A stretch of DNA of 54,238 bases from a virus (lineage: Duplodnaviria > Heunggongvirae > Uroviricota > Caudoviricetes). Positions within the stretch are counted from its first letter, which is position 1; the number at the start of each line of letters is the position of its first letter. The stretch is taken from IMG/VR virus record IMGVR_UViG_2541047842_000005. The stretch is one strand, 5' to 3'. Positions 1 through 54,238 of the stretch are shown one piece after another. Under the pieces are notes generated by a model. It had not been told where the DNA came from, did no database searches, and was given only the letters and a program-made list of their open reading frames with translations. The position numbers and the translations under genes are program-made.

Positions 1-231
1 TTATGTATTATCTTTGGCTGACGTTAAACCAATCTGATCAAAGAACTGCATTACGTCCTGATAGCGGTACATAACGCCACGCCCGGTACCAAGTACATCA
101 ACAGGGGCCGGGAACGGAGTTCCGTTCCGTTCCCACTTTTTACGCCATAAGTAAAACGTTCCCCTGCTAATTCCCCCCAGCATACGGCAGATGGCAGGGC
201 GACTAAGAAGAATTGTTGCCGTTTTATCCAT
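1..231 (-). CDS. AlpA-family winged-HTH protein (excisionase/regulator-like)
   Basis: 76 aa, ATG at 231-229 overlapping the stop of the upstream gene; LSRPAICRMLGGISRGTFYLWRKK..FPAPV..GRGVMYRYQDVMQFF fits the AlpA/Xis-type HTH pattern; its stop codon is the first 3 nt of the window. Confidence 0.55.
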   Translation of the reverse strand: MDKTATILLSRPAICRMLGGISRGTFYLWRKKWERNGTPFPAPVDVLGTGRGVMYRYQDVMQFFDQIGLTSAKDNT

Positions 232-886
232 TATTCACCCCCGTGTATTCAACGTGTCCTATACATCCGTCTATAATAGCTTGCGCCATATTGCGATAAT
301 CGCACGAAAATTCGTTGTCGCGGTTAAAATCAATTTCTTTTGCAGCATCTTCACCGATAACCTTAGTAGCAAGTGCAAACGCAATTTCAGCCAGTATTTT
401 TTCTTTCGGATCTACATACAACTTATGAGCGAAATGCTTCCATTCCCCGGCTTGTTCAAAATCAGGCGCATCCATTTCTACAAAAAGAGCAAGGCGATCA
501 CTTATATACTTGTATTTCAGAATAACATATTTCCGACCATCGACAGGATCTAGAAGCTCAAGCCATACTCCGCATGGAGGCTTTTCTCCTGCCATCCATT
601 CCGTAACTTCTGGCGTATCGCAATCATGCCGCTCATCTTCGATTAATTCGTCAATGATTTCACTTTCTTTGTTCATGCCATCATCATCTTTATTAGATAA
701 ATTGGCATATTTATCAAACTTCCAGCTTGCCGCCATAACAGAATAAGTGCCGCGATCAGCGCGAACACCAACTAAATAACATGATCCAAAATTATATTCT
801 TCCCTGCATGTCGATACTTCAAACGATGGGTAGCATTCAGGGTTAGTGCGATGGCTAATCACACCGATTGCTTTTGATTTACTCAT
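224..886 (-). CDS. hypothetical protein (220 aa)
   Basis: Long ORF in the minus-strand early operon; no motif recognised. Confidence 0.5.
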   Translation of the reverse strand: MSKSKAIGVISHRTNPECYPSFEVSTCREEYNFGSCYLVGVRADRGTYSVMAASWKFDKYANLSNKDDDGMNKESEIIDELIEDERHDCDTPEVTEWMAGEKPPCGVWLELLDPVDGRKYVILKYKYISDRLALFVEMDAPDFEQAGEWKHFAHKLYVDPKEKILAEIAFALATKVIGEDAAKEIDFNRDNEFSCDYRNMAQAIIDGCIGHVEYTGVNNG

Positions 887-900
887 TTGTTTATCCTCAA

Positions 901-1077
901 TTATGCCACTGGTACATCGTCAACTTTAATAAAATAATGTGGATGATTTCTAATATCTCTCAGGTAGTAGCACTGACACTCTCGCCACTCATTAGCCGCG
1001 CGATTAAGATAAAACACATTACCATTTTCTACCTTGTAATAAATCCCGGTCGGTTTAGCTTTAAAATACTCAACCAT
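901..1077 (-). CDS. small hypothetical protein (58 aa)
   Basis: ATG at 1077-1075 overlaps the ninB stop (TAATG); fills the gap between ninB and the 224-886 gene; below the ORF-track size cutoff. Confidence 0.3.
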   Translation of the reverse strand: MVEYFKAKPTGIYYKVENGNVFYLNRAANEWRECQCYYLRDIRNHPHYFIKVDDVPVA

Positions 1078-1508
1078 TATTGCCCCCAGCGTTTTATAAA
1101 TTCCTCGTTTAATTTCGTATCACCTGACCACTGAACGCCATGCTCAGCGCCGAACGAGTAGATCAGTTCGATTAATTCGCTAAATTCCGCTTTACTCATC
1201 CGGCTGGTTGATGTTCCCAGCACAACAAAGCCTGATTTGTCCAGGTTAGGGACAACGCCATATTTCTTAAGCCCGGCAGTGAATACCGCCTTCCAGTCTT
1301 CCGGCGACAGCCTCTTACCGTACCAATTAACCTGATCACTAATGTCGGTTAGCAACGCCCATAGAAGGCTATTTTGGCTTAGCGAGCGGGTTTTCTCCTG
1401 GATGGTGATTATCAGCGGGCTTTTGCTATCAGGCTGTATTTCCCTTATCTGCCTGATAGCATTTTCTTTCACGGCGTCGTTGACTATCTCAAATCTAATT
1501 TGCCTCAT
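1077..1508 (-). CDS. ninB: NinB (Orf-family recombination mediator)
   Basis: 143 aa; SQNSLLWALLTDISDQVNWYGKRL..VVPNLDKSGFVVLGTSTSRMSKAEFSELIELIYSFGAEHGVQW is near-colinear with lambda NinB as I recall it. Confidence 0.85.
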   Translation of the reverse strand: MRQIRFEIVNDAVKENAIRQIREIQPDSKSPLIITIQEKTRSLSQNSLLWALLTDISDQVNWYGKRLSPEDWKAVFTAGLKKYGVVPNLDKSGFVVLGTSTSRMSKAEFSELIELIYSFGAEHGVQWSGDTKLNEEFIKRWGQ

Positions 1509-1702
1509 AATACACCGTTGCTATTTTTCCATTGCGCCCGCGCATACATGATCGCCCATAAAGAAATGAGCCTTGAACTAGCCATATGGTCGTTTTTTAG
1601 TTTTTTCATATCAACGACGACAGGACGATCAGGATCATCGTCGCGCATGTATTCCGCAATCGTGCTCAGGTCTTCAACTGTTAAATCTAATTCCTTATCC
1701 AT
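1505..1702 (-). CDS. hypothetical protein (65 aa)
   Basis: ATG preceded by GAGGTGG; stop overlaps the ninB start (ATGA). Confidence 0.45.
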   Translation of the reverse strand: MDKELDLTVEDLSTIAEYMRDDDPDRPVVVDMKKLKNDHMASSRLISLWAIMYARAQWKNSNGVL

Positions 1703-1711
1703 AACGCCACC

Positions 1712-1918
1712 TCACACAATACGCATTGTGTTTCGTAATTCACCGCGCAGCGCCTGCAGTGCATCACGCATTGGTACAAAAACCCGGTTAAATTTTACGT
1801 GTTTATATTTCCGCATCAGTGGCGGTGTATACACCTTTGCGTCGTATACTTCCCACTGATAATAAACGCGCGTATCGTCAATAAACGTTTCAACTGAATA
1901 AAAGATTACCCGTCTCAT
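1712..1918 (-). CDS. hypothetical protein (68 aa)
   Basis: Compact ORF in the operon; start overlaps the stop of the upstream gene. Confidence 0.45.
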   Translation of the reverse strand: MRRVIFYSVETFIDDTRVYYQWEVYDAKVYTPPLMRKYKHVKFNRVFVPMRDALQALRGELRNTMRIV

Positions 1919-2442
1919 AATTCCAACCCCGTTTCACCGTTAAGTTTTTCGATCTCAAATACTGGTTTATCCGGCAGCAGGCCGTTATTTTTCCGGTATT
2001 CATTCAGGCGGTTGTTAAATTCAAATACGATAGGACTCGAACAACCATAGAAGCGAGCTGATCTAAAAAAGTATTTCCCATCAAATTTATTAACTGTTAA
2101 TAAATTTTCACTGCCTAACATCTTTAAAACCCGACAAATTTTCCTCTGTTTTATTTCGAGTTTTAATTCTTTTTTAACATCCTCAGCAGAAAAATAATCG
2201 CTACTATTCAGAAATAAAGGCATGATTTTTTTTATTGCCATTTCGCGCACTGACTTCAAGCAATATGATAATCGCGGCCCTCCCATTTCCACAGGAATAA
2301 TAGCGCCGTCAGAAACCATATCACGCAAACTATTAACGATCTCGATTTCAGGACCTGGAATAGATTTAATAATTGTTGCTTCACCAGCAACAGTGGCATC
2401 CTGTAAAAATTTCGCTATTTGTGTTTTATAAATGGTTTTCAT
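1915..2442 (-). CDS. hypothetical protein (about 175 aa)
   Basis: ORF track gives 1915-2478 from a GTG; first ATG is at 2442 with GAGG 13 nt upstream; start uncertain. Confidence 0.45.
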   Translation of the reverse strand: MKTIYKTQIAKFLQDATVAGEATIIKSIPGPEIEIVNSLRDMVSDGAIIPVEMGGPRLSYCLKSVREMAIKKIMPLFLNSSDYFSAEDVKKELKLEIKQRKICRVLKMLGSENLLTVNKFDGKYFFRSARFYGCSSPIVFEFNNRLNEYRKNNGLLPDKPVFEIEKLNGETGLEL

Positions 2443-2520
2443 TGTTTCTGGCCTCGATTTAAGCGCGAAAACAGCCACCAGAAAGCGGTAAACTTTCCGG
2501 TAAGCCGTTTCTCAAGTTAA

Positions 2521-3942
2521 TTAAAAAGATGCGTTATTCTGGTTGTTTCGTGGTGAGAATCGGCTTGCAGACGGACGTTGTTGCATTGACTGGATGCAAG
2601 CTGACGCCGCGCGGGCCTGGTCGCATGGTAAGATGTTGCCGTTGTCGTCAAACCGCTGGTAAACAGTCCCCGTTTTCCCGTGACGGTTTTTCGAAACAAT
2701 GATCTCCATATATTCGCGGGCAACAGACTGTTCATCATAGTACCCGTCGCGGTAGACCATGATGATCCGGTCTGCGTCCTGTTCAAGATTACCGGAATCA
2801 CGCAGATCAGAATTGTTCGGGCGCTTGTTCGGTCGTTCCTCAACGCGGCGGGATAATTGCGCCAGTGCCAACACTGGTACGCGCAATTCTTTCGCCATCA
2901 TCTTCAACGACCATGACAATTGCCCTACAGCGAGATCGTGACGTTCGGCCTTAGCCAGCTTCATCAACCCGATGTAGTCAATCATTACCATACCGAGGTT
3001 GGGATGATCCTGTTTCATCCGTTCCGTTGTGGCGCGTATTTCCTCAACCGTTAATTGAGACGCGTCAACAATCCAAACGTCAAGATTAGCAAGTGCGCTC
3101 ATACCCTGACCAACATGCGCCAACCCCTCATCATCAAGTTTTACAGGATTACGCAGGCAGTCGGTTGATAAATTACCAGCGCCAGCTATAGCGCGTTCAG
3201 TCATCTGATCGAGTGACATTTCAAGCGTGAAGAACAAAACGCCAACCCGCTGATCTTTACTGCCAGGGTAAGGGTGCTCAGCAGCAGCGCGGGCAATCGC
3301 CAGCGCCAACGCAGATTTACCAGACCCAGGGCGTCCGGCGAGAAGTACCAAATCAGTAGCGTTAATACCGCCTAACATTTCGTCGAGCGGTTCTATCCCT
3401 GTTTTGATGTTGTCAGAATTGACACCGCATTCCATGCGCTTGCTTAAAACCTCTGTGTATTCCTGTACCGCATCGCGCAACAGAACAGGAATGATCTTGT
3501 CTTTCGTTACCTTTAATTTTGAATACCGGGAATCAAAATCTTTCATCGTCTCTTTGACGACTTCAAGCGTCCCCGTTTCCAGCTTGTAGCGCATATCGTC
3601 GATGAGTTCTAACATCTGCCGCCGCTGGTGCTCTTCACGTAGTAGCTGCGCATAGCCTTTCAGGTTTGCGGCAGAAGGACACGAACGCGCCGTTTGCATT
3701 AGCGGTACAAAGTTTTCATTGCCAATCTCATCGCCAACCAATAACGCGTCGATAAGATTCCTGTTTCTGGCTTGCGCCCGGATAACTTCAAACGCACGTT
3801 TGTAAAGCGGGATCGTGAACACTTCAGGATCCAGAGTGGCGAGAACATCTTGCGCGTTAGGAGTGAGGCCGCCTAACAGCAGCCCGCCGATAACTGACGC
3901 TTCACGTTCCTGCCGTAGTGAGTTTATTTGCTCAGTTACCAT
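2521..3942 (-). CDS. replicative DNA helicase, DnaB family
   Basis: 473 aa; Walker A LAGRPGSGKSALA, then DnaB-type motifs (FTLEMS, MVMIDYIGLM, ALAQLSRRVEERPNKRPNNSDLRDSGNLEQDAD). Confidence 0.9.
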   Translation of the reverse strand: MVTEQINSLRQEREASVIGGLLLGGLTPNAQDVLATLDPEVFTIPLYKRAFEVIRAQARNRNLIDALLVGDEIGNENFVPLMQTARSCPSAANLKGYAQLLREEHQRRQMLELIDDMRYKLETGTLEVVKETMKDFDSRYSKLKVTKDKIIPVLLRDAVQEYTEVLSKRMECGVNSDNIKTGIEPLDEMLGGINATDLVLLAGRPGSGKSALALAIARAAAEHPYPGSKDQRVGVLFFTLEMSLDQMTERAIAGAGNLSTDCLRNPVKLDDEGLAHVGQGMSALANLDVWIVDASQLTVEEIRATTERMKQDHPNLGMVMIDYIGLMKLAKAERHDLAVGQLSWSLKMMAKELRVPVLALAQLSRRVEERPNKRPNNSDLRDSGNLEQDADRIIMVYRDGYYDEQSVAREYMEIIVSKNRHGKTGTVYQRFDDNGNILPCDQARAASACIQSMQQRPSASRFSPRNNQNNASF

Positions 3943-3960
3943 TATGTTATTGCCTCCGGT

Positions 3961-5079
3961 TTACAAAATGGAATATTCAGGGTAATAAACAAAACGCCCG
4001 ATTTCCCCATGATCCGGGCTGTAAATAATCACCGCTGCCATCCGCCGCGACCGCCATCCGCCATTTGTTGAGTAAGCGTCTTTACCCGCTAACGTGCCGT
4101 GATACTCAACAACGCCTAACGATGATTCAATCAGCCGTTGATGATGCCAGTGCCCGCAATGAGCGTAAACCGCCGCAGACTTGCCAAAGTCTTCTCGCCA
4201 GTCAGAGACGCAGGCAGACAACAAATTTTCAGGTTTTTTGATAGTATGACCGTGATGATATGCAAGGAATGTTTTGCCGTACTGTGTGTGGTGGACGATG
4301 GCAGGTGACACATCAACAGTAACGCGCGGTTCGTCTTCGTAAAAAGCCGCCAGCGCCGCACGTAGCCAGATCATTCCTGACTGGTCGTGATTACCTGATA
4401 ACACCTGAATTTCTACATCCTTATGATTCAACAACATCTTACCTACAGCACGCCGGACCGACCGGATCGCCACATAAACAAGTTTTGCGTAGCGTGAATC
4501 GCAATCTAAGACGTGATTACTTGATGGCGTCACTGGTAATAGCCCGTCCGTGTGAAGCACATCACCGCCGAGAAGCAATACAGCTTTTTCAGACGTTGGT
4601 GCAGCGCCTACAGCGTAGTCAAAGAAGTCATTTAACACGCGTTCAGCGATCCCGGTGTCGTAGCTCTCACCGCATTCAGCTTTATGAGCAAGCGCCCCGA
4701 TATGCAGATCGAATACCGGATAAAGGGCCAGGCTTTTTTGGAAATCAATCTCAGGCACTGGCACAGCCTCCGCGCGTGGTATCTCTTCCGTGAAAGCGTC
4801 ACAAGCCGATTGCATTAGCATTTCCATTTCATCGCGGTCACGGGCTGTTTTAATCCAGCGCATAATCACATTGCCATCCTTATCGACGAGCAATGACTCA
4901 CCATTGACGCCAAAACCCGGCGCGCGACGCGTGGATATTAAACCGCGTTTCGCCAGCCGTGCGCCCAGTCGTTCAACGTTGCGTTTTGCCATTCCATATT
5001 CTTCGGCTATTTGCTTGTAAGTTTTCCCATTGTTGTATTCAGCGATTAATTGCTCGTCGCTGATCTTTCTTTGCGACAT
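3961..5079 (-). CDS. HTH domain fused to calcineurin-like metallophosphoesterase
   Basis: 372 aa; N-terminal HTH (YKQIAEEYGMAKRNVERLGARLAKRGLI); phosphoesterase signature DLHIG...GGDVLHTDG...GNHD; sits immediately upstream of the helicase gene. Confidence 0.65.
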   Translation of the reverse strand: MSQRKISDEQLIAEYNNGKTYKQIAEEYGMAKRNVERLGARLAKRGLISTRRAPGFGVNGESLLVDKDGNVIMRWIKTARDRDEMEMLMQSACDAFTEEIPRAEAVPVPEIDFQKSLALYPVFDLHIGALAHKAECGESYDTGIAERVLNDFFDYAVGAAPTSEKAVLLLGGDVLHTDGLLPVTPSSNHVLDCDSRYAKLVYVAIRSVRRAVGKMLLNHKDVEIQVLSGNHDQSGMIWLRAALAAFYEDEPRVTVDVSPAIVHHTQYGKTFLAYHHGHTIKKPENLLSACVSDWREDFGKSAAVYAHCGHWHHQRLIESSLGVVEYHGTLAGKDAYSTNGGWRSRRMAAVIIYSPDHGEIGRFVYYPEYSIL

Positions 5080-5255
5080 AATGTTATTTCCTCCGGTTCA
5101 CTGAATGAGTATTTATTCATAAAAAACTAATTTTTATTAACATGGGTTTCACGGTGGCAAAAAATGCCAGCAGGGTTAATCAACAACTTATGCAAATTGA
5201 AATAACTACTTAATGAATAACTAATCGTACACATTGTGGTTTACATTTTGTATAT

Positions 5256-6179
5256 TCATTGGCAGCAAACAAGCCCTTTATATGCTTCTTCTACCATGTC
5301 GAATACTTCCGGCCTGTAATAGAAAAACTCATTACTGCCATCAAATTTTACAGGAAAGTTAATTTTATAATTGCTGAAATATTTATGCATCATGCTTTCT
5401 AATTCATGGATATTTTCGGTTGGACCTTCTAACGTTTTCACGACACATAAATCAGGGATTCTAACGCCTGATTTATGTGCGCTTTTTAATACCCGATTTC
5501 TTCGCTTGTTCTCATTAACGCTTACGCCGATTTTCATTTGTGTAGGCACTTCAGGATCATCAACCATGATGTAAAGTTTGCCGAAATTGTGTGACAAAAA
5601 ACCGTGTTTCGCACATTTCGGGCAGCCTTGCCCGCTTTTAATAGCATAAGGTCTAGGCGACCACTTATGATCACAAACCTTGCATCGACATAATACTTTT
5701 GTCCTATCGTTTATTATTTCTCCCAATACTTCAATATCATGATTTACCTTAGTGATAGCGGATAAATGTTCTTCGTGTGATAATGTTCGTCTTTGTGCGA
5801 TTTTTAAACCTTTACATTTCGGGCAGCCGCGCCCGTTTTTTAGGTTGTTAGGTTTAGCCGACCATTCGTGATTACAAACTTTGCAGCGGCATAATGCTTT
5901 TGTATCGCCGTTTATTATTTCGCCAATCACTTCGACATCAGAATTAACCTTCTCGATAGCGGCAACCTGTTCTTCGTGTGATAATTTCATCTTTCCGGCG
6001 CATTTCGGGCAGCCGTAACCGCTTTTAAGATTGTAAGGTCTAGCCGACCATTCGTGACTGCAAACCTTGCAGCGGCAGGATACTTTTGTCCTGTTATTGA
6101 CAATTTCCCCCAGCACTTCGACATCATGATTAACCTTAGCGATAGCCGCAACCTGTTCATCATGTGTTAACTTGCGCAT
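5256..6179 (-). CDS. triple zinc-ribbon repeat protein with C-terminal T5orf172/GIY-YIG-like domain
   Basis: 307 aa; three tandem ~56-aa repeats HxEQVAAIxKVNxDVEVxGEIxNxxTKxxCRCKVCxHEWSAxPxNLKxGxGCPKC; C-terminus GKLYIMVDD..KIGVSVNENKRRNR..H..EFFYY fits the T5orf172 pattern; strong SD AAGGAG. Confidence 0.55.
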   Translation of the reverse strand: MRKLTHDEQVAAIAKVNHDVEVLGEIVNNRTKVSCRCKVCSHEWSARPYNLKSGYGCPKCAGKMKLSHEEQVAAIEKVNSDVEVIGEIINGDTKALCRCKVCNHEWSAKPNNLKNGRGCPKCKGLKIAQRRTLSHEEHLSAITKVNHDIEVLGEIINDRTKVLCRCKVCDHKWSPRPYAIKSGQGCPKCAKHGFLSHNFGKLYIMVDDPEVPTQMKIGVSVNENKRRNRVLKSAHKSGVRIPDLCVVKTLEGPTENIHELESMMHKYFSNYKINFPVKFDGSNEFFYYRPEVFDMVEEAYKGLVCCQ

Positions 6180-6320
6180 CGTTCCAACTCCTTAAAACGC
6201 CTCAGACGCGCTACAACGCAAAAATCCCACCGCGACACCCGTTTGCACAGGTTGCAGTGTCTTATTGCGTCAGAGGCGCTATCAGGTGTCTAATTTTTGA
6301 TTTACAGACTGGTAGGTAGG

Positions 6321-6422
6321 TTATGGATTTACTAGAAGGAACAAACCGCCAAACAAAACGACGTTAACAGCTATTGCCGCAGCTATGGCGAAAGCCAGGG
6401 CGAAAACGTGTTTACTATCCAT
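6321..6422 (-). CDS. micro-ORF, hydrophobic peptide (33 aa)
   Basis: MDSKHVFALAFAIAAAIAVNVVLFGGLFLLVNP; SD AGAGAGG 7 nt upstream of ATG at 6422; one predicted TM helix; not in the ORF track. Confidence 0.3.
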   Translation of the reverse strand: MDSKHVFALAFAIAAAIAVNVVLFGGLFLLVNP

Positions 6423-6555
6423 TTTAAAATCCTCTCTGTAACGCTCTCTAACGAGCTAATCGCAAAAAGGTAAGCAAGTGTAGCACCACATGCGATTTAG
6501 CTCGCTGGTGAGGTTGTTTTGTGGGTAATTTTGGATTTTTGCGGATCGTGGTTGG

Positions 6556-7602
6556 TCAAAGAGCGCCAGCGCGCGTATCACGTAGCGTTTTTGGTTTAAG
6601 CAGGAAATCAAGTGTCGCAGTGAAGCCATTGCCGAAGTAAAAATCTGAAGCCGTGTTTTTGAACGTTTCGAAGTAGGCGACAAAGCCGTTAATGCTTTTG
6701 TCTTTCAGGTAGTCAGTGAACGCATAGATCTTGCGTTCAAGATCCCGATCCAGTTCGGCAGGTGGTAACAGGCCGTCAAACGTGCTGTTAAATGCTTCCA
6801 CCACGTCGGCAGCGCTTACAGTAGCTGATAGCTTGCGCCATTGCTCAGCGTCAGCCAGATACCCATCGAATTTAGTTACCCGGCAAATGTTGATAGGCTT
6901 AGGTGTTCCACCACGGCTGCGCCATTGCGTCAAAGCCCATTCGATTACTAATGTGATCTCATCCTCCGTGTATGCCTTACGTGTTTTTGTTTCTGTCAGT
7001 AGTTCGATAAATGGCTTAGCATCACGACACTTGCATCCAGCTTTGTCGTTGTAGAAGGCCAAGCAACGCAATGCCGCTTCGTTTACGCCATCCTGATTGA
7101 CCGTTTTTTGTCCATTTTCGCTAATACACGAAGTGTATATATCTTTTTCACTTTCTTCTTCTACTTCTAATTCATGACCCTTTCCTGACCCGGTCATGAC
7201 CCTATCATGACCTTTTGGTGTTGGATTGATTAACTTCTCTAATTTTAATTGCTCCTTCGCTGTGTTTATAGCAGCCCTATAAGCACTCTTAGAAGTCATT
7301 GATTGGTCCAGCCTTTTTAATAACTTTAGGCAAGTTATGTGGCCTTGAGAACATTCGAACAAACCAATTTCGATGAAGTATTTCATCATTTCTTCTATAC
7401 GTTTTTCAGTAGATCCGACGTTTCGCGCAATGATTCTCGCGTCATGTCGTAGGTCAAAATTCAGATTGTGCTGATCTACGTCATAAGTTATTAGTTCGAG
7501 GCAATACCAATAAAGCCCGTACCCTTCCAGGCCATAATCTAACAAAACGTTTTGAAGTTTTTCATCGCGGTTCGCATCGCTGTCATGCTTAAACCACTTC
7601 AT
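6556..7602 (-). CDS. phage replication initiation protein (replisome organiser-like)
   Basis: 348 aa; N-terminus MKWFKHDSDANRDEKLQNVLLDYGLEGYGLYWYCLELI resembles the DUF4373-type N-domain of phage replication initiators; upstream of the helicase. Confidence 0.6.
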   Translation of the reverse strand: MKWFKHDSDANRDEKLQNVLLDYGLEGYGLYWYCLELITYDVDQHNLNFDLRHDARIIARNVGSTEKRIEEMMKYFIEIGLFECSQGHITCLKLLKRLDQSMTSKSAYRAAINTAKEQLKLEKLINPTPKGHDRVMTGSGKGHELEVEEESEKDIYTSCISENGQKTVNQDGVNEAALRCLAFYNDKAGCKCRDAKPFIELLTETKTRKAYTEDEITLVIEWALTQWRSRGGTPKPINICRVTKFDGYLADAEQWRKLSATVSAADVVEAFNSTFDGLLPPAELDRDLERKIYAFTDYLKDKSINGFVAYFETFKNTASDFYFGNGFTATLDFLLKPKTLRDTRAGAL

Positions 7603-7605
7603 AGA

Positions 7606-7863
7606 TCATCCCTCCGGCAACATCACTACATAGACATCACTGAATGCATCAAGACGACAAACAAATCCTTTATCCATTAACGCGGCGAAGGCATCATGTA
7701 CCGTATGAACAGGAAGTTCACACATTGCGGCTACTTCTTTGCGTGATGCATCATGTACCCGTCCTTTGTTATCTGCCTTTTCAGCCAGAGCCATTAAGAC
7801 AAGTTTTTGAATCGGGCTATTAAGTTTTACGTTCCATGCTTTACTAATCATGTTCATACTCAT
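7606..7863 (-). CDS. HTH_36-like DNA-binding protein, first gene of the early operon (Cro-like position)
   Basis: ORF track gives 7606-7941 from a TTG; ATG at 7863 has GGAG 8 nt upstream; NSPIQKLVLMALAEKADNKGRVHDASRKEVAAMCELPVHTVHDAFAALMDKGFV fits an HTH_36-type winged helix. Confidence 0.5.
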   Translation of the reverse strand: MSMNMISKAWNVKLNSPIQKLVLMALAEKADNKGRVHDASRKEVAAMCELPVHTVHDAFAALMDKGFVCRLDAFSDVYVVMLPEG

Positions 7864-8168
7864 CGCATTTTCTCCTATGGTTAGAGTGAACGCGCGGGCG
7901 GGCATCCCATTAGCATTAGATAGCAGTGACTGACCGCTCAACAGATCCCGCCGTTGCGTGATATTTGTTTTTCGCTTCGCAGCGACACCGGATTTTTAAA
8001 GAGCATAAGGTAAGTGCCTTTTTGTGCCTTCAGTTATCTTTTTCCTTGCGTCTTTGCAAGTATGGCCTTACCTTGTCTGCAAGTTTACAAAATGGAATTT
8101 TAAGATCAAGGCTTAAAATACACGTTTTGTGACTTGCATCAAACTTTTTGAGGTTATAGGGTAGCGAC
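7864..8168. promoter_or_regulatory. divergent immunity control region (candidate operators and promoters)
   Basis: Non-coding gap between the divergent cI-like and early-operon genes; repeated half-site TGCAAGT at about 8055-8061 and 8078-8084, and inverted at 8133-8139; also TTTACAAAATGGAAT and TGTGA-N6-TCAAA. Confidence 0.45.
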
Positions 8169-8816
8169 ATGAAAACAAAATGGTATGACTTAGCAAAGCA
8201 GCTCATGCGGGCGCAGGGCATGAGTCAGGATTCACTCGCAGATCTCATGGGGATAACTAAAGGCGGCCTGTCACACTGGCTGAACGGTCGCCGCGAGCCA
8301 AATCTTGAAGATATTGCGCGGATTATGCGGGCGCTTGGTCGTCGGCAGTTCACTGTTACACATGATGGTATGGTCATTGATGATTCTGTTTCTAATACAC
8401 TTCAGGCCGCACCGCCGCGTGATTTAGGTAGTTACCCGGTTATTGACTGGAAGGACACAGTAAACAATATGGATGACACAAGGCGATCAGCATTACCACA
8501 CGTTACGACTAGCGTTATTTGTTCAGATGATAGTTACTGGCTGGTTGCCAAAGGTGAATCAATGAACGCGCCGCAGGGGTTGAGCATCCCGGCGGGGACG
8601 ATGATACTTGTTGACCCGCACGCGCCAGCTATTGACGGCAAACTGGTTATAGCCCAGCTTGAGGAAGGGCAGATACCGACGTTTAAACAGTTGATTATTG
8701 ATGGAGGTCAAAGGCTTTTACGTTCGCTCAATCCGCTGTATCCGCCAATCCCTATGAATCCAGAATCAAAAATTATAGGCGTGGTGGTTGATGCGAAGAT
8801 CGTAAACCTGCCATAA
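8169..8816 (+). CDS. cI: cI-type phage repressor (HTH plus S24 LexA-like peptidase domain)
   Basis: 215 aa; N-terminal HTH (QDSLADLMGITKGGLSHWLNGRREP); C-terminal S24 fold with GESM serine and a downstream FKQL lysine. Confidence 0.85.
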   Translation: MKTKWYDLAKQLMRAQGMSQDSLADLMGITKGGLSHWLNGRREPNLEDIARIMRALGRRQFTVTHDGMVIDDSVSNTLQAAPPRDLGSYPVIDWKDTVNNMDDTRRSALPHVTTSVICSDDSYWLVAKGESMNAPQGLSIPAGTMILVDPHAPAIDGKLVIAQLEEGQIPTFKQLIIDGGQRLLRSLNPLYPPIPMNPESKIIGVVVDAKIVNLP

Positions 8817-8821
8817 ACATT

Positions 8822-8846
8822 AGCCGCCGGATGGCGGCTTTTCTTT
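8822..8846 (+). terminator. rho-independent terminator after the repressor gene
   Basis: GCCGCC-GGAT-GGCGGC stem-loop followed by TTTTCTTT. Confidence 0.5.
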
Positions 8847-8939
8847 GCCTGGAAAACGCCAAAACGTAAACAGAAAACGTTATTTATTGTTTAAATATCA
8901 ATAGCATATAAAATATTTTAAAAAAGTATACAAAATGGA

Positions 8940-8968
8940 TTGACTCGATGTTTTACGGGGCGTATATT
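8940..8968 (+). promoter_or_regulatory. sigma70-like promoter (pL analogue)
   Basis: TTGACT, 17-nt spacer, TATATT; a TATACAAAATGG motif lies directly upstream. Confidence 0.4.
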
Positions 8969-9222
8969 GCGAGTCAAAGGAAGGTCGCAGGTAACAAAAG
9001 CAACTTCCTGGCACTTTAAAAATCAGGCTTAACACCTTGTCAACCGTGGAGTAACTCCCCGATGGGGGACCGAAAGCGGCACTGATAACAAGGCGCATGG
9101 GGTGTTTAAAGCGTTACATCCCCCACGAAACCGCACGCAAGGCGACGAGTCAGCTTGCTTGGAGTGAGCAAGGTCACGCCGGGAACGGCGATGATTGCGG
9201 GATTAGTTGAAAGATGTTAAGC

Positions 9223-9260
9223 CGCTCATTAACAATCTGGTCAGCCGCTGGAAGTGCGGC
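9223..9260 (+). promoter_or_regulatory. nut-like site (boxA-like CGCTCATTAACAA plus boxB-like hairpin)
   Basis: CGCTCATTAACAA resembles the boxA consensus; 8 nt later GCCGC-TGGAAGT-GCGGC hairpin; located in the leader upstream of the N-like gene. Confidence 0.35.
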
Positions 9261-9316
9261 AATTAACGAAGATGATTTTTTATTAAGTATCATCAAGGAT
9301 ATACGGAGATCAGATT

Positions 9317-9607
9317 ATGAGCGTTACAATCATGTATGGCAAATGTGACAGTAAACTGAATGCCAGGGAACGCAGAAAAATAAAAAGAGAAAACGAAAGA
9401 AAATCATCACCTGCAATCAATAAAACAGACAATGTGGATAAAGCTATTCGATTTGCAAACGAGGAAAGATGCAAACCAAATAGCATTAAAGAACGTCGCA
9501 AAGGATCAGTAAAATGGTGTACGGAAAATGAAAGCGGCAGCTACTACCACGCAACGCAACCACGCCATTTAGGGGAAAAACCCCTGGATAAAGTCCGCTA
9601 CCATTAA
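9317..9607 (+). CDS. N-like transcription antiterminator (P22 gp24-like, arginine-rich motif)
   Basis: 96 aa, very basic; N-terminus MSVTIMYGKCDSKLNARERRKIKRENERK parallels the P22 N start (YGK..NAKTRRHERRRK) as I recall it. Confidence 0.55.
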   Translation: MSVTIMYGKCDSKLNARERRKIKRENERKSSPAINKTDNVDKAIRFANEERCKPNSIKERRKGSVKWCTENESGSYYHATQPRHLGEKPLDKVRYH

Positions 9608-9637
9608 TACAAAATGTAAACATCCGGAGGTGACATT

Positions 9638-9760
9638 ATGGTTATTCAGGCGCTTCAATTCAAACTGGCAGTAGCGGAAATGCTTCACGATGCCGAAATG
9701 TGGAGCGCCGCGAATAAAGCCTTATACATAGTGTTAACAGCACGGGAGATTAAATGGTGA
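9638..9760 (+). CDS. small hypothetical protein (40 aa)
   Basis: ATG with strong SD GGAGGTG; stop overlaps the erf start; not in the ORF track. Confidence 0.3.
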   Translation: MVIQALQFKLAVAEMLHDAEMWSAANKALYIVLTAREIKW

Positions 9761-10398
9761 AAACAGAGTTACATAAAAAGCTATGGACGATTCAGCAAAC
9801 GCTGAACGCGCCGAAAAATCAGCGTAATAATTTTGGTGGATATAATTACAGGTCGGCGGAGGATATTTTAGAGGCGGTTAAACCACTGCTTCAAAGTATT
9901 ACGCTGACTGTAAGCGATGAAATTGTCCTGATCGGCAATCGCTATTATGTGAAAGCTACGGCGACGCTAAGCGACGGTGAAGACGAAATAGCGGTAACGG
10001 CTTACGCCAGGGAAGAAGAAAGCAAGAAGGGAATGGACGCAAGCCAGCTAACAGGTGCGACATCAAGTTACGCGCGAAAATATGCTTTGAACGGTTTATT
10101 CTGCATTGATGATGCGCGAGATCCTGATACTGACGCATACGCTAAGCAGACAGGCCAGCAGCCTCGCCAGCAGAAAAACCCACCAAAACAACAACCACAG
10201 CAGCAGAAAGCGCCGCCAAATCCTGATGAAGTATTAGCACGTTTCTGTGATGCAGCAGCGAAAGCGCAGGACGCTAACAAGCTGCGTGAAATATTTGGCA
10301 AATGCTGGAAATTACTACCGGAAGGATCGGAACATCGAATCAAGGCAAAAGATGTTTATGACATCCGGGTAGCAGAGCTTAACGGGGAGATGGGTTAA
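9754..10398 (+). CDS. erf: Erf-family single-strand annealing protein
   Basis: 214 aa; LNAPKNQRNNFGGYNYRSAEDILEAVKPLL...IVLIGNRYYVKATAT...GATSSYARKYALNGLF matches the P22 Erf pattern. Confidence 0.85.
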   Translation: MVKTELHKKLWTIQQTLNAPKNQRNNFGGYNYRSAEDILEAVKPLLQSITLTVSDEIVLIGNRYYVKATATLSDGEDEIAVTAYAREEESKKGMDASQLTGATSSYARKYALNGLFCIDDARDPDTDAYAKQTGQQPRQQKNPPKQQPQQQKAPPNPDEVLARFCDAAAKAQDANKLREIFGKCWKLLPEGSEHRIKAKDVYDIRVAELNGEMG

Positions 10399-10802
10399 TG
10401 AGTTTAAATTCAATCACGCTGGGCGGGAATATCGGTAATGATATGGAGGTTCGCTACACACAAAACGGGAAAGCGATTGGTAGTTTTCCGTTAGCTGTAA
10501 CGAATGGCTACGGCGATAATAAGCGGACAATGTGGGTCACTTGCCTGGTATTTGGTGAGCGTGCGGAAAAATTAGCGCCACATATCCGCAAGGGTGGAAA
10601 AATAGTGGTAAGCGGTCGCCTGGATGTTCGGCAATATGACCGGAACGACGGCACGAAGGGAACGGCGGTAGAAGTGGCGGTTAACGAATTTGAATTCATG
10701 AACGTTAACCAACAAGGCCAGCAGCAGAAAGCGCCTCCGCAGCAGCAGAATAATAACGGGAATAATCCGCCGATGGACTTTGATGACGATATCCCGTTTT
10801 GA
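10398..10802 (+). CDS. ssb: single-stranded DNA-binding protein (SSB)
   Basis: 134 aa; OB-fold region, Gln/Pro-rich linker and acidic C-terminal tail MDFDDDIPF. Confidence 0.9.
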   Translation: MSLNSITLGGNIGNDMEVRYTQNGKAIGSFPLAVTNGYGDNKRTMWVTCLVFGERAEKLAPHIRKGGKIVVSGRLDVRQYDRNDGTKGTAVEVAVNEFEFMNVNQQGQQQKAPPQQQNNNGNNPPMDFDDDIPF

Positions 10803-10817
10803 TCCAATAGGTTAGCG

Positions 10818-11096
10818 ATGGTTGATTATCTAAAACCGCCACCACCGCCACGAACAAAAGAGCAAGTATTAAAAGAAGCCCGTGATCAAATCGATCGCGG
10901 GCTTTTTTTATGCGGCACGGCAGCGGAACGGATGGCAAAAAGATTTAGTGACCTGTACGCAAAACAAATATGGTTCGACAACTGGCAGGCAAGTTTTTAT
11001 CCGCTGCAAAGAAAACCGGATATGCACTGGCCTGAATATGTCGATCCACGTATGCGCAAATATCGCGGGCGTATGGGCCAGGTCATTAACGATTAA
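10818..11096 (+). CDS. hypothetical protein (92 aa)
   Basis: ORF after ssb; polyproline stretch near the N-terminus; no motif recognised. Confidence 0.4.
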   Translation: MVDYLKPPPPPRTKEQVLKEARDQIDRGLFLCGTAAERMAKRFSDLYAKQIWFDNWQASFYPLQRKPDMHWPEYVDPRMRKYRGRMGQVIND

Positions 11097-11108
11097 TGAG
11101 GTGTTATC

Positions 11109-11333
11109 ATGATTGAAGAAAAAGAAGTAGACAAGGAAATTCCTGACGGTTGTGATGAGCTTATTTGTTTTGACGGCGGCCTGTATGAGTTCGAAACGTC
11201 TGCAGGGTGGCACGATAAATGGCCTAAGCCTACTCGCCAGGAATTAAGCGACCGTAAATCATTCGGCGAAGATGCCGAACGGCTGGCTAATAACAAATGG
11301 CTTGATAAGTTAATTGCGGAGGGTGGCAAATGA
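11109..11333 (+). CDS. hypothetical protein (74 aa)
   Basis: SD GAGGTG upstream; acidic; no motif recognised. Confidence 0.45.
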   Translation: MIEEKEVDKEIPDGCDELICFDGGLYEFETSAGWHDKWPKPTRQELSDRKSFGEDAERLANNKWLDKLIAEGGK

Positions 11334-11443
11334 GCTTTGCAAAAATTGCCGCATTGCTTGCGGCTTTATCTATCGCCGTGCTGTATCTCAGTGTATCTCT
11401 TTATATCACGGTAGCGATCATTAAACTCATTACTAACATGTGA
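11330..11443 (+). CDS. micro-ORF, hydrophobic peptide (37 aa)
   Basis: MSFAKIAALLAALSIAVLYLSVSLYITVAIIKLITNM; ATGA overlap with the upstream stop; single predicted TM helix. Confidence 0.3.
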   Translation: MSFAKIAALLAALSIAVLYLSVSLYITVAIIKLITNM

Positions 11444-11451
11444 GGCCAATC

Positions 11452-11571
11452 ATGAAAGTCGGTAAGGATATTGTGACTGTCGCGTTTTGCATTATTTGCT
11501 TCCTGTTTGTGGTTGTTTCTTGTGGCGCATTTGCTGCGTTGGTTAGCTTTATTTTTAGAGGGTTGCCGTGA
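11452..11571 (+). CDS. micro-ORF, hydrophobic peptide (39 aa)
   Basis: MKVGKDIVTVAFCIICFLFVVVSCGAFAALVSFIFRGLP; SD TGAGG 7 nt upstream. Confidence 0.3.
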   Translation: MKVGKDIVTVAFCIICFLFVVVSCGAFAALVSFIFRGLP

Positions 11572-11843
11572 TGAAAACATGGGATGCAAAGGCTGGTGAT
11601 CTTGTTGTGTTGCCTGAATATCGTGATGACCCTGGCCTGGTTGTACTGAATAAGATATATAACGATCTCGAGCGCCCGCTAGTGGTTAAATACCTGGACG
11701 GAACAATCATAGAACCGCGCTACTTTGATGAGATTGAACTAAAGGCCCACAATGTTCGCGTTAAGCCGTTCCGTGCTTATGTTGAAAACCACTGGCGGAA
11801 ATTGTTCGCCGGACTGAATGGGATGTTTGGCGTATGGCTATAA
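11571..11843 (+). CDS. hypothetical protein (90 aa)
   Basis: ORF track starts at a GTG at 11568; the ATG is at 11571. Confidence 0.45.
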   Translation: MKTWDAKAGDLVVLPEYRDDPGLVVLNKIYNDLERPLVVKYLDGTIIEPRYFDEIELKAHNVRVKPFRAYVENHWRKLFAGLNGMFGVWL

Positions 11844-12025
11844 AATTAGTGAAAGTTAAAGACCTGAAAGGCGGCGAAAAGATCCGCACGTGGTATGGCT
11901 ATAAATTTATTGTCGCTGCCTTTTCTTTCGGGTCAGGGGGTCAAGTAACATTATTTGATGAAGAAGACGACGAGGTGGGTAAATGGCATCTTGAACAATA
12001 TGTTGAGGTGTTAAATGAAAATTAA
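11834..12025 (+). CDS. hypothetical protein (63 aa)
   Basis: Compact ORF overlapping its neighbours by a few nt. Confidence 0.4.
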   Translation: MAIKLVKVKDLKGGEKIRTWYGYKFIVAAFSFGSGGQVTLFDEEDDEVGKWHLEQYVEVLNEN

Positions 12026-12347
12026 ATTACATAAGGCCTATGATAGCGAAACAAATAAGCTATCACTATTTATTGAGTTCGAACGCCGGATCGTGTGTGT
12101 ACCGTGGGCGCGTCGCTTTAATGATGCAGCAGGGCGGCGACAGTTCGCGTTAGACATGTTGTTGCGCGGTTGCGGCCTTATGCGCCCGCTATCTGATTTA
12201 AAACGGATGATGCCTGGATCGTTCGGTCAGATTGATGAAATAGAAATAGGCCAGGAAGAGCTAAAACGGGCGCGTGATTTATTCCTTTCAAGTGAAGGAA
12301 ACCCGTTCAACCCAGAAACTGAAATGAAATGGCATCACCCACTATAA
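12015..12347 (+). CDS. hypothetical protein (110 aa)
   Basis: ORF in the early-left arm; no motif recognised. Confidence 0.45.
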   Translation: MKIKLHKAYDSETNKLSLFIEFERRIVCVPWARRFNDAAGRRQFALDMLLRGCGLMRPLSDLKRMMPGSFGQIDEIEIGQEELKRARDLFLSSEGNPFNPETEMKWHHPL

Positions 12348-12360
12348 AAGGATGAACATC

Positions 12361-12981
12361 ATGAACGACATCAAAACAGCTTATTCACTTGGCGGCAATG
12401 GCATGTTAATCACTCGCTACACTGAAGACGCAAGTGTTCATGAAGTGGAAACGAAGGATTATCACGAAGTATTAAAAGATATGGAAGCTGGCGCGTATGA
12501 CGCTGATTTAAACCTGGCTATGCAGATCGTTGATATTGTGATGGACGCGTCGATCCGCGATTATGTTTCTTTAAACGCTGAAGAAAAAACGGTTGTAGCT
12601 CGTTATGTCTTCTGTCTTACTTTCGTAAAACGCATGGAAGAGGATTTTGGTCGAGTGCCAGTGCCGGAAGAGATTGACCCGATGGCGTTCGGAAGTGCTG
12701 TTATCTTCCCGCTGGATGAAAATCATATGGGTAGCATTGCACTGCATACTATGCGTGACATGATGAAAAAACTGTTTGAAGTTAAATTGCTAGAGAAGTT
12801 CGTTGATGACGGTTACGAAGAAGAAGAAGTTAAACACCTTATGCCATTGTTTTACGGCGAAATGGTTGGCACTGATATGCGTGCAAATGATTTCGGCGTG
12901 CAGGCGGCTATAGCTGTGCTTAATGATGCACGGAAAAACTCACAGCCAATGCCTGAACCGGAAAAACGTGTACTGCATTAA
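12361..12981 (+). CDS. hypothetical protein (about 206 aa)
   Basis: Track start 12352; ATG at 12361 has AAGGA 10 nt upstream; acidic protein; followed by a dyad-rich non-coding gap. Confidence 0.45.
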   Translation: MNDIKTAYSLGGNGMLITRYTEDASVHEVETKDYHEVLKDMEAGAYDADLNLAMQIVDIVMDASIRDYVSLNAEEKTVVARYVFCLTFVKRMEEDFGRVPVPEEIDPMAFGSAVIFPLDENHMGSIALHTMRDMMKKLFEVKLLEKFVDDGYEEEEVKHLMPLFYGEMVGTDMRANDFGVQAAIAVLNDARKNSQPMPEPEKRVLH

Positions 12982-13080
12982 CAGCGTGATTGCGATCACA
13001 TAAATATACATTTTGTGTTGTGATCGCGTATCCGTTTTGTAAACCGAAATCAAAAGGTTTACGGCACGGAGGAAAACAAG

Positions 13081-13299
13081 ATGGCCCGCGAATACATGCT
13101 TTATTGCGTTGAGGGTGGCGTAGGCCATGATGCCTACGTCGCCGGGAAAAGCTATCCAGCCGATGAAGTGCTTTCTAATATGCACTTCCGGGAAAATGAA
13201 AGCCAGGTGTCTGTGTGGAAACGGTGCATTGATGGTATTGAGGTTGTAAGCATCGAACGGTATTTAGGTGCGTTTGATTACGGTGTTATTGAGGCTTAA
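13081..13299 (+). CDS. hypothetical protein (72 aa)
   Basis: SD GGAGG upstream of the ATG. Confidence 0.45.
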   Translation: MAREYMLYCVEGGVGHDAYVAGKSYPADEVLSNMHFRENESQVSVWKRCIDGIEVVSIERYLGAFDYGVIEA

Positions 13300-13301
13300 T
13301 T

Positions 13302-13394
13302 ATGGACGACACATTGTTTTATATGTGCTGTTGCTGGGGTTTTATTGCCTTATGCCTGTTTATCAGATGGTTTATTGAATACCATATGAGGTGA
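13302..13394 (+). CDS. micro-ORF, Cys-rich hydrophobic peptide (30 aa)
   Basis: MDDTLFYMCCCWGFIALCLFIRWFIEYHMR; not in the ORF track. Confidence 0.25.
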   Translation: MDDTLFYMCCCWGFIALCLFIRWFIEYHMR

Positions 13395-13397
13395 TAT

Positions 13398-13589
13398 ATG
13401 AAATGCGTTGGAGAATATAAGTTACCGGACAACGCCAAATTAGCTGGTGTCGGTTATTGCGGATGTTATTACTACAACTCAATCGGTGACATTTACCTAA
13501 TCTGCATCATTAAAGGCGTTCAGCATTTTCGCTTGATGCCTTGCACATTAAAAGATCTAAAACAGGCGGTAAAAATGTATGAAGTATAA
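13398..13589 (+). CDS. hypothetical protein (63 aa)
   Basis: SD GAGGTG upstream. Confidence 0.4.
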   Translation: MKCVGEYKLPDNAKLAGVGYCGCYYYNSIGDIYLICIIKGVQHFRLMPCTLKDLKQAVKMYEV

Positions 13590-13782
13590 ACGCTATAAAG
13601 AGTGGAAAATCCCAGAAGCAGCAACAAAGGCAGCGCCCGGAAACTTTTCGGGCGTTTACTTTTATATGGAAGGCAAATGGTATTTCGGCAGCAGGCCTGA
13701 TCACTATTATCAGGAAATATGCAAACCTCATGTATGGGATATAAAAGAGCGGGTGAAAGACGGTGTAATAGACGAGGTTTAA
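13579..13782 (+). CDS. hypothetical protein (67 aa)
   Basis: Compact ORF with small overlap to its neighbour. Confidence 0.4.
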   Translation: MKYKRYKEWKIPEAATKAAPGNFSGVYFYMEGKWYFGSRPDHYYQEICKPHVWDIKERVKDGVIDEV

Positions 13783-13783
13783 A

Positions 13784-14005
13784 ATGGTTAAGAGCTTTTT
13801 AAACTGGTTAAAGGCGTGGCTTTTGGTTACGCTTTTTGTTTTTTTGGTGTTCAGTGGCGCTATCGTCATATTTACGCTGGGTATGATTTTTGTTACATGG
13901 TCAGTACCTGAATTTAACGACATTGAAAGCATTCTTTTTACTGTACGCGCTTTATTGGCTGGTAGCGCATTCATCGGTTTTTGCTTTACTGTTTCGCGTG
14001 ATTAG
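13784..14005 (+). CDS. small membrane protein (73 aa, two predicted TM helices)
   Basis: Two hydrophobic stretches (LLVTLFVFLVFSGAIVIFTLGMIFV and LLAGSAFIGFCF). Confidence 0.4.
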   Translation: MVKSFLNWLKAWLLVTLFVFLVFSGAIVIFTLGMIFVTWSVPEFNDIESILFTVRALLAGSAFIGFCFTVSRD

Positions 14006-14006
14006 G

Positions 14007-14255
14007 ATGAATGGTGATCCTATGGCTTTATTCAATATGTCAGAGCCGCAATTTAACGCCGTAAAGACTGCCGCCCGCGCCGCGCTTTCGGCCTGCAAAG
14101 CGGAGGTAGAGAAGAACGGCTACAGCGATAAAGCCACGCGGCTGATATTAGAGAAGCATTATCGCAAGGTTGCCCCACTAATCAGCATTGAGCGTTTTGT
14201 GTGGTTGGTTGGGTATCTAAATAATCGGTGGGGTACTGATCAGGATTATTTCTGA
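14007..14255 (+). CDS. hypothetical protein (about 80 aa)
   Basis: Track ORF 13890-14255 overlaps the preceding gene; in-frame ATGs at 14007 and 14022; start uncertain. Confidence 0.35.
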   Translation: MNGDPMALFNMSEPQFNAVKTAARAALSACKAEVEKNGYSDKATRLILEKHYRKVAPLISIERFVWLVGYLNNRWGTDQDYF

Positions 14256-14806
14256 TGGGGGTCATGATGAAAAATGATTTTGGAGGTAGTCACACTCCAA
14301 AGGAAATTAAAGATCTATGGCAGACGCCTAAACCAGTTTTCAGAGGAATGGACCGCGAATTTGAATTTGTCGCGGACGTGGCGGCAAACAAAGCAAACGC
14401 GCTAGTTCCGCGATATATAACCGAAGAAATGGACACGTTGCATTATCCGTGGGGAGCGGTGGCAATGCATGGTGAGTATGTTTGGCTTAATCCACCATAT
14501 TCTAATCCTGGGCCATTCGTTGATAAGGCGGCGCTTGAACATCAACGAAATCATATTGGCTGTGTAATGCTATTGCCCGCTGACATTTCTGTTAGCTGGT
14601 TTATGAACGGCGTGGAGACGGCAAACGAATGCCGATTAATCACGCGCGGGCGTCTGGCGTTTATCAATGCCGCTACTGGTAAGCCAGCAAGCGGAAACAA
14701 TAAGGGTAGCTTGTTCTTGATCTGGCATCCACGGTGCAGACATGAATGTATTTTCACGCAGATAACACGTAAAGAGCTATATGCAAGAGGTGCAGAAAAT
14801 GAATAA
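14255..14806 (+). CDS. phage Dam-family DNA N6-adenine methyltransferase
   Basis: 183 aa; WQTPKPVF N-terminal motif and NPPYS catalytic motif typical of phage Dam-like N6A methylases; alternative ATGs at 14264 and 14267. Confidence 0.75.
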   Translation: MGVMMKNDFGGSHTPKEIKDLWQTPKPVFRGMDREFEFVADVAANKANALVPRYITEEMDTLHYPWGAVAMHGEYVWLNPPYSNPGPFVDKAALEHQRNHIGCVMLLPADISVSWFMNGVETANECRLITRGRLAFINAATGKPASGNNKGSLFLIWHPRCRHECIFTQITRKELYARGAENE

Positions 14807-15119
14807 AGCGGCTGAATTGCTGAGACTTGCGGCTGAAACTATCGAGGCAAGAGGGGAGCAAAACGGATACGATCGAAAAGAAGAAAAATCAGCGCCAAAA
14901 ATAGCCACTATTTTCAACGCTAAGATGAATGCGAATTTAACCCCACTTGATGTATGGGATCTAATGATTTGCCTCAAGGAAGCGCGTTTAGGGGCTATTC
15001 TCGCTAATGGAACTGATCCGCTCGACACTCTTATAGACCTTATTGCTTATAACGCGCTTAAGGCCGAACAGATATTAGCGTATCGGGAGGAAGAGCTAAA
15101 TGAAGATGGTGGCAATTGA
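14799..15119 (+). CDS. hypothetical protein (106 aa)
   Basis: Track start 14781; ATG at 14799 has GAGGTG upstream. Confidence 0.4.
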   Translation: MNKAAELLRLAAETIEARGEQNGYDRKEEKSAPKIATIFNAKMNANLTPLDVWDLMICLKEARLGAILANGTDPLDTLIDLIAYNALKAEQILAYREEELNEDGGN

Positions 15120-15603
15120 CAGGTTATTAGCCTGCGTTTATGTCGCCGTTTTCGTTATCATCAATCTTATTGTTAACCACTGTGGCCCGTGGGTAATTCC
15201 GATCACCACGGTAGCCGCCGTGTGTGTCAATATGATGATTCGTGATTTTCTGTTATATGACGGCGGCCTTAAATGGTCGGCTACAACATGCGCCGCCGCT
15301 GGCGCAATCACGGTGCTGATAAATTACGACGCCGGAATGGTGGCGATCGCCTCATTCGTCGCGGTTGTTTCCGGTGCGCTTATTTCTGGCGGCGTTTACC
15401 GGGTTTTACCTGGTGATTTCGATTCGAAACGCTGGCCTGCAAATATAGCGTCAGCCATAGGCGATGCGTTGATTTTCCCTACACTATCGTTTATGGCGTT
15501 TATGCCGGAAATATCAGCGATGCAATTCATCTCAAAAATGGCAGCGGTAACGGTGATCACTATCATCATGCGCCGCTATTTCACGTTTGAGGGAAGAAAA
15601 TGA
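15100..15603 (+). CDS. YhhQ/VUT-family membrane protein (queuosine-precursor transporter-like)
   Basis: 167 aa, multi-pass hydrophobic; DSKRWPANIASAIGDALIFPTLSFMAF parallels the E. coli YhhQ segment RRWWLAPTASTLFGNVSDTLAFFFIAF as I recall it; shorter than YhhQ. Confidence 0.55.
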   Translation: MKMVAIDRLLACVYVAVFVIINLIVNHCGPWVIPITTVAAVCVNMMIRDFLLYDGGLKWSATTCAAAGAITVLINYDAGMVAIASFVAVVSGALISGGVYRVLPGDFDSKRWPANIASAIGDALIFPTLSFMAFMPEISAMQFISKMAAVTVITIIMRRYFTFEGRK

Positions 15604-16388
15604 GCAAGGGCAAACATTGGTTAAATAATTGGCTTAGAAGTTGGGTGGTGTGGTCGCTGTACGACGGCAGCGGGTACGCCGTTAAAGATTGGGCGGAAGC
15701 GGGATATAAGTGCTATTGCTTCAATTATGACGGTGCAAATCACGGCGATTATGAAGGCGTTAAAATCATTCATCCTAATATTGAATACGTTAACGTGTGG
15801 ATTGACAGCCATTTCCTGGTAATGTTCTCGCCTGAATTGTCTTCTTATCCAGCACCTGACATTATATTGGGCTTTCCGCCGTGCGACGATCTCGCCGTTT
15901 CAGGCGCTCGCTGGTTCGCTGGTAAACGGGAAAAAGATCCTGCCTTCCAGGTAAAGGCGGCGTATAACGCAAAACTGGTAGAAAAACTGGCGAATATGTA
16001 TAACGTGCCGTGGATGGTGGAAAATCCGGTGGGCGCACTGTCAACGTTATGGCGCAAACCTGATTTTATCTTCAACCCGTGCGCTTACGGTGGCTACCTG
16101 CCGGAAGACGATAAACACCCTGCTTTCCCTGAATACATAGCGGCCCGCGACGCATACACGAAGAAAACTTGTATCTGGTGCGGGAATGGATTTAAGCAGC
16201 CGCTATTCCGGCCTGTGCCAATGCCTGATGAATGGGAAGACAGTAAGCAGCACGCTAAGTTAGGAGGAAAGTCGAAACGCACTAAGATGATCCGCTCACT
16301 AACGCCGCGCGGCTTTGCCCGTGCTGTATTCCTGGCTAACGACCGGGCCATCAATCGCACTACGCTTAACCGCGTTTTACCGGACTGA
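15600..16388 (+). CDS. DNA cytosine-C5 methyltransferase-like protein (divergent motifs)
   Basis: 262 aa; motif I-like VWSLYDGSGYA, PC motif GFPPCDD (PCD rather than PCQ), ENV-like MVENPVG. Confidence 0.5.
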   Translation: MSKGKHWLNNWLRSWVVWSLYDGSGYAVKDWAEAGYKCYCFNYDGANHGDYEGVKIIHPNIEYVNVWIDSHFLVMFSPELSSYPAPDIILGFPPCDDLAVSGARWFAGKREKDPAFQVKAAYNAKLVEKLANMYNVPWMVENPVGALSTLWRKPDFIFNPCAYGGYLPEDDKHPAFPEYIAARDAYTKKTCIWCGNGFKQPLFRPVPMPDEWEDSKQHAKLGGKSKRTKMIRSLTPRGFARAVFLANDRAINRTTLNRVLPD

Positions 16389-16547
16389 AATTTACAAAAT
16401 GGCGCCATTGCGTGATGTGGATCACATAATGGCGCTATTCACCTTGTTCTGGTGTATCCATTTTGTATACTTCAAGCAAACGAAATGCTCTTTAAAAATC
16501 CGGCAGCGCTGAAATGCGTAGAAATCACCTGAAAAGGAGAGAGCATT

Positions 16548-16721
16548 ATGTCTTTTGATGATTACCAATGGCATGACGACTATGAACGAGAGAGCGTCAT
16601 GCGTGCAATGTGCAATGTATGCAGCACAAAGAAAGGAGGCTGTAACGAGTGCAACGAATGCCTAGATCATTGGCTAATGGCCGGACACGCCGAAAGGCTG
16701 AACGAAACAGAGAATCAAAAA
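16548..16721 (+). CDS. small Cys-rich protein (57 aa, zinc-ribbon-like)
   Basis: Strong SD AAAGGAGAGAG; CNVCSTKKGGCNECNEC; overlaps the untrusted upstream extension of the ninG track ORF. Confidence 0.3.
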
Positions 16722-16738
16722 TAATCGGGGTGGTTTTT

Positions 16739-17344
16739 ATGCAGAACCCTAAAAAACCCATAAGACGCCGTTGCAAATGCTGCGGCGTTTTTTTTGAGCC
16801 TAAATATCACAATCAAACGTGGTGCAGCGATGAATGTCTGGAAGAACTGAAGTTTGATCAGCTATGCCGCGATCGTGAAAAGGCTATGAAGGCTATGGAA
16901 CGAAAGAAACACCGTGATAGCCAGCGGGAAGAACGCAACCGGAAGCGGAAGCAGTTAAATCCGCGCAGCTACTGGATTAAACAGGCGCAAAACGTTTTTA
17001 ACGCTTATATACGCGAGCGTGACGCGCGATTGCCGTGCATATCATGCGGGACTTACTACGGTGAGCAATGCGGGTGGGATGCAGGCCATTACAGGACGGT
17101 AGCAGCCGCCGGACACCTTCGCTTCAACGAGGATAATTGTCACAAGCAATGCAGGCACTGCAACCAGACACTAGACGGCAACATCGGAGGGTATCGCCCG
17201 GCGCTGATTCGAAAAATTGGCCTCGCCAGGGTGGTAGCTCTGGAGAACAACAACGAAACTCACAAATGGACGATTGCAGAATGTAAGGAGCTAATAAACA
17301 TCTATCAGGCGAAATTGGACGCCTTAAGGAGAAAGGCAGCATGA
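16739..17344 (+). CDS. ninG: NinG/Rap recombination protein
   Basis: Track ORF 16649-17344; from MQNPKKPIRRRCKCCG (ATG 16739, SD GGGGTGG) it is colinear with lambda NinG (RSYWIKQAQ..FNAYIRERDARLPCISCGT...WDAGHYRT.AAA..LRFNE.N.HKQC..CNQ). Confidence 0.85.
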   Translation: MQNPKKPIRRRCKCCGVFFEPKYHNQTWCSDECLEELKFDQLCRDREKAMKAMERKKHRDSQREERNRKRKQLNPRSYWIKQAQNVFNAYIRERDARLPCISCGTYYGEQCGWDAGHYRTVAAAGHLRFNEDNCHKQCRHCNQTLDGNIGGYRPALIRKIGLARVVALENNNETHKWTIAECKELINIYQAKLDALRRKAA

Positions 17345-17742
17345 ATGAATATTCTTTTAGCCTGCCTTACCCGCCATCGAACAATCGCTATTACCGACAT
17401 TCGCGCGGTTTTCACTATATAAGCAAAGTGGGGAAGGAATATCGGGAACAAGTAAGAGACATCATCGAGCTATTAAATTTAAACATTAACCTACCTTGCC
17501 GACTGGCAATCGCCATCTATGCCGCGCCGCCGGATAACCGGATCAGAGATCTGGATAATATCCCTAAATGCCTTTTTGATAGCCTTACCTATGCCGGATT
17601 TTGGAAGGATGACGGGCAAATTGACTCAATAAAAATTGTCCGCTGCCGGAAGGTAAAAGGCGGACGCTTGTTTATTAAGATCCGCGAACGCGGCGACCTG
17701 CTACCGGATATTGACGAATACGCGACGAATATGTGGGGGTGA
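17341..17742 (+). CDS. rusA: RusA-family Holliday junction resolvase
   Basis: 133 aa; LPYPPSNNRYYRH motif and acidic catalytic region typical of RusA. Confidence 0.8.
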   Translation: MNEYSFSLPYPPSNNRYYRHSRGFHYISKVGKEYREQVRDIIELLNLNINLPCRLAIAIYAAPPDNRIRDLDNIPKCLFDSLTYAGFWKDDGQIDSIKIVRCRKVKGGRLFIKIRERGDLLPDIDEYATNMWG

Positions 17743-17744
17743 CA

Positions 17745-17981
17745 ATGGAGCTAATAAACATTGTTGTTAAATGTACTCAATCAAGCGTCGATTTTTTCAC
17801 TGAAGGTAAAAAATATTCAGGTTTTATAAAGCATGGGTGCTTTGCTTTCATTCTACAAGACGATCTTGTATCTGATTTCGACGACGCCGACGCATGGCGA
17901 TTAGTCCAGTATTTCCCGTCAAAAAATGAGTATTTTTTGCAGGGTCATTTTAAAACTCGGTTTAAGGTGGTAGAGAAATGA
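17745..17981 (+). CDS. small protein, member of the F-x-E-G-K-x-Y paralogue family
   Basis: 78 aa; FFTEGKKYSGF then ILQDDLVSDF; track start 17733 is a GTG. Confidence 0.4.
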   Translation: MELINIVVKCTQSSVDFFTEGKKYSGFIKHGCFAFILQDDLVSDFDDADAWRLVQYFPSKNEYFLQGHFKTRFKVVEK

Positions 17982-18160
17982 AAAACGAAATTAAAGATCT
18001 GCAAATAGATGTTCAACGTGACGAGCATGATTTAGCGACAGTCAGACGAATCCAGGCTTTTCACATGCAGGAATTACTTGCGCTGAAAGAGCTTGAAAGA
18101 AAACTGGTGCAAACCATTTCTGATCGCAAACGCCTTATTGCTCGCTATGGGGGCAAATAA
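17978..18160 (+). CDS. hypothetical protein (60 aa)
   Basis: Compact ORF; predicted coiled-coil-like sequence. Confidence 0.4.
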   Translation: MKNEIKDLQIDVQRDEHDLATVRRIQAFHMQELLALKELERKLVQTISDRKRLIARYGGK

Positions 18161-18888
18161 TGAATTTAGAATCCATTCTGAAATTCCACTTTCCCAAATC
18201 ACCGCGATTATCAGGCGAAAGCCGGGGAACATCCCCGGATGCACTTAATACGACGGATGCGCTTACCGCCGCTGGTATGGCGCAATCGCGCGTAGAGCTT
18301 GGCTATAGTGCTTTTTTAGGGAAAATGGAGCTATCGCAAGCTGAAAAACACAGGGCCGTAATTTTGCTTACAGAGCGTTTAAGGGTTATGGCGAAAGATT
18401 ACGAATACGTGATGGAATTAAATGAAGAACAACGCAATGATCTTATTATTCTTGTTGCCGTTTTCGCGTTTCGGGATTACTGCCAAAGTGCGGCTACCGA
18501 AAAGGTTTGCCCTAAGTGCGGAGGTAACGGGCTTTTACCGAATCCATATTGTGAATACACATCGACAGTTTGCTCGCGGTGCAACGGCAAAGGCTACGTT
18601 AAAAACCATTGCCAGAGGTGCAAGGGGCGTGGCGAAGTACCGGATAAAGCAGCCAGCGAAGCGGCGGAAATGCCAGTATTCAAAACGTGCCAGCATTGCG
18701 GCGGGCGCGGGTACTCGCGTTTCCCTGTAGATCTTGTCCGGCAGGCGGTTAATCAGCTTGTTTTCCAGGTAAGCCGATCAACATGGTGGAAGAAATACCG
18801 CGCTTTCTATGAAGACGCCATTGCTGAATTGTTCAAGGAAGAGGCGCGGGCTGATAACGAAATTAAACGAGTTACGCGGGGTGAATGA
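18160..18888 (+). CDS. putative late antiterminator Q-like protein with four CxxCxGxG zinc-finger repeats
   Basis: 242 aa; CPKCGGNG, CSRCNGKG, CQRCKGRG, CQHCGGRG; position directly after ninG-rusA as Q in lambdoid phages; family assignment is from memory. Confidence 0.45.
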   Translation: MNLESILKFHFPKSPRLSGESRGTSPDALNTTDALTAAGMAQSRVELGYSAFLGKMELSQAEKHRAVILLTERLRVMAKDYEYVMELNEEQRNDLIILVAVFAFRDYCQSAATEKVCPKCGGNGLLPNPYCEYTSTVCSRCNGKGYVKNHCQRCKGRGEVPDKAASEAAEMPVFKTCQHCGGRGYSRFPVDLVRQAVNQLVFQVSRSTWWKKYRAFYEDAIAELFKEEARADNEIKRVTRGE

Positions 18889-19091
18889 TGGATAAACTGG
18901 AAATAAACGATCAGTTTGCCGTTATCTTGTTCGAAGATAAAACAGGCGGCGCATGGTGTAAGAAAGTCACTGGTGCTGAAGCACGCTTAATATTGGGTAT
19001 GGCAAGCGCGTTAAATGATGGCGAATTGCCAGCCGTGCCAATTAAGCCAGTACATATTTACGGACGGAGTAACGACAATGAAAATACTTAA
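18885..19091 (+). CDS. hypothetical protein (68 aa)
   Basis: First gene of the small-ORF island. Confidence 0.4.
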   Translation: MMDKLEINDQFAVILFEDKTGGAWCKKVTGAEARLILGMASALNDGELPAVPIKPVHIYGRSNDNENT

Positions 19092-19425
19092 CATTGAGTG
19101 GCTGTATTGCGAAAACTGCGACGACGATGGCATGGTCGTAAAAACCGAAAAAGGTTGCGGCCTCATGCTGTATCAAGGTGATAAATTCGTTTGTCCTCGC
19201 TGCGGCGGCGGTGGTGAGATAGAAATTGTTGATGATATTGCTACAGCATATAAGCCATCTCGCATTGCCCTTGATGAAAAAATAAAAATTCATCCTTATT
19301 TATTACAGCAAATTATCGATCACGTATCGGCAGCCGCAATCTATAGCGGTAACAATTATCAGCGAGAAATGAACGTCAAACGTGCGATTGAGCAGTATTT
19401 CGAAGGTGACGACAATGAAGCCTAA
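19078..19425 (+). CDS. hypothetical zinc-ribbon protein (115 aa)
   Basis: ATG 19078 with SD GGAG; CENC..CPRCGGGG. Confidence 0.4.
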   Translation: MKILNIEWLYCENCDDDGMVVKTEKGCGLMLYQGDKFVCPRCGGGGEIEIVDDIATAYKPSRIALDEKIKIHPYLLQQIIDHVSAAAIYSGNNYQREMNVKRAIEQYFEGDDNEA

Positions 19426-19684
19426 ATTAAAAGAGCATGAATTTAGGGATCTCATAAACGGAATAACCGATAAAGCTAGGATGTACTCAAATGCGCAACA
19501 GTTAAGGGCGGTTATAGTTACGGAATTAATGAAATACATTGAGCCATGCGGACCAGGCGACGAAATGACTATGGATAAGGCCATCAAGCGCCGTTCGGCT
19601 GATTGGTCGGTTAGTAACACTGGATTAACCGGATACATTGAAGGCTATAACGACTGTTTACAGGATCATGGCAATGAAAAGTAA
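19415..19684 (+). CDS. hypothetical protein (89 aa)
   Basis: Track start 19382; ATG 19415 with SD GAAGGTG. Confidence 0.4.
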   Translation: MKPKLKEHEFRDLINGITDKARMYSNAQQLRAVIVTELMKYIEPCGPGDEMTMDKAIKRRSADWSVSNTGLTGYIEGYNDCLQDHGNEK

Positions 19685-19889
19685 CCGCAAGCGCCTTGTA
19701 AGGGCATACGATAAAGCATTAAAGGCTTTTGATGATCTGCGACACAATAAGCGCCAGCGCCGCAAATGGGCGCGTATGCTTGTTTATGAGTGGCATTATT
19801 CTGATGCTTTCATGGAAAGTGCGCCGCTATTAACACAGGAACAAGCCGACGAAGTAGCTAACGATAACGTTTATTATATGATGTGGTGA
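19668..19889 (+). CDS. hypothetical protein (about 73 aa)
   Basis: Track start 19638 is a TTG; in-frame ATGs at 19668 and 19674. Confidence 0.35.
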   Translation: MAMKSNRKRLVRAYDKALKAFDDLRHNKRQRRKWARMLVYEWHYSDAFMESAPLLTQEQADEVANDNVYYMMW

Positions 19890-19893
19890 TAAT

Positions 19894-20259
19894 ATGCAAA
19901 TAATCATTGATTATCTTTGCCATGCTGCAAATACGCTTTTTGGTTTTTATCAACAACCATTCCTCAAAGAATGGGACGAAATGCTTAATGACATCATTGA
20001 TAAAGGGTTAATAGTTGAGGTTGGCGAGCTAACGATAAAATTTAATTACGAAGGCAAAGAATATGATATATGGGTAGGTAACAGATGGTACGCATACGGG
20101 CATATTTATTCAATTGGCGGCAAATACATTAAACGTAGCCAGGAGTTCAGGCCGCGATTCCGCACAATGCGCCGCCTGCGTGACCTGCATATGAATATAT
20201 TTGAAAATCAGGAAGCGTGTGAACTATTCAAAATCTACGGAGATAAATCATGGAACTAA
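19894..20259 (+). CDS. hypothetical protein (121 aa)
   Basis: ORF in the island; no motif recognised. Confidence 0.45.
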   Translation: MQIIIDYLCHAANTLFGFYQQPFLKEWDEMLNDIIDKGLIVEVGELTIKFNYEGKEYDIWVGNRWYAYGHIYSIGGKYIKRSQEFRPRFRTMRRLRDLHMNIFENQEACELFKIYGDKSWN

Positions 20260-20480
20260 AAATCTGGCAGGGTATCGACGTAGTTGATAATGAATTGTCT
20301 ATGTTCGCCACTAACGGGAAACGCGTGGTGATCGCTACATGGACGCGCAACCATGATGATATAGCTTTTCGTCGCAAGGCTGCGGAGTGGCTTTTCTCTG
20401 ATGAAGGCTACACGATGAATATCTCCCAGCTTGCCAGAATGAAGGATGAAAAGCTGGTTGATAGTTACACAACTGCATAG
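20250..20480 (+). CDS. hypothetical protein (76 aa)
   Basis: Compact ORF. Confidence 0.4.
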   Translation: MELKIWQGIDVVDNELSMFATNGKRVVIATWTRNHDDIAFRRKAAEWLFSDEGYTMNISQLARMKDEKLVDSYTTA

Positions 20481-20490
20481 TGGGGCAAAT

Positions 20491-20724
20491 ATGTGTATCT
20501 ATGAACACAAGCGGGATAAAACCCGCTTTTTTGTTCGTGCTGGCGTGGCTTACCAGTATCACGACTGCGGATATATCGAGGCGCTTGCTTACGATCTGGA
20601 CTTCGAACAAGAAAAAGAATGGTTCGATTTCAAAATTTACCGGAAGCGTAAACCGACGCGCGACGAGCGACACGCTATCCGGGACTTTTTAATCAGCATA
20701 GACCGCTGGGAGACAGAGGAATGA
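20491..20724 (+). CDS. hypothetical protein (77 aa)
   Basis: Track start 20446 overlaps the previous gene; ATG 20491 with SD GTGGGG. Confidence 0.4.
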   Translation: MCIYEHKRDKTRFFVRAGVAYQYHDCGYIEALAYDLDFEQEKEWFDFKIYRKRKPTRDERHAIRDFLISIDRWETEE

Positions 20725-21008
20725 GAGCGAAGAAAACAGCAGATCAGAAAGCGTTAGTTATCACTACAACTGATGTGTCGTTATTCACGAAGGGTGAAGA
20801 AATAGATCTTAAATTACTTTTCGGCATGTTTGAGCCACACGAAAAGCCGTGGTTCGTGCATGAAGACAAACAGGGAAATATGCGCGTAGTAGTGCCGGAC
20901 AAAAACAGCGACATATTTTTTGCTATTCCAGACCCGTTACATGACGGTGAATTGCTGGCGGTATTGTTGATCGCTGATGCTGTTACTTATAAAGGGAAAG
21001 AAATATGA
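20721..21008 (+). CDS. hypothetical protein (95 aa)
   Basis: ATGA overlap with the upstream stop. Confidence 0.4.
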   Translation: MRAKKTADQKALVITTTDVSLFTKGEEIDLKLLFGMFEPHEKPWFVHEDKQGNMRVVVPDKNSDIFFAIPDPLHDGELLAVLLIADAVTYKGKEI

Positions 21009-21232
21009 AAGTTAAATTCTTGCACGATCACGGCTACCCATCATTAAAACGCGTGGTAGGGGAAACGGTAGACGTTGTTCATTCTGATGATGTGACCTGC
21101 GTCATTTTGGGTAAAGACCTTATCGCTCACGGTGCTGATGATTACTACATTAACCCGGCGTGGTCATATACGTTTAGCCTTGGCGACTTCGTAGGCGATA
21201 AGGGGCGCGGCTTGCAAGTAGTCGAGGGTTAA
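21005..21232 (+). CDS. hypothetical protein (75 aa)
   Basis: ATGA overlap with the upstream stop. Confidence 0.4.
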   Translation: MKVKFLHDHGYPSLKRVVGETVDVVHSDDVTCVILGKDLIAHGADDYYINPAWSYTFSLGDFVGDKGRGLQVVEG

Positions 21233-21236
21233 TATC

Positions 21237-21452
21237 ATGGACGTTTACGAAGATTTATACCTTCAAACAAATACCAGCACTTTTTATTTTTTGAAAAACG
21301 GCGTCGTATATCGCAGCGATGACGGGGTAATAATGAAAGAGTGGCTATTTAAACGCAAAGACCTACTTGATGACCTGGTTTTTGCCGGGATATTCCGTAA
21401 ACGTCCGGCTAACCTGGAAGAAGAAATGCTGATCGACGAGGTATTAAAATGA
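21237..21452 (+). CDS. hypothetical protein (71 aa)
   Basis: Contains FLKNGVVYRSDDG, resembling the paralogue family motif. Confidence 0.4.
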   Translation: MDVYEDLYLQTNTSTFYFLKNGVVYRSDDGVIMKEWLFKRKDLLDDLVFAGIFRKRPANLEEEMLIDEVLK

Positions 21453-21694
21453 AAGTGAATTATTTCAGGGCAAAAGACAAGGCAACAGGAAAGCGGGTGG
21501 CTATCCTGGTTAATGAAGCAAATTATATGTTTGTTCTCCAGCCGTGGTGCATAGCTGACTATAACGATGATTATCGCCGTCACGCTGCGCGGCGGGCGGT
21601 CGGGATGAAAGGCTGGCAGCCTCGCGACATGCTTAATTACTGCGACTGGAATCTGATAGCAAAATACACGGTCGATTATAAAGGGGTTTTCTGA
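21449..21694 (+). CDS. hypothetical protein (81 aa)
   Basis: ATGA overlap with the upstream stop. Confidence 0.4.
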   Translation: MKVNYFRAKDKATGKRVAILVNEANYMFVLQPWCIADYNDDYRRHAARRAVGMKGWQPRDMLNYCDWNLIAKYTVDYKGVF

Positions 21695-21906
21695 TGCAAG
21701 TTAAATGCTCATACTCAAGCAATGACAGTGTTTTCACGATTGGGAGTATTTATGACGTTCACATCGTTTATGGCAATGAAGCACACACAATGAGTAATTG
21801 CCTTGCCTTGATTGATAATCATGACGAAATATGGGTATTCAGGCCGAGCTATGAAGGCGGTGAAATATCCGGTGTAGGTTTTGCTGCCAGCTTTGAACGT
21901 TATTAA
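21694..21906 (+). CDS. paralogue family member A (70 aa)
   Basis: FTIGSIYDVH ... LIDNHDEIWVFR. Confidence 0.4.
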   Translation: MQVKCSYSSNDSVFTIGSIYDVHIVYGNEAHTMSNCLALIDNHDEIWVFRPSYEGGEISGVGFAASFERY

Positions 21907-21916
21907 AGGGGCAACA

Positions 21917-22174
21917 ATGAAACATTTATATTTTGAGGTATTGCAGACGCGCGACCGCAATATTTTTGAAGAAGGGAAGATCTATTGCGGCGTTCAACTC
22001 CACGGCGCACCGGGCGGTGATGGTGCAATGGCGATAACTGGCGATGATGATAAAGTTTATTTCGCTTATGTTAGCCATATCAATAACGCCGCTGGTTTGT
22101 ATATTTATCGCATAGTGCATGATTTCCGTGAGATCGCGGAGTTTTGCGCCCGCGAAGGCAGTAAACCGGAATAA
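21917..22174 (+). CDS. paralogue family member B (85 aa)
   Basis: FEEGKIYCGV ... AITGDDDKVYFA; track start 21881. Confidence 0.4.
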   Translation: MKHLYFEVLQTRDRNIFEEGKIYCGVQLHGAPGGDGAMAITGDDDKVYFAYVSHINNAAGLYIYRIVHDFREIAEFCAREGSKPE

Positions 22175-22184
22175 GTGAGGTGCT

Positions 22185-22424
22185 ATGAATCGGAAACATA
22201 GATACCAGTGCACATACTCACGATGCAGCGCGTTTTTTAAGAATGGCAAGATCTACGAGGTTGACGCGGCATTGGTTGACGCAAAGGATCAGGAATATAT
22301 TCATGCCATTACTGACGACCAGGGGCAGTTATGGCGATTTTATAAGATGGGTTGTGGCACGGCGCTTGTTTATGCGCGTGCTGGTGGTGGTGCTTTTGCT
22401 GCGTTTTCGTATGTAGGGGTATGA
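22185..22424 (+). CDS. paralogue family member C (79 aa)
   Basis: FFKNGKIYEV ... AITDDQGQLWRF. Confidence 0.4.
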   Translation: MNRKHRYQCTYSRCSAFFKNGKIYEVDAALVDAKDQEYIHAITDDQGQLWRFYKMGCGTALVYARAGGGAFAAFSYVGV

Positions 22425-22645
22425 AAATGATTTTAACGTGTAACGAATCGAAATTGGGCTGTTTTGAGGAAGGCGTACAGTACACGGCTGAAAAACCGAT
22501 GGGATTGTCTCCTAAATTTCCGTTTATCGTCGTGACTGACACTTACGGTCACTTATGGTATGCAGGGCCGCTAGGCGGTATTGGTCGTTATGTTGTCCGT
22601 AGTTCGGATGGGGCGATGAAGGTTACTTTTACGGAAGAAACGTAA
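22421..22645 (+). CDS. paralogue family member D (74 aa)
   Basis: FEEGVQYTAE ... VVTDTYGHLWYA; ATG 22421 overlaps the upstream stop; track start 22352 is an unlikely extension. Confidence 0.4.
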   Translation: MKMILTCNESKLGCFEEGVQYTAEKPMGLSPKFPFIVVTDTYGHLWYAGPLGGIGRYVVRSSDGAMKVTFTEET

Positions 22646-22701
22646 ATGTGATCTGTATCACAAGGTTTACGAAATGGCATTGTTTCGGCAGTGCCATTTT
22701 G

Positions 22702-23408
22702 TTGTGCACAGAAAACCCCCAGCTAGGCTGGGGGTTCCGGAAAGCTTTCAGCTTTGAGCCAGTTATTAAAACCCCTTTTGATTTGTTAAAACACCTTGCG
22801 GTCTGGCAACTGCAAGTGTCAAACAAGAAATCAAAAGGGGGTCCCAATGGGGAACGAAAAGAGCTTAGCGCACACCCGATGGAACTGTAAATATCACATA
22901 GTTTTTGCGCCAAAATACCGAAGACAGGTGTTCTACAGAGAGAAGCGTAGAGCAATAGGCAGTATTTTGAGAAAGCTGTGTGAGTGGAAAAGCGTACGGA
23001 TTCTGGAAGCTGAATGCTGTGCAGATCATATCCATATGCTTGTGGAGATCCCGCCTAAAATGAGCGTATCCGGGTTTATGGGATATCTGAAAGGGAAAAG
23101 CAGTCTGATGCTTTACGAGCAGTTTGGTGATTTGAAATTCAAATACAGGAACAGGGAGTTCTGGTGCAGAGGGTACTACGTCGATACAGTGGGTAAGAAC
23201 ACGGCGAAGATACAGGATTACATAAAGCACCAGCTTGAAGAGGATAAAATGGGAGAGCAGTTATCGATTCCCTATCCGGGCAGCCCGTTTACGGGCCGTA
23301 AGTAACGAAGTTGGATGCAAATGTCAGATCGTGTGCGCCTGTTAGGGCGCGGCTGGTAAGAGAGCCTTATAGGCGCATTTGAAAAACCTCCGGCTATGCC
23401 GGAGGATA
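22702..23408 (+). mobile_element. IS200 (IS200/IS605 family) insertion sequence
   Basis: Contains a tnpA colinear with IS200 TnpA; perfect left-end hairpin CCCCCAGC-TAG-GCTGGGGG at 22716-22734, RBS-sequestering inverted repeat at about 22772-22822, right-end hairpin CCTCCGGC-TAT-GCCGGAGG at about 23388-23406; boundaries estimated from the expected ~707 bp length, +/-10 bp. Confidence 0.7.
22847..23305 (+). CDS. tnpA: IS200 transposase TnpA (HUH Y1 transposase)
   Basis: 152 aa from MGNEKSLAHTRWNCKYHIVFAPKYRRQVFY; HxH motif ADHIHMLVEIPP and C-terminal catalytic region RNREFWCRGYYVDTVG match IS200 TnpA; the track ORF 22796-23305 includes an upstream extension. Confidence 0.9.
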   Translation: MGNEKSLAHTRWNCKYHIVFAPKYRRQVFYREKRRAIGSILRKLCEWKSVRILEAECCADHIHMLVEIPPKMSVSGFMGYLKGKSSLMLYEQFGDLKFKYRNREFWCRGYYVDTVGKNTAKIQDYIKHQLEEDKMGEQLSIPYPGSPFTGRK

Positions 23409-23454
23409 TTTATTATAAAGAAGCTGAAGAGAGAACGATGCGGAGGGTAGAAAA

Positions 23455-23733
23455 ATGAAACGCTGGATTAACAAAGAAGTCGAATCTCGCTTAAACGCAT
23501 TTTGGGAGATGGTGGAGAAAGAAGACCCAGCACACGCTGCAAGCCCTTACCTGAACAACATCGAATATCACTACATTGCAGCAAACAACGCGGAGTTCGA
23601 AGAAGAAGGTGGAGCCGACAAGTTCGCACAAAGCAACGCATTCAACAACGCAAACGAAATGATGATGGCAGTCATCGAACAGGCAGAGGAAGACTACGAA
23701 TGCAAATCACTTGAATTCGCACGTATGGCATAA
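23455..23733 (+). CDS. hypothetical protein (92 aa)
   Basis: SD GGAGGG upstream; acidic. Confidence 0.45.
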   Translation: MKRWINKEVESRLNAFWEMVEKEDPAHAASPYLNNIEYHYIAANNAEFEEEGGADKFAQSNAFNNANEMMMAVIEQAEEDYECKSLEFARMA

Positions 23734-23743
23734 GGGGGAAACC

Positions 23744-23884
23744 ATGAACGCTAACGCTAAATATCCGGCCTGGGTTTTCGAACTGTACGCAAGATACTTT
23801 GAATTACTGGCACAAGGTGAAGAAGCATTAAGCATTGACGAGTACGCGGAGTGCTTAGGGTTTAAAGGAGACGAAGAAGCATAA
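23744..23884 (+). CDS. small hypothetical protein (46 aa)
   Basis: SD AAGGGGG upstream; followed by hairpin GGGGCC-GGAT-GGCCCC; not in the ORF track. Confidence 0.3.
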   Translation: MNANAKYPAWVFELYARYFELLAQGEEALSIDEYAECLGFKGDEEA

Positions 23885-23927
23885 AACACGGGGCCGGATG
23901 GCCCCATCAAATCAGAAGGGTGTAATC

Positions 23928-24227
23928 ATGAAAAGCGCTAAATTTATTGCTTGCTGTTTTGTTGAAGTTCCTAACGATGATGTTTTCTGTAATTATGAAT
24001 TTAAAGACAGCTTAGGCAGATCTCATGTTGTTGTTGGTAAGCGCGGCGACTGGTTATATATCACTGATGGAGACAGGATCTTCACTAAAAACCAGTTGTT
24101 AATAATAAAGGCAGAAAATGATGAAATACCAGTAGGTAATATGGGGATTATGAATTATCACGCTGGTTTATTGTTAAAGCACGATACGGTAAACAAAGCG
24201 CGTAGCTTACCTGGTGCGGAGTTTTAA
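23928..24227 (+). CDS. hypothetical protein (99 aa)
   Basis: Track start 23898; ATG 23928 with SD GAAGGGTG. Confidence 0.4.
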   Translation: MKSAKFIACCFVEVPNDDVFCNYEFKDSLGRSHVVVGKRGDWLYITDGDRIFTKNQLLIIKAENDEIPVGNMGIMNYHAGLLLKHDTVNKARSLPGAEF

Positions 24228-24230
24228 TTT

Positions 24231-24485
24231 ATGGAAATAATCAAAATATGGCGCGGCAACAGTAAGGCTGACGGTGAGTTTTGCCGCGTCGTTCAATTCG
24301 TAAATTATGGTAGGTTTTACGAGCTACCTTATGACAAAAGGAAAGATGATTTCTATTTAAGCGAGTCAATCCCGGTGCACAGAAAAATAAAGGCGCTTAG
24401 GGGGTTATTGCGAAGTGGTTTTTATTCTTGCCCTAACCCATTAAACAATCCTGAACTGGTAGCTATTTTTTACGAAGGAGAATAG
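24231..24485 (+). CDS. hypothetical protein (84 aa)
   Basis: Compact ORF. Confidence 0.4.
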   Translation: MEIIKIWRGNSKADGEFCRVVQFVNYGRFYELPYDKRKDDFYLSESIPVHRKIKALRGLLRSGFYSCPNPLNNPELVAIFYEGE

Positions 24486-24488
24486 ACA

Positions 24489-24908
24489 ATGTCTAAATTT
24501 ATCAGCGTTAAAGTTTTCCGTGGCACTTTACCGAACGAAGAAAGATTAGGACAATTTGCCGGGCAACCTAGTGCATGTTTCCGTGTAGCCACTGAAGACG
24601 ATGCGCATGTTAAATGCTTCCACGTATCGGAACCGCCTTTTAATGCAGACCATCTTGAAGACCCGGATAGAATTAAAAGCCTAGTTTTTGCCTATCTGAT
24701 GTTCCAGGGTATCGCTAATATGGAAGTGGAATTGCTTGGCGCTGAACTGGCGGCAGAATACAAAGTGACTGAAGGCGAAAACGGAGGGGTGGAAATTGAG
24801 CGCATCAAAATAAACCTTACAAGATCCGGTGTAAAGGCGAATACCATGGGTTTACGATTGGTTGCGAATACCTGGGCCACATTGGGTACGGCCCTTTCGG
24901 TGAGTTAG
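24489..24908 (+). CDS. hypothetical protein (139 aa)
   Basis: ORF in the island; no motif recognised. Confidence 0.45.
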   Translation: MSKFISVKVFRGTLPNEERLGQFAGQPSACFRVATEDDAHVKCFHVSEPPFNADHLEDPDRIKSLVFAYLMFQGIANMEVELLGAELAAEYKVTEGENGGVEIERIKINLTRSGVKANTMGLRLVANTWATLGTALSVS

Positions 24909-24910
24909 GG

Positions 24911-25048
24911 ATGAATACGATGGACGACGACGGCGACAGCAGGACGCTTGATCTTGATTCTGATGATTTCGAATACATCCCTCCAGTTACTTACCGTGCC
25001 GTTGATGATTTCCTGGCTGAACATGAAGACGAGGGCGATGATGATTGA
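24911..25048 (+). CDS. small acidic protein (about 42-45 aa)
   Basis: MNTMDDDGDSRTLDLDSDDFEY...EHEDEGDDD; alternative ATG at 24920; not in the ORF track. Confidence 0.25.
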   Translation: MNTMDDDGDSRTLDLDSDDFEYIPPVTYRAVDDFLAEHEDEGDDD

Positions 25049-25235
25049 ATGCCTTATAGCTGTGATTGTTTTGCTTTATATCGCTGGCGCTATCCTGATG
25101 TCTTGTTTTATTAAGTTTAGCGGAGCTGAACCTGGCGGCCTTGAGATTCCTTTTTGGCCTGTGACTGTGTTTATCGCTTTCTTCGACGCTACGGCAGGGC
25201 AGATCAATCGAGCTATTAAGGAGCGCAAGAAATGA
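25038..25235 (+). CDS. small membrane protein (65 aa)
   Basis: MMIECLIAVIVLLYIAGAILMSCFIKF; SD GAGGG upstream; the track ORF 24948-25235 has an unlikely extension. Confidence 0.35.
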   Translation: MMIECLIAVIVLLYIAGAILMSCFIKFSGAEPGGLEIPFWPVTVFIAFFDATAGQINRAIKERKK

Positions 25236-25411
25236 TTGAAGATGGGGTGTACGCAACAGTAGTAGACGGGCTGTTTTACCGCGTAGAAGGTGATGATATT
25301 CGCATCCGCGTTGGCGGTGGTGAGTGGGTAGCGCCAATCATTAAGACGACGCGAGAAACAATTAAAATATTTCTTGATGCTGGTGAACTGGTGAGGGTTA
25401 GCGACCTATGA
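25232..25411 (+). CDS. small hypothetical protein (59 aa)
   Basis: MIEDGVYATVV...; ATGA overlaps on both sides; N-terminus resembles that of the next gene. Confidence 0.3.
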   Translation: MIEDGVYATVVDGLFYRVEGDDIRIRVGGGEWVAPIIKTTRETIKIFLDAGELVRVSDL

Positions 25412-32760: not shown

Positions 32761-34032
32761 GTGAGTAAAGAATTAATTCAGGTTAATACCAAATTAACCG
32801 CTAATACCATACGCCGGGAAACGTATAACGGGCGGGAACATATTGTTGTTCCGTCCTACACGTTACCCTTTAACATCGTAATGAACCGGGAATATTACCC
32901 GGAAGCTGAAATTATCGCTAATTACCAGTCACTGGAGGGTACGCTTGCCCCGCTGGGCCATCCTACCGTTGACGGTAAATTTGTTTCAGCATTTAGCCCG
33001 GAAGGATTAAACACGGGTTTTTGTGGTGCGTGGAACAGAAACGTTGAGTTACGCGGCAACCGTGTTTATGTGGAAAAATGGGTGGATGTGGAAACCGCCA
33101 GCCATTCAAGCCAGGGCCGCGAATTATTAGCCCGACTGGAAGCACTGGAGAAAGGAGAAAGCAAAGATCCTATCTGGTCGTCCGTCGCTGTATATCGCCA
33201 GCGTATGCCAGCCACCGAAAAAATGAAAGCCCAGGGTGCTGACCATGTAGTGAAAATCATGTCGATCGACCATGACGCTATCTTGCTGCATGAGCCGCCA
33301 GCCGCTTCGCCGGAACAGGGCGTAGGCTTAATGGTTAATACCGACCAGGCGAAGCCGTTAATGGCGGTGGCAATGAAAGAAAATAGCTATCGCACACTTG
33401 AAAAACAGTTAACCGCTGCCGCGCGGGAAATGTTCCCTGACGCTGATTACGTATACGTGGTGGACTTCACTGATAGAGAGGTGACGATCGCCACTAATGA
33501 AAACTGTGCGGAAAGATACAACTACGAAAAACAGGCTGATAAAATTATTCTCAATAATGGCGAGCTTGCAACCAACGAGGAAAGTAAATCCTGGTTTACG
33601 CAGTTCGCTGAACACCTTTCTAATCTTTTCTCCCTGAATGAAAAAATTAAGGCCAATAAATCGGAGGACGATCCCATGCCTTTGACCAAAGAAGAACGCG
33701 CCGAACTGGTAAAAGAAATTAACGAAGGCTTATCCGCCAATATCGCTAATGCAGTAGCAGAGACATTAAAACCAGTACAGGCAAGCGTTGAAGAATTACA
33801 GACCAATCAGAAAGCGATTAAAGAAGAGATCGCAGCAAACGCAAATAAAGAAGAAGCAGAAAAACGCGCCGCAGTAGCAAAAGTACACGGCGAAATTGTT
33901 GCTAACGCATTAAGTGGTGAAGCGTTAGACGCAATGTTTAAATCCCTGGGTAAAGCAGCACCAATGGCAGCAAACTCAGCCGCTGGTGGAAATAAACCTG
34001 CCACCCCTGACATTAACAACTATTTCGCATAA
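32761..34032 (+). CDS. putative scaffolding / prohead maturation protein
   Basis: About 423 aa; the track ORF starts at a TTG (32746), probable GTG start at 32761 with SD GGAG; Ala/Glu/Lys-rich coiled-coil C-terminal half; sits between the MuF-like and capsid genes. Confidence 0.45.
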   Translation: MSKELIQVNTKLTANTIRRETYNGREHIVVPSYTLPFNIVMNREYYPEAEIIANYQSLEGTLAPLGHPTVDGKFVSAFSPEGLNTGFCGAWNRNVELRGNRVYVEKWVDVETASHSSQGRELLARLEALEKGESKDPIWSSVAVYRQRMPATEKMKAQGADHVVKIMSIDHDAILLHEPPAASPEQGVGLMVNTDQAKPLMAVAMKENSYRTLEKQLTAAAREMFPDADYVYVVDFTDREVTIATNENCAERYNYEKQADKIILNNGELATNEESKSWFTQFAEHLSNLFSLNEKIKANKSEDDPMPLTKEERAELVKEINEGLSANIANAVAETLKPVQASVEELQTNQKAIKEEIAANANKEEAEKRAAVAKVHGEIVANALSGEALDAMFKSLGKAAPMAANSAAGGNKPATPDINNYFA

Positions 34033-34042
34033 GAGGTGAATT

Positions 34043-34444
34043 ATGGCCCGTTTTCGTCGTGTAAATATTGACGGCAAATCCGTTACTGAAACAGCAGTAT
34101 CTGCCGCAGCACTTAAGCCGGGTACTCCGGTAAAAATGGCGTCTGGTAAATTCGCTGCCGCAACTGATACCACAGGACGTATTTATGTTGTTAACCCGGC
34201 ATACCATGAAGGTTTAGGCATTGAAGATGCGATCCCGGTTGGTCATTCCGTGGTTGCTGACTACGCAGAAGAAGGACGTGAATTTGCGATTCTGCTTCCT
34301 GAAGGTGCTTACACCAAAGACGCTGCCATCACCATTGGTGAAGGTGGCTTTAAATTGGTTACATCTGATGAACCTGTTTTCGCTTTCTGCCAGGAAACTG
34401 TAACCCTTGAAGCGGCTGATTTTGTACGTGTCCGCGTTGCATAA
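34043..34444 (+). CDS. putative head decoration / capsid accessory protein
   Basis: 133 aa; immediately upstream of the major capsid gene; strong SD AAGAGGTG. Confidence 0.45.
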   Translation: MARFRRVNIDGKSVTETAVSAAALKPGTPVKMASGKFAAATDTTGRIYVVNPAYHEGLGIEDAIPVGHSVVADYAEEGREFAILLPEGAYTKDAAITIGEGGFKLVTSDEPVFAFCQETVTLEAADFVRVRVA

Positions 34445-34463
34445 TAATAAGAGGTGAAAAACT

Positions 34464-35516
34464 ATGTTGTTTAATAAACACAACCTTGCTACCAACAGCC
34501 GCATTCGTGCCCAGTGGGATCACCTTTGGGCGCAGCGCAACATGTTCAATGATCAGGACGGCGCTCTTATTGCCGCAAATATGGCAAACATGACCGCTGA
34601 CATCCTGGCATGTAATGCCGTTGGCGGCTTCGATCAGGAGTTCTGGAAAGCTGTCGATAACCAGATTATCGAAATGAGCACCGAAGAGACTGGTATTGAA
34701 ATCGTAAACGATTTGATGGCTGTGCAAACCGTATTGCCAATCGGTAAAACCGAGAAAATGTACAGCGTATCCGGTGATATTAACGATGAAGTTGTCGTTA
34801 GTATCGATGGTCAAGCCCCGCATGGCTTCGATCACACTGAATATGGCAGCGATGGCGACCCGATCCCGATGTTCGCAGCGGGTTACGGTGTCAGCTGGCG
34901 TCATTCCGAAGGTCTGAAAACTGTTGGTATTGACCTTGCACTGGATAGCCAGCGCCTGAAACTACAAAAATTCAACAAGGCCCGCGTTGATTATTACCTT
35001 AACGGTAACGCAAAAATCAACGTCAACGGTAAACCTGGCCAGGGTATTAAAAATCACCGCAATACCCAGCAACTAGTCATGACCTCCGAAGATCTCACCA
35101 CTGACGGATTCGATGCTCTCATCAAATTCTTCACCACTGGTGCATTCGGTGTTATGGCCCGCAACAACCGCGTTGACCAGTATGATCTCATGTGGGTGTC
35201 ACCTGAAATTATGGCTAACCTGGCAGCGCCGCACATTGCAAACGGGACTGTCGTAGGCAGTGTTCTGAATATCGTTAAACCGTTCATTCCGGTTAAAGAA
35301 ATCCGTCAGACCTATGCACTGAAAGGCAACGAGTTCATTGCCTATCAACGCCGCCGCAACGTCATTACCCCGCTGGTTGGTATGACTACTGGCGTAGTGC
35401 CTCTGCCGCGCACCATGCCTACCGATAACTACAACTTCAAAATCATGTCTGCCGAAGGCTTACAAATCACCTGCGACATGCTGGGCCGTTCCGGTGTTGT
35501 TTACGGTCACAAATAA
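34464..35516 (+). CDS. major capsid protein (putative)
   Basis: 350 aa; strong SD; followed by a strong terminator as expected for the most highly expressed head gene; canonical position. Confidence 0.65.
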   Translation: MLFNKHNLATNSRIRAQWDHLWAQRNMFNDQDGALIAANMANMTADILACNAVGGFDQEFWKAVDNQIIEMSTEETGIEIVNDLMAVQTVLPIGKTEKMYSVSGDINDEVVVSIDGQAPHGFDHTEYGSDGDPIPMFAAGYGVSWRHSEGLKTVGIDLALDSQRLKLQKFNKARVDYYLNGNAKINVNGKPGQGIKNHRNTQQLVMTSEDLTTDGFDALIKFFTTGAFGVMARNNRVDQYDLMWVSPEIMANLAAPHIANGTVVGSVLNIVKPFIPVKEIRQTYALKGNEFIAYQRRRNVITPLVGMTTGVVPLPRTMPTDNYNFKIMSAEGLQITCDMLGRSGVVYGHK

Positions 35517-35535
35517 TTTCGTATTTCCTGTAACT

Positions 35536-35564
35536 CCCCGGCGCGATGCCGGGGATTTTTTTTT
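35536..35564 (+). terminator. rho-independent terminator after the capsid gene
   Basis: CCCCGGC-GCGAT-GCCGGGG followed by a T9 tract. Confidence 0.7.
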
Positions 35565-35582
35565 GTATGTGGAGCAAACAAA

Positions 35583-35969
35583 ATGGTCACTACAGAACAG
35601 GCGCGGGAATATCTTGAAAGCCAGGGTATTGACCTGCCAGACATTATCTTATCTTTGCTGGTGGAGCAGGCAAATAGCGTTAATGAATGCCTTGATGCCA
35701 ACTATCCGGCCTCCACTGCAACATTGATTCAGCTTTATCTGATTGGCCTGTTAGGACTAAGCCAGGCTGATAAATACGTTTCCTCGCAGACTGGGCCGAA
35801 CGGTGCGAGTCAGTCATACCGCTATGTCGATTTCAACAAACGATGGAAGGCGGCCTATTCGTTGCTTTACTCCATTGATAAACATCACTGTACAGCCGAA
35901 CTGATTCCAGCAGATCCAGAAAACACCGCGCACGCAGGGCTTTGGATAGGTAAAAGTGGGAGGATGTAA
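35583..35969 (+). CDS. putative head-tail connector/adaptor protein
   Basis: 128 aa; first gene after the capsid terminator; assignment by position only. Confidence 0.35.
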   Translation: MVTTEQAREYLESQGIDLPDIILSLLVEQANSVNECLDANYPASTATLIQLYLIGLLGLSQADKYVSSQTGPNGASQSYRYVDFNKRWKAAYSLLYSIDKHHCTAELIPADPENTAHAGLWIGKSGRM

Positions 35970-35971
35970 CA

Positions 35972-36157
35972 ATGTGGAACGACCTGACATTACCGGATCC
36001 GTTATTGCCGAAACTGTTTACCCGCGTATGGGTGAAGACAGACACCGGGCGACAGGTAGCCGCCTACCTCAATGATGCTGGCGAATGGGTAATTCTTTGC
36101 CCGCGCGTGGCGAAAACCCATCCGAAAATTGTTAAATGGAGCTATGGCTATGAGTAA
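35972..36157 (+). CDS. hypothetical head-tail joining protein (61 aa)
   Basis: Position only. Confidence 0.35.
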   Translation: MWNDLTLPDPLLPKLFTRVWVKTDTGRQVAAYLNDAGEWVILCPRVAKTHPKIVKWSYGYE

Positions 36158-36518
36158 GATCGCGAGATTCAGTTACAAGGCATTAGCCACCATTTACCCC
36201 GTAACGCGTGACGACTGGACAAACTCCGACGTATACGGTGCGCCATACCTGGTAGATTGTGCATGGGAGCGTACTGACGGAACCGCAACAGACGCAAACG
36301 GGAATGAGGTTAGCAACACGATAACCGTATATACCGAACTGCTTCACAAGATGCAGCCAGTGCAGCTCCCTGAAAAAGGATGGATGCTTGCCACTGGTGA
36401 CACTACTGCTATTTCCGACCCGCTGGCGGCTGGGGCCAACTTTATAACCGGAATCGTTGAATGGGACATGAGCATGTTTAACGACACGCCGGATTATAAG
36501 ATCGTAACAGGGGGTTAA
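36150..36518 (+). CDS. hypothetical head-tail joining protein (122 aa)
   Basis: Track start 36129; ATG 36150 with SD GGAG. Confidence 0.35.
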   Translation: MSKIARFSYKALATIYPVTRDDWTNSDVYGAPYLVDCAWERTDGTATDANGNEVSNTITVYTELLHKMQPVQLPEKGWMLATGDTTAISDPLAAGANFITGIVEWDMSMFNDTPDYKIVTGG

Positions 36519-36520
36519 TT

Positions 36521-36961
36521 ATGCCTATTAAGGGCGTTAAACGCGTCAGGGAGCGATTGAAGCAGGAGCTAAAGGAAATTACAGACAGAAAAACGCACGA
36601 TGTATTATGGCGAGTGGGGCTTGTTGCTGGTGGATTTGCTGCAAATATGACGCCGATCGATACTGGTTTTTTAATTAACAGTCAATTCCAGTATATAGGT
36701 GACACTCCTGAGGGTATGCAATTACGTCTGGGTTATACCGCCCGCTACGCTGAATGGGTGCATGACATGCCGGGCACATTAAAAGGCCAGCCGCGCGAAC
36801 ATTTCGGTAAAACCAGAGAAGGCGTCGAATTTGGCGGCGGTACTGGTAAGGGTAATTACTGGGATCCGAACGCGGAGCCTGAATTTTTGCGCAAAGCATT
36901 CGAGGAACCAGATAACGCAGACGATATTTATAAAACGATTATAGAAGGTTACAAGACATGA
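36521..36961 (+). CDS. HK97 gp10-family neck/tail-completion protein
   Basis: 146 aa; TPIDTGFLINSQF...RYAEWVH pattern typical of the HK97 gp10 family. Confidence 0.55.
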   Translation: MPIKGVKRVRERLKQELKEITDRKTHDVLWRVGLVAGGFAANMTPIDTGFLINSQFQYIGDTPEGMQLRLGYTARYAEWVHDMPGTLKGQPREHFGKTREGVEFGGGTGKGNYWDPNAEPEFLRKAFEEPDNADDIYKTIIEGYKT

Positions 36962-37344
36962 AACGCAGCGAGGTTTACGACGAAATAAGGGATTGGATTA
37001 AATCCCACGGGTACGACGAAGGTTATATTTTGCAGGCCCGTTTCTGGAATGAGCGATCCAATTCGAATAACAGCAGATATATTGTCATACAGCAAAACGG
37101 CGGCGCGGCGGGAGAAGAGGCGATAACCCGTGACTATTTTCGCATCCTGGTTATTTCAGCGCGTAACGATGCAAATATTAGTGAAGTGGAAGACCTCGCC
37201 GACGCAATACGTCAAAGTATGATAACCGAGTATAAAACTGATAAAATTACACACATGAAGCCAGTTGGCGCTATTCCCGCAATGCAGACGAGAGAAGGGC
37301 GCTTTATTTTTACCGTAGCTTTTCAAACCATAATATCCAGATAA
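36958..37344 (+). CDS. putative tail terminator protein
   Basis: 128 aa; position immediately upstream of the major tail protein gene. Confidence 0.35.
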   Translation: MKRSEVYDEIRDWIKSHGYDEGYILQARFWNERSNSNNSRYIVIQQNGGAAGEEAITRDYFRILVISARNDANISEVEDLADAIRQSMITEYKTDKITHMKPVGAIPAMQTREGRFIFTVAFQTIISR

Positions 37345-37357
37345 GAGGTAACTAAAC

Positions 37358-37834
37358 ATGTCTCAGACTTGCGAAAAAGGCACGTTTACAGGCCGTGACG
37401 TTGCTGTATTCTTCGCTATCGCTTGTCCAAATGCGAAGCCGGAAGCTGAAGCGTACAAAGCGTTAGGCATGATGCGTGGTAAAACACTTTCCGTTGAATG
37501 GGAAACCGCTGACGCCACCGCCGATAAATCAGCCGATTACACGAAAGAATCAATGGTTACTTACAAATCCGTTTCTTTCTCCGGCGACGGTGTGTCCCGC
37601 ACTGAAGAAATCCATAATCAGAAAGCGCTGAAACGCCACGTAATTACGCCAGGTGAAACCACCGGATCACAACCTTATGTATGGCTGAAGATCGTTTCTC
37701 CTGTAGACGTAACTGAAGGCCCATTCCTTTGCACTTCCTTTAAAGAAGAAGATCCGCATGATGATGTTTCCACCTGGTCTATTGAGTGCGAAAGCGCTGG
37801 CAAGGTAACGGTAGGCGACGTTCCGCCAGCATAA
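37358..37834 (+). CDS. major tail protein (tail tube)
   Basis: 158 aa; position upstream of the chaperone and tape measure genes; followed by a terminator hairpin. Confidence 0.6.
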   Translation: MSQTCEKGTFTGRDVAVFFAIACPNAKPEAEAYKALGMMRGKTLSVEWETADATADKSADYTKESMVTYKSVSFSGDGVSRTEEIHNQKALKRHVITPGETTGSQPYVWLKIVSPVDVTEGPFLCTSFKEEDPHDDVSTWSIECESAGKVTVGDVPPA

Positions 37835-37852
37835 CAGCCAATATTAACAATC

Positions 37853-37877
37853 GGGGCCATTTGGCCCCTTTTCTTTT
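37853..37877 (+). terminator. rho-independent terminator/attenuator after the major tail gene
   Basis: GGGGCC-ATTT-GGCCCC followed by TTTTCTTTT. Confidence 0.55.
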
Positions 37878-37889
37878 AAGGTGAATACT

Positions 37890-38588
37890 ATGATCCATGT
37901 TCGTACAGGACAATTTGCTGCCGTGGTGAACGGTAAGCGCTATGAGTTTAATCCTTGCTTTGCTGCGATGGCTAAAATCGGCAACGATAGTGAGCTTGTC
38001 GAATATTTCGCACTTATCCACGGCGGCAAATATCCATCACGATTGCCAGCAGATCCAGACCTACGCAATCGCATTCTGGCGCGGTGTTATGGTGAAATAG
38101 TTCAGACATCAATGCACATCCTGAAATGTTGCTCAGACGACGAAATAGGCCCGTTATTGGGCGAATGCTGGTTTACTCCTTCGGGTAAGTTAAAGTTAAA
38201 GCCCGGATTAATGCCGATCGAGGATATCATCACGCTTGCGCAGCACTGCATGTACCACGGTCTTATTGGTGATGGCCCGGAAGAAGAGTCCGGGGAAATC
38301 CCGGAAGGGGAATATAAGCCGACTTTTAACGTCCTTGAATTCGTCTATTCTGCCGTTGCTCACCTGGGCTTGTCAGAATCGGAAGCATGGAATATGACAA
38401 TGACCGGATATAGGGCCGCTGTACGCGCTAAAACGCCGCCAGACGAAAGAAACGAGAAAAGCAAGCCAAACATTCACATAAATAAACGTGCTTATGACGA
38501 GCAAATGGAGGCCGCTAAAAAGGCACTAGAAAGAATGAAAAATCGTGAGCAAGAAAAGCCCGGTAGATCCGGGCGTTTTGCTAATTGA
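37890..38588 (+). CDS. putative tail assembly chaperone
   Basis: 232 aa from ATG 37890 (SD AAGGTG; track start 37881 is a GTG); position between the major tail and tape measure genes. Confidence 0.4.
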   Translation: MIHVRTGQFAAVVNGKRYEFNPCFAAMAKIGNDSELVEYFALIHGGKYPSRLPADPDLRNRILARCYGEIVQTSMHILKCCSDDEIGPLLGECWFTPSGKLKLKPGLMPIEDIITLAQHCMYHGLIGDGPEEESGEIPEGEYKPTFNVLEFVYSAVAHLGLSESEAWNMTMTGYRAAVRAKTPPDERNEKSKPNIHINKRAYDEQMEAAKKALERMKNREQEKPGRSGRFAN

Positions 38589-38955
38589 AATCTTTAATTG
38601 CTGTACCTGGTGAACTGTGTGTGATTGTATTGTATACAGACTTTGCCTTACTGCGATCTTTCCATTCTTTTAGGATGCAGTTATCAAACTTTGCGATAAC
38701 CCTTGAAGGGGATAATTCTTCAACATCCATGTAAGTAAATCCTATCGTGCTGGTTACTGAATACCATACGTGATAACTATAATTACCGTCATGCTCGATT
38801 CTTTGTGGTTCCCCCATTATTTTATTCACTTGCTCACAAGTCATTCCAACTTGCAAATTTTTATCAGCTAACTTAACGAAATCAGTTGATCTTGCGCACC
38901 CTGTAAGAGCTAAAGCCATAACACCAATGAGAACCGCTTTGATTATTTTTTTCAT
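38581..38955 (-). CDS. lipoprotein (moron, opposite strand within the tail operon)
   Basis: 124 aa; signal peptide with lipobox LTGC (MKKIIKAVLIGVMALALTGC). Confidence 0.65.
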   Translation of the reverse strand: MKKIIKAVLIGVMALALTGCARSTDFVKLADKNLQVGMTCEQVNKIMGEPQRIEHDGNYSYHVWYSVTSTIGFTYMDVEELSPSRVIAKFDNCILKEWKDRSKAKSVYNTITHSSPGTAIKDFN

Positions 38956-38965
38956 GATTTACCCC

Positions 38966-39625
38966 TTAATTCCAGTTGCAAGCGTTTTTCACTTTGTCGA
39001 TGTGGTTATAAAGACCATCAATGTTAAACACTGCTTTCTCAATGTCGCCAGCTTCCGGCACTACTTCAATGATGAATTGTTTTTCGTTAACCAGTTTTTT
39101 AATCATTGGGATGGCTTTTTTGCCGTCCCATAATCCAAGAGCTTTATAATTAGTTGACCGCCACCACTCAGTAGCTACAGCTTTGTGAACGCCGATCCGG
39201 TAGTTAATATAAGTAGTGTCCCCGGCGTCAGTTACATGGTGTGACCATGCTACGAACATTTTTGTTTTATTACCCTGGCAAGCGATTGTTAATACCGGTT
39301 TATTCTTATCCTGTGCCTTCAGTGTCGGGAAAGCATCAAGACTTCCGCTGAATTGTTCTGCTTTCACAAAAAGGAATACGTTTTTTGCGTCCTGCATATC
39401 ATCTTTTCTTTCAACTACAAGCCACTGTTTACCAGCATTTTCTTTTTCTAACTGTGCATCGTATGCGGCTTGTTTTGCTTGTTGTTCTGCAAGCCATTTA
39501 GCATTTTTCTCTGCTAATGCTTGTTGCTCTTGATTGGTCACTATAGGCGCTTTTTCATTATCCTCATTGCAACCAACCAGACCCAATACCGCCGCAATCA
39601 TTGCCACTTTTGCTAACCGTTTCAT
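38966..39625 (-). CDS. lipoprotein (moron, opposite strand within the tail operon)
   Basis: 219 aa; signal peptide with lipobox LVGC (MKRLAKVAMIAAVLGLVGC); SD GGTGGG upstream. Confidence 0.65.
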   Translation of the reverse strand: MKRLAKVAMIAAVLGLVGCNEDNEKAPIVTNQEQQALAEKNAKWLAEQQAKQAAYDAQLEKENAGKQWLVVERKDDMQDAKNVFLFVKAEQFSGSLDAFPTLKAQDKNKPVLTIACQGNKTKMFVAWSHHVTDAGDTTYINYRIGVHKAVATEWWRSTNYKALGLWDGKKAIPMIKKLVNEKQFIIEVVPEAGDIEKAVFNIDGLYNHIDKVKNACNWN

Positions 39626-39672
39626 AACCCACCACGCTAACTTGATTTACTGACCATTCCCTTTAGCTTCCT

Positions 39673-39712
39673 TATACAAAATGGAGTCGTTGAAGTAAAG
39701 CCATTTTGTATA
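39673..39712. repeat. inverted repeat TATACAAAATGG - N16 - CCATTTTGTATA in the divergent intergenic region
   Basis: 12-nt arms, perfect; lies between the start of the minus-strand lipoprotein gene and the tape measure gene. Confidence 0.6.
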
Positions 39713-39752
39713 AAATAGATACACAGATCACATTTTTGCATGAGGTTAAATC

Positions 39753-42095
39753 ATGGCTACCAGTGTAGGTACAATTTATTACGAAGTTGATGCGAAAACT
39801 GGTCAACTTCTCGTTGCACAACGACAGGCAGACCAGGCCTTTGATCGTATAGAGCGCGGCGCAAAACAGGCTGACCGCCAGGTAAACACCCTGAAAACAT
39901 CCATCAAGGCACTGACCAGGGTTATCCATCTGCTAATTGCTGCGGAGGCTGTGCGCCAATTTATGGATATGGCGGAGCAAGCAAAAATGCTTCGCGTAAA
40001 AATCAAAATGCTTACGGGCGATGCGGAGTCCGCCGGACGGGTTTTCGACGGCCTGAAAGCAATATCCAGGGAGACGGGGCAGAGCCTGAAAGATACTGGC
40101 GAATTATGGCAAGGCCTGGCTATCTCACTAAAAAACACCTCCGCTACGGAAGGGCAATTGCTTAACCTGGTTGGCACTATTCAGAAAATGGGTGCATTAG
40201 GCGGCGCGTCAGCGGAACAGATGTCTAACTCAATGCGTCAATTCCGTCAGTCTATCGACGGCGGTGTTCTTCGTGCCGAAGAATTTAACAGCCTGCTTGA
40301 AAATACGCCGACCATCGTACAAACAATGGCCCGCCATATGGGATTATCAATGGGCCAGTTCCGCGCCGAAATGCTGGACGGCAAGATCACGGCTGAAAGG
40401 ATGGTTAACGCAATACAGGCGGCTACGCAGGAAACAAACGATAAGTTTGCTCAGTTGCCGCGCACATCCGGCATGGCTATCAATGAGCTTAAAGTAGAAA
40501 TTATGGGCCTTGTTGAGCAGTTGGATGATCTTTTTGGCGTGTCAGATGGCGTTGTTTCAGCTATCGACTTGATCACGAAAGGCGTTAAAGGGCTTGGCGA
40601 TGGCGCTAAATTCGCTAAAACCTGCTTCGACACACTCAAAACGGCTGGTAGCGAATTTATCGACATGTTTGATGATGTGGCTGTTAAGGCTGGAGAGGTG
40701 GCCGAGAAGATCATCGCAATGGTGACGCCAATCAAGGCACTAATGGATGCCTACAAATGGATGAAGGAGGTCGTAGGAGAGCAAACCGACGAATATAACA
40801 GCAACTACGAGAAGAAATACGGTAAGACCGTTGGCAAGGTCATGCAACTACAGGATGATCTGACCGCAGCAATCCAGGCTACAGAAGAAGCAAGGAAAAA
40901 TGAACAGAATGCCGCCAATGACGGAGCGATTACCGGATTCGACAAGCCAGTAGACAAACCGAAAAAACAGAAAAAAGAGAAGAAATCTGAAGCTGATCGT
41001 CTTGGCGATAAAGGTATAAGCGTTTCTGACCAGTACAACAAAGACGCCGCCGCTATGCGCAAAGCGTTAGAGAGCGGCAAGGCCATTGATGCTGCATTCG
41101 CCCAGGGTAAAATCACTCTCCTTGAGTACCGCGCCGCGCAAAAAGGGATAGGTAAGGAACTAAAGGAAGAATTAGCACAAATTCCGGTAGAGGAATTGCG
41201 CGACAAATGGGAGCAAATAGTAAGCCCGATGGATCAGCTAAAGGGCGAAGTAGACCCTATTCAGCAGGTTCAAAATGAATGGGCCGTCCGTAAGCAAATG
41301 CTTATCGACCTGGGCGTGACGGAAGCGCAACAGAAACAGGAACTGTTAGCCTATGAGCAACAGATCCGCGATCTGAAGTGGGAGCAATGGCAGGCGCAAA
41401 GCGACACAAACAGCCTTATCGGTGATTGCGTTAATGGCCTTAAAGGTGGTATGAGCAATGCACTTGTTGGCCTGTTAAATGGTACTCAATCATTGAGTGA
41501 TGTTTTTGCTAACTTAGGCAGCAATATCCTCGGGAATATCGGTAACAGGCTTTCAGACATAGCTGCAAACTGGATAGCAGATCAGATCATGATGGAAACG
41601 CAAAGCAAAGCGACTCAGGCAAGTACCACGGCGGGCGCGGTAGCGGCGCAAGGCCAGATTGCTGCGGCGGCGGCCCCGGCGGCGGCGGCAACAGCGGCGT
41701 CAACTGGCGGCGCATGGGCGGCGGCTGGTTCTGCGGCACTCACTGCGATCATGTCGCTGGCTACGTCAATTTTTGGCGGCGGTCGCTTTAATGGTGGTAG
41801 CGTCATTGGTGGCAATATGTACCGTGTAGGGGAACACAACAGGCCGGAGCTATTCCAGACATCTAACGGAAATCAATATATGATCCCTGGCGAGAATGGC
41901 AGGGTTATTCCTGGTCGTGACATTGGCGGTGGCGGCGGCATTAGTATGCCTGTCAATATCAACATTCAGACCACAAACGGATTTAGCGACGAGGACAGCC
42001 GCAGACTTGAGCAGACAATGGAACGTGTAGCAATGAAAATGATAACAAGGGAATCACAACGACCAGGCGGAATATTGCAACCTCGCCGCAAATAA
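39753..42095 (+). CDS. tail tape measure protein
   Basis: 780 aa; long coiled-coil regions and a Gly/Ala-rich hydrophobic segment (AAAAAPAAAATAASTGGAWAAAGSAALTAIMSLATSIFGGG) typical of tape measure proteins. Confidence 0.85.
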   Translation: MATSVGTIYYEVDAKTGQLLVAQRQADQAFDRIERGAKQADRQVNTLKTSIKALTRVIHLLIAAEAVRQFMDMAEQAKMLRVKIKMLTGDAESAGRVFDGLKAISRETGQSLKDTGELWQGLAISLKNTSATEGQLLNLVGTIQKMGALGGASAEQMSNSMRQFRQSIDGGVLRAEEFNSLLENTPTIVQTMARHMGLSMGQFRAEMLDGKITAERMVNAIQAATQETNDKFAQLPRTSGMAINELKVEIMGLVEQLDDLFGVSDGVVSAIDLITKGVKGLGDGAKFAKTCFDTLKTAGSEFIDMFDDVAVKAGEVAEKIIAMVTPIKALMDAYKWMKEVVGEQTDEYNSNYEKKYGKTVGKVMQLQDDLTAAIQATEEARKNEQNAANDGAITGFDKPVDKPKKQKKEKKSEADRLGDKGISVSDQYNKDAAAMRKALESGKAIDAAFAQGKITLLEYRAAQKGIGKELKEELAQIPVEELRDKWEQIVSPMDQLKGEVDPIQQVQNEWAVRKQMLIDLGVTEAQQKQELLAYEQQIRDLKWEQWQAQSDTNSLIGDCVNGLKGGMSNALVGLLNGTQSLSDVFANLGSNILGNIGNRLSDIAANWIADQIMMETQSKATQASTTAGAVAAQGQIAAAAAPAAAATAASTGGAWAAAGSAALTAIMSLATSIFGGGRFNGGSVIGGNMYRVGEHNRPELFQTSNGNQYMIPGENGRVIPGRDIGGGGGISMPVNINIQTTNGFSDEDSRRLEQTMERVAMKMITRESQRPGGILQPRRK

Positions 42096-42101
42096 ACAAA
42101 A

Positions 42102-42131
42102 CCCCGGCACAATGCCGGGGCTATCTTTATT
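42102..42131. terminator. bidirectional rho-independent terminator
   Basis: CCCCGGC-ACAAT-GCCGGGG flanked by an A-rich tract upstream and a T-rich tract downstream. Confidence 0.55.
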
Positions 42132-42306
42132 CAATTTCATCATTTTTAAATTCGCCGTTTGCATAAAGCTGTAATGCGCTTATCAGTTCGTCAGCTTGCT
42201 TTTTGTCTATTACAATCATCTCGCAGTCGCTAACGTTCCATAATCTTCCATCATCTTCAACACTAAGATCAATCCTTCTGCATTCTTCAGTCTCATGAAT
42301 AATCAT
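42127..42306 (-). CDS. small hypothetical protein (59 aa), moron cluster 1
   Basis: MIIHETEECRRIDLSVEDDGRLWNV...; SD GAAGG upstream; not in the ORF track. Confidence 0.3.
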   Translation of the reverse strand: MIIHETEECRRIDLSVEDDGRLWNVSDCEMIVIDKKQADELISALQLYANGEFKNDEIE

Positions 42307-42345
42307 TATAAACCTTCATTATGTTATTAATTTTAGTGAATAAAT

Positions 42346-42516
42346 TTACTCAAATCTTGTATACCCTCTTTCAATTTTCCCTCCGTGTACACTTCTGGCA
42401 AATACCGCGTCAGTATACCTAAAAAATGGGCATGTATATGTATCACCTTTACTATCCATCCATTTTAGCACCCATGCCATACGTTTTACATTGCTTTTAT
42501 TTGCCGGGTTTTTCAT
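42346..42516 (-). CDS. small hypothetical protein (56 aa), moron cluster 1
   Basis: MKNPANKSNVKRMAWVLKWMDSKGDTYTCPFF...; strong SD GGAGGAAAATAAA-ATG; not in the ORF track. Confidence 0.35.
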   Translation of the reverse strand: MKNPANKSNVKRMAWVLKWMDSKGDTYTCPFFRYTDAVFARSVHGGKIERGYTRFE

Positions 42517-42634
42517 TTTATTTTCCTCCGCAAATTACAATCTTCCGTTTCTTGCTATATAGCTGCGAGAAAACATTACCAACCAAATATTCCAGATCTC
42601 CCTCCAGGTGAATTTATCGTCCTCCATACCCACC

Positions 42635-42889
42635 TCACTTATGGCAACCGCGAACGCCAGACAATTCATTGAATTTATGGTGTTCAACAATCACCCACTC
42701 CTTCAGATCCTGGCTATAGACTCGCCAGTCTAAATTGGCGCGGAAGGCGTAGCCGTAACCGTCTTTCAATTTTTTGGGTGACGCATTCTTGTTTAAAAAC
42801 GCGTTCAAAAGTTCCTTTGCTTTTTTGACTACATGCCCCGGCGCGTTTTTCTGTGCTTTCAGATTTTTGTCAATCGCTACCAGTTTCAT
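42635..42889 (-). CDS. HigB/RelE-superfamily toxin-like protein
   Basis: 84 aa; N-terminus MKLVAIDKNLKAQKNAPGH parallels E. coli HigB MHLITQKALKDAAEKYPQH and C-terminal ..LDWRVYSQDLKEWVIVEHHKF fits the RelE/HigB pattern (from memory). Confidence 0.4.
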   Translation of the reverse strand: MKLVAIDKNLKAQKNAPGHVVKKAKELLNAFLNKNASPKKLKDGYGYAFRANLDWRVYSQDLKEWVIVEHHKFNELSGVRGCHK

Positions 42890-42906
42890 AACTCACCCCA
42901 TCATCC

Positions 42907-43062
42907 TTAGTTAAGTGCCTTCAGGAAGAAGTCCCGGTATTCATCTTCTTTTGCATTCATCATGAATTGACCGTATTTGAATGCGTCGTCGAAACCCTTA
43001 ACGATTGCTATTTCCACTTGTTCGAATGCGTTGTTTAGCATTACCACTACATAGCGTTTCAT
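42907..43062 (-). CDS. small hypothetical protein (51 aa), upstream partner of the toxin-like gene
   Basis: Track ORF 42907-43137; ATG at 43062 has strong SD AAGGAGG 6 nt upstream. Confidence 0.35.
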   Translation of the reverse strand: MKRYVVVMLNNAFEQVEIAIVKGFDDAFKYGQFMMNAKEDEYRDFFLKALN

Positions 43063-43175
43063 TTTGGGCCTCCTTCGTTGGTACTGCTTTTCTTCTTGCT
43101 TTCTGTATACATCTTGTTGCGAACTATGTGAAGCCATATTGTAAACTAGCTATAATCATTGTACTGAAGATCTCA

Positions 43176-43197
43176 TTTTCGCGTAGAAGCGCGTAAA
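43176..43197 (+). repeat. 22-bp element TTTTCGCGTAGAAGCGCGTAAA (copy 2)
   Basis: Exact copy of 30455-30476; 32 nt upstream of the gpM-like gene start. Confidence 0.6.
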
Positions 43198-43229
43198 GAT
43201 ATATACAAAATGTAACTTATGGGGGTTTT

Positions 43230-43583
43230 ATGCCGGAAGTTTTCAGATGGACGCCGCAAAGAAGCTACAGCGTGACCAGGGAGCCAAACGTATCTGTCAT
43301 TAAACTTGGTGATGGGTATGAACAGCGCCAGGCGAAAGGGATCAACACATTGCTTGATAGCTACACCCTGGTTTTTAAAGGCAGTAGCGCAGGATGCGGT
43401 GATGGTGGGAACGTGGCGATCCAGGCAGAAGCATTCTTGAGGGCGCGCGGCGCTAGCGAGGCTTTTTACTGGTCGCCGTCTATGGATGGCGTGCAAAGGC
43501 TTTTTGTTTGCCGTAGCTGGAGTATGACAAAGGACGGGCCTGTATACACGCTAAACGCAACGTTTGAGCAAGTTATTAATTAG
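43230..43583 (+). CDS. minor tail protein M-like
   Basis: 117 aa; FRW...V.KV.FGDGY.QR...G.N......Y...F......FEQVIN colinear with lambda gpM as I recall it. Confidence 0.75.
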   Translation: MPEVFRWTPQRSYSVTREPNVSVIKLGDGYEQRQAKGINTLLDSYTLVFKGSSAGCGDGGNVAIQAEAFLRARGASEAFYWSPSMDGVQRLFVCRSWSMTKDGPVYTLNATFEQVIN

Positions 43584-43775
43584 GGAGGGGATATACCTTA
43601 TTTTTGTGTAGTGGAGCGCACTGGCGCTTTTACATTGTTCGCCGACTATGAAATTAATGATCTTACTGTCCGGGCTGATAACGGTGAGACGTGGTATCTT
43701 CATGATATGGGTGATGGATATATCGGCTGTACGACTTGGGATGGCAAAGAAGTAGCATTTCTATCCTACGATTAA

Positions 43776-43810
43776 AAAAAAAACACCCCGCCACGGCGGG
43801 GTTTATAGTG
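43776..43810. terminator. bidirectional terminator (A10 - hairpin - T-rich)
   Basis: AAAAAAAAAA followed by CCCCGCC-ACG-GCGGGG hairpin; gives a U-tract for minus-strand transcripts coming from the moron cluster. Confidence 0.55.
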
Positions 43811-43878
43811 TCGATAGCAGAATGCATGACAATCCAATAATGATAATGATCATTTCCAGAACGTAATGTTCGCACATC

Positions 43879-44127
43879 TCATAACGCCCCCTTCAAATAT
43901 GTCAATCCCTTATCAGTGACGAATGAGTGATTAACCTGGTTTTCATCCGTCATGATGATAAATAACTTTTCCTGTAGGTATTTCGCTTTAGGGTACAGCG
44001 TTAAGCAGACCTGGTACAGTATCCCGCGCTCAATCAGCAAATCAATAAATTCGTGTTCATGATAACCGATGAGGCGGGCGGCCTGTTTCAACGTGTACAC
44101 ATAATCACCGTGATTGCGCCGCCCCAT
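43879..44127 (-). CDS. hypothetical protein (82 aa), possibly HTH
   Basis: YTLKQAARLIGYHEHEFIDLLIERGIL has helix-turn-helix character; moron cluster 2. Confidence 0.4.
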   Translation of the reverse strand: MGRRNHGDYVYTLKQAARLIGYHEHEFIDLLIERGILYQVCLTLYPKAKYLQEKLFIIMTDENQVNHSFVTDKGLTYLKGAL

Positions 44128-44136
44128 GTTGCCGCC

Positions 44137-44490
44137 TTATTTATCGAATGCTGAAAGGTTATCGATACAGAAATCTTTCGCCGCTTTTTCGTATTCGCGT
44201 TTTGCTTCTGGATCGTCAGCCGGGAAACCTTTTGCGTGTATTTCACCAGGGCAAGACTGGTCCATAGAATCTGCATAATAAGCAGTGAAGCTACCATTAA
44301 TATCTTTCGGGTTCATATCTTCCACCTTATCCGGTATTTGTACTGGAGTAATTTTGAATTCTCTGGCGCGACCGAAGAATCGAACGAGTTTTTCTCCTTC
44401 CTCGACCGCCATTTCGTAACTGTCATGCAAACCGTAACCTTCCCAATCATCACTACCAGCCATCCAGACATCAAGACGATACTTTTGCAT
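44137..44490 (-). CDS. hypothetical protein (about 118 aa)
   Basis: Track ORF 44137-44592; ATG at 44490 has SD GAGGG and follows the stop of the upstream gene. Confidence 0.4.
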   Translation of the reverse strand: MQKYRLDVWMAGSDDWEGYGLHDSYEMAVEEGEKLVRFFGRAREFKITPVQIPDKVEDMNPKDINGSFTAYYADSMDQSCPGEIHAKGFPADDPEAKREYEKAAKDFCIDNLSAFDK

Positions 44491-44494
44491 TTTG

Positions 44495-44659
44495 CTAACC
44501 CTCATATTTGACAGGTTCGATCTGGTATCCCAAAAGGCGGTCATCCTCAGCAAGTAAAAGCGCGTCAACCAATGCTTCACCCTCGTCGTCATACAGGGCG
44601 ATAACCTTTTCCCTACCGTCTGTCATGAATACCGTCAACTTCCATAGCTTTTCAGTCAT
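44495..44659 (-). CDS. small hypothetical protein (about 54-60 aa)
   Basis: Track ORF 44495-44779 is over-extended; in-frame ATGs at 44677, 44668 and 44659; promoter-like TTGATC-17-TATATT on the minus strand at about 44709-44737. Confidence 0.3.
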   Translation of the reverse strand: MTEKLWKLTVFMTDGREKVIALYDDEGEALVDALLLAEDDRLLGYQIEPVKYEG

Positions 44660-44788
44660 AACGCACATCCGCGCCATTTTGTTAACCATGCTTCCGTTTG
44701 AGTAAAATATACATATTGTAAAAACCATGATCAATCCATTTTGGTGTGATTTAGCGTGACGCATATCACAAAATGACAAGGTGAGAAA

Positions 44789-45493
44789 ATGCGCAATATT
44801 CCGAGAGAGATGATTATTGATTCCGTCGATGCCGGAGTTGGCGCGGTCATTGACTTATTTGAACTGGACCTTACTCCCCTGGGAGGCGAGGTTATCCGCT
44901 TCCATTCCGGCGCGAACGGCTATTACGGCCAGGTTATCTGGAAGGGAGTAGCTTACAACAGCTACCCGATCGAGGCGACGGGCTTCGAAATGAAAAATGA
45001 GGGTGTTTATTCACGGCCTCAAATGGTTGTAGCCAATATCGGCGGACTCATTACGGGGATGAACAACGATTTTAACGACCTTAGAGGAATGAAGGTTACG
45101 CGCCGCCAGGTGGAGGTGAAATATCTTGACGCCGTTAACTTCCCTAACGGTAATCCAGACGCAGATCCATCTATTGAGGCTGTATCTTTTTACGTCATTG
45201 AAGCAATGAGCGAAGAAACAGCGGATCAGGTGCAGTATGAACTGTCAACGCCAATTGATGCAGATAAAGCTGTCATCCCTGGGCGCACCATCCTTGCTGA
45301 CGTTTGCCAGTGGCAATACAGAGGCGACGGGTGTATGTACGCTGGCGGACCAGTAGCAAACGATAAAGACGAGCCGACAAGCGATCCTAAAGCCGACAGA
45401 TGTAGCCACCGTCTGAGCGGTTGTCGTTTACGTTTCCCGCGTCCAAATCCGTTACCAATTTCCTGTTTCCCCGGTTCAAGTAAGGTGGGCTAA
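44789..45493 (+). CDS. minor tail protein L-like
   Basis: 234 aa; C-terminal Cys cluster (CQWQYRGDGC...CSHRLSGC) as in lambda gpL; order M-L-K-I-J. Confidence 0.75.
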   Translation: MRNIPREMIIDSVDAGVGAVIDLFELDLTPLGGEVIRFHSGANGYYGQVIWKGVAYNSYPIEATGFEMKNEGVYSRPQMVVANIGGLITGMNNDFNDLRGMKVTRRQVEVKYLDAVNFPNGNPDADPSIEAVSFYVIEAMSEETADQVQYELSTPIDADKAVIPGRTILADVCQWQYRGDGCMYAGGPVANDKDEPTSDPKADRCSHRLSGCRLRFPRPNPLPISCFPGSSKVG

Positions 45494-45495
45494 TT

Positions 45496-46227
45496 ATGGC
45501 ACTTGAAGACAAAATGGTTCGCTACGCCGCAGCTCACCCGCGTGAGGAAGTTTGCGGCCTGGTGATAAATAACGAATATTTTTACCCGTGCGCTAACGTA
45601 TCTGAAACGCCATACAACAGCTTCAAAATTTCGCCGGACGATTACATCAAAGCTGACGAATTAGGCGTTATAACCGCCGTTTTTCACTCTCACGTTGATG
45701 ATATTCCGGTATTGTCTGCGCTGGATCGACAACAACAGGTTATTTCCGGCCTCCCGTGGCTTTTATGCTCCGGTGGCAGGGTTAGAAAATTCCGCCCGGT
45801 AGCGCACCTGTTAGGCCGAAAATTTGAGCACGGGAAAACAGACTGCTACGCGCTTTTCCGCGACGCATATCACCTTTGTGGCGTGGATCTACCGGACTTC
45901 GAGCGCCTTGATGGCTGGTGGCTTCGTGGTGAAAACCTGTATTTAAAAAACTTGCCGCGAAACGGGTTTTATCAGGTTGATGCGCAAAGCATCCAGCCAG
46001 GTGACGTAATAATCAGGCAGCCGTTCAAAGGCGCTGACCCATGCCACGCGATGATTTACCTGGGCGATAACACTGTTTTGCATCATGACAATGCCGGACT
46101 GTTAAGCCGCCGCGAGCAAATGCGGCCCGCTTATGTTCGACAAACGCATTCAATATGGAGATCTGATAAATGCTCAAATTTAGATTTACGGGCAATCTTC
46201 GAAGATATTACAGCAAAGTGTGTTTAA
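45496..46227 (+). CDS. tail assembly protein K-like (JAB/MPN plus NlpC/P60 domains)
   Basis: 243 aa; JAB-type HSHVDD motif, NlpC/P60-type Cys in GKTDCYALFRDAY. Confidence 0.75.
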   Translation: MALEDKMVRYAAAHPREEVCGLVINNEYFYPCANVSETPYNSFKISPDDYIKADELGVITAVFHSHVDDIPVLSALDRQQQVISGLPWLLCSGGRVRKFRPVAHLLGRKFEHGKTDCYALFRDAYHLCGVDLPDFERLDGWWLRGENLYLKNLPRNGFYQVDAQSIQPGDVIIRQPFKGADPCHAMIYLGDNTVLHHDNAGLLSRREQMRPAYVRQTHSIWRSDKCSNLDLRAIFEDITAKCV

Positions 46228-46700
46228 ACGTTGAAACGCCAGCGCAAGGGCTTCGCTTATTGACCGCGCAGAATCAGGAATTCAAGAAGGCTTTTTTAAA
46301 TACACCTTTGCGGTTACGGATTGCCGGGAAAGATTATAACGAAAAGACGGCCCCGGCAGCGGTTAATAGTAAATACCCTGACGGAACTACCGTCATTATT
46401 GCGCCAGTAGTTGAAGGCGGTATTGCTGGGATTGGTGTTGTAGGCTGGATCCTGATTGGTGTTTCGGTGGTTAGCGTTGCGTTCTCAATCTTTATGTCCC
46501 GCAACATGAAGATAAAAACATCGGCAGAAAGCGCACAAGATAACACCATAACGAACAACACCTACACCAGCATTGAAAACAAGGTGGGCCAGGGTAGACC
46601 AGTGCCAATACTATTAGGTGAAATGAAAATAGGTTCAAACGTCGGATCGTTAGGCATAGACACAAGCAACAATAGAGACGCCTTAGACGTTGTAAGTTAA
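46170..46700 (+). CDS. tail assembly protein I-like
   Basis: 176 aa; internal hydrophobic segment GIAGIGVVGWILIGVSVVSVAFSIF; position between K and J; start overlaps K. Confidence 0.65.
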   Translation: MLKFRFTGNLRRYYSKVCLNVETPAQGLRLLTAQNQEFKKAFLNTPLRLRIAGKDYNEKTAPAAVNSKYPDGTTVIIAPVVEGGIAGIGVVGWILIGVSVVSVAFSIFMSRNMKIKTSAESAQDNTITNNTYTSIENKVGQGRPVPILLGEMKIGSNVGSLGIDTSNNRDALDVVS

Positions 46701-46713
46701 CAGGAGAAAAACC

Positions 46714-49700
46714 ATGAGTAGCGGCGGCGGCAAAGCCAAAACACCAACATTATTGAACGATAACCTGTATCACAAACAGTTTTATCGTGTTTTAGATATT
46801 CTCAGCGAAGGGCCGATATACGGTCCGGTAAACCAGAAAGCGCCATTGAATGACGTGATGCTTAATGACACTCCTGTTACTGACGCAAACGGGAATACAT
46901 CAATTCCGGGGATTAGTATAGCCTGGCGCAACGGCACGGCTGACCAATCGCCGATTAATGGTTTTAACGCCATTGAGTCAACCGTTATTGTCAACGCAAA
47001 GGTAACTCACGACACACCAATAATCAGGACTGTTTCAGATCCAAACGTTACCCGCGTCAGGTTGAATCTTGGTGTTGATGCTCTCGTTCAGTCAGATGAA
47101 AAGGGCAATCAATATAATACATCCGTCATGTTGATGGTTGATGTTAAACCGTCATCATCTTCTACGTGGTCGCTGATTAAAGACATACACATTGGCCCTG
47201 GTAAACAAAGCGGTGAATACCTGGAAGCTCACATCATTAAAGCGCCGGATGAAAAACCGTTTGATATTCGCGTTCGTCGCATAACACCAGACAGCAACGG
47301 CGATCTATTGCGGAATGATACGCGGTGGAGTAGTTACAGCGAAATAATAGATGATAATCTGTCTTATCCTCATACCGCTGTAGCTGGCGCCGTAATTGAC
47401 CATGATCAGTATACTGATACGCCTACCCGCACCTATCACCTTCGCGGCCTGATTGTTGATGTGCCTGACAACTACAACCCTGAAACGCGCACATATTCAG
47501 GTTTATGGCTTGGTGGATTTAAAAAGGCGTATACCAATAACCCTGCATGGCTTTTCCGGTATCTGGTTAAAAACGAGCGCTTTGGACTTGCTCGACATGC
47601 TGGTTACATTGATGTTGATGATGGCGCTTTGTACGTGCTTTCTCAATACTGCGATCAGTTGGTTGATGATGGCTATGGTGGCCTTGAACCTCGCATGACG
47701 CTTAACGCTTACATTACGGAGCAAATGAGCGCCCGCGACCTACTGGATAACATCGCAGGTATGTTCCGTGGTATCGCGTTATGGGACGGACAACGTCTTA
47801 CCGTGATGATTGATGCGCCACAAGATCCAATCGCCACCATCACAAATGCAAACGTCGTTGATGGCGCGTTTACTCGTTCAAGTATCGCACGCGCAGAATG
47901 CTACAACGCCGTGATCGTATCCTGGACTGACCCTGAAAACGGCTGGGAGCAATCAAAAGAATATGTCGCAGATGATAAACTAATCGCCCGTGATGGTTAT
48001 AACGAAACCACGTTGGAGGCGTTCGGTTGCACTTCACGCGGGCAAGCGCACCGCGCTGGTAAATGGCTGATCGAAACAGCGAAACGCGAGCCGTCAAAAT
48101 TCACATTTAAAATGGCCCGTGACGCCATTCACTTTACGCCGGGGGATATAATCGAGATCCTCGATAATAATCGCGCAGGCGCTCGTTTAGGCGGTCGCAT
48201 CGTGGCGAACAATGGCAGAGCGATCACGGTCGACAAGGTTGATTCTGAATATATCGCGGCTGGCGACACCATCAGCTTACTTGATAGCGATGGTAAATTT
48301 AAAAAACACCAGATCATCGGAGTTAACGGGAACATTATCACCCTTGCAGCCGCCCCGGCGTGGATTCGTAACGGCACTGTTTTTGCTGTATCAACCAACG
48401 CAGCAAAACCCGTTTTATGTCGAATCACCAGTGTAGCAGAAACAGAAAATAACAGCGTATACACCATCGAGGCCGCACAGCATGATCCACATAAGCAGGC
48501 CGTAGTCGATAATGGCACAATCTTCGAGATCAATAACGACACGCTTAATCACTTCCGCGTGCCGAACATTGAAAATCTGAAGGTGTTAAACGTTGGATCT
48601 GAAACGGTTCAATGTCGCGCAACATGGGAAACACAGACGACAACGCGTCGCCTGACCTTTGAGATTCGCGTGTATAACGCCGAAGGCGCTGTAGTTAAAA
48701 GCTACGAAACCACGAATTACAGTTATGATTTTTATGGCATTGATGCTGGCAACTACTCATTAGGCATTCGTGGCAGAAATGACACGGGCATGAAGGGTGC
48801 GGAAAGCATTGTCGATCTGGTTATTGGCGCACCAGCGGCCCCAGTTGGCGTTAATTGGGTTCCCGGTGTATTCCAGGCTACAGTTTACCCGATCAGCAGA
48901 ACAACGCTCACCACTGATACCAGTTACGAGTTTTATTACTCAGGTGAAACGCAGATCACTGATCCGGCATCAATAACCACTAAAGCACAATATACCGGGC
49001 GTGGTCATCAGTGGACGTTTGGCGGCATGAATACAGGTCACACATATTACGTTTATGTGCGCGCGCGTAACGCTTTTGGTGTGTCTGACTTTGTGGAAGC
49101 GTCAGGTAAGCCAACAGAAAACTTTGATGAAATTACCGATTACGTCACCAAAGACGTAATGAATTCCAAACAATTTAAAGAAATGGTTGGTGACATTAAA
49201 GATCTAGGCGACCGCACTGATCTTATCGAAAGCGCTACGAATGACCTTAAAACTGCTACTGACAACCTCAAAACTGCAACTGATAATCTGACCAACATAA
49301 CTGACGATTTAAGGACTGAAACTGACAACCTAACCATAGAAACAGGATCAATAAAAGCTGATACTGATACGCTCAAAAAAGAAACGGAAGATCTTTATAA
49401 AAAAGTTAAGGAAAACGCCGATGATATTGGACAGCATGAGTCGAGAATCGACTCGCTGGAGGTGTCTAGCGAAAAAGTTGGCAGCGAACTGGCGCAAGCA
49501 AAAGCAAGTCTGCAAAACGCCTCACTTGCTCTTATTAATAACTCGCTTGCACAGACTAACACTCGCGTAACTCTTACCGCTCAGTACAAGAAAGGCAGGA
49601 CAGAGACGAAAGCGGAAATTGACCGCATTGACAACGTTATCGCTGAAGAGAAAAAAGCGACAGCGGAATCACTGGAAACCATCACGGCAGAAATGAATGT

Positions 49701-51684
49701 GATGGACACAAACCTTAAAGGTCAGATCTCTAATGTGCAACGCGCAGTAGCTGACGAGGCCAGCGCCCGCGCTGAAGCTATTAACGGTGTAAATGCCTCA
49801 ATAAGCAATCTTGACAAGAAAACTGACGCCAGCGTAAACCGTCTTGATCAGGCAATTGCAGACGAAACAAGTGCGCGTACTCAGGCTATCAGCGACGTGA
49901 ACGCAAGTATCTCAACACTTGACAAGAAAACTGACGCCAGCGTTAAGCGCCTCGATAATGCAATATCAGATGAAACGCAGGCAAGAAGCGACGCAATAAC
50001 AGTGGTTAAAGCTGATTTAACAACGCTTGAAAATAACACAAATGCCAGTGTTAGCCGTCTTGATCAAGCTATCGCTGATGAATCAAGCGCACGTGCTCAG
50101 GCGATATCAGGTATCAGCGCGACGCTTGGCGGCGTTAAAAGTGAGGTTGATAAAAACAGCGACGAGATAGATCAGGCGAAAGCAAGTCTGCAAAACGCAT
50201 CTCTGGCGCTTATTAATAACTCAATGGCGCAAAGCAAGATGAGCACTGTTATTGAGGCGAAATACAGGAAAGGACAAACAAAAACAAAAGCGGAAATAGC
50301 AAGGGTAGACACAGCAATCGCAGATGAGGCGAGCGCACGCGCAGAAGCTATTAGCAACGTTAACGCCAGCGTCAGTAGTCTTGAAAGCAAAACCGACGCG
50401 AGCGTTTCCCGTCTTGATAAAGCAATCGCAGATGAGGCGAGCGCACGCGCAGAAGCTATTAGCGGGGTTAATGCGTCAATTTCCACGCTCGATAGCAAGG
50501 TGACAAGCAACGTAACCAGGATGGATAAAGCGATCGCAGATGAGAAGAATGCACGCACTGACGCAATCAGCAGCCTTAACTCATCGCTTACCAGTACGAT
50601 TAATTCGAAAGTATCCGAAGTGTCAACTGCACTTTCTACGCATGAAACATCAAGCGCGGAAAAATTTGGCCAGATCTCGGCATCTTTCGACGATGTAAAC
50701 TCAAGCATCACGGAATGGTCACAGGCTATGGCAACGGCAGACGAGGCATTGTCAACCAGAATCGACCAGTTGAAAGTAACTATTAACGGAAACACAACGG
50801 CGATAGAAACGACATCAAAAGCACTGACTGACTTCAAAGGTAACGTTGATGCGTCATATTCAATTAAGATTGCCACTGATAAAAACGGTATGAAATACGC
50901 TACAGGAATGTCGCTCGGCCTTACTGGTAGCGGGACTAACGTTCAATCGCAGTGTATTTTCCTCGTTGACCGTTTCGTGCTTATGACTGCGGCAGGTGGC
51001 TCCTATCAGACCCCGTTCTATGTTACTAACGGTGCTTGCTACATCCGTGATGCGTGGATCAGAGACGCATCAATCACTACCGCGAAGATTGCGCAGCAAA
51101 TTCAGTCAACCAACTATAAAGCTGGTTCGGCTGGCTGGATGCTAAATAAAAACGGCAATGCGGAGTTCAACAACGTCACTGTACGCGGTACGGTGTACGC
51201 AACATCTGGTAAATTCACTGGTGAGATTCAGGCCACAAGCGGGAAGTTTAAAGGTACAGTAGAGGCAAAGTCATTTGTCGGTGACGTTGCTAACATGGGG
51301 GTTGGTCCAGATCGAGTGCTTGGGCATAACGGAAGTTATAGCGCAACCATCACATATAAAGACAGCACGGATAATGCATTGACGAAATCAGTTATGCTTA
51401 TGGCGACTATTTCATTAATGTCTGGTGAATATAGATCCACTTATAACGTAACGTTTAGTTGCGGAGATAAAAACAAAACAATTTCATATTACGTGCCTTA
51501 TGGTGGATGCACATTAACAGTGCAATGCGCTTTTTCTGGTTTAAAAGCATCAGATATTATCGGGAAAATATATTGTCCTCAAACATCATCATCTGAAGGA
51601 TACGCATATTGTACCGCGTTGTATTCTCCAACAATGATAGTAGCAAGAGGCACCGGATCATTTAGAACATCAACGACAGCATAA
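46714..51684 (+). CDS. host specificity protein J-like central tail fibre with extended repeat-rich C-terminal region
   Basis: 1656 aa; N-terminal two-thirds J-like; residues about 900-1300 are tandem coiled-coil repeats (AIADEASARAEAISGVNASISTLDSKTDASVSRLD); distinct C-terminal domain. Confidence 0.8.
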   Translation: MSSGGGKAKTPTLLNDNLYHKQFYRVLDILSEGPIYGPVNQKAPLNDVMLNDTPVTDANGNTSIPGISIAWRNGTADQSPINGFNAIESTVIVNAKVTHDTPIIRTVSDPNVTRVRLNLGVDALVQSDEKGNQYNTSVMLMVDVKPSSSSTWSLIKDIHIGPGKQSGEYLEAHIIKAPDEKPFDIRVRRITPDSNGDLLRNDTRWSSYSEIIDDNLSYPHTAVAGAVIDHDQYTDTPTRTYHLRGLIVDVPDNYNPETRTYSGLWLGGFKKAYTNNPAWLFRYLVKNERFGLARHAGYIDVDDGALYVLSQYCDQLVDDGYGGLEPRMTLNAYITEQMSARDLLDNIAGMFRGIALWDGQRLTVMIDAPQDPIATITNANVVDGAFTRSSIARAECYNAVIVSWTDPENGWEQSKEYVADDKLIARDGYNETTLEAFGCTSRGQAHRAGKWLIETAKREPSKFTFKMARDAIHFTPGDIIEILDNNRAGARLGGRIVANNGRAITVDKVDSEYIAAGDTISLLDSDGKFKKHQIIGVNGNIITLAAAPAWIRNGTVFAVSTNAAKPVLCRITSVAETENNSVYTIEAAQHDPHKQAVVDNGTIFEINNDTLNHFRVPNIENLKVLNVGSETVQCRATWETQTTTRRLTFEIRVYNAEGAVVKSYETTNYSYDFYGIDAGNYSLGIRGRNDTGMKGAESIVDLVIGAPAAPVGVNWVPGVFQATVYPISRTTLTTDTSYEFYYSGETQITDPASITTKAQYTGRGHQWTFGGMNTGHTYYVYVRARNAFGVSDFVEASGKPTENFDEITDYVTKDVMNSKQFKEMVGDIKDLGDRTDLIESATNDLKTATDNLKTATDNLTNITDDLRTETDNLTIETGSIKADTDTLKKETEDLYKKVKENADDIGQHESRIDSLEVSSEKVGSELAQAKASLQNASLALINNSLAQTNTRVTLTAQYKKGRTETKAEIDRIDNVIAEEKKATAESLETITAEMNVMDTNLKGQISNVQRAVADEASARAEAINGVNASISNLDKKTDASVNRLDQAIADETSARTQAISDVNASISTLDKKTDASVKRLDNAISDETQARSDAITVVKADLTTLENNTNASVSRLDQAIADESSARAQAISGISATLGGVKSEVDKNSDEIDQAKASLQNASLALINNSMAQSKMSTVIEAKYRKGQTKTKAEIARVDTAIADEASARAEAISNVNASVSSLESKTDASVSRLDKAIADEASARAEAISGVNASISTLDSKVTSNVTRMDKAIADEKNARTDAISSLNSSLTSTINSKVSEVSTALSTHETSSAEKFGQISASFDDVNSSITEWSQAMATADEALSTRIDQLKVTINGNTTAIETTSKALTDFKGNVDASYSIKIATDKNGMKYATGMSLGLTGSGTNVQSQCIFLVDRFVLMTAAGGSYQTPFYVTNGACYIRDAWIRDASITTAKIAQQIQSTNYKAGSAGWMLNKNGNAEFNNVTVRGTVYATSGKFTGEIQATSGKFKGTVEAKSFVGDVANMGVGPDRVLGHNGSYSATITYKDSTDNALTKSVMLMATISLMSGEYRSTYNVTFSCGDKNKTISYYVPYGGCTLTVQCAFSGLKASDIIGKIYCPQTSSSEGYAYCTALYSPTMIVARGTGSFRTSTTA

Positions 51685-51710
51685 AAAACGGGGCATAAGC
51701 CCCGTTTTTT
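51685..51710. terminator. bidirectional rho-independent terminator
   Basis: AAAAA-CGGGGC-ATAA-GCCCCG-TTTTTT, perfectly symmetric. Confidence 0.75.
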
Positions 51711-51721
51711 ATGCATTGTTT

Positions 51722-54238: not shown

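Follow-up and report, generated by a model that had tools for sequence, protein, structure and literature searches.

The t4-nutR2 spacer and its surroundings

The window examined here is one strand of a 54,238-nucleotide stretch of viral DNA (IMG/VR record IMGVR_UViG_2541047842_000005). Region 15600-17400 of the window shares 86-92% identity with seven sequenced Escherichia phages (mEp021, mEp010, mEp013, mEp044, mEp515, mEp554 and MagusPhagus), and the window is an mEp-immI (mEp021-like) coliphage. Phages of the mEp-immI group are Nus-dependent and non-lambdoid, and their prevalence in human faecal isolates is reported to equal that of lambdoid phages (PMC11893012). The locus of interest is a gap at 16389-16547, which follows a putative DNA cytosine methyltransferase gene and precedes the ninF-ninG-rusA-Q block. 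A Pfam search with the 262-aa product of the upstream gene returned no family at E<0.01. Among relatives the 3′ end of this gene occurs in two divergent alleles, and the spacer downstream of it is conserved better than the gene itself. Intergenic placement, here and below, follows the mEp021 annotation; a crude intergenic map based on open reading frames was too noisy. The genes and the elements within the gap are as follows:

8169-8816: CI-like repressor with HTH_3 and S24 domains (Pfam)
14255-14806: phage Dam, PF05869 (Pfam)
15600-16388, plus strand: putative DNA cytosine methyltransferase gene (open reading frame; mEp021 annotation)
16391-16403: TTTACAAAATGGC, first copy of a dispersed motif and left arm of the initial annotation, with arm variants uncompensated on the right
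16398-16439, plus strand: strong RNA hairpin, the predicted terminator t4, with lower stem AAUGGCGCCAUUG/UAAUGGCGCUAUU and the dyad as apical stem
16408-16429: CRP-like 22-mer TTGCGTGATGTGGATCACATAA (core 16411-16426, GATC at 16420-16423), matching the consensus at 14/22 positions and at 9/10 in the core
16444-16449, plus strand: -35-like TTGTTC, 25.5 bp from the dyad centre
16457-16471, plus strand: TCCATTTTGTATA, dispersed-motif copy and right arm of the initial annotation, overlapping -10-like TATACT at 16466-16471
16486-16503, plus strand: nutR2 boxA TGCTCTTTAAAAATCCGG, identical to the nutL boxA
16506-16519, plus strand: nutR2 boxB-like hairpin GCGC-UGAAAU-GCGU (RNA fold)
16548-16724, plus strand: ninF-like open reading frame (mEp021 annotation)
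16739-17344, plus strand: NinG (Pfam NinG, E 9e-67; mEp021 annotation)
18160-18888: Q antiterminator (Pfam)

This gap is the already described t4-nutR2 regulatory spacer of mEp021-type phages. The mEp021 record (GenBank MH706966) places a terminator, TERM_4 (score 79), directly after the methyltransferase gene, and nutR2 has been located downstream of the same C-methyltransferase gene, with t3 and t4 as predictions only (Negrete-Mendez et al., 2025, PMC11893012). In an N-type nut site, boxA precedes a boxB hairpin whose loop is A-rich, both on the transcribed strand, and such an arrangement lies at 16486-16519 in the window, outside the coordinates of the initial annotation. The nutL copy of boxA to which it is identical is on the minus strand at 7988-8005; the nutR1 copy, at 9010-9027, differs from it by three mismatches. 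Given the mEp021 placement of TERM_4 and nutR2 and the presence of boxA and the boxB-like hairpin, the segment originally singled out represents the upstream half of this spacer.

The initial annotation had described that segment as built of nested symmetry. Its individual elements are all where they were said to be: TACAAAATGG at 16393-16402, CCATTTTGTA at 16458-16467, the palindrome ATGGCGCCAT at 16399-16408 and the dyad CGTGA-TGTGGA-TCACA at 16411-16426. Part of this symmetry belongs to t4, in which the dyad and a flanking AATGGCG(C/T)CATTG / TAATGGCGC repeat form a stem of 14-18 bp. The t4 hairpin has a predicted energy of -25.5 kcal/mol (z -5.7) in this genome and -20.2 kcal/mol in the common allele; it is thus a stable, G+C-containing stem-loop (z about -5) of the kind that a terminator stem calls for. 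Besides this genome, only two relatives have the perfect palindrome. In most relatives it is replaced by ATGGCGTCAT, whose T makes a G-U pair in plus-strand RNA. Every one-sided change in the long hairpin retains plus-strand pairs (G-U or A-U), the G-U pairs on that strand only. No compensatory change was found anywhere across 28 distinct sequences of the 16.4 kb structure. After the stem the window has a UAUU tail, where most relatives have UUUU(C/U) and one has CAUU, and the hairpin was called neither by a terminator scan of the window nor by ARNold in five sister phage records. An intrinsic terminator is thus a plausible but weak reading of t4. In the relatives' loci the conserved block starts 5′ of the motif even when the allele of the upstream gene differs.

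Elsewhere in the window, a hairpin at 23888-23907 corresponds to terminator t5 of mEp021, reportedly demonstrated by experiment; here a T run is lacking on the plus strand, and the minus strand has GTTTTAT.

A dyad at fixed distances from promoter-like elements

The dyad at the tip of t4 resembles the binding site of host CRP, as the initial annotation had proposed from its half-sites and 6-bp spacing, and this resemblance proved to be statistically real, conserved, and placed relative to promoter-like elements much as in lac P1. Every 22-mer of the window was scored against the published CRP consensus AAATGTGATCTAGATCACATTT (PMC2504297); the scores are consensus matches with shuffle controls rather than the output of a curated weight matrix. 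Sites with a core of at least 9/10 and an overall match of at least 13/22 number five (at 8125, 12982, 16408, 22644 and 52101), against 0.62 expected from shuffles, and none of 500 shuffles reached five. A sixth site with a 9/10 core lies at 44752, and all six are intergenic. The simpler pattern GTGA-N6-TCAC occurs seven times in the window against 0.44-0.69 in dinucleotide shuffles, no shuffle reaching seven, and it ranks second among all 4- and 5-mer dyads with spacers of 0-12 (p about 2e-6 before correction). The recurrences listed in the initial annotation (12985-13000, 22647-22662, 8128-8143 and 52104-52119) are all present, and to these can be added 44755-44770 and a half-site at 39725-39735.

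Two inverted TGTGA-type half-sites with a 6-bp spacer and a core of 9-10/10 are found at 16411-16426, 12985-13000 and 22647-22662. The bases contacted by CRP are G5, G7 and A8 (PMC2504297), and all six of these key positions match in the sites at 16408, 12982 and 22644, with flanks that are partly A/T-rich. The site at 22644 scores 17/22 and those at 16408 and 12982 score 14/22, where lac P1 scores 15/22. There are two copies of the exact 11-nt consensus half-site AAATGTGATCT, one at 22644 and the other, on the minus strand, at 39725-39735.

Two further results of the dyad scans concern other parts of the window. An exact GTGA-N6-TCAC (GTGAGCAAGGTCAC) also lies at 9164-9177, within the untranslated leader that separates nutR1 from the N-like gene (9317-9607). 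The top match of the dyad scan consists of three similar G+C-rich hairpins at 25649, 35537 and 42103 (CCCGG-N7-CCGGG, in two of them CCCCGGC-N5-GCCGGGG), with TTTTT (a T run), TTTTTTTTT (a T run) and CTATCTTTATT respectively on the 3′ flank; these are probably late-region terminators.

The dyads are not isolated, and most are followed at a set distance by promoter-like hexamers. The other sites, with their surroundings, are:

8082-8146, minus strand: early-left module 5′ of nutL, with TTTGATGCAAGTCACA (core 9/10), TTGATC at +26.5, CCATTTTG and TAAACT
12982-13045, plus strand: second module, with CRP-like CAGCGTGATTGCGATCACATAA, TTGTGA at +25.5, CCGTTTTGT at +39.5 and then TAAACC
22644-22703, plus strand: third module, with AAATGTGATCTGTATCACAAGG (17/22, core 10/10), TTGTTT at +25.5 and CCATTTTGTT at +39.5
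39671-39735, minus strand: module with perfect half-site AAATGTGATCT at 39725-39735 and TTTACT-17-TATAAG, the centre 25.5 bp from the -35
44752-44773: CRP-like TAGCGTGACGCATATCACAAAA (core 9/10), 28.5 bp upstream of the minus-strand promoter candidate TTGATC-17-TATATT
52101-52122: looser CRP-like AAGTGTAACACAGATCACAAAA, overlapping an extended -10 candidate, TGgTAGAAT

The modules at 12.99, 16.42 and 22.65 kb share one spacing: from the dyad centre it is exactly 25.5 bp downstream to a conserved TTG and 39.5 bp to a CCRTTTTGT block that leads into a -10-like hexamer. The sequence between the dyad and TTG/CC(A/G)TTTTGT is unrelated among the three. Four modules have a distance of 25.5 bp from centre to -35, the value of lac P1, and the early-left module (hexamers TTGATC-16-TAAACT) has 26.5 bp; the sites at 44.76 and 52.11 kb depart from this geometry. 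The promoter-like elements of the modules score only about 7.5-8/12. At 16.4 kb, TTGTTC-16-TATACT matches at 8/12 positions, under a scan threshold of 9/12, and is the second-ranked sigma-70-like candidate in the gap; both hexamers are conserved, and the predicted start is at about 16478, 8 nt 5′ of boxA. TTGT is invariant among the 16.4 kb variants seen, with varying flanks that include the bases just after the -35, and GTATCC(A/G)T(T/A)TTGTATACT is near-invariant among relatives. At 12.99 kb, ATCCGTTTTGT is invariant in 23 variants, and the -10-like hexamer (13040) is weak and variable (TAAACC, TAAACT, TAAGCC or TGAACT). At 22.65 kb the native continuation CCATTTTGTTATAAAG, in which ATAAAG follows CCATTTTGTT, reads TGtTATAAA, an extended -10. 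This module stands upstream of the lysis genes and is presumed to be the late promoter.

In the window the 22.65 kb module is interrupted. A 711-bp IS200 copy (22704-23414) sits exactly between CCATTTTGTT and ATAAAG and splits the -10-like TATAAA, which is uninterrupted in relatives such as L044. The insertion contains an Rfam STnc490/art200 region (22714-22837) and a TnpA open reading frame (22847-23305); the STnc490 match was considered as evidence for a start site of the module and set aside, as it is actually the end of the inserted IS200. The -35-like element and spacer of the module occupy the same sequence as a 15-bp hairpin, ACGAAATGGCA...TGCCATTTTGT at 22669-22704 (-20.4 kcal/mol, z -3.7), whose loop is UUCG and whose 3′ side is rich in U; ARNold calls this hairpin a terminator in mEp044 and mEp010. 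At the 12.99 kb module, a 9-bp inverted repeat (GCGATCACA / TGTGATCGC, 12991-13028) shares its left arm with the dyad, so that alternative pairings are possible; an attenuator-like switch was rejected here since the repeat is lost in more distant relatives.

Conservation was followed in orthologous loci from IMG/VR, anchored on nutR2 or on the module pattern, with flanks extracted by local BLAST. In about 60 related sequences the spacer of the dyad varies and the half-sites are constant, except for the right half at 22.65 kb. GTGA and TCAC do not vary among 41 loci of the 16.4 kb site, whose central 4-6 bases take at least 15 forms. This invariance could equally reflect the t4 hairpin, of which the dyad is the tip at this locus only. 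One can ask whether the dyad is merely the apical stem of a terminator that ends the methyltransferase unit before nutR2, its likeness to CRP sites and its other copies having no function at the DNA level. The strength of the hairpin is in keeping with such a role, as are the UUUU tail of the common allele, the TransTermHP-type call of TERM_4 in mEp021 and the retention of plus-strand pairs in all one-sided changes, and lambda-like nin regions are known to hold terminators. Against it, 12.99 and 22.65 kb have the same half-sites but no lower stem: there the dyads form only 5-bp hairpins of -3.9 and -5.7 kcal/mol, no more stable than those of shuffled sequences, which means that what recurs is the sequence and not the fold. 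These two copies also keep identical distances (25.5 and 39.5 bp) from conserved DNA elements. The left half of the 22.65 kb dyad, AAATGTGATCT, stays constant, and its right half degenerates (to CTCGCA, CCCGCA, CCTTCA and others) in about one third of the variants, which abolishes pairing in some of them. The UAUU or CAUU tract of some genomes, the silence of the terminator scan of the window and of ARNold in the five sister phages, and the lack of covariation count against a terminator as well, and we regard this account of the dyad as improbable. One degenerate half is typical of natural CRP sites. The fixed spacing to promoter-like hexamers at the DNA level argues instead for a protein site working with RNA polymerase.

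Outer arms, the dispersed motif and GATC

The nested symmetry of the initial annotation holds as a set of elements and inverted repeats and breaks down as a single structure: its outer arms lack compensatory change and are copies of a motif that is dispersed over the genome. This motif, T(A/T)TACAAAATGG(A/C) and its complement, is 10-13 bp long, lies almost always in non-coding gaps and often overlaps -10-like hexamers (positions 3962, 5244, 8087, 8930, 16394, 16458, 22694, 39676, 39701, 43202, 44674, 52117 and others). The exact 9-mer ACAAAATGG/CCATTTTGT occurs 14 times in the window against 0.86 in shuffles, and CCATTTTGTATA occurs four times against 0.01 expected. Copies of the form TATACAAAATGGA are found at 8927-8939, 8085-8097 and 16457-16469. 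Copies of the motif overlap the -10 of the early-left candidate, mark the two ends of the 16.4 kb segment and lie in the gaps at 3.96, 5.24, 39.7, 43.2, 44.7 and 52.1 kb. The motif may be a shared promoter-spacer/-10 block, or an operator of Rep021 or another phage regulator.

The copy at 8927-8939 adjoins the -35 of the probable early-right promoter, TTGACT-17-TATATT (8940-8968), a near-consensus sigma-70 promoter that lies 3′ of the repressor gene and its terminator and 5′ of nutR1. This promoter is flanked by the two arms of an 8-bp inverted repeat (TTGACTCG/CGAGTCAA).

Could all of the nested repeats (outer arms, inner repeat and small hairpin) nonetheless form one Y-shaped RNA or a DNA cruciform? 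The 96-nt fold is strong on either strand (-35.7 kcal/mol, z -5.5, on the plus strand; -36 kcal/mol, z -6.1, on the minus strand). Yet four of the 28 distinct sequences break the outer TACAAAATG/CATTTTGTA stem with no compensating change, pairing in the small CACC/GGTG hairpin reaches only 75%, and for covariation the whole structure fails to exceed column shuffles. The arms, moreover, belong to the motif found 14 times elsewhere, and an Rfam search returned no family in the gap 16389-16547. Both the pairing of the outer arms as a stem and the single RNA or cruciform were accordingly rejected, the latter being extremely unlikely. CCATTTTGTA and the dyad were also compared informally, by eye, with the consensus sequences of regulators other than CRP: those of sigma-32, sigma-54, IHF, the DnaA box, TyrR, PhoP and LexA all misfit in sequence or spacing.

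A second suggestion of the initial annotation, that methylation of the embedded GATC controls the downstream genes, found little support in the comparison with relatives. GATC is indeed part of the three best dyads and of the 52.1 kb site, as the statement that most copies contain it implied, and it is absent from the sites at 8128 and 44755. In a methylation switch involving Dam or SeqA, GATC would be the functional core of the site, and host Dam together with the phage Dam (PF05869) would set promoter activity. Of the 11 spacer variants that retain ATCACA, 10 have G just before it, and a preprint calls CRP methylation-sensitive, both of which would suit such a switch. At 16.4 kb, however, GATC is kept in 10 of 17 spacer variants and lost in the other seven with the half-sites intact, and it is lost in some relatives at 12.99 and 22.65 kb with the half-sites persisting. 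GATC also belongs to the CRP consensus itself (TGTGATC..GATCACA). Nor is the tetranucleotide depleted or enriched in this genome (257 observed against 254 expected), so that its frequency lends no support to a role for Dam; GATCACA/TGTGATC occurs 10 times against 6.1 expected. A methylation switch, very unlikely on these counts, is not needed as an explanation: a dispensable GATC of ordinary frequency would simply accompany the CRP-type half-site. The Dam-sensitive sites of pap and agn43 likewise have GATC inside a site for a regulator. Those switches need conserved GATCs competing with Lrp or OxyR, unlike the dyad, whose GATC is dispensable across relatives.

cAMP-CRP as a candidate regulator of internal promoters

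Taken together, the dyads are best explained as class-I-like cAMP-CRP sites at internal phage promoters, a reading to which we assign a probability of about 0.5 and in which both binding and promoter activity are predicted from sequence, enrichment, conservation and geometry, as is termination at t4. With a resemblance that is real and conserved, and with lac-P1-like geometry, catabolite control is the leading hypothesis. The 16.4 kb segment would then be the upstream half of a conserved regulatory cassette placed before nutR2 and ninF-ninG-rusA-Q. Its 16-bp dyad would bind a dimeric DNA-binding protein, most likely host cAMP-CRP. With its centre 25.5 bp from the -35, as in lac P1, the dyad would be a class I site at about -60, and bound CRP would bring in RNA polymerase by way of the alpha C-terminal domain. 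Transcription is predicted to begin near 16478, about 8 nt before the nutR2 boxA, and the N-like antiterminator Gp17 could therefore load directly onto the RNA. The t4 hairpin (16398-16439) would halt unmodified polymerase arriving from upstream, creating a point of stop and restart at the 16.4 kb locus alone. The outer arms are two copies of the dispersed motif, which overlaps -10 regions and is probably an operator or a promoter element. The same cassette (dyad, 25.5 or 26.5 bp, -35-like hexamer, CCRTTTTGT and -10-like hexamer) appears to be reused at the early-left module, at 12982-13045, at 22644-22703 and at 39735-39671. Against this reading, in work by Valencia-Toxqui et al. from 2023, polymerase is reportedly envisaged as reaching nutR2 from a distant early promoter and not from a local one.

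Among the closest known parallels is lac P1, a class I promoter with CRP at -61.5 (PMC10199772), whose sequence was verified for the comparison. Both have the TGTGA-N6-TCACA dyad with contact bases G5, G7 and A8 in both halves, and both have the dyad centre 25.5 bp before the first base of a weak -35 hexamer. The consensus match is comparable or better in the phage sites (14-17/22 against 15/22). The spacer between -35 and -10 is 18 bp in lac and 16-17 bp in the phage modules, which sets the predicted centre at about -59.5 to -60.5 rather than at the canonical -61.5. A conserved CCRTTTTGT block in the spacer, and a site that is also a hairpin apex, are both unlike lac P1. Class I CRP sites in general centre near -61.5, -71.5, -82.5 or -92.5.

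A protein encoded by the phage might of course read the same dyad. A dimeric HTH protein (Rep021, a divergent gp14-like HTH protein or another) would recognise TGTGAT-N4-ATCACA as its operator, and the likeness to CRP sites would be coincidental. The sites are conserved across a phage group of one immunity type and stand at promoter-like elements that include the switch region 8020-8170, and dyads of 14-17 bp are common for phage repressors. But the strongest early promoter (8940-8968) has no dyad nearby, though the immunity repressor must control it, and a protein at about -60 does not occlude polymerase. Furthermore, the match extends to the flanking preference of CRP (AAATGTGATCT, twice exact), which would be unexpected for an unrelated protein, and the mEp021 annotation lists no protein of the CRP/FNR type. 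A phage operator therefore seems quite unlikely, and host cAMP-CRP remains the favoured ligand.

The orthologous region of mEp021 has the same order of t4 after the C-methyltransferase gene, nutR2 boxA/boxB, ninF and ninG; the published account of it does not mention CRP or CRP-like sites, a local promoter or the dispersed motif (PMC11893012). As with the nin-region terminators and nut sites of lambda, a terminator and a site of N-type antitermination separate the replication/recombination genes from Q, and the nutR2 boxA resembles the boxA of rrn and lambda, as is well established. The lambda nin region itself is not known to contain a nut site or a promoter. Unlike lambda, the window has a third nut site within about 10 nt after a promoter-like element. 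In a temperate T1-like coliphage, several promoters are direct targets of host CRP (Laganenka et al., 2019, PMC6737242), which couples the development of the phage to the carbon state, as would be the case here. That phage belongs to a different family and CRP represses its promoters (pir, dam, recE); the geometry in the window suggests activation.

If CRP does not act at these sites, the region remains an ordinary, already described terminator/nut spacer. If it does, two additions to that description are possible: a local promoter for nutR2, and a CRP-like site that doubles as the apex of a terminator. A broader reading can also be put forward, tentatively and as an unlikely whole, from the spacing and distribution of the sites: this widespread family of gut coliphages may wire host cAMP-CRP into most of its internal promoters through a reusable cassette, and the dyad before nin and Q, serving also as a terminator tip just ahead of a promoter-proximal nut site, may form a catabolite-gated checkpoint of termination and restart at the entry into late development. 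The promoters covered jointly by this doubtful proposal would be the early-left, two delayed-early, the presumed late and that of an accessory (moron) cassette. Were CRP to act at these sites at all, nutR2 would have a promoter to itself, which would explain why the group has a third nut site as far as 7.5 kb from its early promoter, and the lysis-lysogeny programme would be tied to the carbon state of the host at several promoters at once.

Follow-up and report, generated by a model that had tools for sequence, protein, structure and literature searches.

The locus and its genes

The window, which is the whole stretch of 54,238 nucleotides that was analysed, is an E. coli prophage of the mEpimmI (mEp021-like) group. 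The mEpimmI phages are temperate, Nus-dependent, non-lambdoid coliphages, and their 'regulation cluster' is reported to hold most variable genes (PMC11893012); the family of small genes that we describe here finds no mention in that paper. Positions 21400-22700 of the window are 100% identical to a prophage of E. coli MS 21-1 and share 82-89% identity with mEp044, mEp013, mEp010, mEp554, mEp021, mEp515 and MagusPhagus. DNA matching the array block is present in 34 of the 5426 complete E. coli genomes, at least 80% of the block being covered in 10 of them. On the + strand, the genes follow one another in the order ninG, rusA, gene E, a 60-aa gene and a Q-type antiterminator, after which come about 25 tightly packed small genes and then the holin, lysozyme and spanin genes. 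In the mEpimmI prophages, the array lies in a rightward operon that has the Q-type antiterminator on one side and the lysis genes on the other. The features of the region are collected in Table 1.

Table 1. Genes and elements in and around the array (window coordinates)
Feature	Coordinates	Strand	Description
Gene E	17745-17981	+	78 aa; dispersed family member, flanked by rusA and the following gene
Q-type antiterminator	18160-18888	+	Pfam PF03589, E 5e-32
Possible distant member	20721-21008	+	95 aa; PHROG 33175
Anchor gene	21449-21694	+	81 aa; conserved; PHROG 38609, E 2e-53
Gene A	21694-21906	+	70 aa; family member: V-K-C ... F-x-x-G-x-x-Y ... h-h-x-D-x-x-x-x-W ... A-x-F
Gene B	21917-22174	+	85 aa; family member
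Gene C	22185-22424	+	79 aa; family member
Gene D	22427-22645	+	72 aa; family member; 74 aa with the alternative start at 22421
Hairpin and T-tract, intrinsic-terminator-like	22672-22703	+	AAATGGCATTG / CAGTGCCATTT; read from the sequence
IS200 insertion	22704-23414	+	about 711 bp; tnpA at about 22847-23305; limits from BLAST breakpoints against L001
Subfamily M (acidic tail) member or remnant	24800-25048	+	PHROG 25234; called ORF 24911-25048

The variable array begins at the stop codon of a conserved gene, the anchor gene, which is not itself a member of the family (-1.3 bits against the family profile). The start of gene A overlaps this stop codon (TGATG). Each of the genes A-D has a Shine-Dalgarno sequence, and coupled junctions are found in the form of TGATG and TGATTATG. 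The start of gene D is more likely at 22427 than at 22421, since the former has a good Shine-Dalgarno spacing and is the one placed by PGAP in MS 21-1; the alternative overlaps the stop of gene C (ATGA). Gene C was left un-annotated by PGAP in the RefSeq record of MS 21-1 (gap at L001 20775-21028), and it is clearly a constrained family member despite this missing annotation, which is hereby corrected. Gene B is the most divergent of A-D: it lacks the conserved Cys, carries a Y in place of the W, and has an insertion ahead of the last β-strand. Gene E is an insertion polymorphism, carried by 7 of 49 loci (the window included) and lacking in MS 21-1.

The array is closed by a hairpin followed by a T-tract; in the records of mEp044 and mEp010 a 'terminator' feature lies under the matching stretch, and a simple terminator scan did not list this hairpin among its reported sites. 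The IS200 insertion comes immediately after it. This element is outside the family, its transposase is recognised by Pfam (Y1_Tnp, PF01797, E 5e-38), and it is lacking in the otherwise identical MS 21-1 prophage. The initial annotation had the gene block end exactly at IS200, which is roughly right: the stop of gene D lies at 22645 and the hairpin stands between the two.

One ancient family of very divergent proteins

Pairwise BLAST among the copies yields at most 25 bits, with 28-34% identity over 29-51 residues. Such scores are weak, so the significance of the similarity was tested with profiles. The anchor gene (PHROG 38609) served as bait to fetch 47 related viral loci, from which an ORF set was built; at the same site, these loci carry further subfamilies, termed H, I, J, K, L and M. 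In a leave-one-subfamily-out test, each protein was scored with an HMM built without its own subfamily and compared with 1000 shuffles of itself. Genes A, B, C, D and E reached 33.9, 19.0, 41.6, 12.9 and 19.5 bits, respectively, and in every case 0 of the 1000 shuffles scored as high; the best shuffle stayed at 7.0-14.5 bits (9.5 for B), always below the real score of the protein concerned. A jackhmmer search seeded with A converged on A, B, C, E and H-L and recruited no decoy, with three shuffled decoys provided per sequence. Profile-profile comparison with hhalign gave 5e-6 for A-C, 3e-12 for A-K, 5e-5 over 43 columns for B-C, 1e-4 over 64 columns for D-I, 2e-4 for D-H, 4e-5 for E-A and 2e-5 for E-I, while comparisons with unrelated neighbour genes were mostly above 1e-2. 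The family consensus consists of (V/I)-x-C near the N-terminus, F-x-x-G-x-x-Y, then h-h-x-D-x-x-G-x-x-W/Y about 20 residues further on, and A-x-F at the C-terminal end; outside these positions the sequence varies freely between subfamilies. On the evidence of these profiles, A-E belong to one ancient, very divergent family of phage proteins of roughly 60-85 aa.

The four motif strings from which the initial annotation had proposed such a family are all present in the translations, where it had placed them, and the similarity among A-D that it described does exceed that of shuffled sequences. The alignment and HMM building that it suggested as a check give a profile that links A-E and finds relatives in other phages. 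Its fifth member, gene E, is likewise genuine. The same cannot be said of the two genes that it had listed as weaker relatives: the one at 21237-21452 scores 1.6 bits (67 of 1000 shuffles are as good) and the one at 23928-24227 scores 1.2 bits (51 of 1000), and hhalign connects neither of them significantly to the family. Of the seven genes that had been named, five are thus real members and two are not. A six-frame scan of the whole window brought up two additional candidates above noise. The one at 20721-21008 was found with 11.9 bits (E 0.006); against the family profile it scores 12.7 bits, a value that 0 of 1000 shuffles equal, and hhalign aligns it to A at 3e-3 over 52 columns, making it a possible further, distant member by sequence criteria. 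The one at 24800-25048 scores 9.0-10.1 bits against the family profile (9.0 in the six-frame scan) and looks truncated. The N-terminal half of its domain extends in frame upstream, lacking a start codon and overlapping the ORF 24489-24908, and inspection by eye for a canonical -1 slippery heptamer joining this ORF to the subfamily M frame revealed none. Full-length versions of subfamily M exist at L012:8070-8321 and L019:7474-7695.

Annotation resources hardly see this family. A Pfam scan of A-E gave nothing above the curated cut-off, and PADLOC and NCBIfam scans of the same five proteins gave 0 matches at E <=0.01. PHROG 31142 is matched weakly by A (8e-5) and C (8e-7) and, at 0.04, by E, whereas H (2e-44) and J (3e-9), from other phages, clearly belong to it. 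B and D have no match to PHROG 31142, and a match to any PHROG is lacking for B, D and L. PHROGs splits the family into unlinked clusters that carry no functional assignment, such as 31142 for H and 25234 for M together with Bas11 gp61; Bas11 gp71 falls in PHROG 9181 and a two-domain protein of pSf-2 in PHROG 10580.

Could the motif similarity be an effect of chance or composition, or the ORFs be no genes at all? The low pairwise BLAST scores would fit this, as would the mere 25 matches at E <=1e-3 that an HMM search found among 1.84 billion cluster representatives, and the fact that PGAP did not call gene C in MS 21-1. Against it speak the leave-one-out scores of A-E, which beat all 1000 shuffles, the iterative searches, which yielded 0 decoys, dN/dS values of 0.04-0.29, and the models of A and D, which were built independently and converge on the same rare fold. 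The probability left to this explanation is close to nil, and we regard chance as effectively excluded as the source of the motif similarity. From their tight packing, their Shine-Dalgarno sequences, their overlapping stop and start codons and the purifying selection acting on them, A-E are real, expressed-looking genes.

Predicted fold and relation to Gp54

Structure prediction, another check put forward in the initial annotation, gave concordant results for the two members that were modelled. The AlphaFold2 model of A, made from a 15-sequence family alignment, has a mean pLDDT of 87.8 and six β-strands. To avoid circularity, D was modelled from D-type sequences only; its model (pLDDT 81.6) also has six strands, and its top PDB match is the same as that of A. 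Both members are thus predicted to form a six-stranded antiparallel β-barrel of about 65 aa with a long β1-β2 loop, and their models have the otherwise rare fold of Gp54 from Escherichia phage Bas11 (PDB 9AXB). On this fold, the (V/I)-x-C motif falls on β1, F-x-x-G-x-x-Y on the β1-β2 loop and β2, D-x-x-G-x-x-W/Y on the β3-β4 hairpin and A-x-F on β6. The 9AXB structure was released in November 2024, which we take to be later than the training of the AlphaFold2 weights, so the match to Gp54 should not be a memorised one.

Gp54 is a non-essential protein of 66 aa that triggers the CapRelSJ46 toxin-antitoxin defence: it partly unfolds and adds strands to the pseudo-zinc-finger domain of the sensor (PMC11578894). 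The G24D substitution is a CapRel escape mutation, and close homologues from Bas5, Bas8, Bas10 and SECphi27 fail to activate CapRel (PMC11578894). In its original description the protein is an orphan whose fold is 'very rare', and the authors raise, as a speculation, a possible inhibition of another defence system (PMC11578894). It still figures solely as a trigger in a paper published in this field in 2026. Being sensed by a defence system, which is the sole demonstrated activity of Gp54, is not a phage function.

The relation to Gp54 is one of structure. The sequence of Gp54 (MZ501085.1, 39780-39980, minus strand) was extracted together with nine homologues from Drexlerviridae genomes. Taken alone or as a nine-member alignment, Gp54 shows no significant homology to the family by hhalign (P 0.05-0.3 over 7-15 columns), and an iterative HMM search with the family did not recruit it. 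PHROG 7421 is the only PHROG that Gp54 matches, and no PHROG is common to it and the family. The best local alignment, which is not significant, consistently places the Gp54 stretch 'GIFKKGIEITID' on F-x-x-G-x-x-Y-x-V and the family-invariant Gly on G24 of Gp54. As the profile comparison is not significant, what we claim is the same fold and not the same sequence family. Gp54 and the family also differ in their genomic setting: Gp54 occurs as a single copy per genome in lytic T1-like phages, whereas the family of the window forms a tandem array. A Foldseek search against BFVD lists many uncharacterised small phage proteins of this fold, largely from Drexlerviridae, with TM values of 0.6-0.79.

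Other structural identities were considered and rejected. SH3 domains have five strands, with a 3-10 helix where the sixth strand would be (PMC11578894). This hallmark, a five-stranded barrel with RT and n-Src loops and a 3-10 helix, is not found in the models, and SH3 matches such as that of RecD (5LD2) score far below the Gp54 match and show no sequence similarity. The designed 'Cake' β-propellers (PDB 6TJB-6TJI) have blades that resemble the local F-x-x-G-K ... D-G-x-l-Y pattern of the family, and the nine-blade protein reaches a summed E-value of 2e-13 with the family profile. This low value is due to the summing of repeats, a single blade being worth about 6.8 bits (independent E about 65). 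A PQQ-like propeller identity is also at odds with single-domain proteins that are predicted to close into a six-stranded barrel, and we treat the likeness to propeller blades as a convergence of β-hairpin sequence patterns. In a sequence-profile search of the PDB, AcrIC4 appeared at E 0.46, which is not significant, and it was not retained as a relative.

A variable cassette array under purifying selection

The number of family members that directly follow the anchor gene ranges from 0 to 5 across 49 loci: nine loci have none, 13 have one, four have two, four have three, 16 have four and three have five. The orders observed include H; K; J-H; A-B-C-D; H-C-D; H-B-C-D; H-A-B-C-D; L-A-B-C-D; L-A-D and others, and any of A, B, H, J, K and L may take the first position. 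These cassette swaps are exact at gene boundaries, the TGA of the anchor gene being followed immediately by the start codon of the resident cassette. When conserved recombination sequences were looked for at the cassette boundaries, the stop/start junctions were all that was found to be shared. Genes can also be chimeric, with joints at conserved motifs: the N-terminal and C-terminal halves of P0023 come from two different D alleles, L and M are fused at DDDGD in P0062, and P0079 is an L/D hybrid.

The genes A-D of the window are not one another's closest relatives. Subfamily K is the nearest to A (hhalign 3e-12), while the link of D to the family runs mainly through H and I (1e-4), which are present in other phages. 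The array thus looks like an assortment of anciently diverged cassettes rather than the product of a recent tandem duplication. The tandem diversification proposed in the initial annotation holds in that the genes are very divergent paralogues in a variable accessory region; it does not hold in the sense of recent duplication in place.

In nine of the 49 loci no copy follows the anchor gene, so the array at this slot is dispensable. Every locus scanned has at least one family-type gene elsewhere. Comparison across loci suggests that the family members are dispensable accessory genes, given the range of 0-5 copies and the presence of E in 7 of 49 loci. This variation weighs against the idea that the family consists of minor virion or assembly-associated proteins. 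Several labels point that way. A 'virion structural protein' feature of mEp021 matches window positions 21400-21695, where the anchor gene and the last part of the ORF before it lie. In the mEpimmI phages, according to the paper on this group, one conserved virion protein is misplaced to a site away from the structural genes (PMC11893012). One of the structural neighbours in BFVD is labelled 'putative minor capsid protein', and PHROG 14592 ('virion structural protein') weakly matches a Drexlerviridae two-domain relative. These labels are annotations taken as they stand, however, and the family members themselves carry none; with a slot that is empty in nine of 49 related loci and otherwise filled by up to five copies, a role in the virion seems highly improbable.

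Selection on the individual cassettes was estimated as pooled Nei-Gojobori dN/dS among orthologues, which are too few for site models. The values are 0.20 for A, 0.21 for B, 0.13 for C (14 orthologues), 0.26 for D, 0.04 for E, 0.27 for H and 0.29 for L, compared with 0.11 for the anchor gene. The initial annotation had called such diversification typical of proteins under arms-race selection. The pooled values for A-D (0.13-0.26) are those of purifying selection among orthologues and thus give no direct sign of arms-race positive selection, which leaves the arms-race interpretation plausible but not demonstrated.

Distribution beyond the mEpimmI prophages

An iterative search of the combined ORF set gave 89 matches and 0 decoys, and 20 of the matches are Drexlerviridae proteins. 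The sequence relatives in these T1-like phages include Bas11 gp71 (63 aa) and the C-terminal domain of Bas11 gp48. There are also two-domain relatives, namely a 138-aa protein with tandem domains and a 212-aa protein of pSf-2, in which the two domains are followed by a C-terminal hydrophobic stretch that resembles a membrane helix. In the Drexlerviridae, which are strictly lytic, the relatives sit in blocks of small genes with no assigned function. An exhaustive HMM search with the window-based profile against the 1.84 billion representatives produced 25 matches at E <=1e-3, nearly all of them from this one prophage group; some large repeat proteins that also appeared were taken as spurious. 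A word-indexed search with C alone retrieved near-identical E. coli proteins only. With a broadened profile, 181 proteins at E <=1e-3 were found among 5.8 billion. Those that bear a name are hypothetical or of unknown function, and no precomputed Pfam domain is found among the matches listed. They originate from E. coli prophages, from contigs that at about 50 kb have the size of Drexlerviridae genomes, and from Klebsiella phages, Vibrio phage Vc1 and Enterobacter phage N5822.

This distribution is relevant to whether the array consists of 'moron' genes or genes of lysogenic conversion, from which the host would profit, for instance by excluding superinfecting phages or by defending itself against phages. 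The array lies where such genes could be expected, as the prophage is temperate and the region variable, and it does end at its own terminator. We give this reading little credence, since sequence relatives occur in obligately lytic Drexlerviridae, the array shows translational coupling with the phage gene that precedes it, a scan of the + strand from 20292 to 25340 gave no sigma-70-like promoter, and PADLOC returned no match.

What the array may do

Most members of the family are acidic (pI 4.1-6.0), and only C is basic; the net charge is -1 to -7 for most of them and reaches -17 for subfamily M. These charges bear on the possibility that the proteins are small nucleic-acid-binding β-barrels (SH3-, KOW- or Sm-like) that regulate phage transcription, or RNA or DNA transactions, in the regulatory cluster. 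We consider this very unlikely: in addition to the acidity of most members, basic residues conserved family-wide are lacking, and a range of 0-5 copies would be unexpected for a core regulator.

The conserved aromatic and glycine framework in an otherwise free sequence, the compact barrel, the acidity, the dispensability and the modular reassortment may point to a protein-binding module. The explanation that we prefer is that of one family with a Gp54-like barrel, which would form a cassette array of protein-binding, host-modulating modules; taken as a whole, this is a tentative statement, to which we attach somewhat less than even confidence. Its functional part alone, according to which the copies would be diversified protein-binding accessory modules aimed at host or defence proteins, draws on the analogy with Gp54 and is possible, if rather doubtful. 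Each copy would be a soluble, mostly acidic module whose variable surface, β-sheet edge and β1-β2 loop might bind a different host or defence protein. The precedent would be Gp54, which clamps the zinc-finger-like sensor domain of CapRelSJ46 via β-strand addition. The array could then amount to a repertoire of factors that modulate the host and possibly counter its defences; it would be dispensable, and its composition would be selected by the hosts that each phage meets. The location of genes A-D downstream of the Q-type antiterminator makes late expression possible, which would be unusual for counter-defence genes.

It is also conceivable, and in our opinion unlikely, that the array is an 'immune-evasion repertoire' in a much broader sense. 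The Gp54-like barrels would then make up a widespread, unrecognised superfamily of metamorphic β-barrels, each docking by β-strand addition onto a different immune sensor or host protein; the sensing of Gp54 by CapRelSJ46 would be the one visible case, and the mEpimmI prophages would shuffle up to five modules to match the defences of their hosts.

What is new here is the Gp54(Bas11) fold predicted by the models, the reach of the family into T1-like phages, and the hypervariable cassette array of the mEpimmI prophages. Should the models be correct, the Gp54 fold would be no oddity and would belong to a wider set of small proteins that enterobacterial siphoviruses encode. Annotation resources would have missed this set, for which there is no Pfam, NCBIfam or PADLOC model and which is scattered over unlinked PHROGs. 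A single genome can carry several members of the family; T1-like phages have two-domain fusions, and the prophages of gut E. coli have the hypervariable cassette array. The locus offers about 12 natural variants for asking what Gp54-like proteins do for the phage, and the same variants bear on whether recognition of the fold is more general among sensors, be they of the CapRel type or others.

Anti-CRISPR loci and the accessory regions of enterobacterial phages resemble this organisation, as they also consist of small genes that are present or absent at a fixed, anchor-adjacent slot and are exchanged at mosaic boundaries. Accessory loci of the anti-CRISPR type usually hold unrelated proteins. 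Unlike these, the slot of the window is filled by paralogues of a single fold.

Signs of recombination or deletion among the paralogues

The small phage proteins of this family occur not only as complete copies but also as natural chimeras, in which a member is joined either to another member or to a neighbouring gene. We found these in four proteins from related loci (P0023, P0062, P0079 and P0017) and at positions 6246-6599 of the related locus L015, with joints at motifs that are conserved in the family (TDTYGHLWYA, DDDGD, C-x-x-N-E and FTTG). As judged from their sequences, these chimeras indicate recombination or deletion between paralogues. Compared with the MS 21-1 prophage (L001 16326-16336), the dispersed copy, gene E (window 17745-17981), is a precise insertion or deletion of about 230 bp between rusA and the next gene. 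At its junction, around the Shine-Dalgarno sequence and start codon, about 11 nt are common to both aligned flanks, suggesting that gene E was exchanged at a short repeated sequence. Just beyond the end of the array, an IS200 is inserted between TTGTT and TTATT-ATAAAG; the MS 21-1 prophage, which is nearly identical in other respects, lacks this element.

Features associated with the family
Feature	Sequence	Coordinates	Remark
95-aa protein	window	20721-21008	PHROG 33175
IS200	window	22704-23414	~711 bp; directly 3' of the terminator hairpin closing the array
Y1 transposase ORF	window	~22847-23305	within IS200
Acidic-tail ORF	window	24911-25048	MNTMDDDGDSRTLDLDSDDFEYIPP...EGDDD
gp71	MZ501085.1	45147-45338	clear match
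gp48	MZ501085.1	37578-37943(-)	clear match, C-terminal domain
gp61	MZ501085.1	42369-42554	weaker motif
gp41	MZ501085.1	33759-33929	weaker motif
gp79	MZ501085.1	47216-47653	weaker motif, N-terminus

Relatives and overlooked genes

Phage Bas11 (L049), the source of the CapRelSJ46 trigger Gp54, also carries sequence relatives of the family. A gene for a Dcm-like or site-specific DNA methyltransferase adjoins gp48 or its homologues, or lies near them, in Bas11, KarlJaspers, LL5 and Supreme284. Within the window, the 95-aa protein is possibly another member, though a very remote one: its score with the family profile is 12-13 bits, a value equalled by none of 1000 shuffles, and in hhalign it reaches 3e-3 with gene A and 4e-3 with the Gp54 family.

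The acidic-tail ORF, of subfamily M, has an in-frame upstream extension (...YKIRCKGEYHGFTIGCEYLG...) that corresponds to the family domain's N-terminal half; extension and ORF together cover 24800-25048. The extension lacks a start codon and shares DNA with ORF 24489-24908, which is read in another frame. Full-length counterparts in two related loci (L012:8070-8321 and L019:7474-7695) each have their own ATG. The window copy may be a remnant or a frameshifted product; inspection of the overlap by eye revealed no canonical slippery site.

The PGAP annotation of E. coli MS 21-1 lacks both gene C (L001 20786-21025, window 22185-22424) and the non-member ORF upstream of the array (L001 19838-20053, window 21237-21452). 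Both are probably missed genes, since they are kept in dozens of loci with a dN/dS of 0.13-0.14.

Other genes of the window

The adjacent ORFs 25232-25411 and 25408-25584 (58-59 aa) show a weak mutual likeness (40% identity over 25 residues), and on these sequences may form another small paralogue pair, unrelated to the family of genes A-E. The Q-type antiterminator (PF03589, window 18160-18888) also matches PF00684, the DnaJ CXXCXGXG zinc-finger model, at 33.2 bits, barely over the cut-off.

Follow-up and report, generated by a model that had tools for sequence, protein, structure and literature searches.

Among the described relatives of the element studied here, IS608 and ISDra2 resemble it in their homologous Y1/HUH transposase, their subterminal hairpins, the lack of a target duplication, and insertion 3' of a short motif that is read by a guide (PMC5027513). 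In IS608, the single-stranded target TTAC is read by the guide AAAG, which lies just 5' of the foot of the left-end hairpin, and integration activity is retained on 3'-overhang targets that adjoin duplex DNA (PMC5027513). An earlier note on the DNA analysed here had stated that IS200-family transposases target single-strand hairpins. This has to be corrected: the hairpins that IS608 TnpA binds belong to the ends of the IS itself, and what it targets is a short single-stranded motif (PMC5027513), which at the present locus is TT-N-TT at the 3' edge of a terminator T-tract. Both IS608 and ISDra2 carry tnpB, whereas IS200C does not. The ISDra2 target is reportedly the pentanucleotide TTGAT, and we know of no report of a hairpin requirement in the target of either element. 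The TT-N-TT found here differs from the IS608 target in that it almost always follows a terminator hairpin and resembles the terminus of the IS200C right end.

With respect to its landing site, IS200 has its closest analogue in group IIC introns. These home to positions immediately 3' of the stem-loops of Rho-independent terminators, or of other inverted repeats (PMC7923331), which is the same kind of site, but they are retroelements that recognise it by RNA-DNA pairing, and their mechanism and ancestry are unrelated to those of IS200. The ISs that target REP sequences (e.g., ISPpu9) insert at extragenic palindromes (PMC8450116; PMC3333891); they belong to different IS families, and their target is a specific family of repeated palindromes, not generic terminators. 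A survey published in the ISME Journal in 2026 reported a statistical excess of terminator-like sequences immediately 5' of ISs, strongest in IS200/IS605, which it interpreted as a limit on transposase expression, not as a choice of target (PMC13548323). Beyond this survey, we found no explicit statement of terminator targeting for IS200 in the literature searched; older papers on IS1541 and IS200 may already describe the target.

The DNA analysed here (54,238 nucleotides, hereafter the window) belongs to a mEpimmI-type temperate coliphage of the mEp021/mEp044 group; it begins directly behind the integrase gene and reaches as far as the last gene of the phage. The phage is a mosaic, with 87–99.6% identity to the MS 21-1 prophage at dgcM-zntB. 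We consider it highly probable that this phage carries a complete, intact and probably mobile IS200C, which recently inserted, without duplicating its target, at the 3' border of a T-tract that belonged to a phage terminator already in place, i.e., at the usual kind of site for its clade, where it split a predicted promoter while late transcription probably reads through it. The locus is mostly ordinary, being a known element in its usual kind of site. What the analysis adds is that the ends are now placed exactly, that the hairpin is identified as a terminator serving as the target, and that the target rule is made explicit.

Identity and exact ends of the element

The element is identified as IS200C itself, an already known kind of IS and a minimal member of the IS200/IS605 family. 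All 707 bases of positions 22702–23408 are identical (100%) to copies annotated in RefSeq as 'IS200/IS605-like element IS200C family transposase' in many complete E. coli genomes, and with a query coverage of at least 80% this stretch finds a place in 2064 of 5426 complete E. coli genomes. The tnpA gene (22847–23305, plus strand) is intact and encodes a Y1 (HUH) transposase of 152 aa. Its product matches Pfam Y1_Tnp over profile positions 2–121 of 121 (E = 3.8e-38), has the HIH motif at residues 61–63, and is homologous to the solved structures 2ec2, 2f4f, 2a6m and 2vjv, which include IS608 TnpA (E-values 1e-15 to 4e-23). It is the sole ORF with a family match inside the 711-bp block, which has no tnpB. 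In every trait that can be read from sequence, positions 22704–23414 agree with the definition of the IS200 group of the IS200/IS605 family.

We fixed the ends of the element by comparison with empty sites. A 3.3-kb query around the site retrieved no record with the whole stretch. The prophages of E. coli MS 21-1 (L001) and E. coli CB7286 (L002) have both flanks, 100% and 99.8% identical, respectively, and the gap in the alignment is exactly 711 bp in each. The IS is present in 0 of 18 IMG/VR relatives of the downstream gene, most of which have an identical empty site. The empty site reads ...GGCAGTGCCATTTTGTT|ATAAAGAAGCTG..., and removing 22704–23414 from the window restores it exactly; the insertion thus took place without target-site duplication. 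The comparison with uninterrupted relatives that the earlier note had proposed could be completed: MS 21-1, CB7286 and the 18 IMG/VR contigs allow the pre-insertion phage sequence to be rebuilt, and it is now exactly fixed.

We placed the complete element (711 bp, plus strand) at 22704–23414 because other IS200C copies stop at the identical right terminus (...GGAGGATATTTATT / ...ATATTTATT) and continue into unrelated right flanks. The boundaries given in the earlier note (22702–23408) differ from these: the left end is displaced by 2 nt, and the right end comes 6 nt too early. Its description of a complete IS200-type element was borne out by the 100% identity, the full-length Y1_Tnp match, the Rfam match described below and the empty-site comparison; the truncation for which it had allowed was not found. 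The copy appears intact and has probably retained its mobility.

Some freedom remains in how the ends are drawn. TT closes both the left flank and the IS, so that both junctions could equally be drawn up to 2 nt further to the left. We also considered that the TT on both sides might be a 2-bp target duplication and judged this unlikely, on the single informative case of locus L064, where the left flank ends in CT and the right end still in TT. All 47 of the collected right ends read ...TTATT, a motif demanded by the search pattern. The published length of IS200 is 707 bp (PMC4513863). When the published numbering is mapped onto the window, nt 1 falls at 22703 and nt 707 at 23409, 5 nt short of the right junction, and we attribute the gap between 707 and 711 bp to how the ends were drawn in T-rich DNA. 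By the present definition, elements measure 709–712 bp, with 711 bp in E. coli and 710 bp in Yersinia.

The two termini, GTGCACAG... and ...ATATTTATT, are not inverted repeats on inspection. Each end has its own hairpin, and both hairpins give good folds as RNA and as DNA. The left-end hairpin, AACCCCCAGC-TAG-GCTGGGGGTT (22714–22736, plus strand; -18.7 kcal/mol), is the first helix of a match to the Rfam family STnc490 (RF01405), whose model comprises the IS200 left-end terminator hairpin and the SD-sequestering stem-loop of the 5'-UTR. This match covers 22714–22837 and model positions 1–124 of 124, and scores 146.4 bits against a gathering score of 56. In published numbering, the left-end hairpin occupies nts 12–34 and is a bidirectional terminator (PMC4513863). 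The third helix of the STnc490 match is at 22775–22837 (plus strand), and the antisense RNA art200 would lie on the minus strand opposite roughly this region (for the roles of both, see PMC4513863). At a permissive Rfam threshold, STnc490 alone was credible; a match to snoR113 (E = 0.9; 18.7 bits against a gathering score of 47) was set aside as chance.

The right-end hairpin, CCTCCGGC-TAT-GCCGGAGG (23387–23405, plus strand; -15.9 kcal/mol, z = -4.5), is terminator-like on both strands in a simple scan. It is followed by the tail ATATTTATT (23406–23414, plus strand), whose last letters, TTATT, have the same form as the target motif. Directly 5' of the feet of the two hairpins stand plus-strand AAAA tetranucleotides, at 22712–22715 on the left and at 23383–23386 on the right. 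From this layout and by analogy with IS608, we regard them as the putative left guide for the T-rich target and the putative right guide. The IS200C described from E. coli has the same transposase, left-end terminator hairpin, STnc490 5'-UTR stem-loop and right-end hairpin, and the present copy differs from it in nothing but location. IS1541 of Yersinia and IS200 of Salmonella share with it the left-end hairpin, the right-end sequence and the form of the target, and differ in the first 8 nt of the left end (GTGCCCAG vs. GTGCACAG) and in the host species.

A predicted phage terminator and a predicted promoter at the empty site

The left flank of the IS is a phage hairpin that runs into the T-tract TTTTGTT, together resembling an intrinsic terminator (22669–22703, plus strand). 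The hairpin has a 15-bp stem and a UUCG loop (22669–22702) and folds stably as RNA (-19.9 kcal/mol, z = -5.8) and as DNA (-10.2 kcal/mol, z = -4.7). It contains the inverted repeat AAATGGCA-N12-TGCCATTT, which the earlier note had placed correctly, to the base, at 22672–22699. This repeat is the sole perfect match in the window, where 0.04 matches would be expected by chance even with up to two mismatches. The homologous hairpin of phage mEp044 is annotated as the Rho-independent terminator T7 (an ARNold prediction). The hairpin and the TTTTGTTATAAAG that follows it are kept in all 18 IMG/VR relatives, 3 of which have a different upstream gene, and in one IMG/VR relative the hairpin has base changes that preserve pairing. 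It is thus a predicted intrinsic terminator that derives from the phage and is older than the IS. Just 4–5 of its 15 pairs are G:C. It was not flagged by a simple promoter and terminator scan, a miss that we put down to A/T pairs prolonging the stem into the T-tract.

The predicted target is the pentanucleotide TTGTT (22699–22703, plus strand), which lies directly 5' of the IS and conforms to the consensus TT-N-TT of the flank logo described below. The earlier note had suggested both flanking hairpins as the insertion target. The suggestion holds for the second, i.e., the terminator hairpin, which is found in every empty site and follows a clade-wide rule. It is not supported for the CRP-like dyad, which lies about 41 nt from the junction, is already there in the empty sites, and lacks its second half-site in 5 of the 18 relatives that keep the hairpin.

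This dyad, TGTGA-TCTGTA-TCACA, is present exactly where the note had reported it (22647–22662). It is the sole perfect match to the core TGTGA-N6-TCACA in the window and forms the core (centre 22654.5) of a CRP-like site of phage sequence, AAATGTGATCTGTATCACAAGG (22644–22665). It is also found in the empty sites of MS 21-1 and CB7286 and in mEp044. At the other side of the IS, ATAAA (23415–23419, plus strand) completes a predicted extended -10 box on its 3' side: without the IS, the sequence spanning the insertion point is TG-T-TATAAA, and the TTTTGTTATAAAG of the empty site is the one conserved in all 18 relatives. Dyad and extended -10 box may together act as a CRP-dependent promoter from which the downstream gene is transcribed. 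The first phage gene downstream (23455–23733, plus strand; 92 aa, phrog_7287) is preceded by a GGAGGG ribosome-binding site; a Pfam match of this ORF to PAP_RNA-bind fell below threshold (17.9 bits, cut-off 24) and was not retained. The insertion would split the predicted extended -10 promoter, which could drive the downstream genes (23455 onwards) in the lysogen, and this expression would probably be lost. Our prediction is that one small module may have lost a lysogenic, possibly CRP-dependent, promoter. The earlier note had suggested that the insertion may have cut downstream island genes off from their promoter, and this prediction is a specific and plausible version of that suggestion; the main late transcription, however, would enter from upstream under the control of the Q-like antiterminator.

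Alternatively, the dyad at 22647–22662 may be a palindrome that arose by chance, or may act as an RNA element where the upstream gene ends, and the IS would then have disrupted no promoter. We take this possibility seriously, although we lean towards a CRP site. Among the 18 IMG/VR relatives, both half-sites are perfect in 11, one mismatch is found in 2, and the second half is lost in the aforementioned 5, a loss that favours a chance or RNA dyad. The dyad folds weakly (-5.7 kcal/mol, z = -1.45). The consensus scan found no sigma-70 promoter at the empty site either; it requires a -35 box, and an extended -10 is invisible to it. Several observations speak against a chance dyad. Its core is perfect, and 17 of 22 positions agree with the 22-mer CRP consensus. 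The diverged relative L203 retains both half-sites despite a different spacer. Finally, the centre of the dyad lies some 60.5–61.5 nt upstream of the start predicted from the conserved TG-T-TATAAA, and a distance of about -61 suits the geometry of a class I CRP promoter.

Landing sites across the IS200 clade

To see where other members of the clade had inserted, we scanned the left-end hairpin sequence against one genome per species and against IMG/VR. This resulted in 185 copies with 155–156 distinct left flanks, from Yersinia, Serratia, Citrobacter, Vibrio, gut metagenome-assembled genomes and many proviruses. In almost every collected flank, the IS is immediately preceded by a GC-rich hairpin and a T-run. 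This includes all the collected copies of Yersinia pestis, and Odaert et al. reportedly described terminator-like hairpins beside IS1541 in 1998. A strict terminator test was positive for 131 of 156 IS left flanks and for 36 of 780 random positions. The last 45 nt before the junction fold at -12 kcal/mol or below in 98% of the IS flanks, compared with 11% of the controls. A bulge-free hairpin ending within 12 nt of the junction is present in 106 of 123 flanks (86%), compared with 8.5% of all TTTNTT sites and 10% of the TTTNTT sites outside long ORFs (odds ratio 56, p = 1e-69).

The logo of the 123 independent flanks has T at position -5 in 123/123, at -4 in 114 and at -2 in 121; position -3 is mixed (T 72, A 29, G 12, C 10), and the T at -1 is imposed by the way in which flanks were selected. 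The distance from the last G:C pair of the stem to the junction is mostly 6–9 nt, and the T-tract is always on the top strand of the IS. Two independent loci have head-to-tail IS200 dimers, in which the second copy stands directly after the right end of the first. As judged from these flanks, the usual landing site of the IS200 clade is a predicted stable, GC-containing hairpin, followed by about 6–9 nt, TT-N-TT and then the IS. Such a rule would explain why the elements of the clade are well tolerated and poorly expressed, and why tandem dimers arise. It helps annotators to draw the ends of IS200 correctly, and from it the terminators at risk can be predicted, among them regulatory terminators of phage operons. 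Hairpin and insertion are linked by correlation, and fixed copies have already been filtered by selection.

Two lambdoid phage records, Lambda_ev058 and PhiR63_2, provide further cases within an operon. In both, IS200C lies between ren and ninB, directly after a hairpin and TTTTTATT (GGCCTGC...GCAGGCCTTTTTATT). We take this hairpin to be lambda tR2, and the insertion site presumably belongs to the N-antiterminated early right operon. These copies behind an in-operon terminator suggest that such insertions are tolerated.

The pattern could have arisen by survivorship, if IS200 enters any single-stranded T-rich pentanucleotide and only the copies in harmless places, downstream of terminators, persist. 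Fixed genomic copies are indeed a selected sample, and insertions of IS200 and IS1541 inside genes (hisD, inv) are known, which counts in its favour. The terminator-like sequences upstream of ISs have also been read as contexts that favour persistence (PMC13548323). Nevertheless, we regard survivorship as unlikely. Away from long ORFs, hairpins precede TTTNTT sites far less often than they precede the IS (the 10% vs. 86% given above); the spacing between the last G:C pair and the junction is narrow; the T-tract has a single orientation; and insertions at in-operon terminators, as in the late region of this phage and between ren and ninB in the two lambdoid phages, are not neutral. We favour structure-assisted targeting over pure survivorship because of the ORF-free control, the tight spacing and these non-neutral insertions.

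Structure-assisted targeting can be sketched by analogy with IS608. An excised single-stranded circle would integrate into single-stranded target DNA, and the A-rich guide 5' of the left-end hairpin foot (AAAA, 22712–22715) would pair with the T-rich pentanucleotide. Pairing between an A-rich guide and a T-rich cleavage or target motif fits the layout of IS200C, where AAAA lies 5' of both hairpin feet, the left flank closes with TTGTT and the right end with TTATT; that all collected copies share AAAA follows from the search pattern, which fixed the guide. The folded terminator stem, for its part, would create a double-strand/single-strand junction that mimics the right end of the IS (hairpin plus ATATTTATT). 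This right end is a hairpin with 9 T-rich nt and was flagged as terminator-like in the scan; a terminator therefore resembles a right end, with which the tandem dimers agree.

We propose tentatively, giving it a little less than an even chance, that IS200-clade transposases home structurally to intrinsic terminators, with the stem mimicking the right end and the left guide pairing with the T-tract, and that the terminators of antiterminated phage operons are their preferred entry points. If this is true, IS200 would be the DNA-transposon counterpart of group IIC introns, and the IS would travel inside virions and be transcribed while the phage grows lytically. The explicit target model may merit a short experimental test.

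Late transcription and the age of the insertion

The IS lies among small accessory genes that are clustered between a Q-like antiterminator and the holin. The gene of the antiterminator (18160–18888; Pfam Antiterm 5e-32, phrog_127) is 3.8 kb upstream of the IS, and the genes of the holin (25691), lysozyme and Rz are 2.3 kb downstream. Given this position between the Q-like antiterminator and the lysis genes, late transcription must cross both the phage terminator and the IS. Polymerase modified by Q is expected to read through the phage terminator as well as the hairpins of the IS. Late transcription thus probably reads through the IS, and the lysis and structural genes would still be expressed. 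The mEpimmI phage group is described as having both N-like and Q-like antitermination (PMC11893012).

The insertion looks recent: neither the IS, when compared with other copies, nor the flanks, when compared with an empty-site prophage, show any difference (100% identity in both cases), and the junction was found nowhere else. The junction between IS and phage does not occur in 5,426 complete E. coli genomes or in 50,697 phage records, and a search of IMG/VR and the metagenome collection with the exact left junction returned no match. The earlier note had taken the IS as a mark that the element had been host-resident for some time. The three observations above point in the opposite direction; what the insertion shows is a passage of the phage through a cell with IS200, not a long residence.

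They also weigh against a dead relic, that is, an ancient insertion in a prophage that was inactivated by polarity on its lysis and structural genes. IS200 was discovered as a polar insertion and has a bidirectional terminator in its left end (PMC4513863), which would suit such a relic, and the window begins just after the integrase gene, so that the integrity of the prophage can be judged only in part. We nonetheless find a relic very improbable. The IS is identical to many other copies, with its ORF and both ends intact; the identical flanks in the empty-site prophage and the unique junction do not suit an ancient event; a Q-like antiterminator is encoded upstream; and the same IS stands behind a terminator in another operon in the two lambdoid phage genome records.

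The idea that the hairpin, the CRP-like dyad, or both belong to a longer IS with its own upstream terminator, or were created by the insertion, was suggested by BLAST matches to other IS200 loci that reach 14–20 nt left of 22702, and can be dismissed as next to impossible: it is refuted by the empty sites, since both features occur base for base in IS-free relatives, and the leftward extension of the matches is mere likeness between the 3' arms and T-tracts of different terminators. Members of the IS200 group transpose as single strands ('peel and paste') into the lagging-strand template, and we presume from the K-12 map that a prophage at dgcM-zntB in this orientation would have the top strand of the IS on that template.

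IS200 copies downstream of probable terminators

The placement of IS200C directly 3' of a terminator-like hairpin recurs in two lambdoid phage records, Lambda_ev058 (L004 2441-3226) and PhiR63_2 (L005 2441-3226). In both, the element lies between ren and ninB, directly 3' of the hairpin GGCCTGC...GCAGGCC followed by TTTTTATT, which we take to be the lambda tR2 terminator. Lambda tR2 is located within the N-antiterminated early right operon. Two other loci carry head-to-tail IS200 dimers, with left-end patterns spaced by 711 nt in L098 and by 710 nt in L168 (reverse strand). In these dimers a terminator precedes copy 1, and copy 2 abuts the right end of copy 1 (...GGAGGATATTTATT directly followed by GT...), a layout that fits the use of the right end as a target mimic.

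The Rfam STnc490 model matches window 22714-22837 on the plus strand, i.e., in the sense of tnpA, and the match spans the left-end terminator plus the stem-loop of the 5'-UTR. Since art200 (STnc490), as published, runs antisense to the tnpA 5'-UTR (PMC4513863), the model appears to describe the sense leader.

Small ORFs, a minus-strand hairpin, and CRP-like dyads

Four small ORFs of 70-85 aa each lie in tandem at window 21694-22645. They have a weak common motif, F..G.IY ... (I/V)(T/D)D..G.(L/I)W, at 15-24% identity, and two of them match phrog_31142 (unknown function). From their sequences they look like diverged paralogues, in agreement with the earlier note, whose label "paralogue D" implied as much. 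On the minus strand, a terminator-like hairpin, ATGGGGCC-ATCC-GGCCCCGT then GTTTTATG, occupies window 23888-23907 between two plus-strand ORFs; it is also present in the MS 21-1 prophage (L001 4778-4797).

Across the whole window, TGTGA-N6-TCACA is matched seven times when one mismatch is allowed (4551, 8128, 12985, 16411, 22647, 44755, and 52104), against 1.57 expected, and this number was reached in none of 100 shuffled sequences. Judged by sequence, a phage-wide enrichment of CRP-like or similar dyads is possible.

Prophage boundaries and an Acb1-named homologue

The window starts (1-40) in the final few dozen bases of what is the integrase gene in related prophages and closes (53972-54238) on the last phage gene. 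It appears to be a predicted provirus region with both ends cut slightly short. The related prophage in MS 21-1 is located between dgcM (ydaM) and ynaN/zntB.

The homologue of window 30478-31869 in locus L187 (33203-34573; 456 aa) is named "anti-CBASS protein Acb1 family protein" in RefSeq. This name may be misleading because the gene, which has a 504-aa ORF on one side and a minor head protein on the other, occupies the position expected for a portal protein.

What the first reader, a model, noticed from the sequence alone, without database searches (positions are those of the whole stretch)
38581..39625. Two opposite-strand lipoprotein morons inserted between the tail chaperone and tape measure genes
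Two minus-strand genes with classical lipoprotein signal peptides (lipoboxes LTGC and LVGC) interrupt an otherwise uniformly plus-strand tail operon, and are transcribed from the divergent region carrying the TATACAAAATGG inverted repeat. In T5 (Llp) and phi80/N15/T1 (Cor), prophage lipoproteins at comparable positions block the phage receptor and give superinfection exclusion; these two are longer (124 and 219 aa) and show no similarity I can recognise, so they may be a new exclusion or envelope-remodelling pair.
Basis: partly seen in the sequence, partly recalled or inferred. Interest (0 to 1): 0.55.

Follow-up and report, generated by a model that had tools for sequence, protein, structure and literature searches.

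The report
Swappable lipoprotein cargo in prophage tail operon
Two real, selected lipoprotein genes sit backwards in the classic "moron" slot of an E. coli prophage tail operon; they are an ordinary kind of prophage add-on, one belongs to a poorly understood family linked to bacterial type VI secretion, and their function is still untested.

Summary
Two minus-strand genes, 38581-38955 (124 aa, lipobox LTGC) and 38966-39625 (219 aa, lipobox LVGC), lie between a DUF6246 gene and the tape-measure gene of an mEpimmI-group (mEp021-like) E. coli prophage.

They are low-GC, under purifying selection, and end at an intrinsic terminator. This is the position of the archetypal HK97 gene-15 moron.

Parts of the interpretation fail:
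- **Similarity exists.** The 219-aa protein passes Pfam VasI/DUF3121 (PGAP calls it "TagO") and its model resembles IalB. The 124-aa protein's model has a BamE/OsmE/BLIP-like fold.
- **Not an obligate pair.** Each gene occurs alone or with other partners in the same slot.
- **Backbone signals.** The inverted-repeat control region and the terminator are conserved whatever the cargo. Unrelated cargo even share a signal-peptide leader.
- **Not tied to receptor type.** The same cassette travels with three J receptor-binding ends and two tape-measure types. This group's tested Cor-like exclusion lipoproteins sit after J and are unrelated.
- **Not a lone interruption.** The tail operon carries three more minus-strand blocks.

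Best reading: independently swappable envelope proteins, probably made from the prophage, acting in envelope-level conflict such as entry block or toxin protection. Function and expression timing are untested. This is a new member of a known kind, of moderate interest.

The parts
38966..39625 (-). orfB: 219-aa lipoprotein. Signal peptide residues 1-18, lipid Cys19, helix about residues 31-63, then a VasI/DUF3121 beta-domain (residues 55-218) with a conserved Cys116/Cys216 pair.
39569..39580 (-). Lipobox L-V-G-C of orfB (residues 16-19). The +2 residue is Asn.
   Evidence: The +2 residue varies among homologues (N, R, D, G, E).
38581..38955 (-). orfA: 124-aa lipoprotein with lipid Cys20, a BamE/OsmE/BLIP-like fold and a conserved Cys40/Cys93 pair. 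It starts 10 nt after the orfB stop, so the two are probably co-transcribed.
38896..38907 (-). Lipobox L-T-G-C of orfA (residues 17-20). The +2 residue is Ala.
38578..39653 (.). Variable cargo segment of the slot. It comprises the orfA module (about 38580-38960) and the orfB module (about 38950-39653).
   Evidence: blastn breakpoints against nine relatives that carry other cargo. GC 0.37 and 0.41 against 0.475-0.504 in the flanks.
38558..38574 (.). Bidirectional intrinsic terminator: a 6-bp GC stem with T-runs on both strands. It lies inside the last codons of the DUF6246 gene and ends the minus-strand cassette. It is part of the conserved backbone.
   Evidence: fold z -3.9 and -4.2. Annotated at the same place in mEp021, mEp010 and mEp515. 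It lies inside the conserved flank.
39672..39713 (.). Perfect 13-nt inverted repeat, TTATACAAAATGG-N16-CCATTTTGTATAA, in the divergent control region. It is conserved whatever the cargo.
   Evidence: The half-site is over-represented in the window: 13 matches against 2.8 expected.
39671..39699 (-). Candidate sigma-70 promoter for orfB-orfA: TTTACT-17 nt-TATAAG. Its -10 element lies in the left arm of the repeat. This is inferred only.
   Evidence: Read from the sequence and conserved in relatives. The consensus scan did not list it because of the G at position 6 of the -10.
37881..38588 (+). Left neighbour: DUF6246 protein, which occupies the position of a tail assembly chaperone. It overlaps the orfA stop by 8 nt.
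   Evidence: Pfam PF19759 at 2.2e-54. The chaperone role is positional inference only.
39753..42095 (+). Right neighbour: tape measure protein.
   Evidence: Pfam TMP_3 at 1.1e-49 and PHROG 1538.

Best explanation
The segment 38578-39653 is exchangeable cargo in a fixed expression 'socket' of an mEpimmI-group (mEp021-like) E. coli prophage. The socket lies between the DUF6246 gene and the tape-measure gene, the same position as HK97 gene 15, the first described moron.

**The socket.** The phage backbone supplies three things:
- a conserved divergent control region with a 13-bp inverted repeat;
- for first-position cargo, often a shared Sec leader (MKRLAKV...);
- a bidirectional terminator.

**The cargo.** It supplies ribosome-binding sites and coding sequences. 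Here there are two independently assorting modules:
- orfB is a lipid-anchored protein with a helical stalk and the C-terminal beta-domain of the VasI/DUF3121 family (IalB-like fold).
- orfA is a small BamE/OsmE/BLIP-like lipoprotein.

**Inferred location.** Both should be exported, lipidated and disulfide-bonded. Neither has Asp at +2, so in this allele both should be sorted to the periplasmic face of the outer membrane.

**Inferred expression.** They would be transcribed leftward from the control region. Late tail transcripts would read through them antisense under antitermination.

**Most likely role (inferred, not shown).** They are envelope-level conflict factors that benefit the lysogen. 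They could block a post-adsorption entry step of other phages, or protect against other agents that attack or penetrate the envelope. A Cor/Llp-style block of the phage's own receptor is less likely.
For: **Anatomy (shown)**
- ORFs, lipoboxes and conserved Cys pairs.
- Purifying selection.
- Low GC.
- Terminator.
- Homology breakpoints at 38578 and 39654, with conserved flanks around at least five cargo families.
- Independent assortment in 18 IMG/VR loci (9 with orfA, 7 with a 106-aa gene, 1 alone, 1 truncated) and in E. coli genomes.
- Nucleotide-level sharing of the leader between a VasI lipoprotein and an unrelated signal-peptidase-I-secreted protein.

**Family and fold**
- VasI family.
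- IalB and MotY folds.
- BamE/OsmE/BLIP/BtiO folds.

**Why a conflict role**
- Position. HK97 gp15, in the same chaperone-tape measure position, is a prophage-expressed exclusion protein (PMC3594210).
- Cargo nature. Almost all alternative cargo in the slot is exported or membrane protein. Rapid swapping of such cargo is typical of conflict loci.
- Other phages. VasI homologues sit in accessory positions of unrelated temperate phages. In P2-like phages they lie next to the integrase and a Hok-like module. In Brucella phage BiPBO1 the gene starts 9 nt downstream of, and is co-oriented with, a gene annotated as a transcriptional repressor.

**Why not a self-receptor block**
- The cassette is uncoupled from J and tape-measure type.
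- It is unrelated to the tested Lpp021 and Lpp010 (PMC11893012).
Against: - There are no expression data. The promoter is only a 9/12 consensus match that the scan did not list.
- The inverted repeat overlaps the candidate -10. Its half-site recurs around the CI-like repressor gene. The cassette could therefore be repressed in lysogens and expressed only during infection.
- No phenotype is known for either protein family in phages. PADLOC gives no hit.
- Both structure models have only moderate confidence (pLDDT 68 and 72, from shallow alignments).
- The +2 sorting residue of orfB varies among homologues, including Asp in one. The membrane of residence is therefore uncertain.
- The one studied VasI (VCA0118) aids type VI killing rather than protecting the cell (PMC3166118).
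Confidence: 0.45

Rival explanations
1. One reading: the two lipoproteins act together as a Cor/Llp-like system. They would bind and block the outer-membrane receptor of this phage's J fibre, excluding superinfecting phages that use the same receptor.
For: - Both are predicted periplasm-facing lipoproteins in a tail gene cluster.
- This window lacks the small Lpp-type lipoprotein that mEp021 and mEp010 carry after J. A different exclusion factor could therefore have taken over.
- Lipoprotein-mediated exclusion has been shown experimentally in this phage group (PMC11893012).
Against: - The same cassette occurs with three different J C-terminal domains, and M1/5 has the same J without orfA.
- orfA and orfB occur separately.
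- There is no similarity to Lpp021 or Lpp010 beyond the signal peptide.
- The mature proteins are 2-3 times larger than Cor/Llp-type proteins.
- The genes are not adjacent to J.
Confidence: 0.15
2. A type VI secretion role. One version: orfB is a phage-borne VasI/TagO that modulates the host's own T6SS-2, a lysogenic conversion of killing efficiency. The other version: orfA and/or orfB shield the lysogen from incoming type VI effectors as orphan immunity or inhibitor proteins.
For: - orfB passes the Pfam VasI threshold.
- It shares the C-terminal domain and both cysteines with the genuine E. coli T6SS-2 VasI, 32% identity over 114 aa.
- VCA0118 is exported and is needed for full killing but not for Hcp secretion (PMC3166118).
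Against: - orfB fails the T6SS-equivalog model: 47 bits against a 124 cut-off, where the real E. coli VasI scores 257.
- It does not match the N-terminal part of the VasI profiles (the Pfam match starts at position 25, the NCBIfam match at 31). It also lacks the N-terminal RLxCYD-type cysteine repeats seen in the other phage homologues.
- It is not in a T6SS cluster.
- The family also occurs in phages of hosts such as Brucella. To my own knowledge, untested here, these have no T6SS.
- The function of TagO itself is listed as unknown (PMC13584744).
Confidence: 0.15
3. The genes act during lytic growth, not lysogeny. One example is a T5 Llp-like role, protecting progeny from inactivation on debris. 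Another is adjusting the envelope for release. In this model the inverted repeat is an operator that keeps them off in the prophage.
For: - The repeat overlaps the candidate -10. Its half-site is over-represented (13 against 2.8 expected) and flanks the CI-like repressor gene.
- The control region is backbone-encoded and conserved, as expected for a regulated promoter.
Against: - No protein is known to bind the repeat.
- The position and the variable, exported cargo match lysogeny-expressed morons such as HK97 gp15.
- The phage has its own holin, endolysin and spanin set elsewhere.
Confidence: 0.12
4. A host-interaction or virulence role, like lambda Bor/Lom or Bartonella IalB. The exposed or released lipoproteins would alter adhesion, invasion or serum resistance of the E. 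coli lysogen.
For: - Carriers include human and animal gut isolates and STEC.
Against: - The mechanism and even the location of IalB are unsettled.
- IalB-domain proteins also have housekeeping periplasmic roles.
- Nothing indicates surface exposure.
- The slot holds many unrelated alternatives, which suits microbial conflict better.
Confidence: 0.06

Closest known systems
HK97 gene 15 moron (gp15, YebO-like superinfection exclusion protein)
   Same: It has the same genomic position, between the tail chaperone-position gene and the tape measure gene. It is extra DNA with aberrant GC. gp15 is a prophage-expressed envelope protein that protects against other phages (PMC3594210).
   Different: - gp15 is a small inner-membrane protein, not a lipoprotein, and is unrelated in sequence.
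- A classical moron carries its own promoter and terminator. Here both are conserved backbone and only the coding modules swap.
- The function of orfA and orfB is untested.
Cor (phi80/N15/T1), Llp (T5) and Lpp021/Lpp010 of mEpimmI phages: receptor-blocking exclusion lipoproteins
   Same: They are phage-encoded lipoproteins of the cell envelope in or near tail gene clusters. Exclusion by Lpp021 and Lpp010 has been shown in this very phage group (PMC11893012).
   Different: - Those proteins are 60-80 aa, sit next to the receptor-binding gene, and track receptor type.
- orfA and orfB are larger and lie 7 kb from J.
- They are uncoupled from J type.
- They share only signal-peptide similarity with Lpp021/Lpp010.
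VasI / TagO / DUF3121 (V. cholerae VCA0118; E. coli T6SS-2 VasI)
   Same: - orfB passes the Pfam threshold.
- It shares the C-terminal beta-domain, both cysteines and the C-terminal AC(N/H)W motif.
- Both are exported proteins.
   Different: - orfB is not in a T6SS cluster.
- It fails the NCBIfam equivalog cut-off.
- It does not match the N-terminal part of the family profiles.
- It carries a lipobox plus a helical stalk instead.
- The function of VasI is itself unknown.
IalB (invasion-associated locus B, PDB 3dtd) and the MotY N-terminal domain
   Different: Sequence identity is about 9%. No shared function has been established, and the model has only moderate confidence.
BamE / OsmE / SmpA_OmlA lipoproteins and BLIP-like inhibitor proteins
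   Different: It scores below the Pfam and NCBIfam thresholds. It has an extra C-terminal segment and a conserved disulfide pair. It is a narrow, prophage-restricted family.

Membership tests
Phage moron (Hendrix/Juhala sense; HK97 gene 15 archetype) | Extra DNA between genes that are adjacent or differently filled in related phages | tested here: met
   The flanks are 81-92% identical in mEp021, MagusPhagus, mEp515, M1/5 and N1286 (73-85% in three more distant contigs), while 38578-39653 is replaced by other genes.
Phage moron (Hendrix/Juhala sense; HK97 gene 15 archetype) | Base composition differs from neighbouring genes | tested here: met
   GC is 0.368 (orfA) and 0.412 (orfB) against 0.475 (DUF6246) and 0.504 (tape measure).
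Phage moron (Hendrix/Juhala sense; HK97 gene 15 archetype) | The element carries its own promoter and terminator | tested here: inconclusive
   A terminator (38558-38574) and a candidate promoter (39671-39699) flank the genes. Both lie in sequence conserved across phages with different cargo, so they belong to the slot, not to the insert. Promoter activity is untested.
Phage moron (Hendrix/Juhala sense; HK97 gene 15 archetype) | Expressed from the repressed prophage | not testable with these tools
   No transcriptome or proteome data were available.
Bacterial lipoproteins (Lgt/Lsp substrates) | Basic n-region, hydrophobic h-region and lipobox [LVI][ASTVI][GAS]C near residue 20 | tested here: met
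   MKKIIKAVLIGVMALALTG|C and MKRLAKVAMIAAVLGLVG|C. Gly-Cys is invariant in homologues.
Bacterial lipoproteins (Lgt/Lsp substrates) | Actual lipidation and membrane sorting | not testable with these tools
   There is no Asp at +2 in this allele, which predicts the outer membrane under the E. coli +2 rule. The +2 residue varies among orfB homologues, including Asp in P0007.
Pfam PF11319 VasI (DUF3121) | Score above the Pfam gathering threshold | tested here: met
   58.1 bits against 26.5. Residues 55-218 match profile positions 25-184 of 184.
T6SS-associated VasI/TagO (NCBIfam TIGR03360 equivalog) | Score above the curated equivalog cut-off | tested here: not met
   47.4 bits against a 124.2 cut-off. 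E. coli EDL933 T6SS-2 VasI scores 257.4.
T6SS-associated VasI/TagO (NCBIfam TIGR03360 equivalog) | Encoded within a type VI secretion gene cluster | tested here: not met
   The neighbours are tail tube, DUF6246 and tape measure genes. Compare the EDL933 vasI gene, which lies between tssH and tssA.
Cor/Llp/Lpp-type receptor-blocking exclusion lipoproteins | Sequence relationship to a tested member | tested here: not met
   Only signal-peptide matches to Lpp021 and Lpp010. No Pfam or PHROG hit to an annotated exclusion family. Cor and Llp sequences themselves were not compared.
Cor/Llp/Lpp-type receptor-blocking exclusion lipoproteins | Gene linked to, and co-varying with, the receptor-binding protein | tested here: not met
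   The cassette lies 7 kb upstream of J. The same cassette occurs with three J C-terminal types (48-72% identity over partial alignments).
Cor/Llp/Lpp-type receptor-blocking exclusion lipoproteins | Exclusion phenotype on expression | not testable with these tools
   This needs plating assays.
BamE / SmpA_OmlA (PF04355) and OsmE | Score above the curated threshold | tested here: not met
   BamE 18.9 bits against 23.2; OsmE 17.8 against 65.
BamE / SmpA_OmlA (PF04355) and OsmE | Shared fold | tested here: met

The most novel reading that the evidence does not exclude
The VasI/IalB-type beta-domain is a general periplasmic 'guard' module. Temperate phages of several lineages have captured it repeatedly. 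Here it is fused to a lipid anchor and stalk behind a backbone-encoded export leader. Its role would be to protect lysogens against envelope-piercing machines such as phage tails, tailocins or type VI spikes, or to tune the host's own T6SS. If so, this prophage slot would give the first functional handle on TagO/VasI, whose role is still listed as unknown. It would also define a leader-sharing expression socket that phages use to shuffle exported conflict proteins.
Probability: 0.12. Interest if true: 0.75.

Novelty: new member of a known kind. Interest (0 to 1): 0.4.

Why it matters
If the proteins act as proposed, three things would follow.
- They would add two new protein families to the small set of known envelope-level prophage protection factors.
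- They would show that the classic chaperone-tape measure moron position is a reusable expression socket. Here the promoter, the terminator and even the export leader stay fixed while the mature domains are swapped.
- They would give an experimental entry point to VasI/TagO, a type VI-associated family whose function was still listed as unknown in a 2026 review.

If they have no phenotype, this is simply another uncharacterised prophage cargo pair.

The practical gain today is a corrected annotation. 'TagO' on these prophage genes should not be read as evidence of a type VI function.

Tried and rejected
- **Sequence search of solved structures.** Nothing for either protein.
- **PADLOC defence models.** No hit for either protein or for five alternative cargo proteins.
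- **Rfam on 38300-40000.** Only a chance-level hit.
- **Profile search to deepen the orfB alignment.** No new sequences, so both AF2 models rest on 8-9 close homologues.
- **Species-representative genomes.** Scans for both families found nothing.
- **AlphaFold database fold search.** Unavailable.
- **BFVD viral fold search for orfB.** Only uncharacterised phage proteins.
- **Supplement of the mEpimmI paper.** It did not contain these peptide strings. I could not tell whether the paper's untested lipoprotein 'types' include orfA or orfB.
- **Tail-assembly-inhibition (Tai) systems.** Considered as an analogue and dropped, because they sit elsewhere and are unrelated.
- **A lysis or spanin role.** Rejected, because the phage has its own Rz/Rz1 at 26371-26841.
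- **Reading the inverted repeat as a LexA, TyrR or DnaA site.** By eye, none fits well.
Full report
**What is there**

The window is an E. coli prophage of the mEpimmI (mEp021-like) group.
- The region 38400-39900 is 100% identical to E. coli N25 and is present in 27 of 5426 complete E. coli genomes. Fourteen of these carry both genes.
- The flanks are 81-87% identical to phages mEp021, mEp010, mEp013, mEp044, mEp515, mEp554 and MagusPhagus.
- Both have textbook lipoprotein signals, ALALTG|C20 and LGLVG|C19. The lipobox Gly-Cys is invariant in homologues.
- A window-wide scan of all possible starts found only one other convincing lipoprotein signal, the Rz1 o-spanin.
- Each protein also keeps a conserved pair of further cysteines, C40/C93 in orfA and C116/C216 in orfB. 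This fits a periplasmic, disulfide-bonded protein.
- Both genes evolve under purifying selection. dN/dS is 0.12-0.26 for orfB and 0.07-0.10 for orfA.

**The slot**

The neighbours are the tail tube gene, a DUF6246 gene and the tape measure gene.

blastn against nine relatives places the homology breaks at window 38578 and 39654. Everything between them is variable. Everything outside is conserved, including two features:
- a bidirectional intrinsic terminator at 38558-38574, annotated at the same place in mEp021, mEp010 and mEp515;
- an 85-nt block upstream of the tape measure ATG that holds the perfect 13-nt inverted repeat at 39672-39684 and 39701-39713.

The promoter region and the terminator therefore belong to the backbone, and the insert brings only ribosome-binding sites and coding sequence. 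The only candidate leftward promoter is TTTACT-17-TATAAG at 39671-39699, which overlaps the left arm of the repeat. The consensus scan did not list it.

GC is 0.37 and 0.41 in the cargo against 0.475-0.504 in the flanks.

This is the same position as HK97 gene 15. That gene was the first element ever called a moron, and it encodes a prophage-expressed superinfection-exclusion protein (PMC3594210).

**Modularity**

The slot holds at least five cargo families:
- a divergent family of signal-peptidase-I-secreted proteins of 119-138 aa (mEp021_63, mEp515_83 and a 129-aa protein);
- the VasI-type lipoprotein (orfB);
- the orfA family;
- a 106-aa protein without a signal peptide;
- a 100-aa membrane protein.

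orfB occurs in three arrangements:
- with orfA, as in this window;
- with the 106-aa gene, in M1/5 and in 7 of 18 IMG/VR loci;
- alone.

orfA-type genes also occur in three arrangements:
- alone;
- with the 129-aa secreted protein;
- with the 138-aa secreted protein.

They are therefore not an obligate pair.

First-position cargo of unrelated mature sequence share the 5' leader at the nucleotide level. ATGAAACGGTTAGCAAAAGTGG... encodes MKRLAKV... and diverges only at the cleavage region, LVGC against AFNAHA. This points to recombination inside the signal-peptide coding region. It also suggests that export is the constant requirement of the slot.

**What the proteins are**

*orfB*
- It is not an orphan. 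It scores 58.1 bits on Pfam VasI/DUF3121 against a cut-off of 26.5, and PGAP names it 'TagO'.
- It fails the T6SS-equivalog model TIGR03360, with 47 bits against a cut-off of 124. The genuine E. coli T6SS-2 VasI scores 257.
- It shares only the C-terminal half with that protein, at 32% identity over 114 aa.
- Phage homologues in P2-like phages and in Brucella phage BiPBO1 are signal-peptidase-I-secreted and carry N-terminal RLxCYD-type cysteine repeats. orfB has instead a lipobox and a helix of about 33 residues.

*orfA*
- Its family is very narrow. An exhaustive HMMER search of 1.84 billion representatives found only 11 relatives.

Neither family was found in species-representative genomes.

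**What is known about the family**

VasI/TagO is listed as 'Unknown' in a 2026 review of T6SS accessory factors (PMC13584744). V. cholerae VCA0118 is exported. It is not needed for Hcp or VgrG-1 secretion, but it is needed for full killing of amoebae and E. coli (PMC3166118). IalB-domain proteins are periplasmic and their mechanism is unknown.

**Testing the Cor/Llp idea**

In this phage group the experimentally tested exclusion lipoproteins are Lpp021 (72 aa) and Lpp010 (82 aa). They lie just after J and track receptor use, OmpA or LamB (PMC11893012).
- orfA and orfB match them only in the signal peptide.
- The same orfA/orfB cassette (97-99% and 93-97% identical) is found with three different J C-termini, and with a tape measure only 47% identical in strain MLI107.
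- A block of the phage's own receptor, tied to its own fibre, is therefore unlikely.
- In this window the post-J position holds a small secreted protein instead of an Lpp.

**Most likely mechanism**

Shown:
- the anatomy of the slot;
- the export signals;
- the family and fold assignments;
- selection on both genes;
- independent assortment of the two modules.

Inferred:
- leftward transcription from the control region, ending at the terminator;
- lipidation and placement at the periplasmic face of the outer membrane, given no Asp at +2 here (the +2 residue varies among orfB homologues);
- a role in envelope-level conflict.

My support for the conflict role rests on three points:
- the HK97 gp15 precedent at the same position;
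- the nearly exclusive presence of exported or membrane cargo in a rapidly swapped slot;
- the recurrence of VasI-family genes in accessory positions of unrelated temperate phages. These lie beside the integrase and a Hok-like module in P2-like phages. In BiPBO1 the gene starts 9 nt downstream of a gene annotated as a transcriptional repressor.

I put about 0.45 on this composite reading. The rivals are:
- a Cor/Llp-like self-receptor block (0.15);
- a type VI-related role (0.15);
- lytic-cycle rather than lysogenic expression (0.12);
- a host-interaction role (0.06).

**Caveats**

- There are no expression data.
- The repeat overlaps the candidate -10. Its half-site is over-represented in the window (13 matches against 2.8 expected) and flanks the CI-like repressor gene. 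The cassette may therefore be regulated, or even repressed in lysogens.
- Both models have moderate confidence.
- PADLOC gives no hits.

**Verdict**

It is partly wrong on four points: similarity does exist, the genes are not a pair, the cassette is not at a Cor-like position, and it does not bring its own regulatory signals. I rate it a new member of a known kind, of moderate interest. The more novel possibility is that phage-borne VasI domains reveal what TagO/VasI does.

Noticed in passing
window 3959, 5243, 8083, 8926, 9605, 16390/16458, 30661, 31681, 39672/39701, 43201, 52083: The repeat half-site TTATACAAAATGG (core TACAAAATG) occurs 13 times at two or fewer mismatches, against 2.8 expected and a maximum of 8 in shuffles. 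Most copies are intergenic. They flank the CI-like repressor gene (8169-8816). They form a second inverted pair at 16390/16458. They also sit at two other divergent junctions of the tail operon (43201, 52083). This may be an operator, an activator site or a promoter element.
   Followed up: partly
window 39560-39625; L009 4001-4060; L011 3579-3640; L002 about 3135-3194: Unrelated first-position cargo proteins share the first 45 nt or so (MKRLAKV..AAL.G), then diverge into either a lipobox or a signal-peptidase-I site. This suggests recombination inside the leader and a backbone-supplied export signal.
   Followed up: partly
window 42127-43137 and 43879-44779 (minus strand): There are two further opposite-strand accessory blocks inside the tail operon. 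They include a ParE-like toxin domain protein (42635-42889, PF24732) and a KilAC antirepressor-like protein (43879-44127). Their content also varies between relatives.
   Followed up: partly
window 51722-51967 (minus strand): mEp021 and mEp010 carry their tested exclusion lipoproteins just after J. This phage, like M1/5, encodes at that position an 81-aa protein with a signal-peptidase-I-type leader (MKKLIVACILSALSFGAFA|S) and no known family.
   Followed up: partly
window 30478-31869: Pfam calls this gene a phage portal (Phage_portal_3, 1.2e-17). PGAP labels the gene at the same position in related prophages 'anti-CBASS protein Acb1 family protein'. This is probably an annotation artefact worth checking.
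   Followed up: no
L016 3358-4588; L017 3436-4666: In P2-like phages the VasI/TagO homologue (297 aa, secreted, with three RLxCYD-type repeats) is always preceded by a 110-aa zinc-ribbon protein with predicted membrane segments. This suggests a two-gene module between the ogr/Hok-like region and the integrase.
   Followed up: no
window 5256-6179 (minus strand): The early region encodes a protein that combines CapR-homology/DUF4379 zinc-finger repeats with a T5orf172/MUG113 nuclease-like domain. It may be a defence or anti-defence gene.
   Followed up: no

Follow-up and report, generated by a model that had tools for sequence, protein, structure and literature searches.

The window, which is the whole stretch of DNA analyzed here (54,238 nucleotides), belongs to a temperate E. 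coli siphophage of the mEp021 (mEpimmI) group. The mEpimmI phages are reportedly common in the human gut and are said to have been proposed recently as a new family of temperate coliphages, with 48 published genomes. The cI-like immunity repressor gene (Rep; HTH_3 and Peptidase_S24) lies on the plus strand at 8169–8816, and its product is the proposed binder of all the sites described below. This product matches Pfam HTH_3 (5e-13) and Peptidase_S24 (4e-19), full-length lambda CI is its nearest match of known structure (3BDN, E=1e-19, residues 15–208), and its counterpart is labelled ‘cI repressor’ in relatives. The first leftward gene (7606–7851) occupies the Cro position and encodes an 81-aa product, which is annotated as helix-turn-helix/MarR-like in mEp021 and has no Pfam DNA-binding domain match. 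Immunity conferred by expression of Rep021 has been demonstrated by experiment, in work that did not define its operators (PMC11893012); a plasmid, pRep021, is published. In the literature within reach, we found no description of the operators of the mEpimmI repressor or of the phage promoters, and a search with the motif sequence returned primer matches only. Four relatives were compared with the window, namely mEp021, mEp010, mEp515 and MagusPhagus; ‘five genomes’ refers to these together with the window.

A recurrent motif family with at least nine copies of the 9-mer ACAAAATGG had been reported in the original prediction. The family is real, and all nine listed copies exist. The coordinates 3960–3974, 8084–8098, 8927–8938, 16391–16402, 16458–16469, 39673–39684, 39701–39712 and 52114–52125 are exact, and the 15-mer TTTACAAAATGGAAT is identical at 3960–3974 and 8084–8098. 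The inverted copy placed at 22692 is present but lies at 22694–22702, and the close variants at 43203 and 5240 are also present, 1 bp from the positions given. Counting on both strands revealed 14 exact copies, of which five had been missed (8175, 31685, 35578, 44674 and 45509).

The claimed enrichment is confirmed, since 0.92 copies are expected from dinucleotide shuffles (shuffle maximum 5), and ACAAAATGG leads the ranking of over-represented words of length 8, 9 and 10 with both a Markov-3 and a Markov-5 background (P ~1e-8 to 1e-12). With a background trained on intergenic sequence alone, 14 ACAAAATGK words are found against 0.24 expected. Twelve of the 18 ACAAAATGK copies are intergenic and 2 more lie at gene boundaries, while intergenic sequence makes up 9.9% of the window (binomial P = 9e-9); copies are thus not found equally often in coding regions. 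The statement that all copies are intergenic or at boundaries holds for most of them, including the exact copy at 44674, but not for three of the 14 exact copies, which are inside genes (8175, 31685 and 45509), and the copy at 35578 lies across a start codon. Several relatives differ from the window in the in-gene copies at 31685 and 45509, and mEp010 alone differs in the start-codon copy, while none of the four differs at 8175, which lies in the first codons of cI. A further copy, at 30661, lies in a coding region.

Sites in the immunity region and at early promoters

The 9-mer is the core of a 17-bp pseudo-palindrome, (G/T)TATACA-NNN-TG(T/G)ATAC, for which GTATACAAAATGGATAC serves as an example 17-mer of the predicted operator. 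We scored sites with an external position weight matrix (PWM), trained on 15 sites outside the window and none from within it. In the window, this matrix gives 9 matches of at least 14 bits against 0.4 expected, 8 of them intergenic or at a boundary, and with an intergenic-only background model 12 matches are found against 0.67 expected. It also detects copies without a word match, at 52079, 44707, 13004 and 13028. The resulting map holds 13 extragenic sites that score 10 bits or more and 5–6 weaker conserved copies, spanning 3959 to 52129. All promoters named below are predicted by sequence, several with weak −35 elements; their predicted start sites fall near 8075, 39664 and 44699 on the minus strand and near 8975, 13052, 16478, 39723 and 52138.

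On the left side of cI, the site GTTTACAAAATGGAATT (8083–8099) extends over the spacer and −10 of PL, a predicted leftward early promoter (TTGATC, reverse complement of 8104–8109; 16 bp; TAAACT, reverse complement of 8082–8087), with its centre at about −16. A boxA-like nutL element lies downstream of PL at 7993–8004. The 8083 site scores 11.1 bits in the window and only 0.3–8.6 bits in three relatives. In the five genomes, the −35 and −10 of PL are kept, the spacer varies, and the central base of the site is A, G or T. A weaker partner, ATACACGTTTTGTGACT (8118–8134), has its centre 35 bp away. Its score of 8.5 bits is at the 99th percentile for the best partner at random positions, and it reaches 8.5–12.5 bits in relatives.

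On the right side, the site GTATACAAAATGGATTG (8926–8942; 16.2 bits; identical in five of five genomes) abuts the −35 of a predicted rightward early promoter PR (TTGACT 8940–8945, 17 bp, TATATT 8963–8968), with its centre at about −41. The same junction of operator and −35 occurs in the distant phage L010 and in the lambdoid contig L031. A weak partner, TTTTACG-GGG-CGTATAT (8951–8967), covers the PR spacer and −10, its centre being at about −16 and 25 bp from that of the 8926 site. It scores 4.5 bits, which is above the 95th percentile for partner sites; its half-sites fit and the central GGG is penalized. Within it, ACGGGGCGTATAT is kept in the five genomes while the neighboring spacer is variable, and L031 shows the same −41/−16 arrangement. 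We regard this putative site as the least certain of those mapped.

The site TAATACAAAATGTAAAC (9605–9621; 17.3 bits; conserved in five of five genomes) is located directly 3' of the N-like antiterminator gene and 3 bp upstream of the next RBS, within an operon. L010 has a site at the equivalent position (11279, 18.5 bits). At a predicted internal early promoter (TTGTGA 13018–13023, 16 bp, TAAACC 13040–13045), the conserved site ATATACATTTTGTGTTG (13004–13020; 15.6 bits; centre about −40) pairs at 24 bp with GTATCCGTTTTGTAAAC (13028–13044; 12.8 bits), which covers the spacer and −10 with its centre at about −16. The best palindromic copy, GTATCCATTTTGTATAC (16454–16470; GTATCCA-TTT-TGTATAC; 16.6 bits; identical in the five genomes), takes the same place, centre about −16, in a predicted promoter upstream of nutR2 (TTGTTC 16444–16449, 16 bp, TATACT 16466–16471), which is followed by the boxA-like GCTCTTTAAAAA at 16487–16498. 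The half-site copy ATTTACAAAATGGCGCC (16390–16406) lies 64 bp upstream of it. This copy contains an exact ACAAAATGG but scores only 1.9 bits as a 17-mer, and one or two flanking bases differ among the five genomes. The inverted pairing described at 16391/16458 is real, as it is at 39673/39701.

Two sites lie in the leftward operon. The site GTTTACAAAATGGAATA (3959–3975; 11.1 bits) adjoins the RBS of the helicase gene. It is kept in three relatives, two of which have an HNH endonuclease inserted beside it, and no orthologous site was recovered in mEp010. The site GTTTACATTTTGTATAT (5239–5255; 16.5 bits) is located between the genes 3961–5079 and 5256–6179, and the promoter scan gives a plus-strand promoter-like match over it (TACACA, 17 bp, TATATT). 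MagusPhagus and mEp010 carry a similar site, GTTTACAGAATGTATAT, upstream of the 3961–5079 orthologue.

Sites in the tail region

The inverted pair consists of a left site TTATACAAAATGGAGTC (39672–39688), centred at about −16 of a predicted leftward promoter (TTTACT, 17 bp, TATAAG), and a right site AAAGCCATTTTGTATAA (39697–39713), which overlaps the −10 (TAAAAT 39711–39716) of a predicted rightward tape-measure promoter. Their centres are 25 bp apart. The left site scores 11.3 bits in the window and 16.2–20.2 bits in mEp010, mEp021 and mEp515, which have TGT in place of TGG; the right site scores 10.6 bits and is conserved. The call of the tape-measure promoter is tentative, because it has a weak −35 (TTGAAG, 15-bp spacer) that MagusPhagus does not share. 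We also considered an RNA hairpin at 39673–39712 (−13.5 kcal/mol, z = −3.75) and rejected it: three relatives lose a base pair through the G-to-T change without compensation, no other site folds in this way, and transcription from the predicted start sites would run away from the repeat.

The site GAAGCCATATTGTAAAC (43130–43146; CCATTTTGTAAAC in relatives) is followed by TAAACT at 43142–43147 and scores 8.8 bits, with 7.8–8.8 bits in relatives. Upstream of the minor tail gene, ATATACAAAATGTAACT (43201–43217) is centred at about −16 of a predicted leftward promoter (−10 TATATA); it reaches 16.0 bits in the window and MagusPhagus, and 10.8 bits in the other three relatives, which have GTATGCAATATGTAACT. 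Upstream of tail gene L, the conserved site ATATACATATTGTAAAA (44707–44723; 16.0 bits) covers the spacer and −10 of a leftward promoter, with its centre at about −16. This promoter was predicted by the promoter scan on the minus strand (44734–44706; TTGATC, 17 bp, TATATT). The half-site copy CGCGCCATTTTGTTAAC (44670–44686), an exact word that is identical in the five genomes and has a low full-site score, lies 37 bp from it.

Upstream of the side-tail-fibre gene, the site AAATACATTATGTATAA (52079–52095), absent from the earlier list, has the top score of the window, 19.9 bits, and 16.3–18.9 bits in relatives. The half-site copy GATCACAAAATGGTAGA (52113–52129), 34 bp away and identical in the five genomes, overlaps the extended −10 of a predicted side-tail-fibre promoter, with its centre at about −17. 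This extended −10 (TGgTAGAAT, 52123–52131) had been pointed out before and is indeed present.

Sites hold orthologous positions in mEp021, mEp010, mEp515 and MagusPhagus. The changes among relatives fall mostly in the central 3 bp or lead towards the palindrome (TGG to TGT); many copies in the window have TGG instead of TGT and a poor second half-site. Five copies (16390, 44670, 52113, 43130 and 8118) are conserved but low as full sites, and these may not be bound on their own. Besides the motif, CRP-like GTGA-N6-TCAC palindromes are enriched in the window (7 against 0.6 expected) and occur beside it.

CI homologues and other candidate readers of the motif

The same half-site surrounds cI in other phages. 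Five independent lineages of CI homologues, with ~35–51% identity to the CI of the window, occur in ordinary lambdoid backgrounds (L014, L017, L018/19, L029 and L031). The cI-cro interval holds three ATACA-N3-TGTAT sites in each of the four lineages with a complete region (the L017 contig ends within cro), and beyond cI all five have two or three more, which is the classical OR/OL layout. Centre spacings in these arrays are 32–33 and 25–26 bp, with 24–25 or 33–34 bp on the far side, and the pair spacings in the window (24, 25 and 34–35 bp) match them. The three copies between cI and cro of other prophages take up no more than about 90–100 bp. The consensus of the outside sites is GAATACA-TAA-TGTATTC, and the sites of the window belong to this operator family. 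PWM matches in L014, L017 and L018 are partly circular, being training loci; independent matches are those in L029 and L031, at one L018 site and at all mEpimmI sites.

A distant phage (carrying P0008) that shares the architecture of the window encodes a CI that is 55% identical to that of the window, with an identical recognition helix, ITKGGLSHWLNGRREPN. In this phage ACAAAATGG is the commonest 9-mer, and its sites are at equivalent positions. Together with the five lambdoid lineages, the motif is thus found around cI in six independent CI lineages beyond mEpimmI. A search for CI relatives among species-representative genomes found none. Among 80 erf-anchored viral loci, 4–6 sites occur in seven of the seven with this CI helix-turn-helix, which are close IMG/VR loci and not phylogenetically independent, and none in 51 of the 63 without it. 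We notice that the contigs L085 and L086 end 0.9–1.7 kb upstream of erf and that their matches form one 11-bp tandem array, and that matches in L076 and L080 are scattered; these four do not contradict the association and are not explained by it. Every CI lineage examined keeps a TAC(A/G) half-site core, and covariation between recognition helix and half-site is uninformative.

The sites could instead be bound mainly by another phage regulator, such as the 7606–7851 product or a small DNA-binding protein, with the CI target elsewhere. In the lambda paradigm Cro shares the CI operators, so that a second binder is expected anyway; the 7606–7851 product has the Cro position and its annotation in mEp021, and the mEpimmI proteins travel together, so conservation within the group cannot separate the candidates. 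However, the motif flanks CI homologues in five lambdoid backgrounds and in the distant phage, whose Cro-position proteins are unrelated to the 7606–7851 product (BLASTP gave no match between them). The window encodes no homologue of the Cro proteins of those lineages, and the 7606–7851 product lacks a Pfam DNA-binding match. CI is therefore the only shared candidate binder, its helix-turn-helix being the only protein feature common to all motif-bearing genomes examined. We consider another phage protein improbable as the main binder.

The geometry of the sites raises a further alternative, slightly less probable again, that the motif is a promoter element (CCATTTTG-TAnnnT) read by RNA polymerase itself and marks one co-regulated promoter class. 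Eight to nine predicted sigma-70 promoters have the site centred between −16 and −18, with the outer TA of the half-site forming the first two bases of the −10 hexamer, and the 52117 copy is within a true extended −10. The term ‘shared promoter element’ from the original prediction is hence apt as a description. It fails as an explanation, since conserved copies are centred at about −41 (8926 and 13004) and at −51 (52079). The sites at 3959, 5239 and 9605 are within operons; those at 3959 and 9605 are within 0–3 bp of an RBS and overlap no credible promoter, and a start site there would remove the RBS. Moreover, the site has two-fold symmetry around a variable central triplet, and TG is at −15/−14 at 52123–52131 alone, while elsewhere it directly abuts the hexamer (−14/−13). 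The three copies within ~90 bp between cI and cro cannot be three promoters.

The other half of the earlier suggestion of a phage or host regulator, namely that the phage uses a transcription or nucleoid factor of its host (E. coli) at its promoters and that this factor binds the motif, is in our view very unlikely. AT-rich pseudo-palindromes are common targets of host factors, and host-factor sites in the form of the CRP-like palindromes adjoin the motif. However, the motif tracks the phage repressor clade over varied hosts and backbones (Citrobacter, Enterobacter and metagenomic phages) and is missing from most erf-containing phages without that repressor. To our knowledge, it fits no consensus of an E. 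coli factor (DnaA, IHF, LexA, TyrR, OmpR or CRP).

An equally slight chance is left for the proposal that the repeats are boundary sequences, i.e. short homologies for recombinational module exchange between phages: homology to relatives does break near sites (39654, 52053–52078, 3976–3985 with the HNH insertion, and ~5100–5240), begins exactly at 39673 in some E. coli prophages and covers only 39654–39732 in one genome, but just 5 of 76 breakpoint clusters are within 60 bp of a site, gene-junction breakpoints near a site (3/34, 9%) equal the share of all junctions near a site (8/94, 9%) in the four relatives, and the palindrome, the fixed promoter geometry and the CI link would be left unexplained. 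Shared regulatory sequences may nonetheless allow some exchange as a by-product.

A proposed dispersed operator network and known systems

The reading as a phage regulator's target is strongly supported by these comparisons of sequence. Most probably, the motif is the core of operators of the phage's own lambda-CI-type repressor, located at about ten loci that include tail-gene promoters. In the proposed mechanism, each TACA/TGTA half-site would be contacted by one helix-turn-helix of a repressor dimer. Since sites near −16 extend over the spacer and −10, their occupation would shut RNA polymerase out of sigma-70 promoters. With a second site 24–25 or 34–35 bp off (centre about −41 or about −51), two dimers may bind cooperatively through their C-terminal S24 domains, in the manner of lambda OR1/OR2. 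The loci under such control would be the three early promoters preceding nutL, nutR1 and nutR2, the internal early promoter, and the divergent promoter regions that would restart tail-gene transcription after leftward-facing accessory cassettes; a few further sites lie within operons, directly upstream of an RBS. Because the operators are spread over about ten loci, a single repressor would silence every sigma-70 promoter of the prophage directly in the lysogen.

The sign of regulation at PR is uncertain, because the strong site is at −41 and its −16 partner has only 4.5 bits. Lambda CI activates PRM from a position close to −41. For some leftward cassettes with an upstream site, for example that with the lipoprotein exclusion gene, one would expect expression in the lysogen, which simple repression fits poorly.

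We speculate, with considerable doubt, on a wider scheme in which a repressor of the lambda-CI family (HTH and S24) has been re-deployed from a two-cluster switch into a genome-wide network. Here, paired −41/−16 operators would sit on every sigma-70 promoter, including those for tail-gene restart and accessory cassettes; single high-affinity sites adjoining an RBS within operons would be elongation roadblocks, and several promoters would also be under CRP control. If true, this network would be a symmetric-operator, dimeric counterpart of P1 C1 and L5 gp71, working alongside N-like and Q-like antitermination.

The analysis provides a testable operator consensus, (G/T)TATACA-NNN-TG(T/G)ATAC, with a map of about 19 sites, and predicts at least eight promoters, three of which feed published nut sites. 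The findings bear on the evolution of immunity specificity, on the silencing and expression of tail-region accessory cassettes, and on prophage engineering or induction.

The system resembles that of lambda in several aspects. The repressor is of the same HTH_3 and S24 family (best PDB match 3BDN), and the sites, like those of OR and OL, are pseudo-palindromes of 17 bp in which one half-site is strong and the other weaker. Neighboring centres are ~24–25 bp apart, and sites overlap predicted early promoters on both sides of cI, of which the hexamers are conserved in the five genomes. The half-site is also that of homologous repressors from ordinary lambdoid prophages, where it occurs in textbook triple arrays. 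In contrast to lambda with its two triple-operator clusters, this phage group has no triple arrays but single or paired sites at about ten loci, up to 44 kb from cI and including the tail-gene region and intra-operon positions. Moreover, cI of the window is co-directional with the rightward early operon, and a terminator of its own lies between cI and PR.

Dispersed operators are known from other repressors. The C1 repressor of P1 has 22 dispersed operators, asymmetric 17-mers (ATTGCTCTAATAAATTT), each at its own promoter (PMC8546580). The window resembles P1 in the genome-wide dispersal of many operators for one repressor, from 3959 to 52129, whereas its sites are two-fold symmetric, their putative binder is of the lambda-CI type (HTH_3 and S24), and ATTGCTCTAATAAATTT is unrelated. 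In mycobacteriophage L5, gp71 is a monomer with two DNA-binding domains that recognizes asymmetric 13-mers, whose orientation follows transcription, and some sites inside operons, the ‘stoperators’, could block elongating polymerase (PMC9283540). As in L5, many sites of the window are in short intergenic spaces, some at promoters and some within operons. An L5-like orientation bias was considered and rejected, since the sites are symmetric and the asymmetric core (the ACAAAATGK strand, for copies between co-directional genes) runs with transcription in 3 cases and against it in 4.

Dispersed CI operators would be no new class of mechanism. Unusually for a lambda-CI-type repressor, the two-cluster arrangement appears to be replaced by about ten promoter-region sites, which suggests that dispersed regulatory networks, otherwise known from phage P1 and from L5-like mycobacteriophages, can also be run by a repressor of the lambda type.

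Enrichment, anatomy and conservation of the motif

Counting both strands, the window has 14 exact copies of the 9-mer ACAAAATGG, against 0.92 expected and a shuffle maximum of 5. In the exhaustive k-mer count suggested by the original prediction, run as an unbiased scan, words of this motif ranked first at k=8 (ACAAAATG), k=9 (ACAAAATGG/TACAAAATG) and k=10 (TACAAAATGG/ATACAAAATG), under both Markov-3 and Markov-5 backgrounds. The claimed enrichment also survives a dinucleotide model trained on intergenic sequence alone, with 14 ACAAAATGK words versus 0.24 expected, and so passes the proper-background check that the original prediction had named as a possible refutation. On a gene map built from the ORF list and the annotation of relatives, 12 of the 18 ACAAAATGK copies are intergenic (P = 9e-9; intergenic share of the window, 9.9%) and 2 more lie at gene boundaries. 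The original prediction, accurate in its coordinates within 2 bp, held that all copies occupy such positions. This describes 14 of the 18 ACAAAATGK copies. Five exact copies of the 9-mer had been overlooked: three are intragenic, one spans a start codon and one is intergenic.

The conserved surroundings of the motif read (G/T)T(A/T)TACAAAATG(G/T)A. Framed as 17 bp, the copy at 16454-16470 is the best, a near-perfect palindrome (GTATCCA-TTT-TGTATAC), and the TGT variants at 9605, 5239 and 43201 have symmetry via TACA-N3-TGTA.

Megablast against a phage collection placed the window in the mEp021 group (mEpimmI) of temperate E. coli siphophages, with 82-93% identity to mEp021, mEp010, mEp515 and MagusPhagus over the regions tested. 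The 241 bp around 39673-39712 match prophages in several complete E. coli genomes at 100%. Aligning orthologous intergenic regions of the five genomes revealed that the half-sites are fixed while the central triplet drifts, as in ACA[A/G/T]AATGG upstream of cI. At the left site of the 39672 pair, two genomes have TGG and the other three have TGT, which is more symmetric. The intragenic copies at 31685 and 45509 are changed or lost in relatives. We conclude that the motif is genuine, conserved and regulatory. On thermodynamic grounds the interval 39673-39712 could fold into an RNA hairpin, but an uncompensated substitution contradicts this.

The immunity repressor and its homologues

Judged from sequence, the motif is very probably the operator of the mEpimmI immunity repressor in a dispersed layout, an operator previously undescribed. 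The 2025 description of the mEpimmI group (PMC11893012) showed that the CI-like repressor Rep021 confers immunity, and has an N-like antiterminator acting at nutL, nutR1 and nutR2. That paper describes no operators, promoters or repeated motifs; its sole statement on operators is that Rep 'may' recognise ones other than lambda's. Our search for later work came up empty.

The window's repressor gene (8169-8816, +) encodes a classical HTH_3 and Peptidase_S24 protein (Rep), whose best solved relative is full-length lambda CI. In a protein search, the mEpimmI repressors are 90-94% identical to it, and below them identity drops at once to 55% and about 50%. The homologue at 55%, P0008, belongs to a phage whose DNA is diverged and whose architecture is the same; it matches Rep exactly in the N-terminal arm and the recognition helix. 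Again ACAAAATGG is that phage's commonest 9-mer, and TATACAAAA(T/C)G(G/T) copies surround its cI, follow the N-like gene and precede ninG.

CI homologues at ~35-51% identity reside in ordinary lambdoid prophages or contigs (L014-16, Citrobacter; L017, Enterobacter; L018/19, metagenomic contigs) and in two further IMG/VR lineages (L029, L031). In these lambdoid backgrounds, the cI-cro gap (~100 bp) carries three tandem ATACA-N3-TGTAT 17-mers with centre spacings of 32-33 and 25-26 bp, counted in complete gaps only; the L017 contig ends within the gene upstream of cI. Two or three further sites, 24-25 or 33-34 bp apart, lie beyond cI. Following the lambda paradigm, we take these arrays to be OR and OL. 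The Cro proteins of these backgrounds form a related set to which the window's Cro-position protein (7606-7851) does not belong, and no homologue of theirs is encoded in the window. Among protein features, all motif-bearing genomes thus have only the CI helix-turn-helix in common.

A symmetrised weight matrix was made from 15 outside operators only (L014, L017, L018), and the window was then scanned. At >=14 bits there were 9 matches versus 0.4 expected (maximum 2 in 60 simulations), and at >=10 bits 18 versus 4.7; with an intergenic-only null, the figures were 8 versus 0.08 and 12 versus 0.67. The top matches comprise the originally noted copies, which supports the phage half of the proposed phage or host regulator, and four sites invisible to word search: 52079-52095 (19.9 bits, the window's highest), 44707-44723, 13004-13020 and 13028-13044. 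Sites of >=14 bits number 8-10 in every one of the five genomes. The portal gene contains a strong match (30661-30677, TTATACAAACTGTATCG, 16.3 bits), which mEp010 and mEp515 keep and MagusPhagus and mEp021 have in weaker form; it could be an intragenic operator or a chance occurrence.

We compared 80 viral loci anchored at homologues of erf, a neighbouring gene. The 7 that encode this repressor helix-turn-helix all carry 4-6 sites, whereas 51 of 63 without it have zero; exceptions are few and consist of truncated contigs or scattered single matches. Every strong match in the lambdoid backgrounds falls within one of two clusters beside cI, unlike the dispersed matches of the window and of the P0008 phage. 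Two unrelated erf-containing contigs, both with the repressor region cut off, repeat the same core as an 11-bp tandem array (L085 2756-2794, L086 3529-3567; GGATACAAAAT GTATACAAAAT GGATACAATCT GGATAC), which looks iteron-like rather than like paired operators.

Sites at predicted promoters and within operons

All promoters here are predicted, and site positions are centres relative to the predicted start. Leftward PL (8109..8082; TTGATC, 16 bp, TAAACT) keeps its hexamers in the five genomes with a variable spacer, and has a site at -16. Rightward PR (8940-8968; TTGACT, 17 bp, TATATT) has a strong site at -41 and, 25 bp from it, a weak one at -16 (8951-8967, TTTTACG-GGG-CGTATAT, 4.5 bits); the L031 prophage shows this …GTATTGACTCGAT… junction too, there accompanied by a clear -16 partner. 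An internal promoter (13018-13045) has sites at -40 and -16, 24 bp apart, and the promoter upstream of nutR2 (16444-16471) has one at -16. A boxA-like GCTCTTTAAAAA(TCCGG) lies just downstream of the latter (16487-16498, +) and of PL (7993-8004, -). These positions agree with the published nutR2 and nutL, which would give each nut site an operator-controlled promoter of its own.

CRP-like palindromes, GTGA-N6-TCAC, number 7 versus 0.63 expected; four are intergenic and adjoin repressor sites (12986-12999, 16412-16425, 22648-22661 [AAATGTGATCTGTATCACAAGG], 44756-44769), and the others are intragenic (4552, 9164, 48119). Two are centred at ~-59.5 of the 13-kb and 16.4-kb promoters, a placement that suggests cAMP-CRP input into early transcription. 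The stretch 8134-8171, nearly fully conserved in the five genomes, may yield a leaderless cI transcript: TTGCAT (8134-8139), 17 bp and TAGGGT (8157-8162) predict a start at ~8169, the A of the cI start codon, and no Shine-Dalgarno sequence is apparent. Lambda PRM likewise gives a leaderless cI transcript.

In the tail region, divergent promoters at 39671-39716 share two sites 25 bp apart, each at about -16 to -18 of one promoter and -41 to -43 of the other. Further sites near -16 are at 43130, 43201 and 44707, the last on a leftward promoter (44734..44706) recovered by promoter scan. The side-tail-fibre promoter combines the extended -10 originally noted (TGgTAGAAT, 52123-52131) with a half-site copy centred at -17 and, at -51, the strongest site. 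Predicted terminators lie between these units, so the tail genes would have to be served by promoters, and thus by operators, of their own.

The 12-mer ACACAGATCACA, containing a Dam GATC site, lies just downstream of the tape-measure promoter region (39721-39732) and just upstream of the side-tail-fibre -10 (52108-52119); GATCACA(A/T)AATGG also recurs, at 16420 and 52113, each time 34 bp away from a strong site. A leftward cassette amid the tail genes (38581-39625, -) carries genes for a VasI/TagO-like protein (associated with type VI secretion) and for a small protein resembling BamE/DUF7738. Relatives have different genes there, and homology restarts ~20 bp left of the operator pair.

Sites at 3959, 5239 and 9605 lie within operons, two directly adjoining ribosome-binding sites, and may act as either roadblocks or anchoring sites. 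We notice a repeated operator and ribosome-binding-site cassette (…TGTAAAC, 0-3 bp, CGGAGG, 7-9 nt, ATG) at 3942-3975, 9605-9640 and the MagusPhagus and mEp010 orthologues of about 5079-5110, preceding the helicase gene, the gene after the N-like antiterminator and, in relatives, the gene upstream of the helicase. The window's copy at about 5100 is decayed, and a new site (5239-5255) lies past an insertion. Beside the helicase-proximal operator (3976-3985), mEp021, mEp515 and mEp010 have an inserted HNH homing-endonuclease gene, which the window and MagusPhagus lack.

That polymerase itself reads the motif, as in the promoter element first suggested, suits the fixed -16 geometry, but is improbable given the copies at -41 and -51 or adjoining ribosome-binding sites, the site symmetry and the triple arrays of other prophages.

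Mechanism and comparison with known systems

A different phage protein may additionally bind the sites, but nothing conserved across backgrounds supports one. Binding by a host factor is highly improbable, since it leaves the motif's tracking of the phage repressor clade unexplained. Individual homology junctions do abut sites, but the suggested module-exchange boundaries are just as hard to credit, as a direct test across four relatives gave no excess (3/34 junction breakpoints near sites versus 8/94 gene junctions).

Under repressor control, Rep dimers would bind the 17-mers, occlude the -10 and spacer from -16 sites, and pair cooperatively with partner sites 24-25 or 34-35 bp off. In a lysogen, Rep would directly silence the three early promoters linked to nut sites, a further early promoter that is internal, and those of the tail region. 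Its loss would release them all together, with transcripts then extended by N-like and Q-like antiterminators. The statistical and comparative steps behind this scheme are observed; from them we infer binding, cooperativity and the sign of regulation, the last above all at PR.

The dispersed layout resembles that of P1 C1, with its 22 dispersed operators (PMC8546580), and of the L5 gp71 operator/stoperator system (PMC9283540). Both use asymmetric sites and unrelated repressors, and the window sites do not follow the L5-type orientation rule; the system is therefore a member of neither type. Lambda's two clusters of three sites are absent from the window, whereas repressor family, site length, symmetry, pair spacing and early-promoter position are all shared with the lambda-type operator.

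Follow-up and report, generated by a model that had tools for sequence, protein, structure and literature searches.

A predicted RelE/ParE-fold protein without a fixed partner gene in an antisense accessory cassette of mEp021-group coliphages

An antisense cassette in the late tail operon

The window, that is, the whole stretch of 54,238 nucleotides of viral DNA that was analysed (IMG/VR record IMGVR_UViG_2541047842_000005), corresponds in length to a nearly whole phage genome. Its structural half is 84-96% identical to temperate coliphages of the mEp021/mEpimmI group, namely mEp044, mEp010, mEp515, mEp013, mEp554, mEp021 and MagusPhagus. The members of this group are temperate, Nus-dependent, non-lambdoid coliphages that have been described in a study of 48 genomes, the text and supplements of which do not discuss the genes considered here (PMC11893012). 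Between the gene for the tape measure protein and the gene for a gpM-type minor tail protein lies a cassette of five genes, all of them on the minus strand, at positions 42127-43062. The features of the region are as follows:

39753-42095, plus strand: tape measure protein (PF20155, E 1e-49)
42091-42131: bidirectional intrinsic terminator common to the tape measure gene (plus strand) and the cassette (minus strand), annotated in mEp044 and mEp515
42127-42306, minus strand: p59, 59 aa, acidic (pI 4.25), function unknown, variable cargo (phrog_13627, E 3e-9; pN/pS 0.24)
42346-42516, minus strand: p56, 56 aa, basic, function unknown, variable cargo (pN/pS 0.18)
42535-42627, minus strand: p30, 30 aa, 7 nt past the p84 stop codon, annotated in mEp044, MagusPhagus and mEp515
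42635-42889, minus strand: p84, 84 aa, basic (pI 9.86), predicted RelE/ParE-superfamily fold, PF24732
42907-43062, minus strand: p51, 51 aa, mildly acidic (pI 5.14), first gene of the operon, no known domain (phrog_29810)
43063-43229, minus strand: leader, conserved in the alignment of relatives
43230-43583: gpM-type minor tail protein (PF05939, E 6.5e-28)
44789-45493: gpL, downstream of the gpM-type gene

Four minus-strand genes had been placed between the two tail genes in the original prediction. The coordinates given for the 59-, 56-, 84- and 51-aa reading frames were exact, but the fifth gene, of 30 aa, had been overlooked. Judging from the comparison of sequences, the reading frames of the cassette are true genes and not chance occurrences, since they are conserved in relatives and purifying selection acts on all of them. 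They are kept in seven sequenced phages of the mEp021 group, and the cassette was identified in 35 of 5426 complete E. coli genomes, as a single chromosomal copy in every one. A longer reading of the first gene, with 76 aa and extending to 43137, was rejected in favor of the 51-aa reading, because the longer frame is broken in relatives by indels of 1-2 nt and because a Shine-Dalgarno sequence, AAGGAGG at 43075-43069, is located 6 nt ahead of the ATG at 43062.

The cassette ends in a bidirectional terminator, as had been proposed, with a G+C-rich stem at 42100-42122, inverted-repeat arms at 42091-42109 and 42113-42131, and runs of T on both strands. The conserved leader contains a candidate sigma-70 promoter, consisting of TTCACA at 43132-43127 and TATACA at 43109-43104 with a spacer of 17 nt, which was read by eye and is conserved in the alignment. 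This candidate was not flagged in a consensus promoter scan because its -10 hexamer ends in A. A direct repeat of TACGCG at 43195-43190 and 43185-43180 is also conserved in the leader, and no clear palindromic operator was found there by a repeat search and inspection of the alignment.

Among the morons of lambdoid phages are bor and lom of lambda and gp15 of HK97. Like these, the cassette is an independently terminated accessory unit in a late operon, the cargo of which varies between relatives. Unlike these, it runs opposite to the operon, and its first two genes, p51 and p84, are nearly fixed across the phage group rather than sporadic. The earlier designation as a moron cassette is supported by the terminator at its end and by the differences in cargo among relatives, with the promoter being a conserved candidate. 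In our reading, a temperate coliphage of the mEp021/mEpimmI group here carries a probable accessory operon of the moron type, inserted antisense within the late tail operon. The cassette is a standard feature of this published phage group (PMC11893012).

The p84 protein and the PF24732 family

The p84 protein, the one product of the cassette that could be recognized, is already catalogued as a member of the Pfam family PF24732 (ParE_like toxin domain), and its orthologues in E. coli prophages carry the RefSeq/PGAP name "ParE family toxin-like protein." The match to PF24732 covers residues 19-74 with a score of 32.1 bits and an E-value of 1.2e-7 (gathering threshold 24.4 bits), and p84 also matches phrog_1525, a group of unknown function. 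All 26 of the aligned p84 relatives match PF24732, and none of these family members matched any other toxin family in Pfam, including PF09907 and PF05016, even at an E-value of 10. Close homologues of p84 are few, and all are found in the same position in the same phage group, while the distant relatives identified by an exhaustive profile search amount to a handful of proteins, all of which belong to PF24732. We consider the family small and divergent, because just 12 proteins reached E <= 0.001 when 1.84 billion representatives were searched exhaustively with an HMM. Nothing relevant was recovered from the PDB, either with the p84 sequence or with the family profile, no cassette product had a match in NCBIfam or PADLOC (five products at E <= 1 for PADLOC), and we found nothing specific in the literature on PF24732 or on tested "ParE-like toxin" members of the family.

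A structure predicted for p84 from 12 close sequences was unusable, with a pLDDT of 47.5. The AF2 model built from 26 diverse family members reached a pLDDT of 85.7 and a pTM of 0.74, and it has strands at residues 3-7 and 10-13, a helix at 18-32, strands at 47-50, 55-59 and 65-69 and a helix at 70-77. The modeled protein is a compact alpha/beta fold with an N-terminal strand, a helical hairpin, a three-stranded antiparallel sheet and a short C-terminal helix or tail. In a Foldseek search with this model, YoeB was placed on top (probability 0.97, E 0.039, TM 0.47), and the ranks below were mostly taken by YoeB/ParE, YafQ, HigB and GraT chains. With nothing at E <= 0.001 and TM values of about 0.45, the scores obtained for the model are modest, yet they are one-sided.

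The superfamily signature combines P/G-x-x-L-K/R ahead of strand 2 with an aromatic-Arg-aliphatic-x-Tyr motif within strand 3. It is represented in p84 by P38-K-K-L-K ... W55-R56-V-Y58, and a profile alignment places this P-x-x-L-K ... W-R-V-Y motif on P45...R65 of YoeB. Across the 26 members of PF24732, R56 shows no variation and K40 almost none, and H70, Y/F73 and N/D74 are retained in most. Based on the Pfam match, the superfamily motif and the one-sided Foldseek ranking, p84 is predicted to be a minimal representative of the RelE/ParE superfamily, within the phage-associated family PF24732. The RelE-superfamily fold that the original prediction had ascribed to the 84-aa product is thereby supported.

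With RelE, YoeB, YafQ and HigB, type II toxins that act as ribosome-dependent mRNA interferases, p84 has in common the motif P-x-x-L-K ... [W/Y]-R-[LV]-x-Y, a histidine just after the last strand, a small size and a basic pI. On the other hand, it matches none of these proteins at the sequence level, a short strand replaces the first helix in the model, and it is accompanied neither by an antitoxin of the RelB, YefM, DinJ or HigA type nor by any universal partner. A specific likeness of the 84-aa protein to E. coli HigB had also been claimed, and this did not hold up. With a HigB query identical to PDB 5ifg_A, BLASTP gave an E-value of 2.6 for a spurious match of five residues, and PF09907 was not matched at an E-value of 10. 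The profile alignment in which R56, H70, F73 and N74 of p84 stand opposite R68, H88, Y91 and D92 of HigB was not significant (P 0.037, probability 1.4%). Furthermore, p84 is 20 residues shorter than HigB and SehA, and unlike in HigBA it is not followed by an HTH (Xre-type) HigA-like gene, the downstream products p30, p56 and p59 having no HTH or other domain.

We also considered the possibility that p84 is not a nuclease, and that it acts instead as a RelE-fold binder which inhibits a host factor via its C-terminal helix, in the manner of SehA, or as a ParE-like gyrase poison. The HigB-like protein SehA of Salmonella requires H88 and Y91 in the C-terminal helix for toxicity; it has no RNase activity, and it binds the dsRBD of RNase III and inhibits this enzyme (PMC12817084). 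The conserved H70-x-x-[Y/F]73-[N/D]74, located where the predicted C-terminal helix of p84 (residues 70-77) begins, aligns with H88-K-E-Y91-D92 of E. coli HigB (YgjN), and the two groups of proteins may thus share a C-terminal H-x-x-Y-D/N helix motif. The product names in Pfam and PGAP, which are ParE-like, point in the same direction. However, the motif likeness depends on a HigB alignment that falls short of significance, and no member of the family matches PF05016 or PF09907. The name of PF24732 implies ParE, yet the structural neighbors of p84 are headed by mRNA interferases. Moreover, ParE toxins need a long C-terminal segment for activity, and this segment is absent from p84, which also has no ParD-type RHH gene upstream. 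On balance, a non-nuclease function of either kind seems improbable to us.

Proteins with the PF24732 domain are mostly phage-borne, and their neighbors differ from case to case and are unrelated to each other. Members are present in the virulent jumbo phages RaK2, fHe-Yen9-04, 121Q, PBECO4 and K64-1, where they are located amid small early-type ORFs. Those of RaK2 and fHe-Yen9-04 superimpose on the p84 model with TM values of 0.70-0.84, and the records of K64-1 and Muenster label the gene "YafQ-like ribonuclease toxin." Other members are found in temperate phages. The gene in the siphovirus Sortsne has an unrelated upstream gene overlapping with it. In Serratia phage OS31, the record of which calls the product a "HigB-like protein," and likewise in an Enterobacter island, it overlaps the end of a ParB-like gene. 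In Vibrio and one metagenome contig, the gene is part of a mobile two-gene block with an overlapping downstream partner of 92 aa, one such block being located beside Tn7-like tnsAB and the other beside BrxR. This clade may represent a true toxin-first toxin-antitoxin module. The PF24732 members of the virulent phages, on the other hand, cannot act as addiction modules.

Neighbor genes and natural variants of the cassette

The acidic p51 is encoded 17 nt before the basic p84, which is the canonical layout of a type II toxin-antitoxin system, and this arrangement was observed in 13 of the 16 loci. If the two genes formed a genuine type II pair with an addiction or abortive-infection function, p51 would be a small antitoxin of the PaaA2 type that binds p84, and loss of the prophage or attack by a phage would free p84. 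In agreement with such a pair, the order is that of an upstream antitoxin within one operon, the two genes are mostly found together, and both are under strong purifying selection, with a median dN/dS of 0.035 for p51 and 0.04 for p84. In addition, p84 has a predicted toxin fold, and one contig that lacks p51 has a frameshifted p84.

Other features of p51 argue against such a pair. Homologues of p51 are confined to the mEp021/mEpimmI phage group, whereas the p84 family is widespread with other neighbors. Searches of Pfam, NCBIfam, PADLOC and the PDB gave no match to p51, a single CagT match to its profile in the PDB being spurious. No DNA-binding domain was found in p51, a feature that is also lacking in some true antitoxins such as PaaA2. 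In the prophage system paaR2-paaA2-parE2 of E. coli O157:H7, a small antitoxin without a DNA-binding domain is indeed used, but the cassette differs from this system in that it lacks a gene for a regulator and that natural genomes can dispense with p51, and no sequence similarity was found. In the next minus-strand cassette, the first two genes are weakly alike (hhalign E 1e-3). The idea that p51 shares a small beta-beta-alpha-beta domain with these two genes was discarded, as the hhalign E-values of 0.4-0.5 indicate no similarity. A profile search of the PDB with p59 returned nothing.

Natural variants of the locus bear more directly on the role of p51. The gene is absent from three of the 16 loci: L008 (GCA_964047275.1), E. 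coli UMNK88 (L022) and the metagenomic contig L027. In all three, the deletion is exact and runs between two ATGAAAC gene starts with one common junction, such that the conserved leader and the Shine-Dalgarno sequence of p51 are now placed directly ahead of p84. The p51-less arrangement is old, because the three contigs share this junction and yet are only 81-93% identical in pairwise comparisons. The p84 gene is intact in L008 and UMNK88, with a dN/dS of 0.057 between the two, and the region is present in one copy in UMNK88, where there is no second p51. In two metagenomic contigs, one of them the p51-less L027, p84 is frameshifted at runs of A, which may reflect real decay or assembly error. 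The frameshift in L027 is what toxin decay after the loss of an antitoxin would be expected to look like. Judged from these variants, p51 is a candidate partner of p84 that is dispensable in nature.

The two proteins do not co-vary, since one and the same p51 sequence accompanies p84 alleles with just 64% identity to each other, and C-terminal variants of p51 assort freely with two types of p84 alleles. Nor is any neighbor of p84 universal among the 16 loci: p51 is missing from three and p30 from three others. One p84 protein, P0009, occurs either with p51 only or with p49 and p30 only, and the UMNK88 variant of p84, which is 93% identical to P0009, has p30 as its only companion. Each of the loci retains at least one of p51 and p30, and these may be redundant neutralizers of p84. 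An adjacent antitoxin that is co-inherited with the toxin, as is typical of type II modules, was thus not observed across the 16 loci. Purifying selection has kept p84 intact in two genomes of an old lineage that lacks p51, the two proteins do not co-vary, and family members are also found in virulent phages, to which an addiction module would be of no use. For these reasons, we consider it rather unlikely that p51 and p84 form a type II pair.

A second possibility is that the module is arranged with the toxin first, as in HigBA, and that the neutralizing protein is encoded downstream of p84. One candidate is p30, which is encoded 7 nt past the p84 stop codon, is 73-100% identical in the 13 of 16 loci that contain it, and has a pN/pS of 0.10. 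It is retained in all three of the p51-less loci. The other candidate is p49, a protein of 49 aa found in only 5 of the 16 loci, the gene for which overlaps the stop codon of p84 by ATGA in L004, L005, L008 and L010. The Vibrio-type members of PF24732, with their overlapping downstream partner, provide a precedent for this gene order. However, neither p30 nor p49 is present in L006, L007 and L009, and yet these loci encode an identical p84 (P0009), and in mEp515 a gene for an HNH endonuclease is inserted between p84 and p49/p30. Furthermore, p30 has no recognizable domain, and to our knowledge it is shorter than any known antitoxin. A downstream antitoxin therefore strikes us as very unlikely. 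The last two genes of the cassette vary as well, with p56 missing from mEp021 and L028, and p59 missing or frameshifted in several relatives.

The original prediction had noted that no HTH antitoxin is evident, and domain searches of the cassette products against Pfam, NCBIfam and PADLOC agree with this, having recovered neither an HTH nor an RHH antitoxin. For an RNA antitoxin of type I or III, tandem or long direct repeats were searched for and not found, and all Rfam matches scored far below the gathering scores. The proposal of a toxin with a small antitoxin is weakened by the p51-less variants that keep an intact p84 and by the lack of a universal neighbor. The suggested abortive-infection module finds no support, in that PADLOC gave no match and family members are present in strictly virulent phages. 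Overall, the toxin-antitoxin label for the cassette appears doubtful, because of the p51-deletion lineage, the lack of a fixed partner and the occurrence of the family in virulent phages.

A possible stand-alone effector

The reading that we tentatively favor, although it falls a little short of an even chance, is that p84 is a stand-alone accessory effector of the phage, with a RelE fold and no dedicated antitoxin, and that its target is RNA or the machinery of translation. Expression of the cassette, from its own promoter, would take place when late transcription is off, either in the lysogen or early in infection. Such timing is suggested by the orientation of the cassette opposite to the late operon, by its separate termination, and by the conserved leader with a candidate promoter that precedes it. 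The p84 protein would then target RNA, translation or the RNA-processing machinery, most probably as a ribosome-associated mRNA endonuclease of the RelE/YoeB/HigB type, and it would need no neutralization. A parallel is offered by RegB of phage T4, an endoribonuclease with a RelE/YoeB fold that inactivates mRNAs and has no known antitoxin (PMC3014915). As a solo phage accessory, p84 is predicted to resemble RegB in its way of life and to have the same class of fold. The basis for this reading consists of the gene structure, the conservation and purifying selection, the family and fold of p84, and the natural dispensability of each of its neighbor genes.

A broader hypothesis, about which we are more doubtful, is that PF24732 as a whole represents a phage-borne class of antitoxin-free RelE-fold effectors, found as morons in temperate phages and also in virulent jumbo phages, which reprogram the RNA metabolism of the host or counter host systems. 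By analogy, such effectors could possibly act by cleaving ribosome-bound mRNAs selectively, as RegB does, or by blocking a host RNase, as SehA does with RNase III.

What is new here is the 30-aa gene p30, the natural p51-deletion lineage, the lack of a fixed partner for p84, and the observation that the family extends to virulent phages. Annotation pipelines call any gene with a RelE/ParE fold a toxin, which prompts readers to search for an antitoxin to go with it. The natural variants provide a free genetic experiment in this respect, in that p84 persists under purifying selection when either the upstream or the downstream genes are deleted. The immediate result is modest either way, the activity of p84 being a prediction. 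If p51 or p30 were an antitoxin after all, it would be unusually small and of a new type. If instead the antitoxin-free reading is true, the assumption that a toxin fold signifies a toxin-antitoxin module fails for PF24732. Should this be borne out in experiments, PF24732 would be a family of stand-alone phage effectors, which would bear on how phages manipulate translation and RNA processing in their hosts, and on how many of the "toxin-antitoxin systems" of prophages have been over-called.

Loss of p51 and the surroundings of p84

43180-43195, minus strand: conserved direct repeat TACGCG-N4-TACGCG in the intergenic leader
42535-42627, minus strand: p30, a 30-aa ORF (MEDDKFTWREIWNIWLVMFSRSYIARNGRL) starting 7 nt past the p84 stop
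L008, 3990-4010: precise deletion of p51
L022 (E. coli UMNK88, NC_017641.1), 1670-1690: precise deletion of p51
L027 (metagenomic contig), 1495-1510: precise deletion of p51
L003 (phage mEp515), 2729-3235: HNH endonuclease gene inserted directly after p84, overlapping the end of the p84 gene

The 51-aa protein p51 is encoded upstream of the RelE/ParE-fold protein p84, and the leader that carries the TACGCG repeat is common to this minus-strand cassette and the divergent gpM-like gene. The same junction was observed in the three contigs from which p51 has been deleted, the mutual identity of which is only 81-93%. In each of them, the endpoints are the ATGAAAC starts, which are identical in p51 and p84, and the loss joins the leader and the ribosome-binding site of p51 to p84.

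All three p51-less loci still carry p30. This ORF is kept in 13 of 16 loci with a pN/pS of 0.10 and is therefore a real micro-gene. The HNH endonuclease insertion was also found in E. coli E21845/O/A (H28). The site just 3' of p84 seems to be one at which a mobile nuclease gene can land.

Neighbors of PF24732 genes in other elements

L025 (Serratia phage OS31), 1168-2201: PF24732 gene that overlaps a ParB-like gene at the latter's 3' end
L012 (Enterobacter), 1897-2713: the same arrangement
L017 (Vibrio aestuarianus), 593-1076: PF24732 gene with an overlapping 92-aa gene
L021, 2501-2984: the same arrangement

Genes for PF24732, the family of p84, are recurrently paired with ParB-like genes, in two unrelated elements. 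Another pairing, with a gene for a 92-aa protein, is a candidate toxin-first two-gene module: about 890 nt are conserved at 74% nucleotide identity and the partner proteins are 66% identical; the flanks differ, with Tn7-like tnsAB in one locus and BrxR in the other.

Other minus-strand cassettes

38581-39625, minus strand: second cassette, two predicted lipoproteins, immediately upstream of the tape measure gene
43879-44779, minus strand: third cassette, three proteins, between the gpM-like and gpL genes

Both predicted lipoproteins have lipobox cysteines; the 219-aa protein is VasI-like (PF11319, E 1e-15), and the 124-aa protein has sub-threshold matches to BamE and DUF7738. The gene content of this cassette differs among relatives. 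The third cassette encodes an 82-aa KilAC/ANT-like protein (PF03374, E 2e-6) and proteins of about 117 and 54 aa. The weak similarity of the latter to the N-terminus of the 117-aa protein (hhalign E 1e-3) hints at a duplicated small domain.

Frameshifts in p84

L027, about 1560-1580: p84 frameshift at a poly-A run
L028, about 455-470: p84 frameshift at a poly-A run

These frameshifted copies, both in metagenomic contigs, may be either genuine pseudogenes or assembly errors, and they bear on whether p84 is part of a toxin-antitoxin system.
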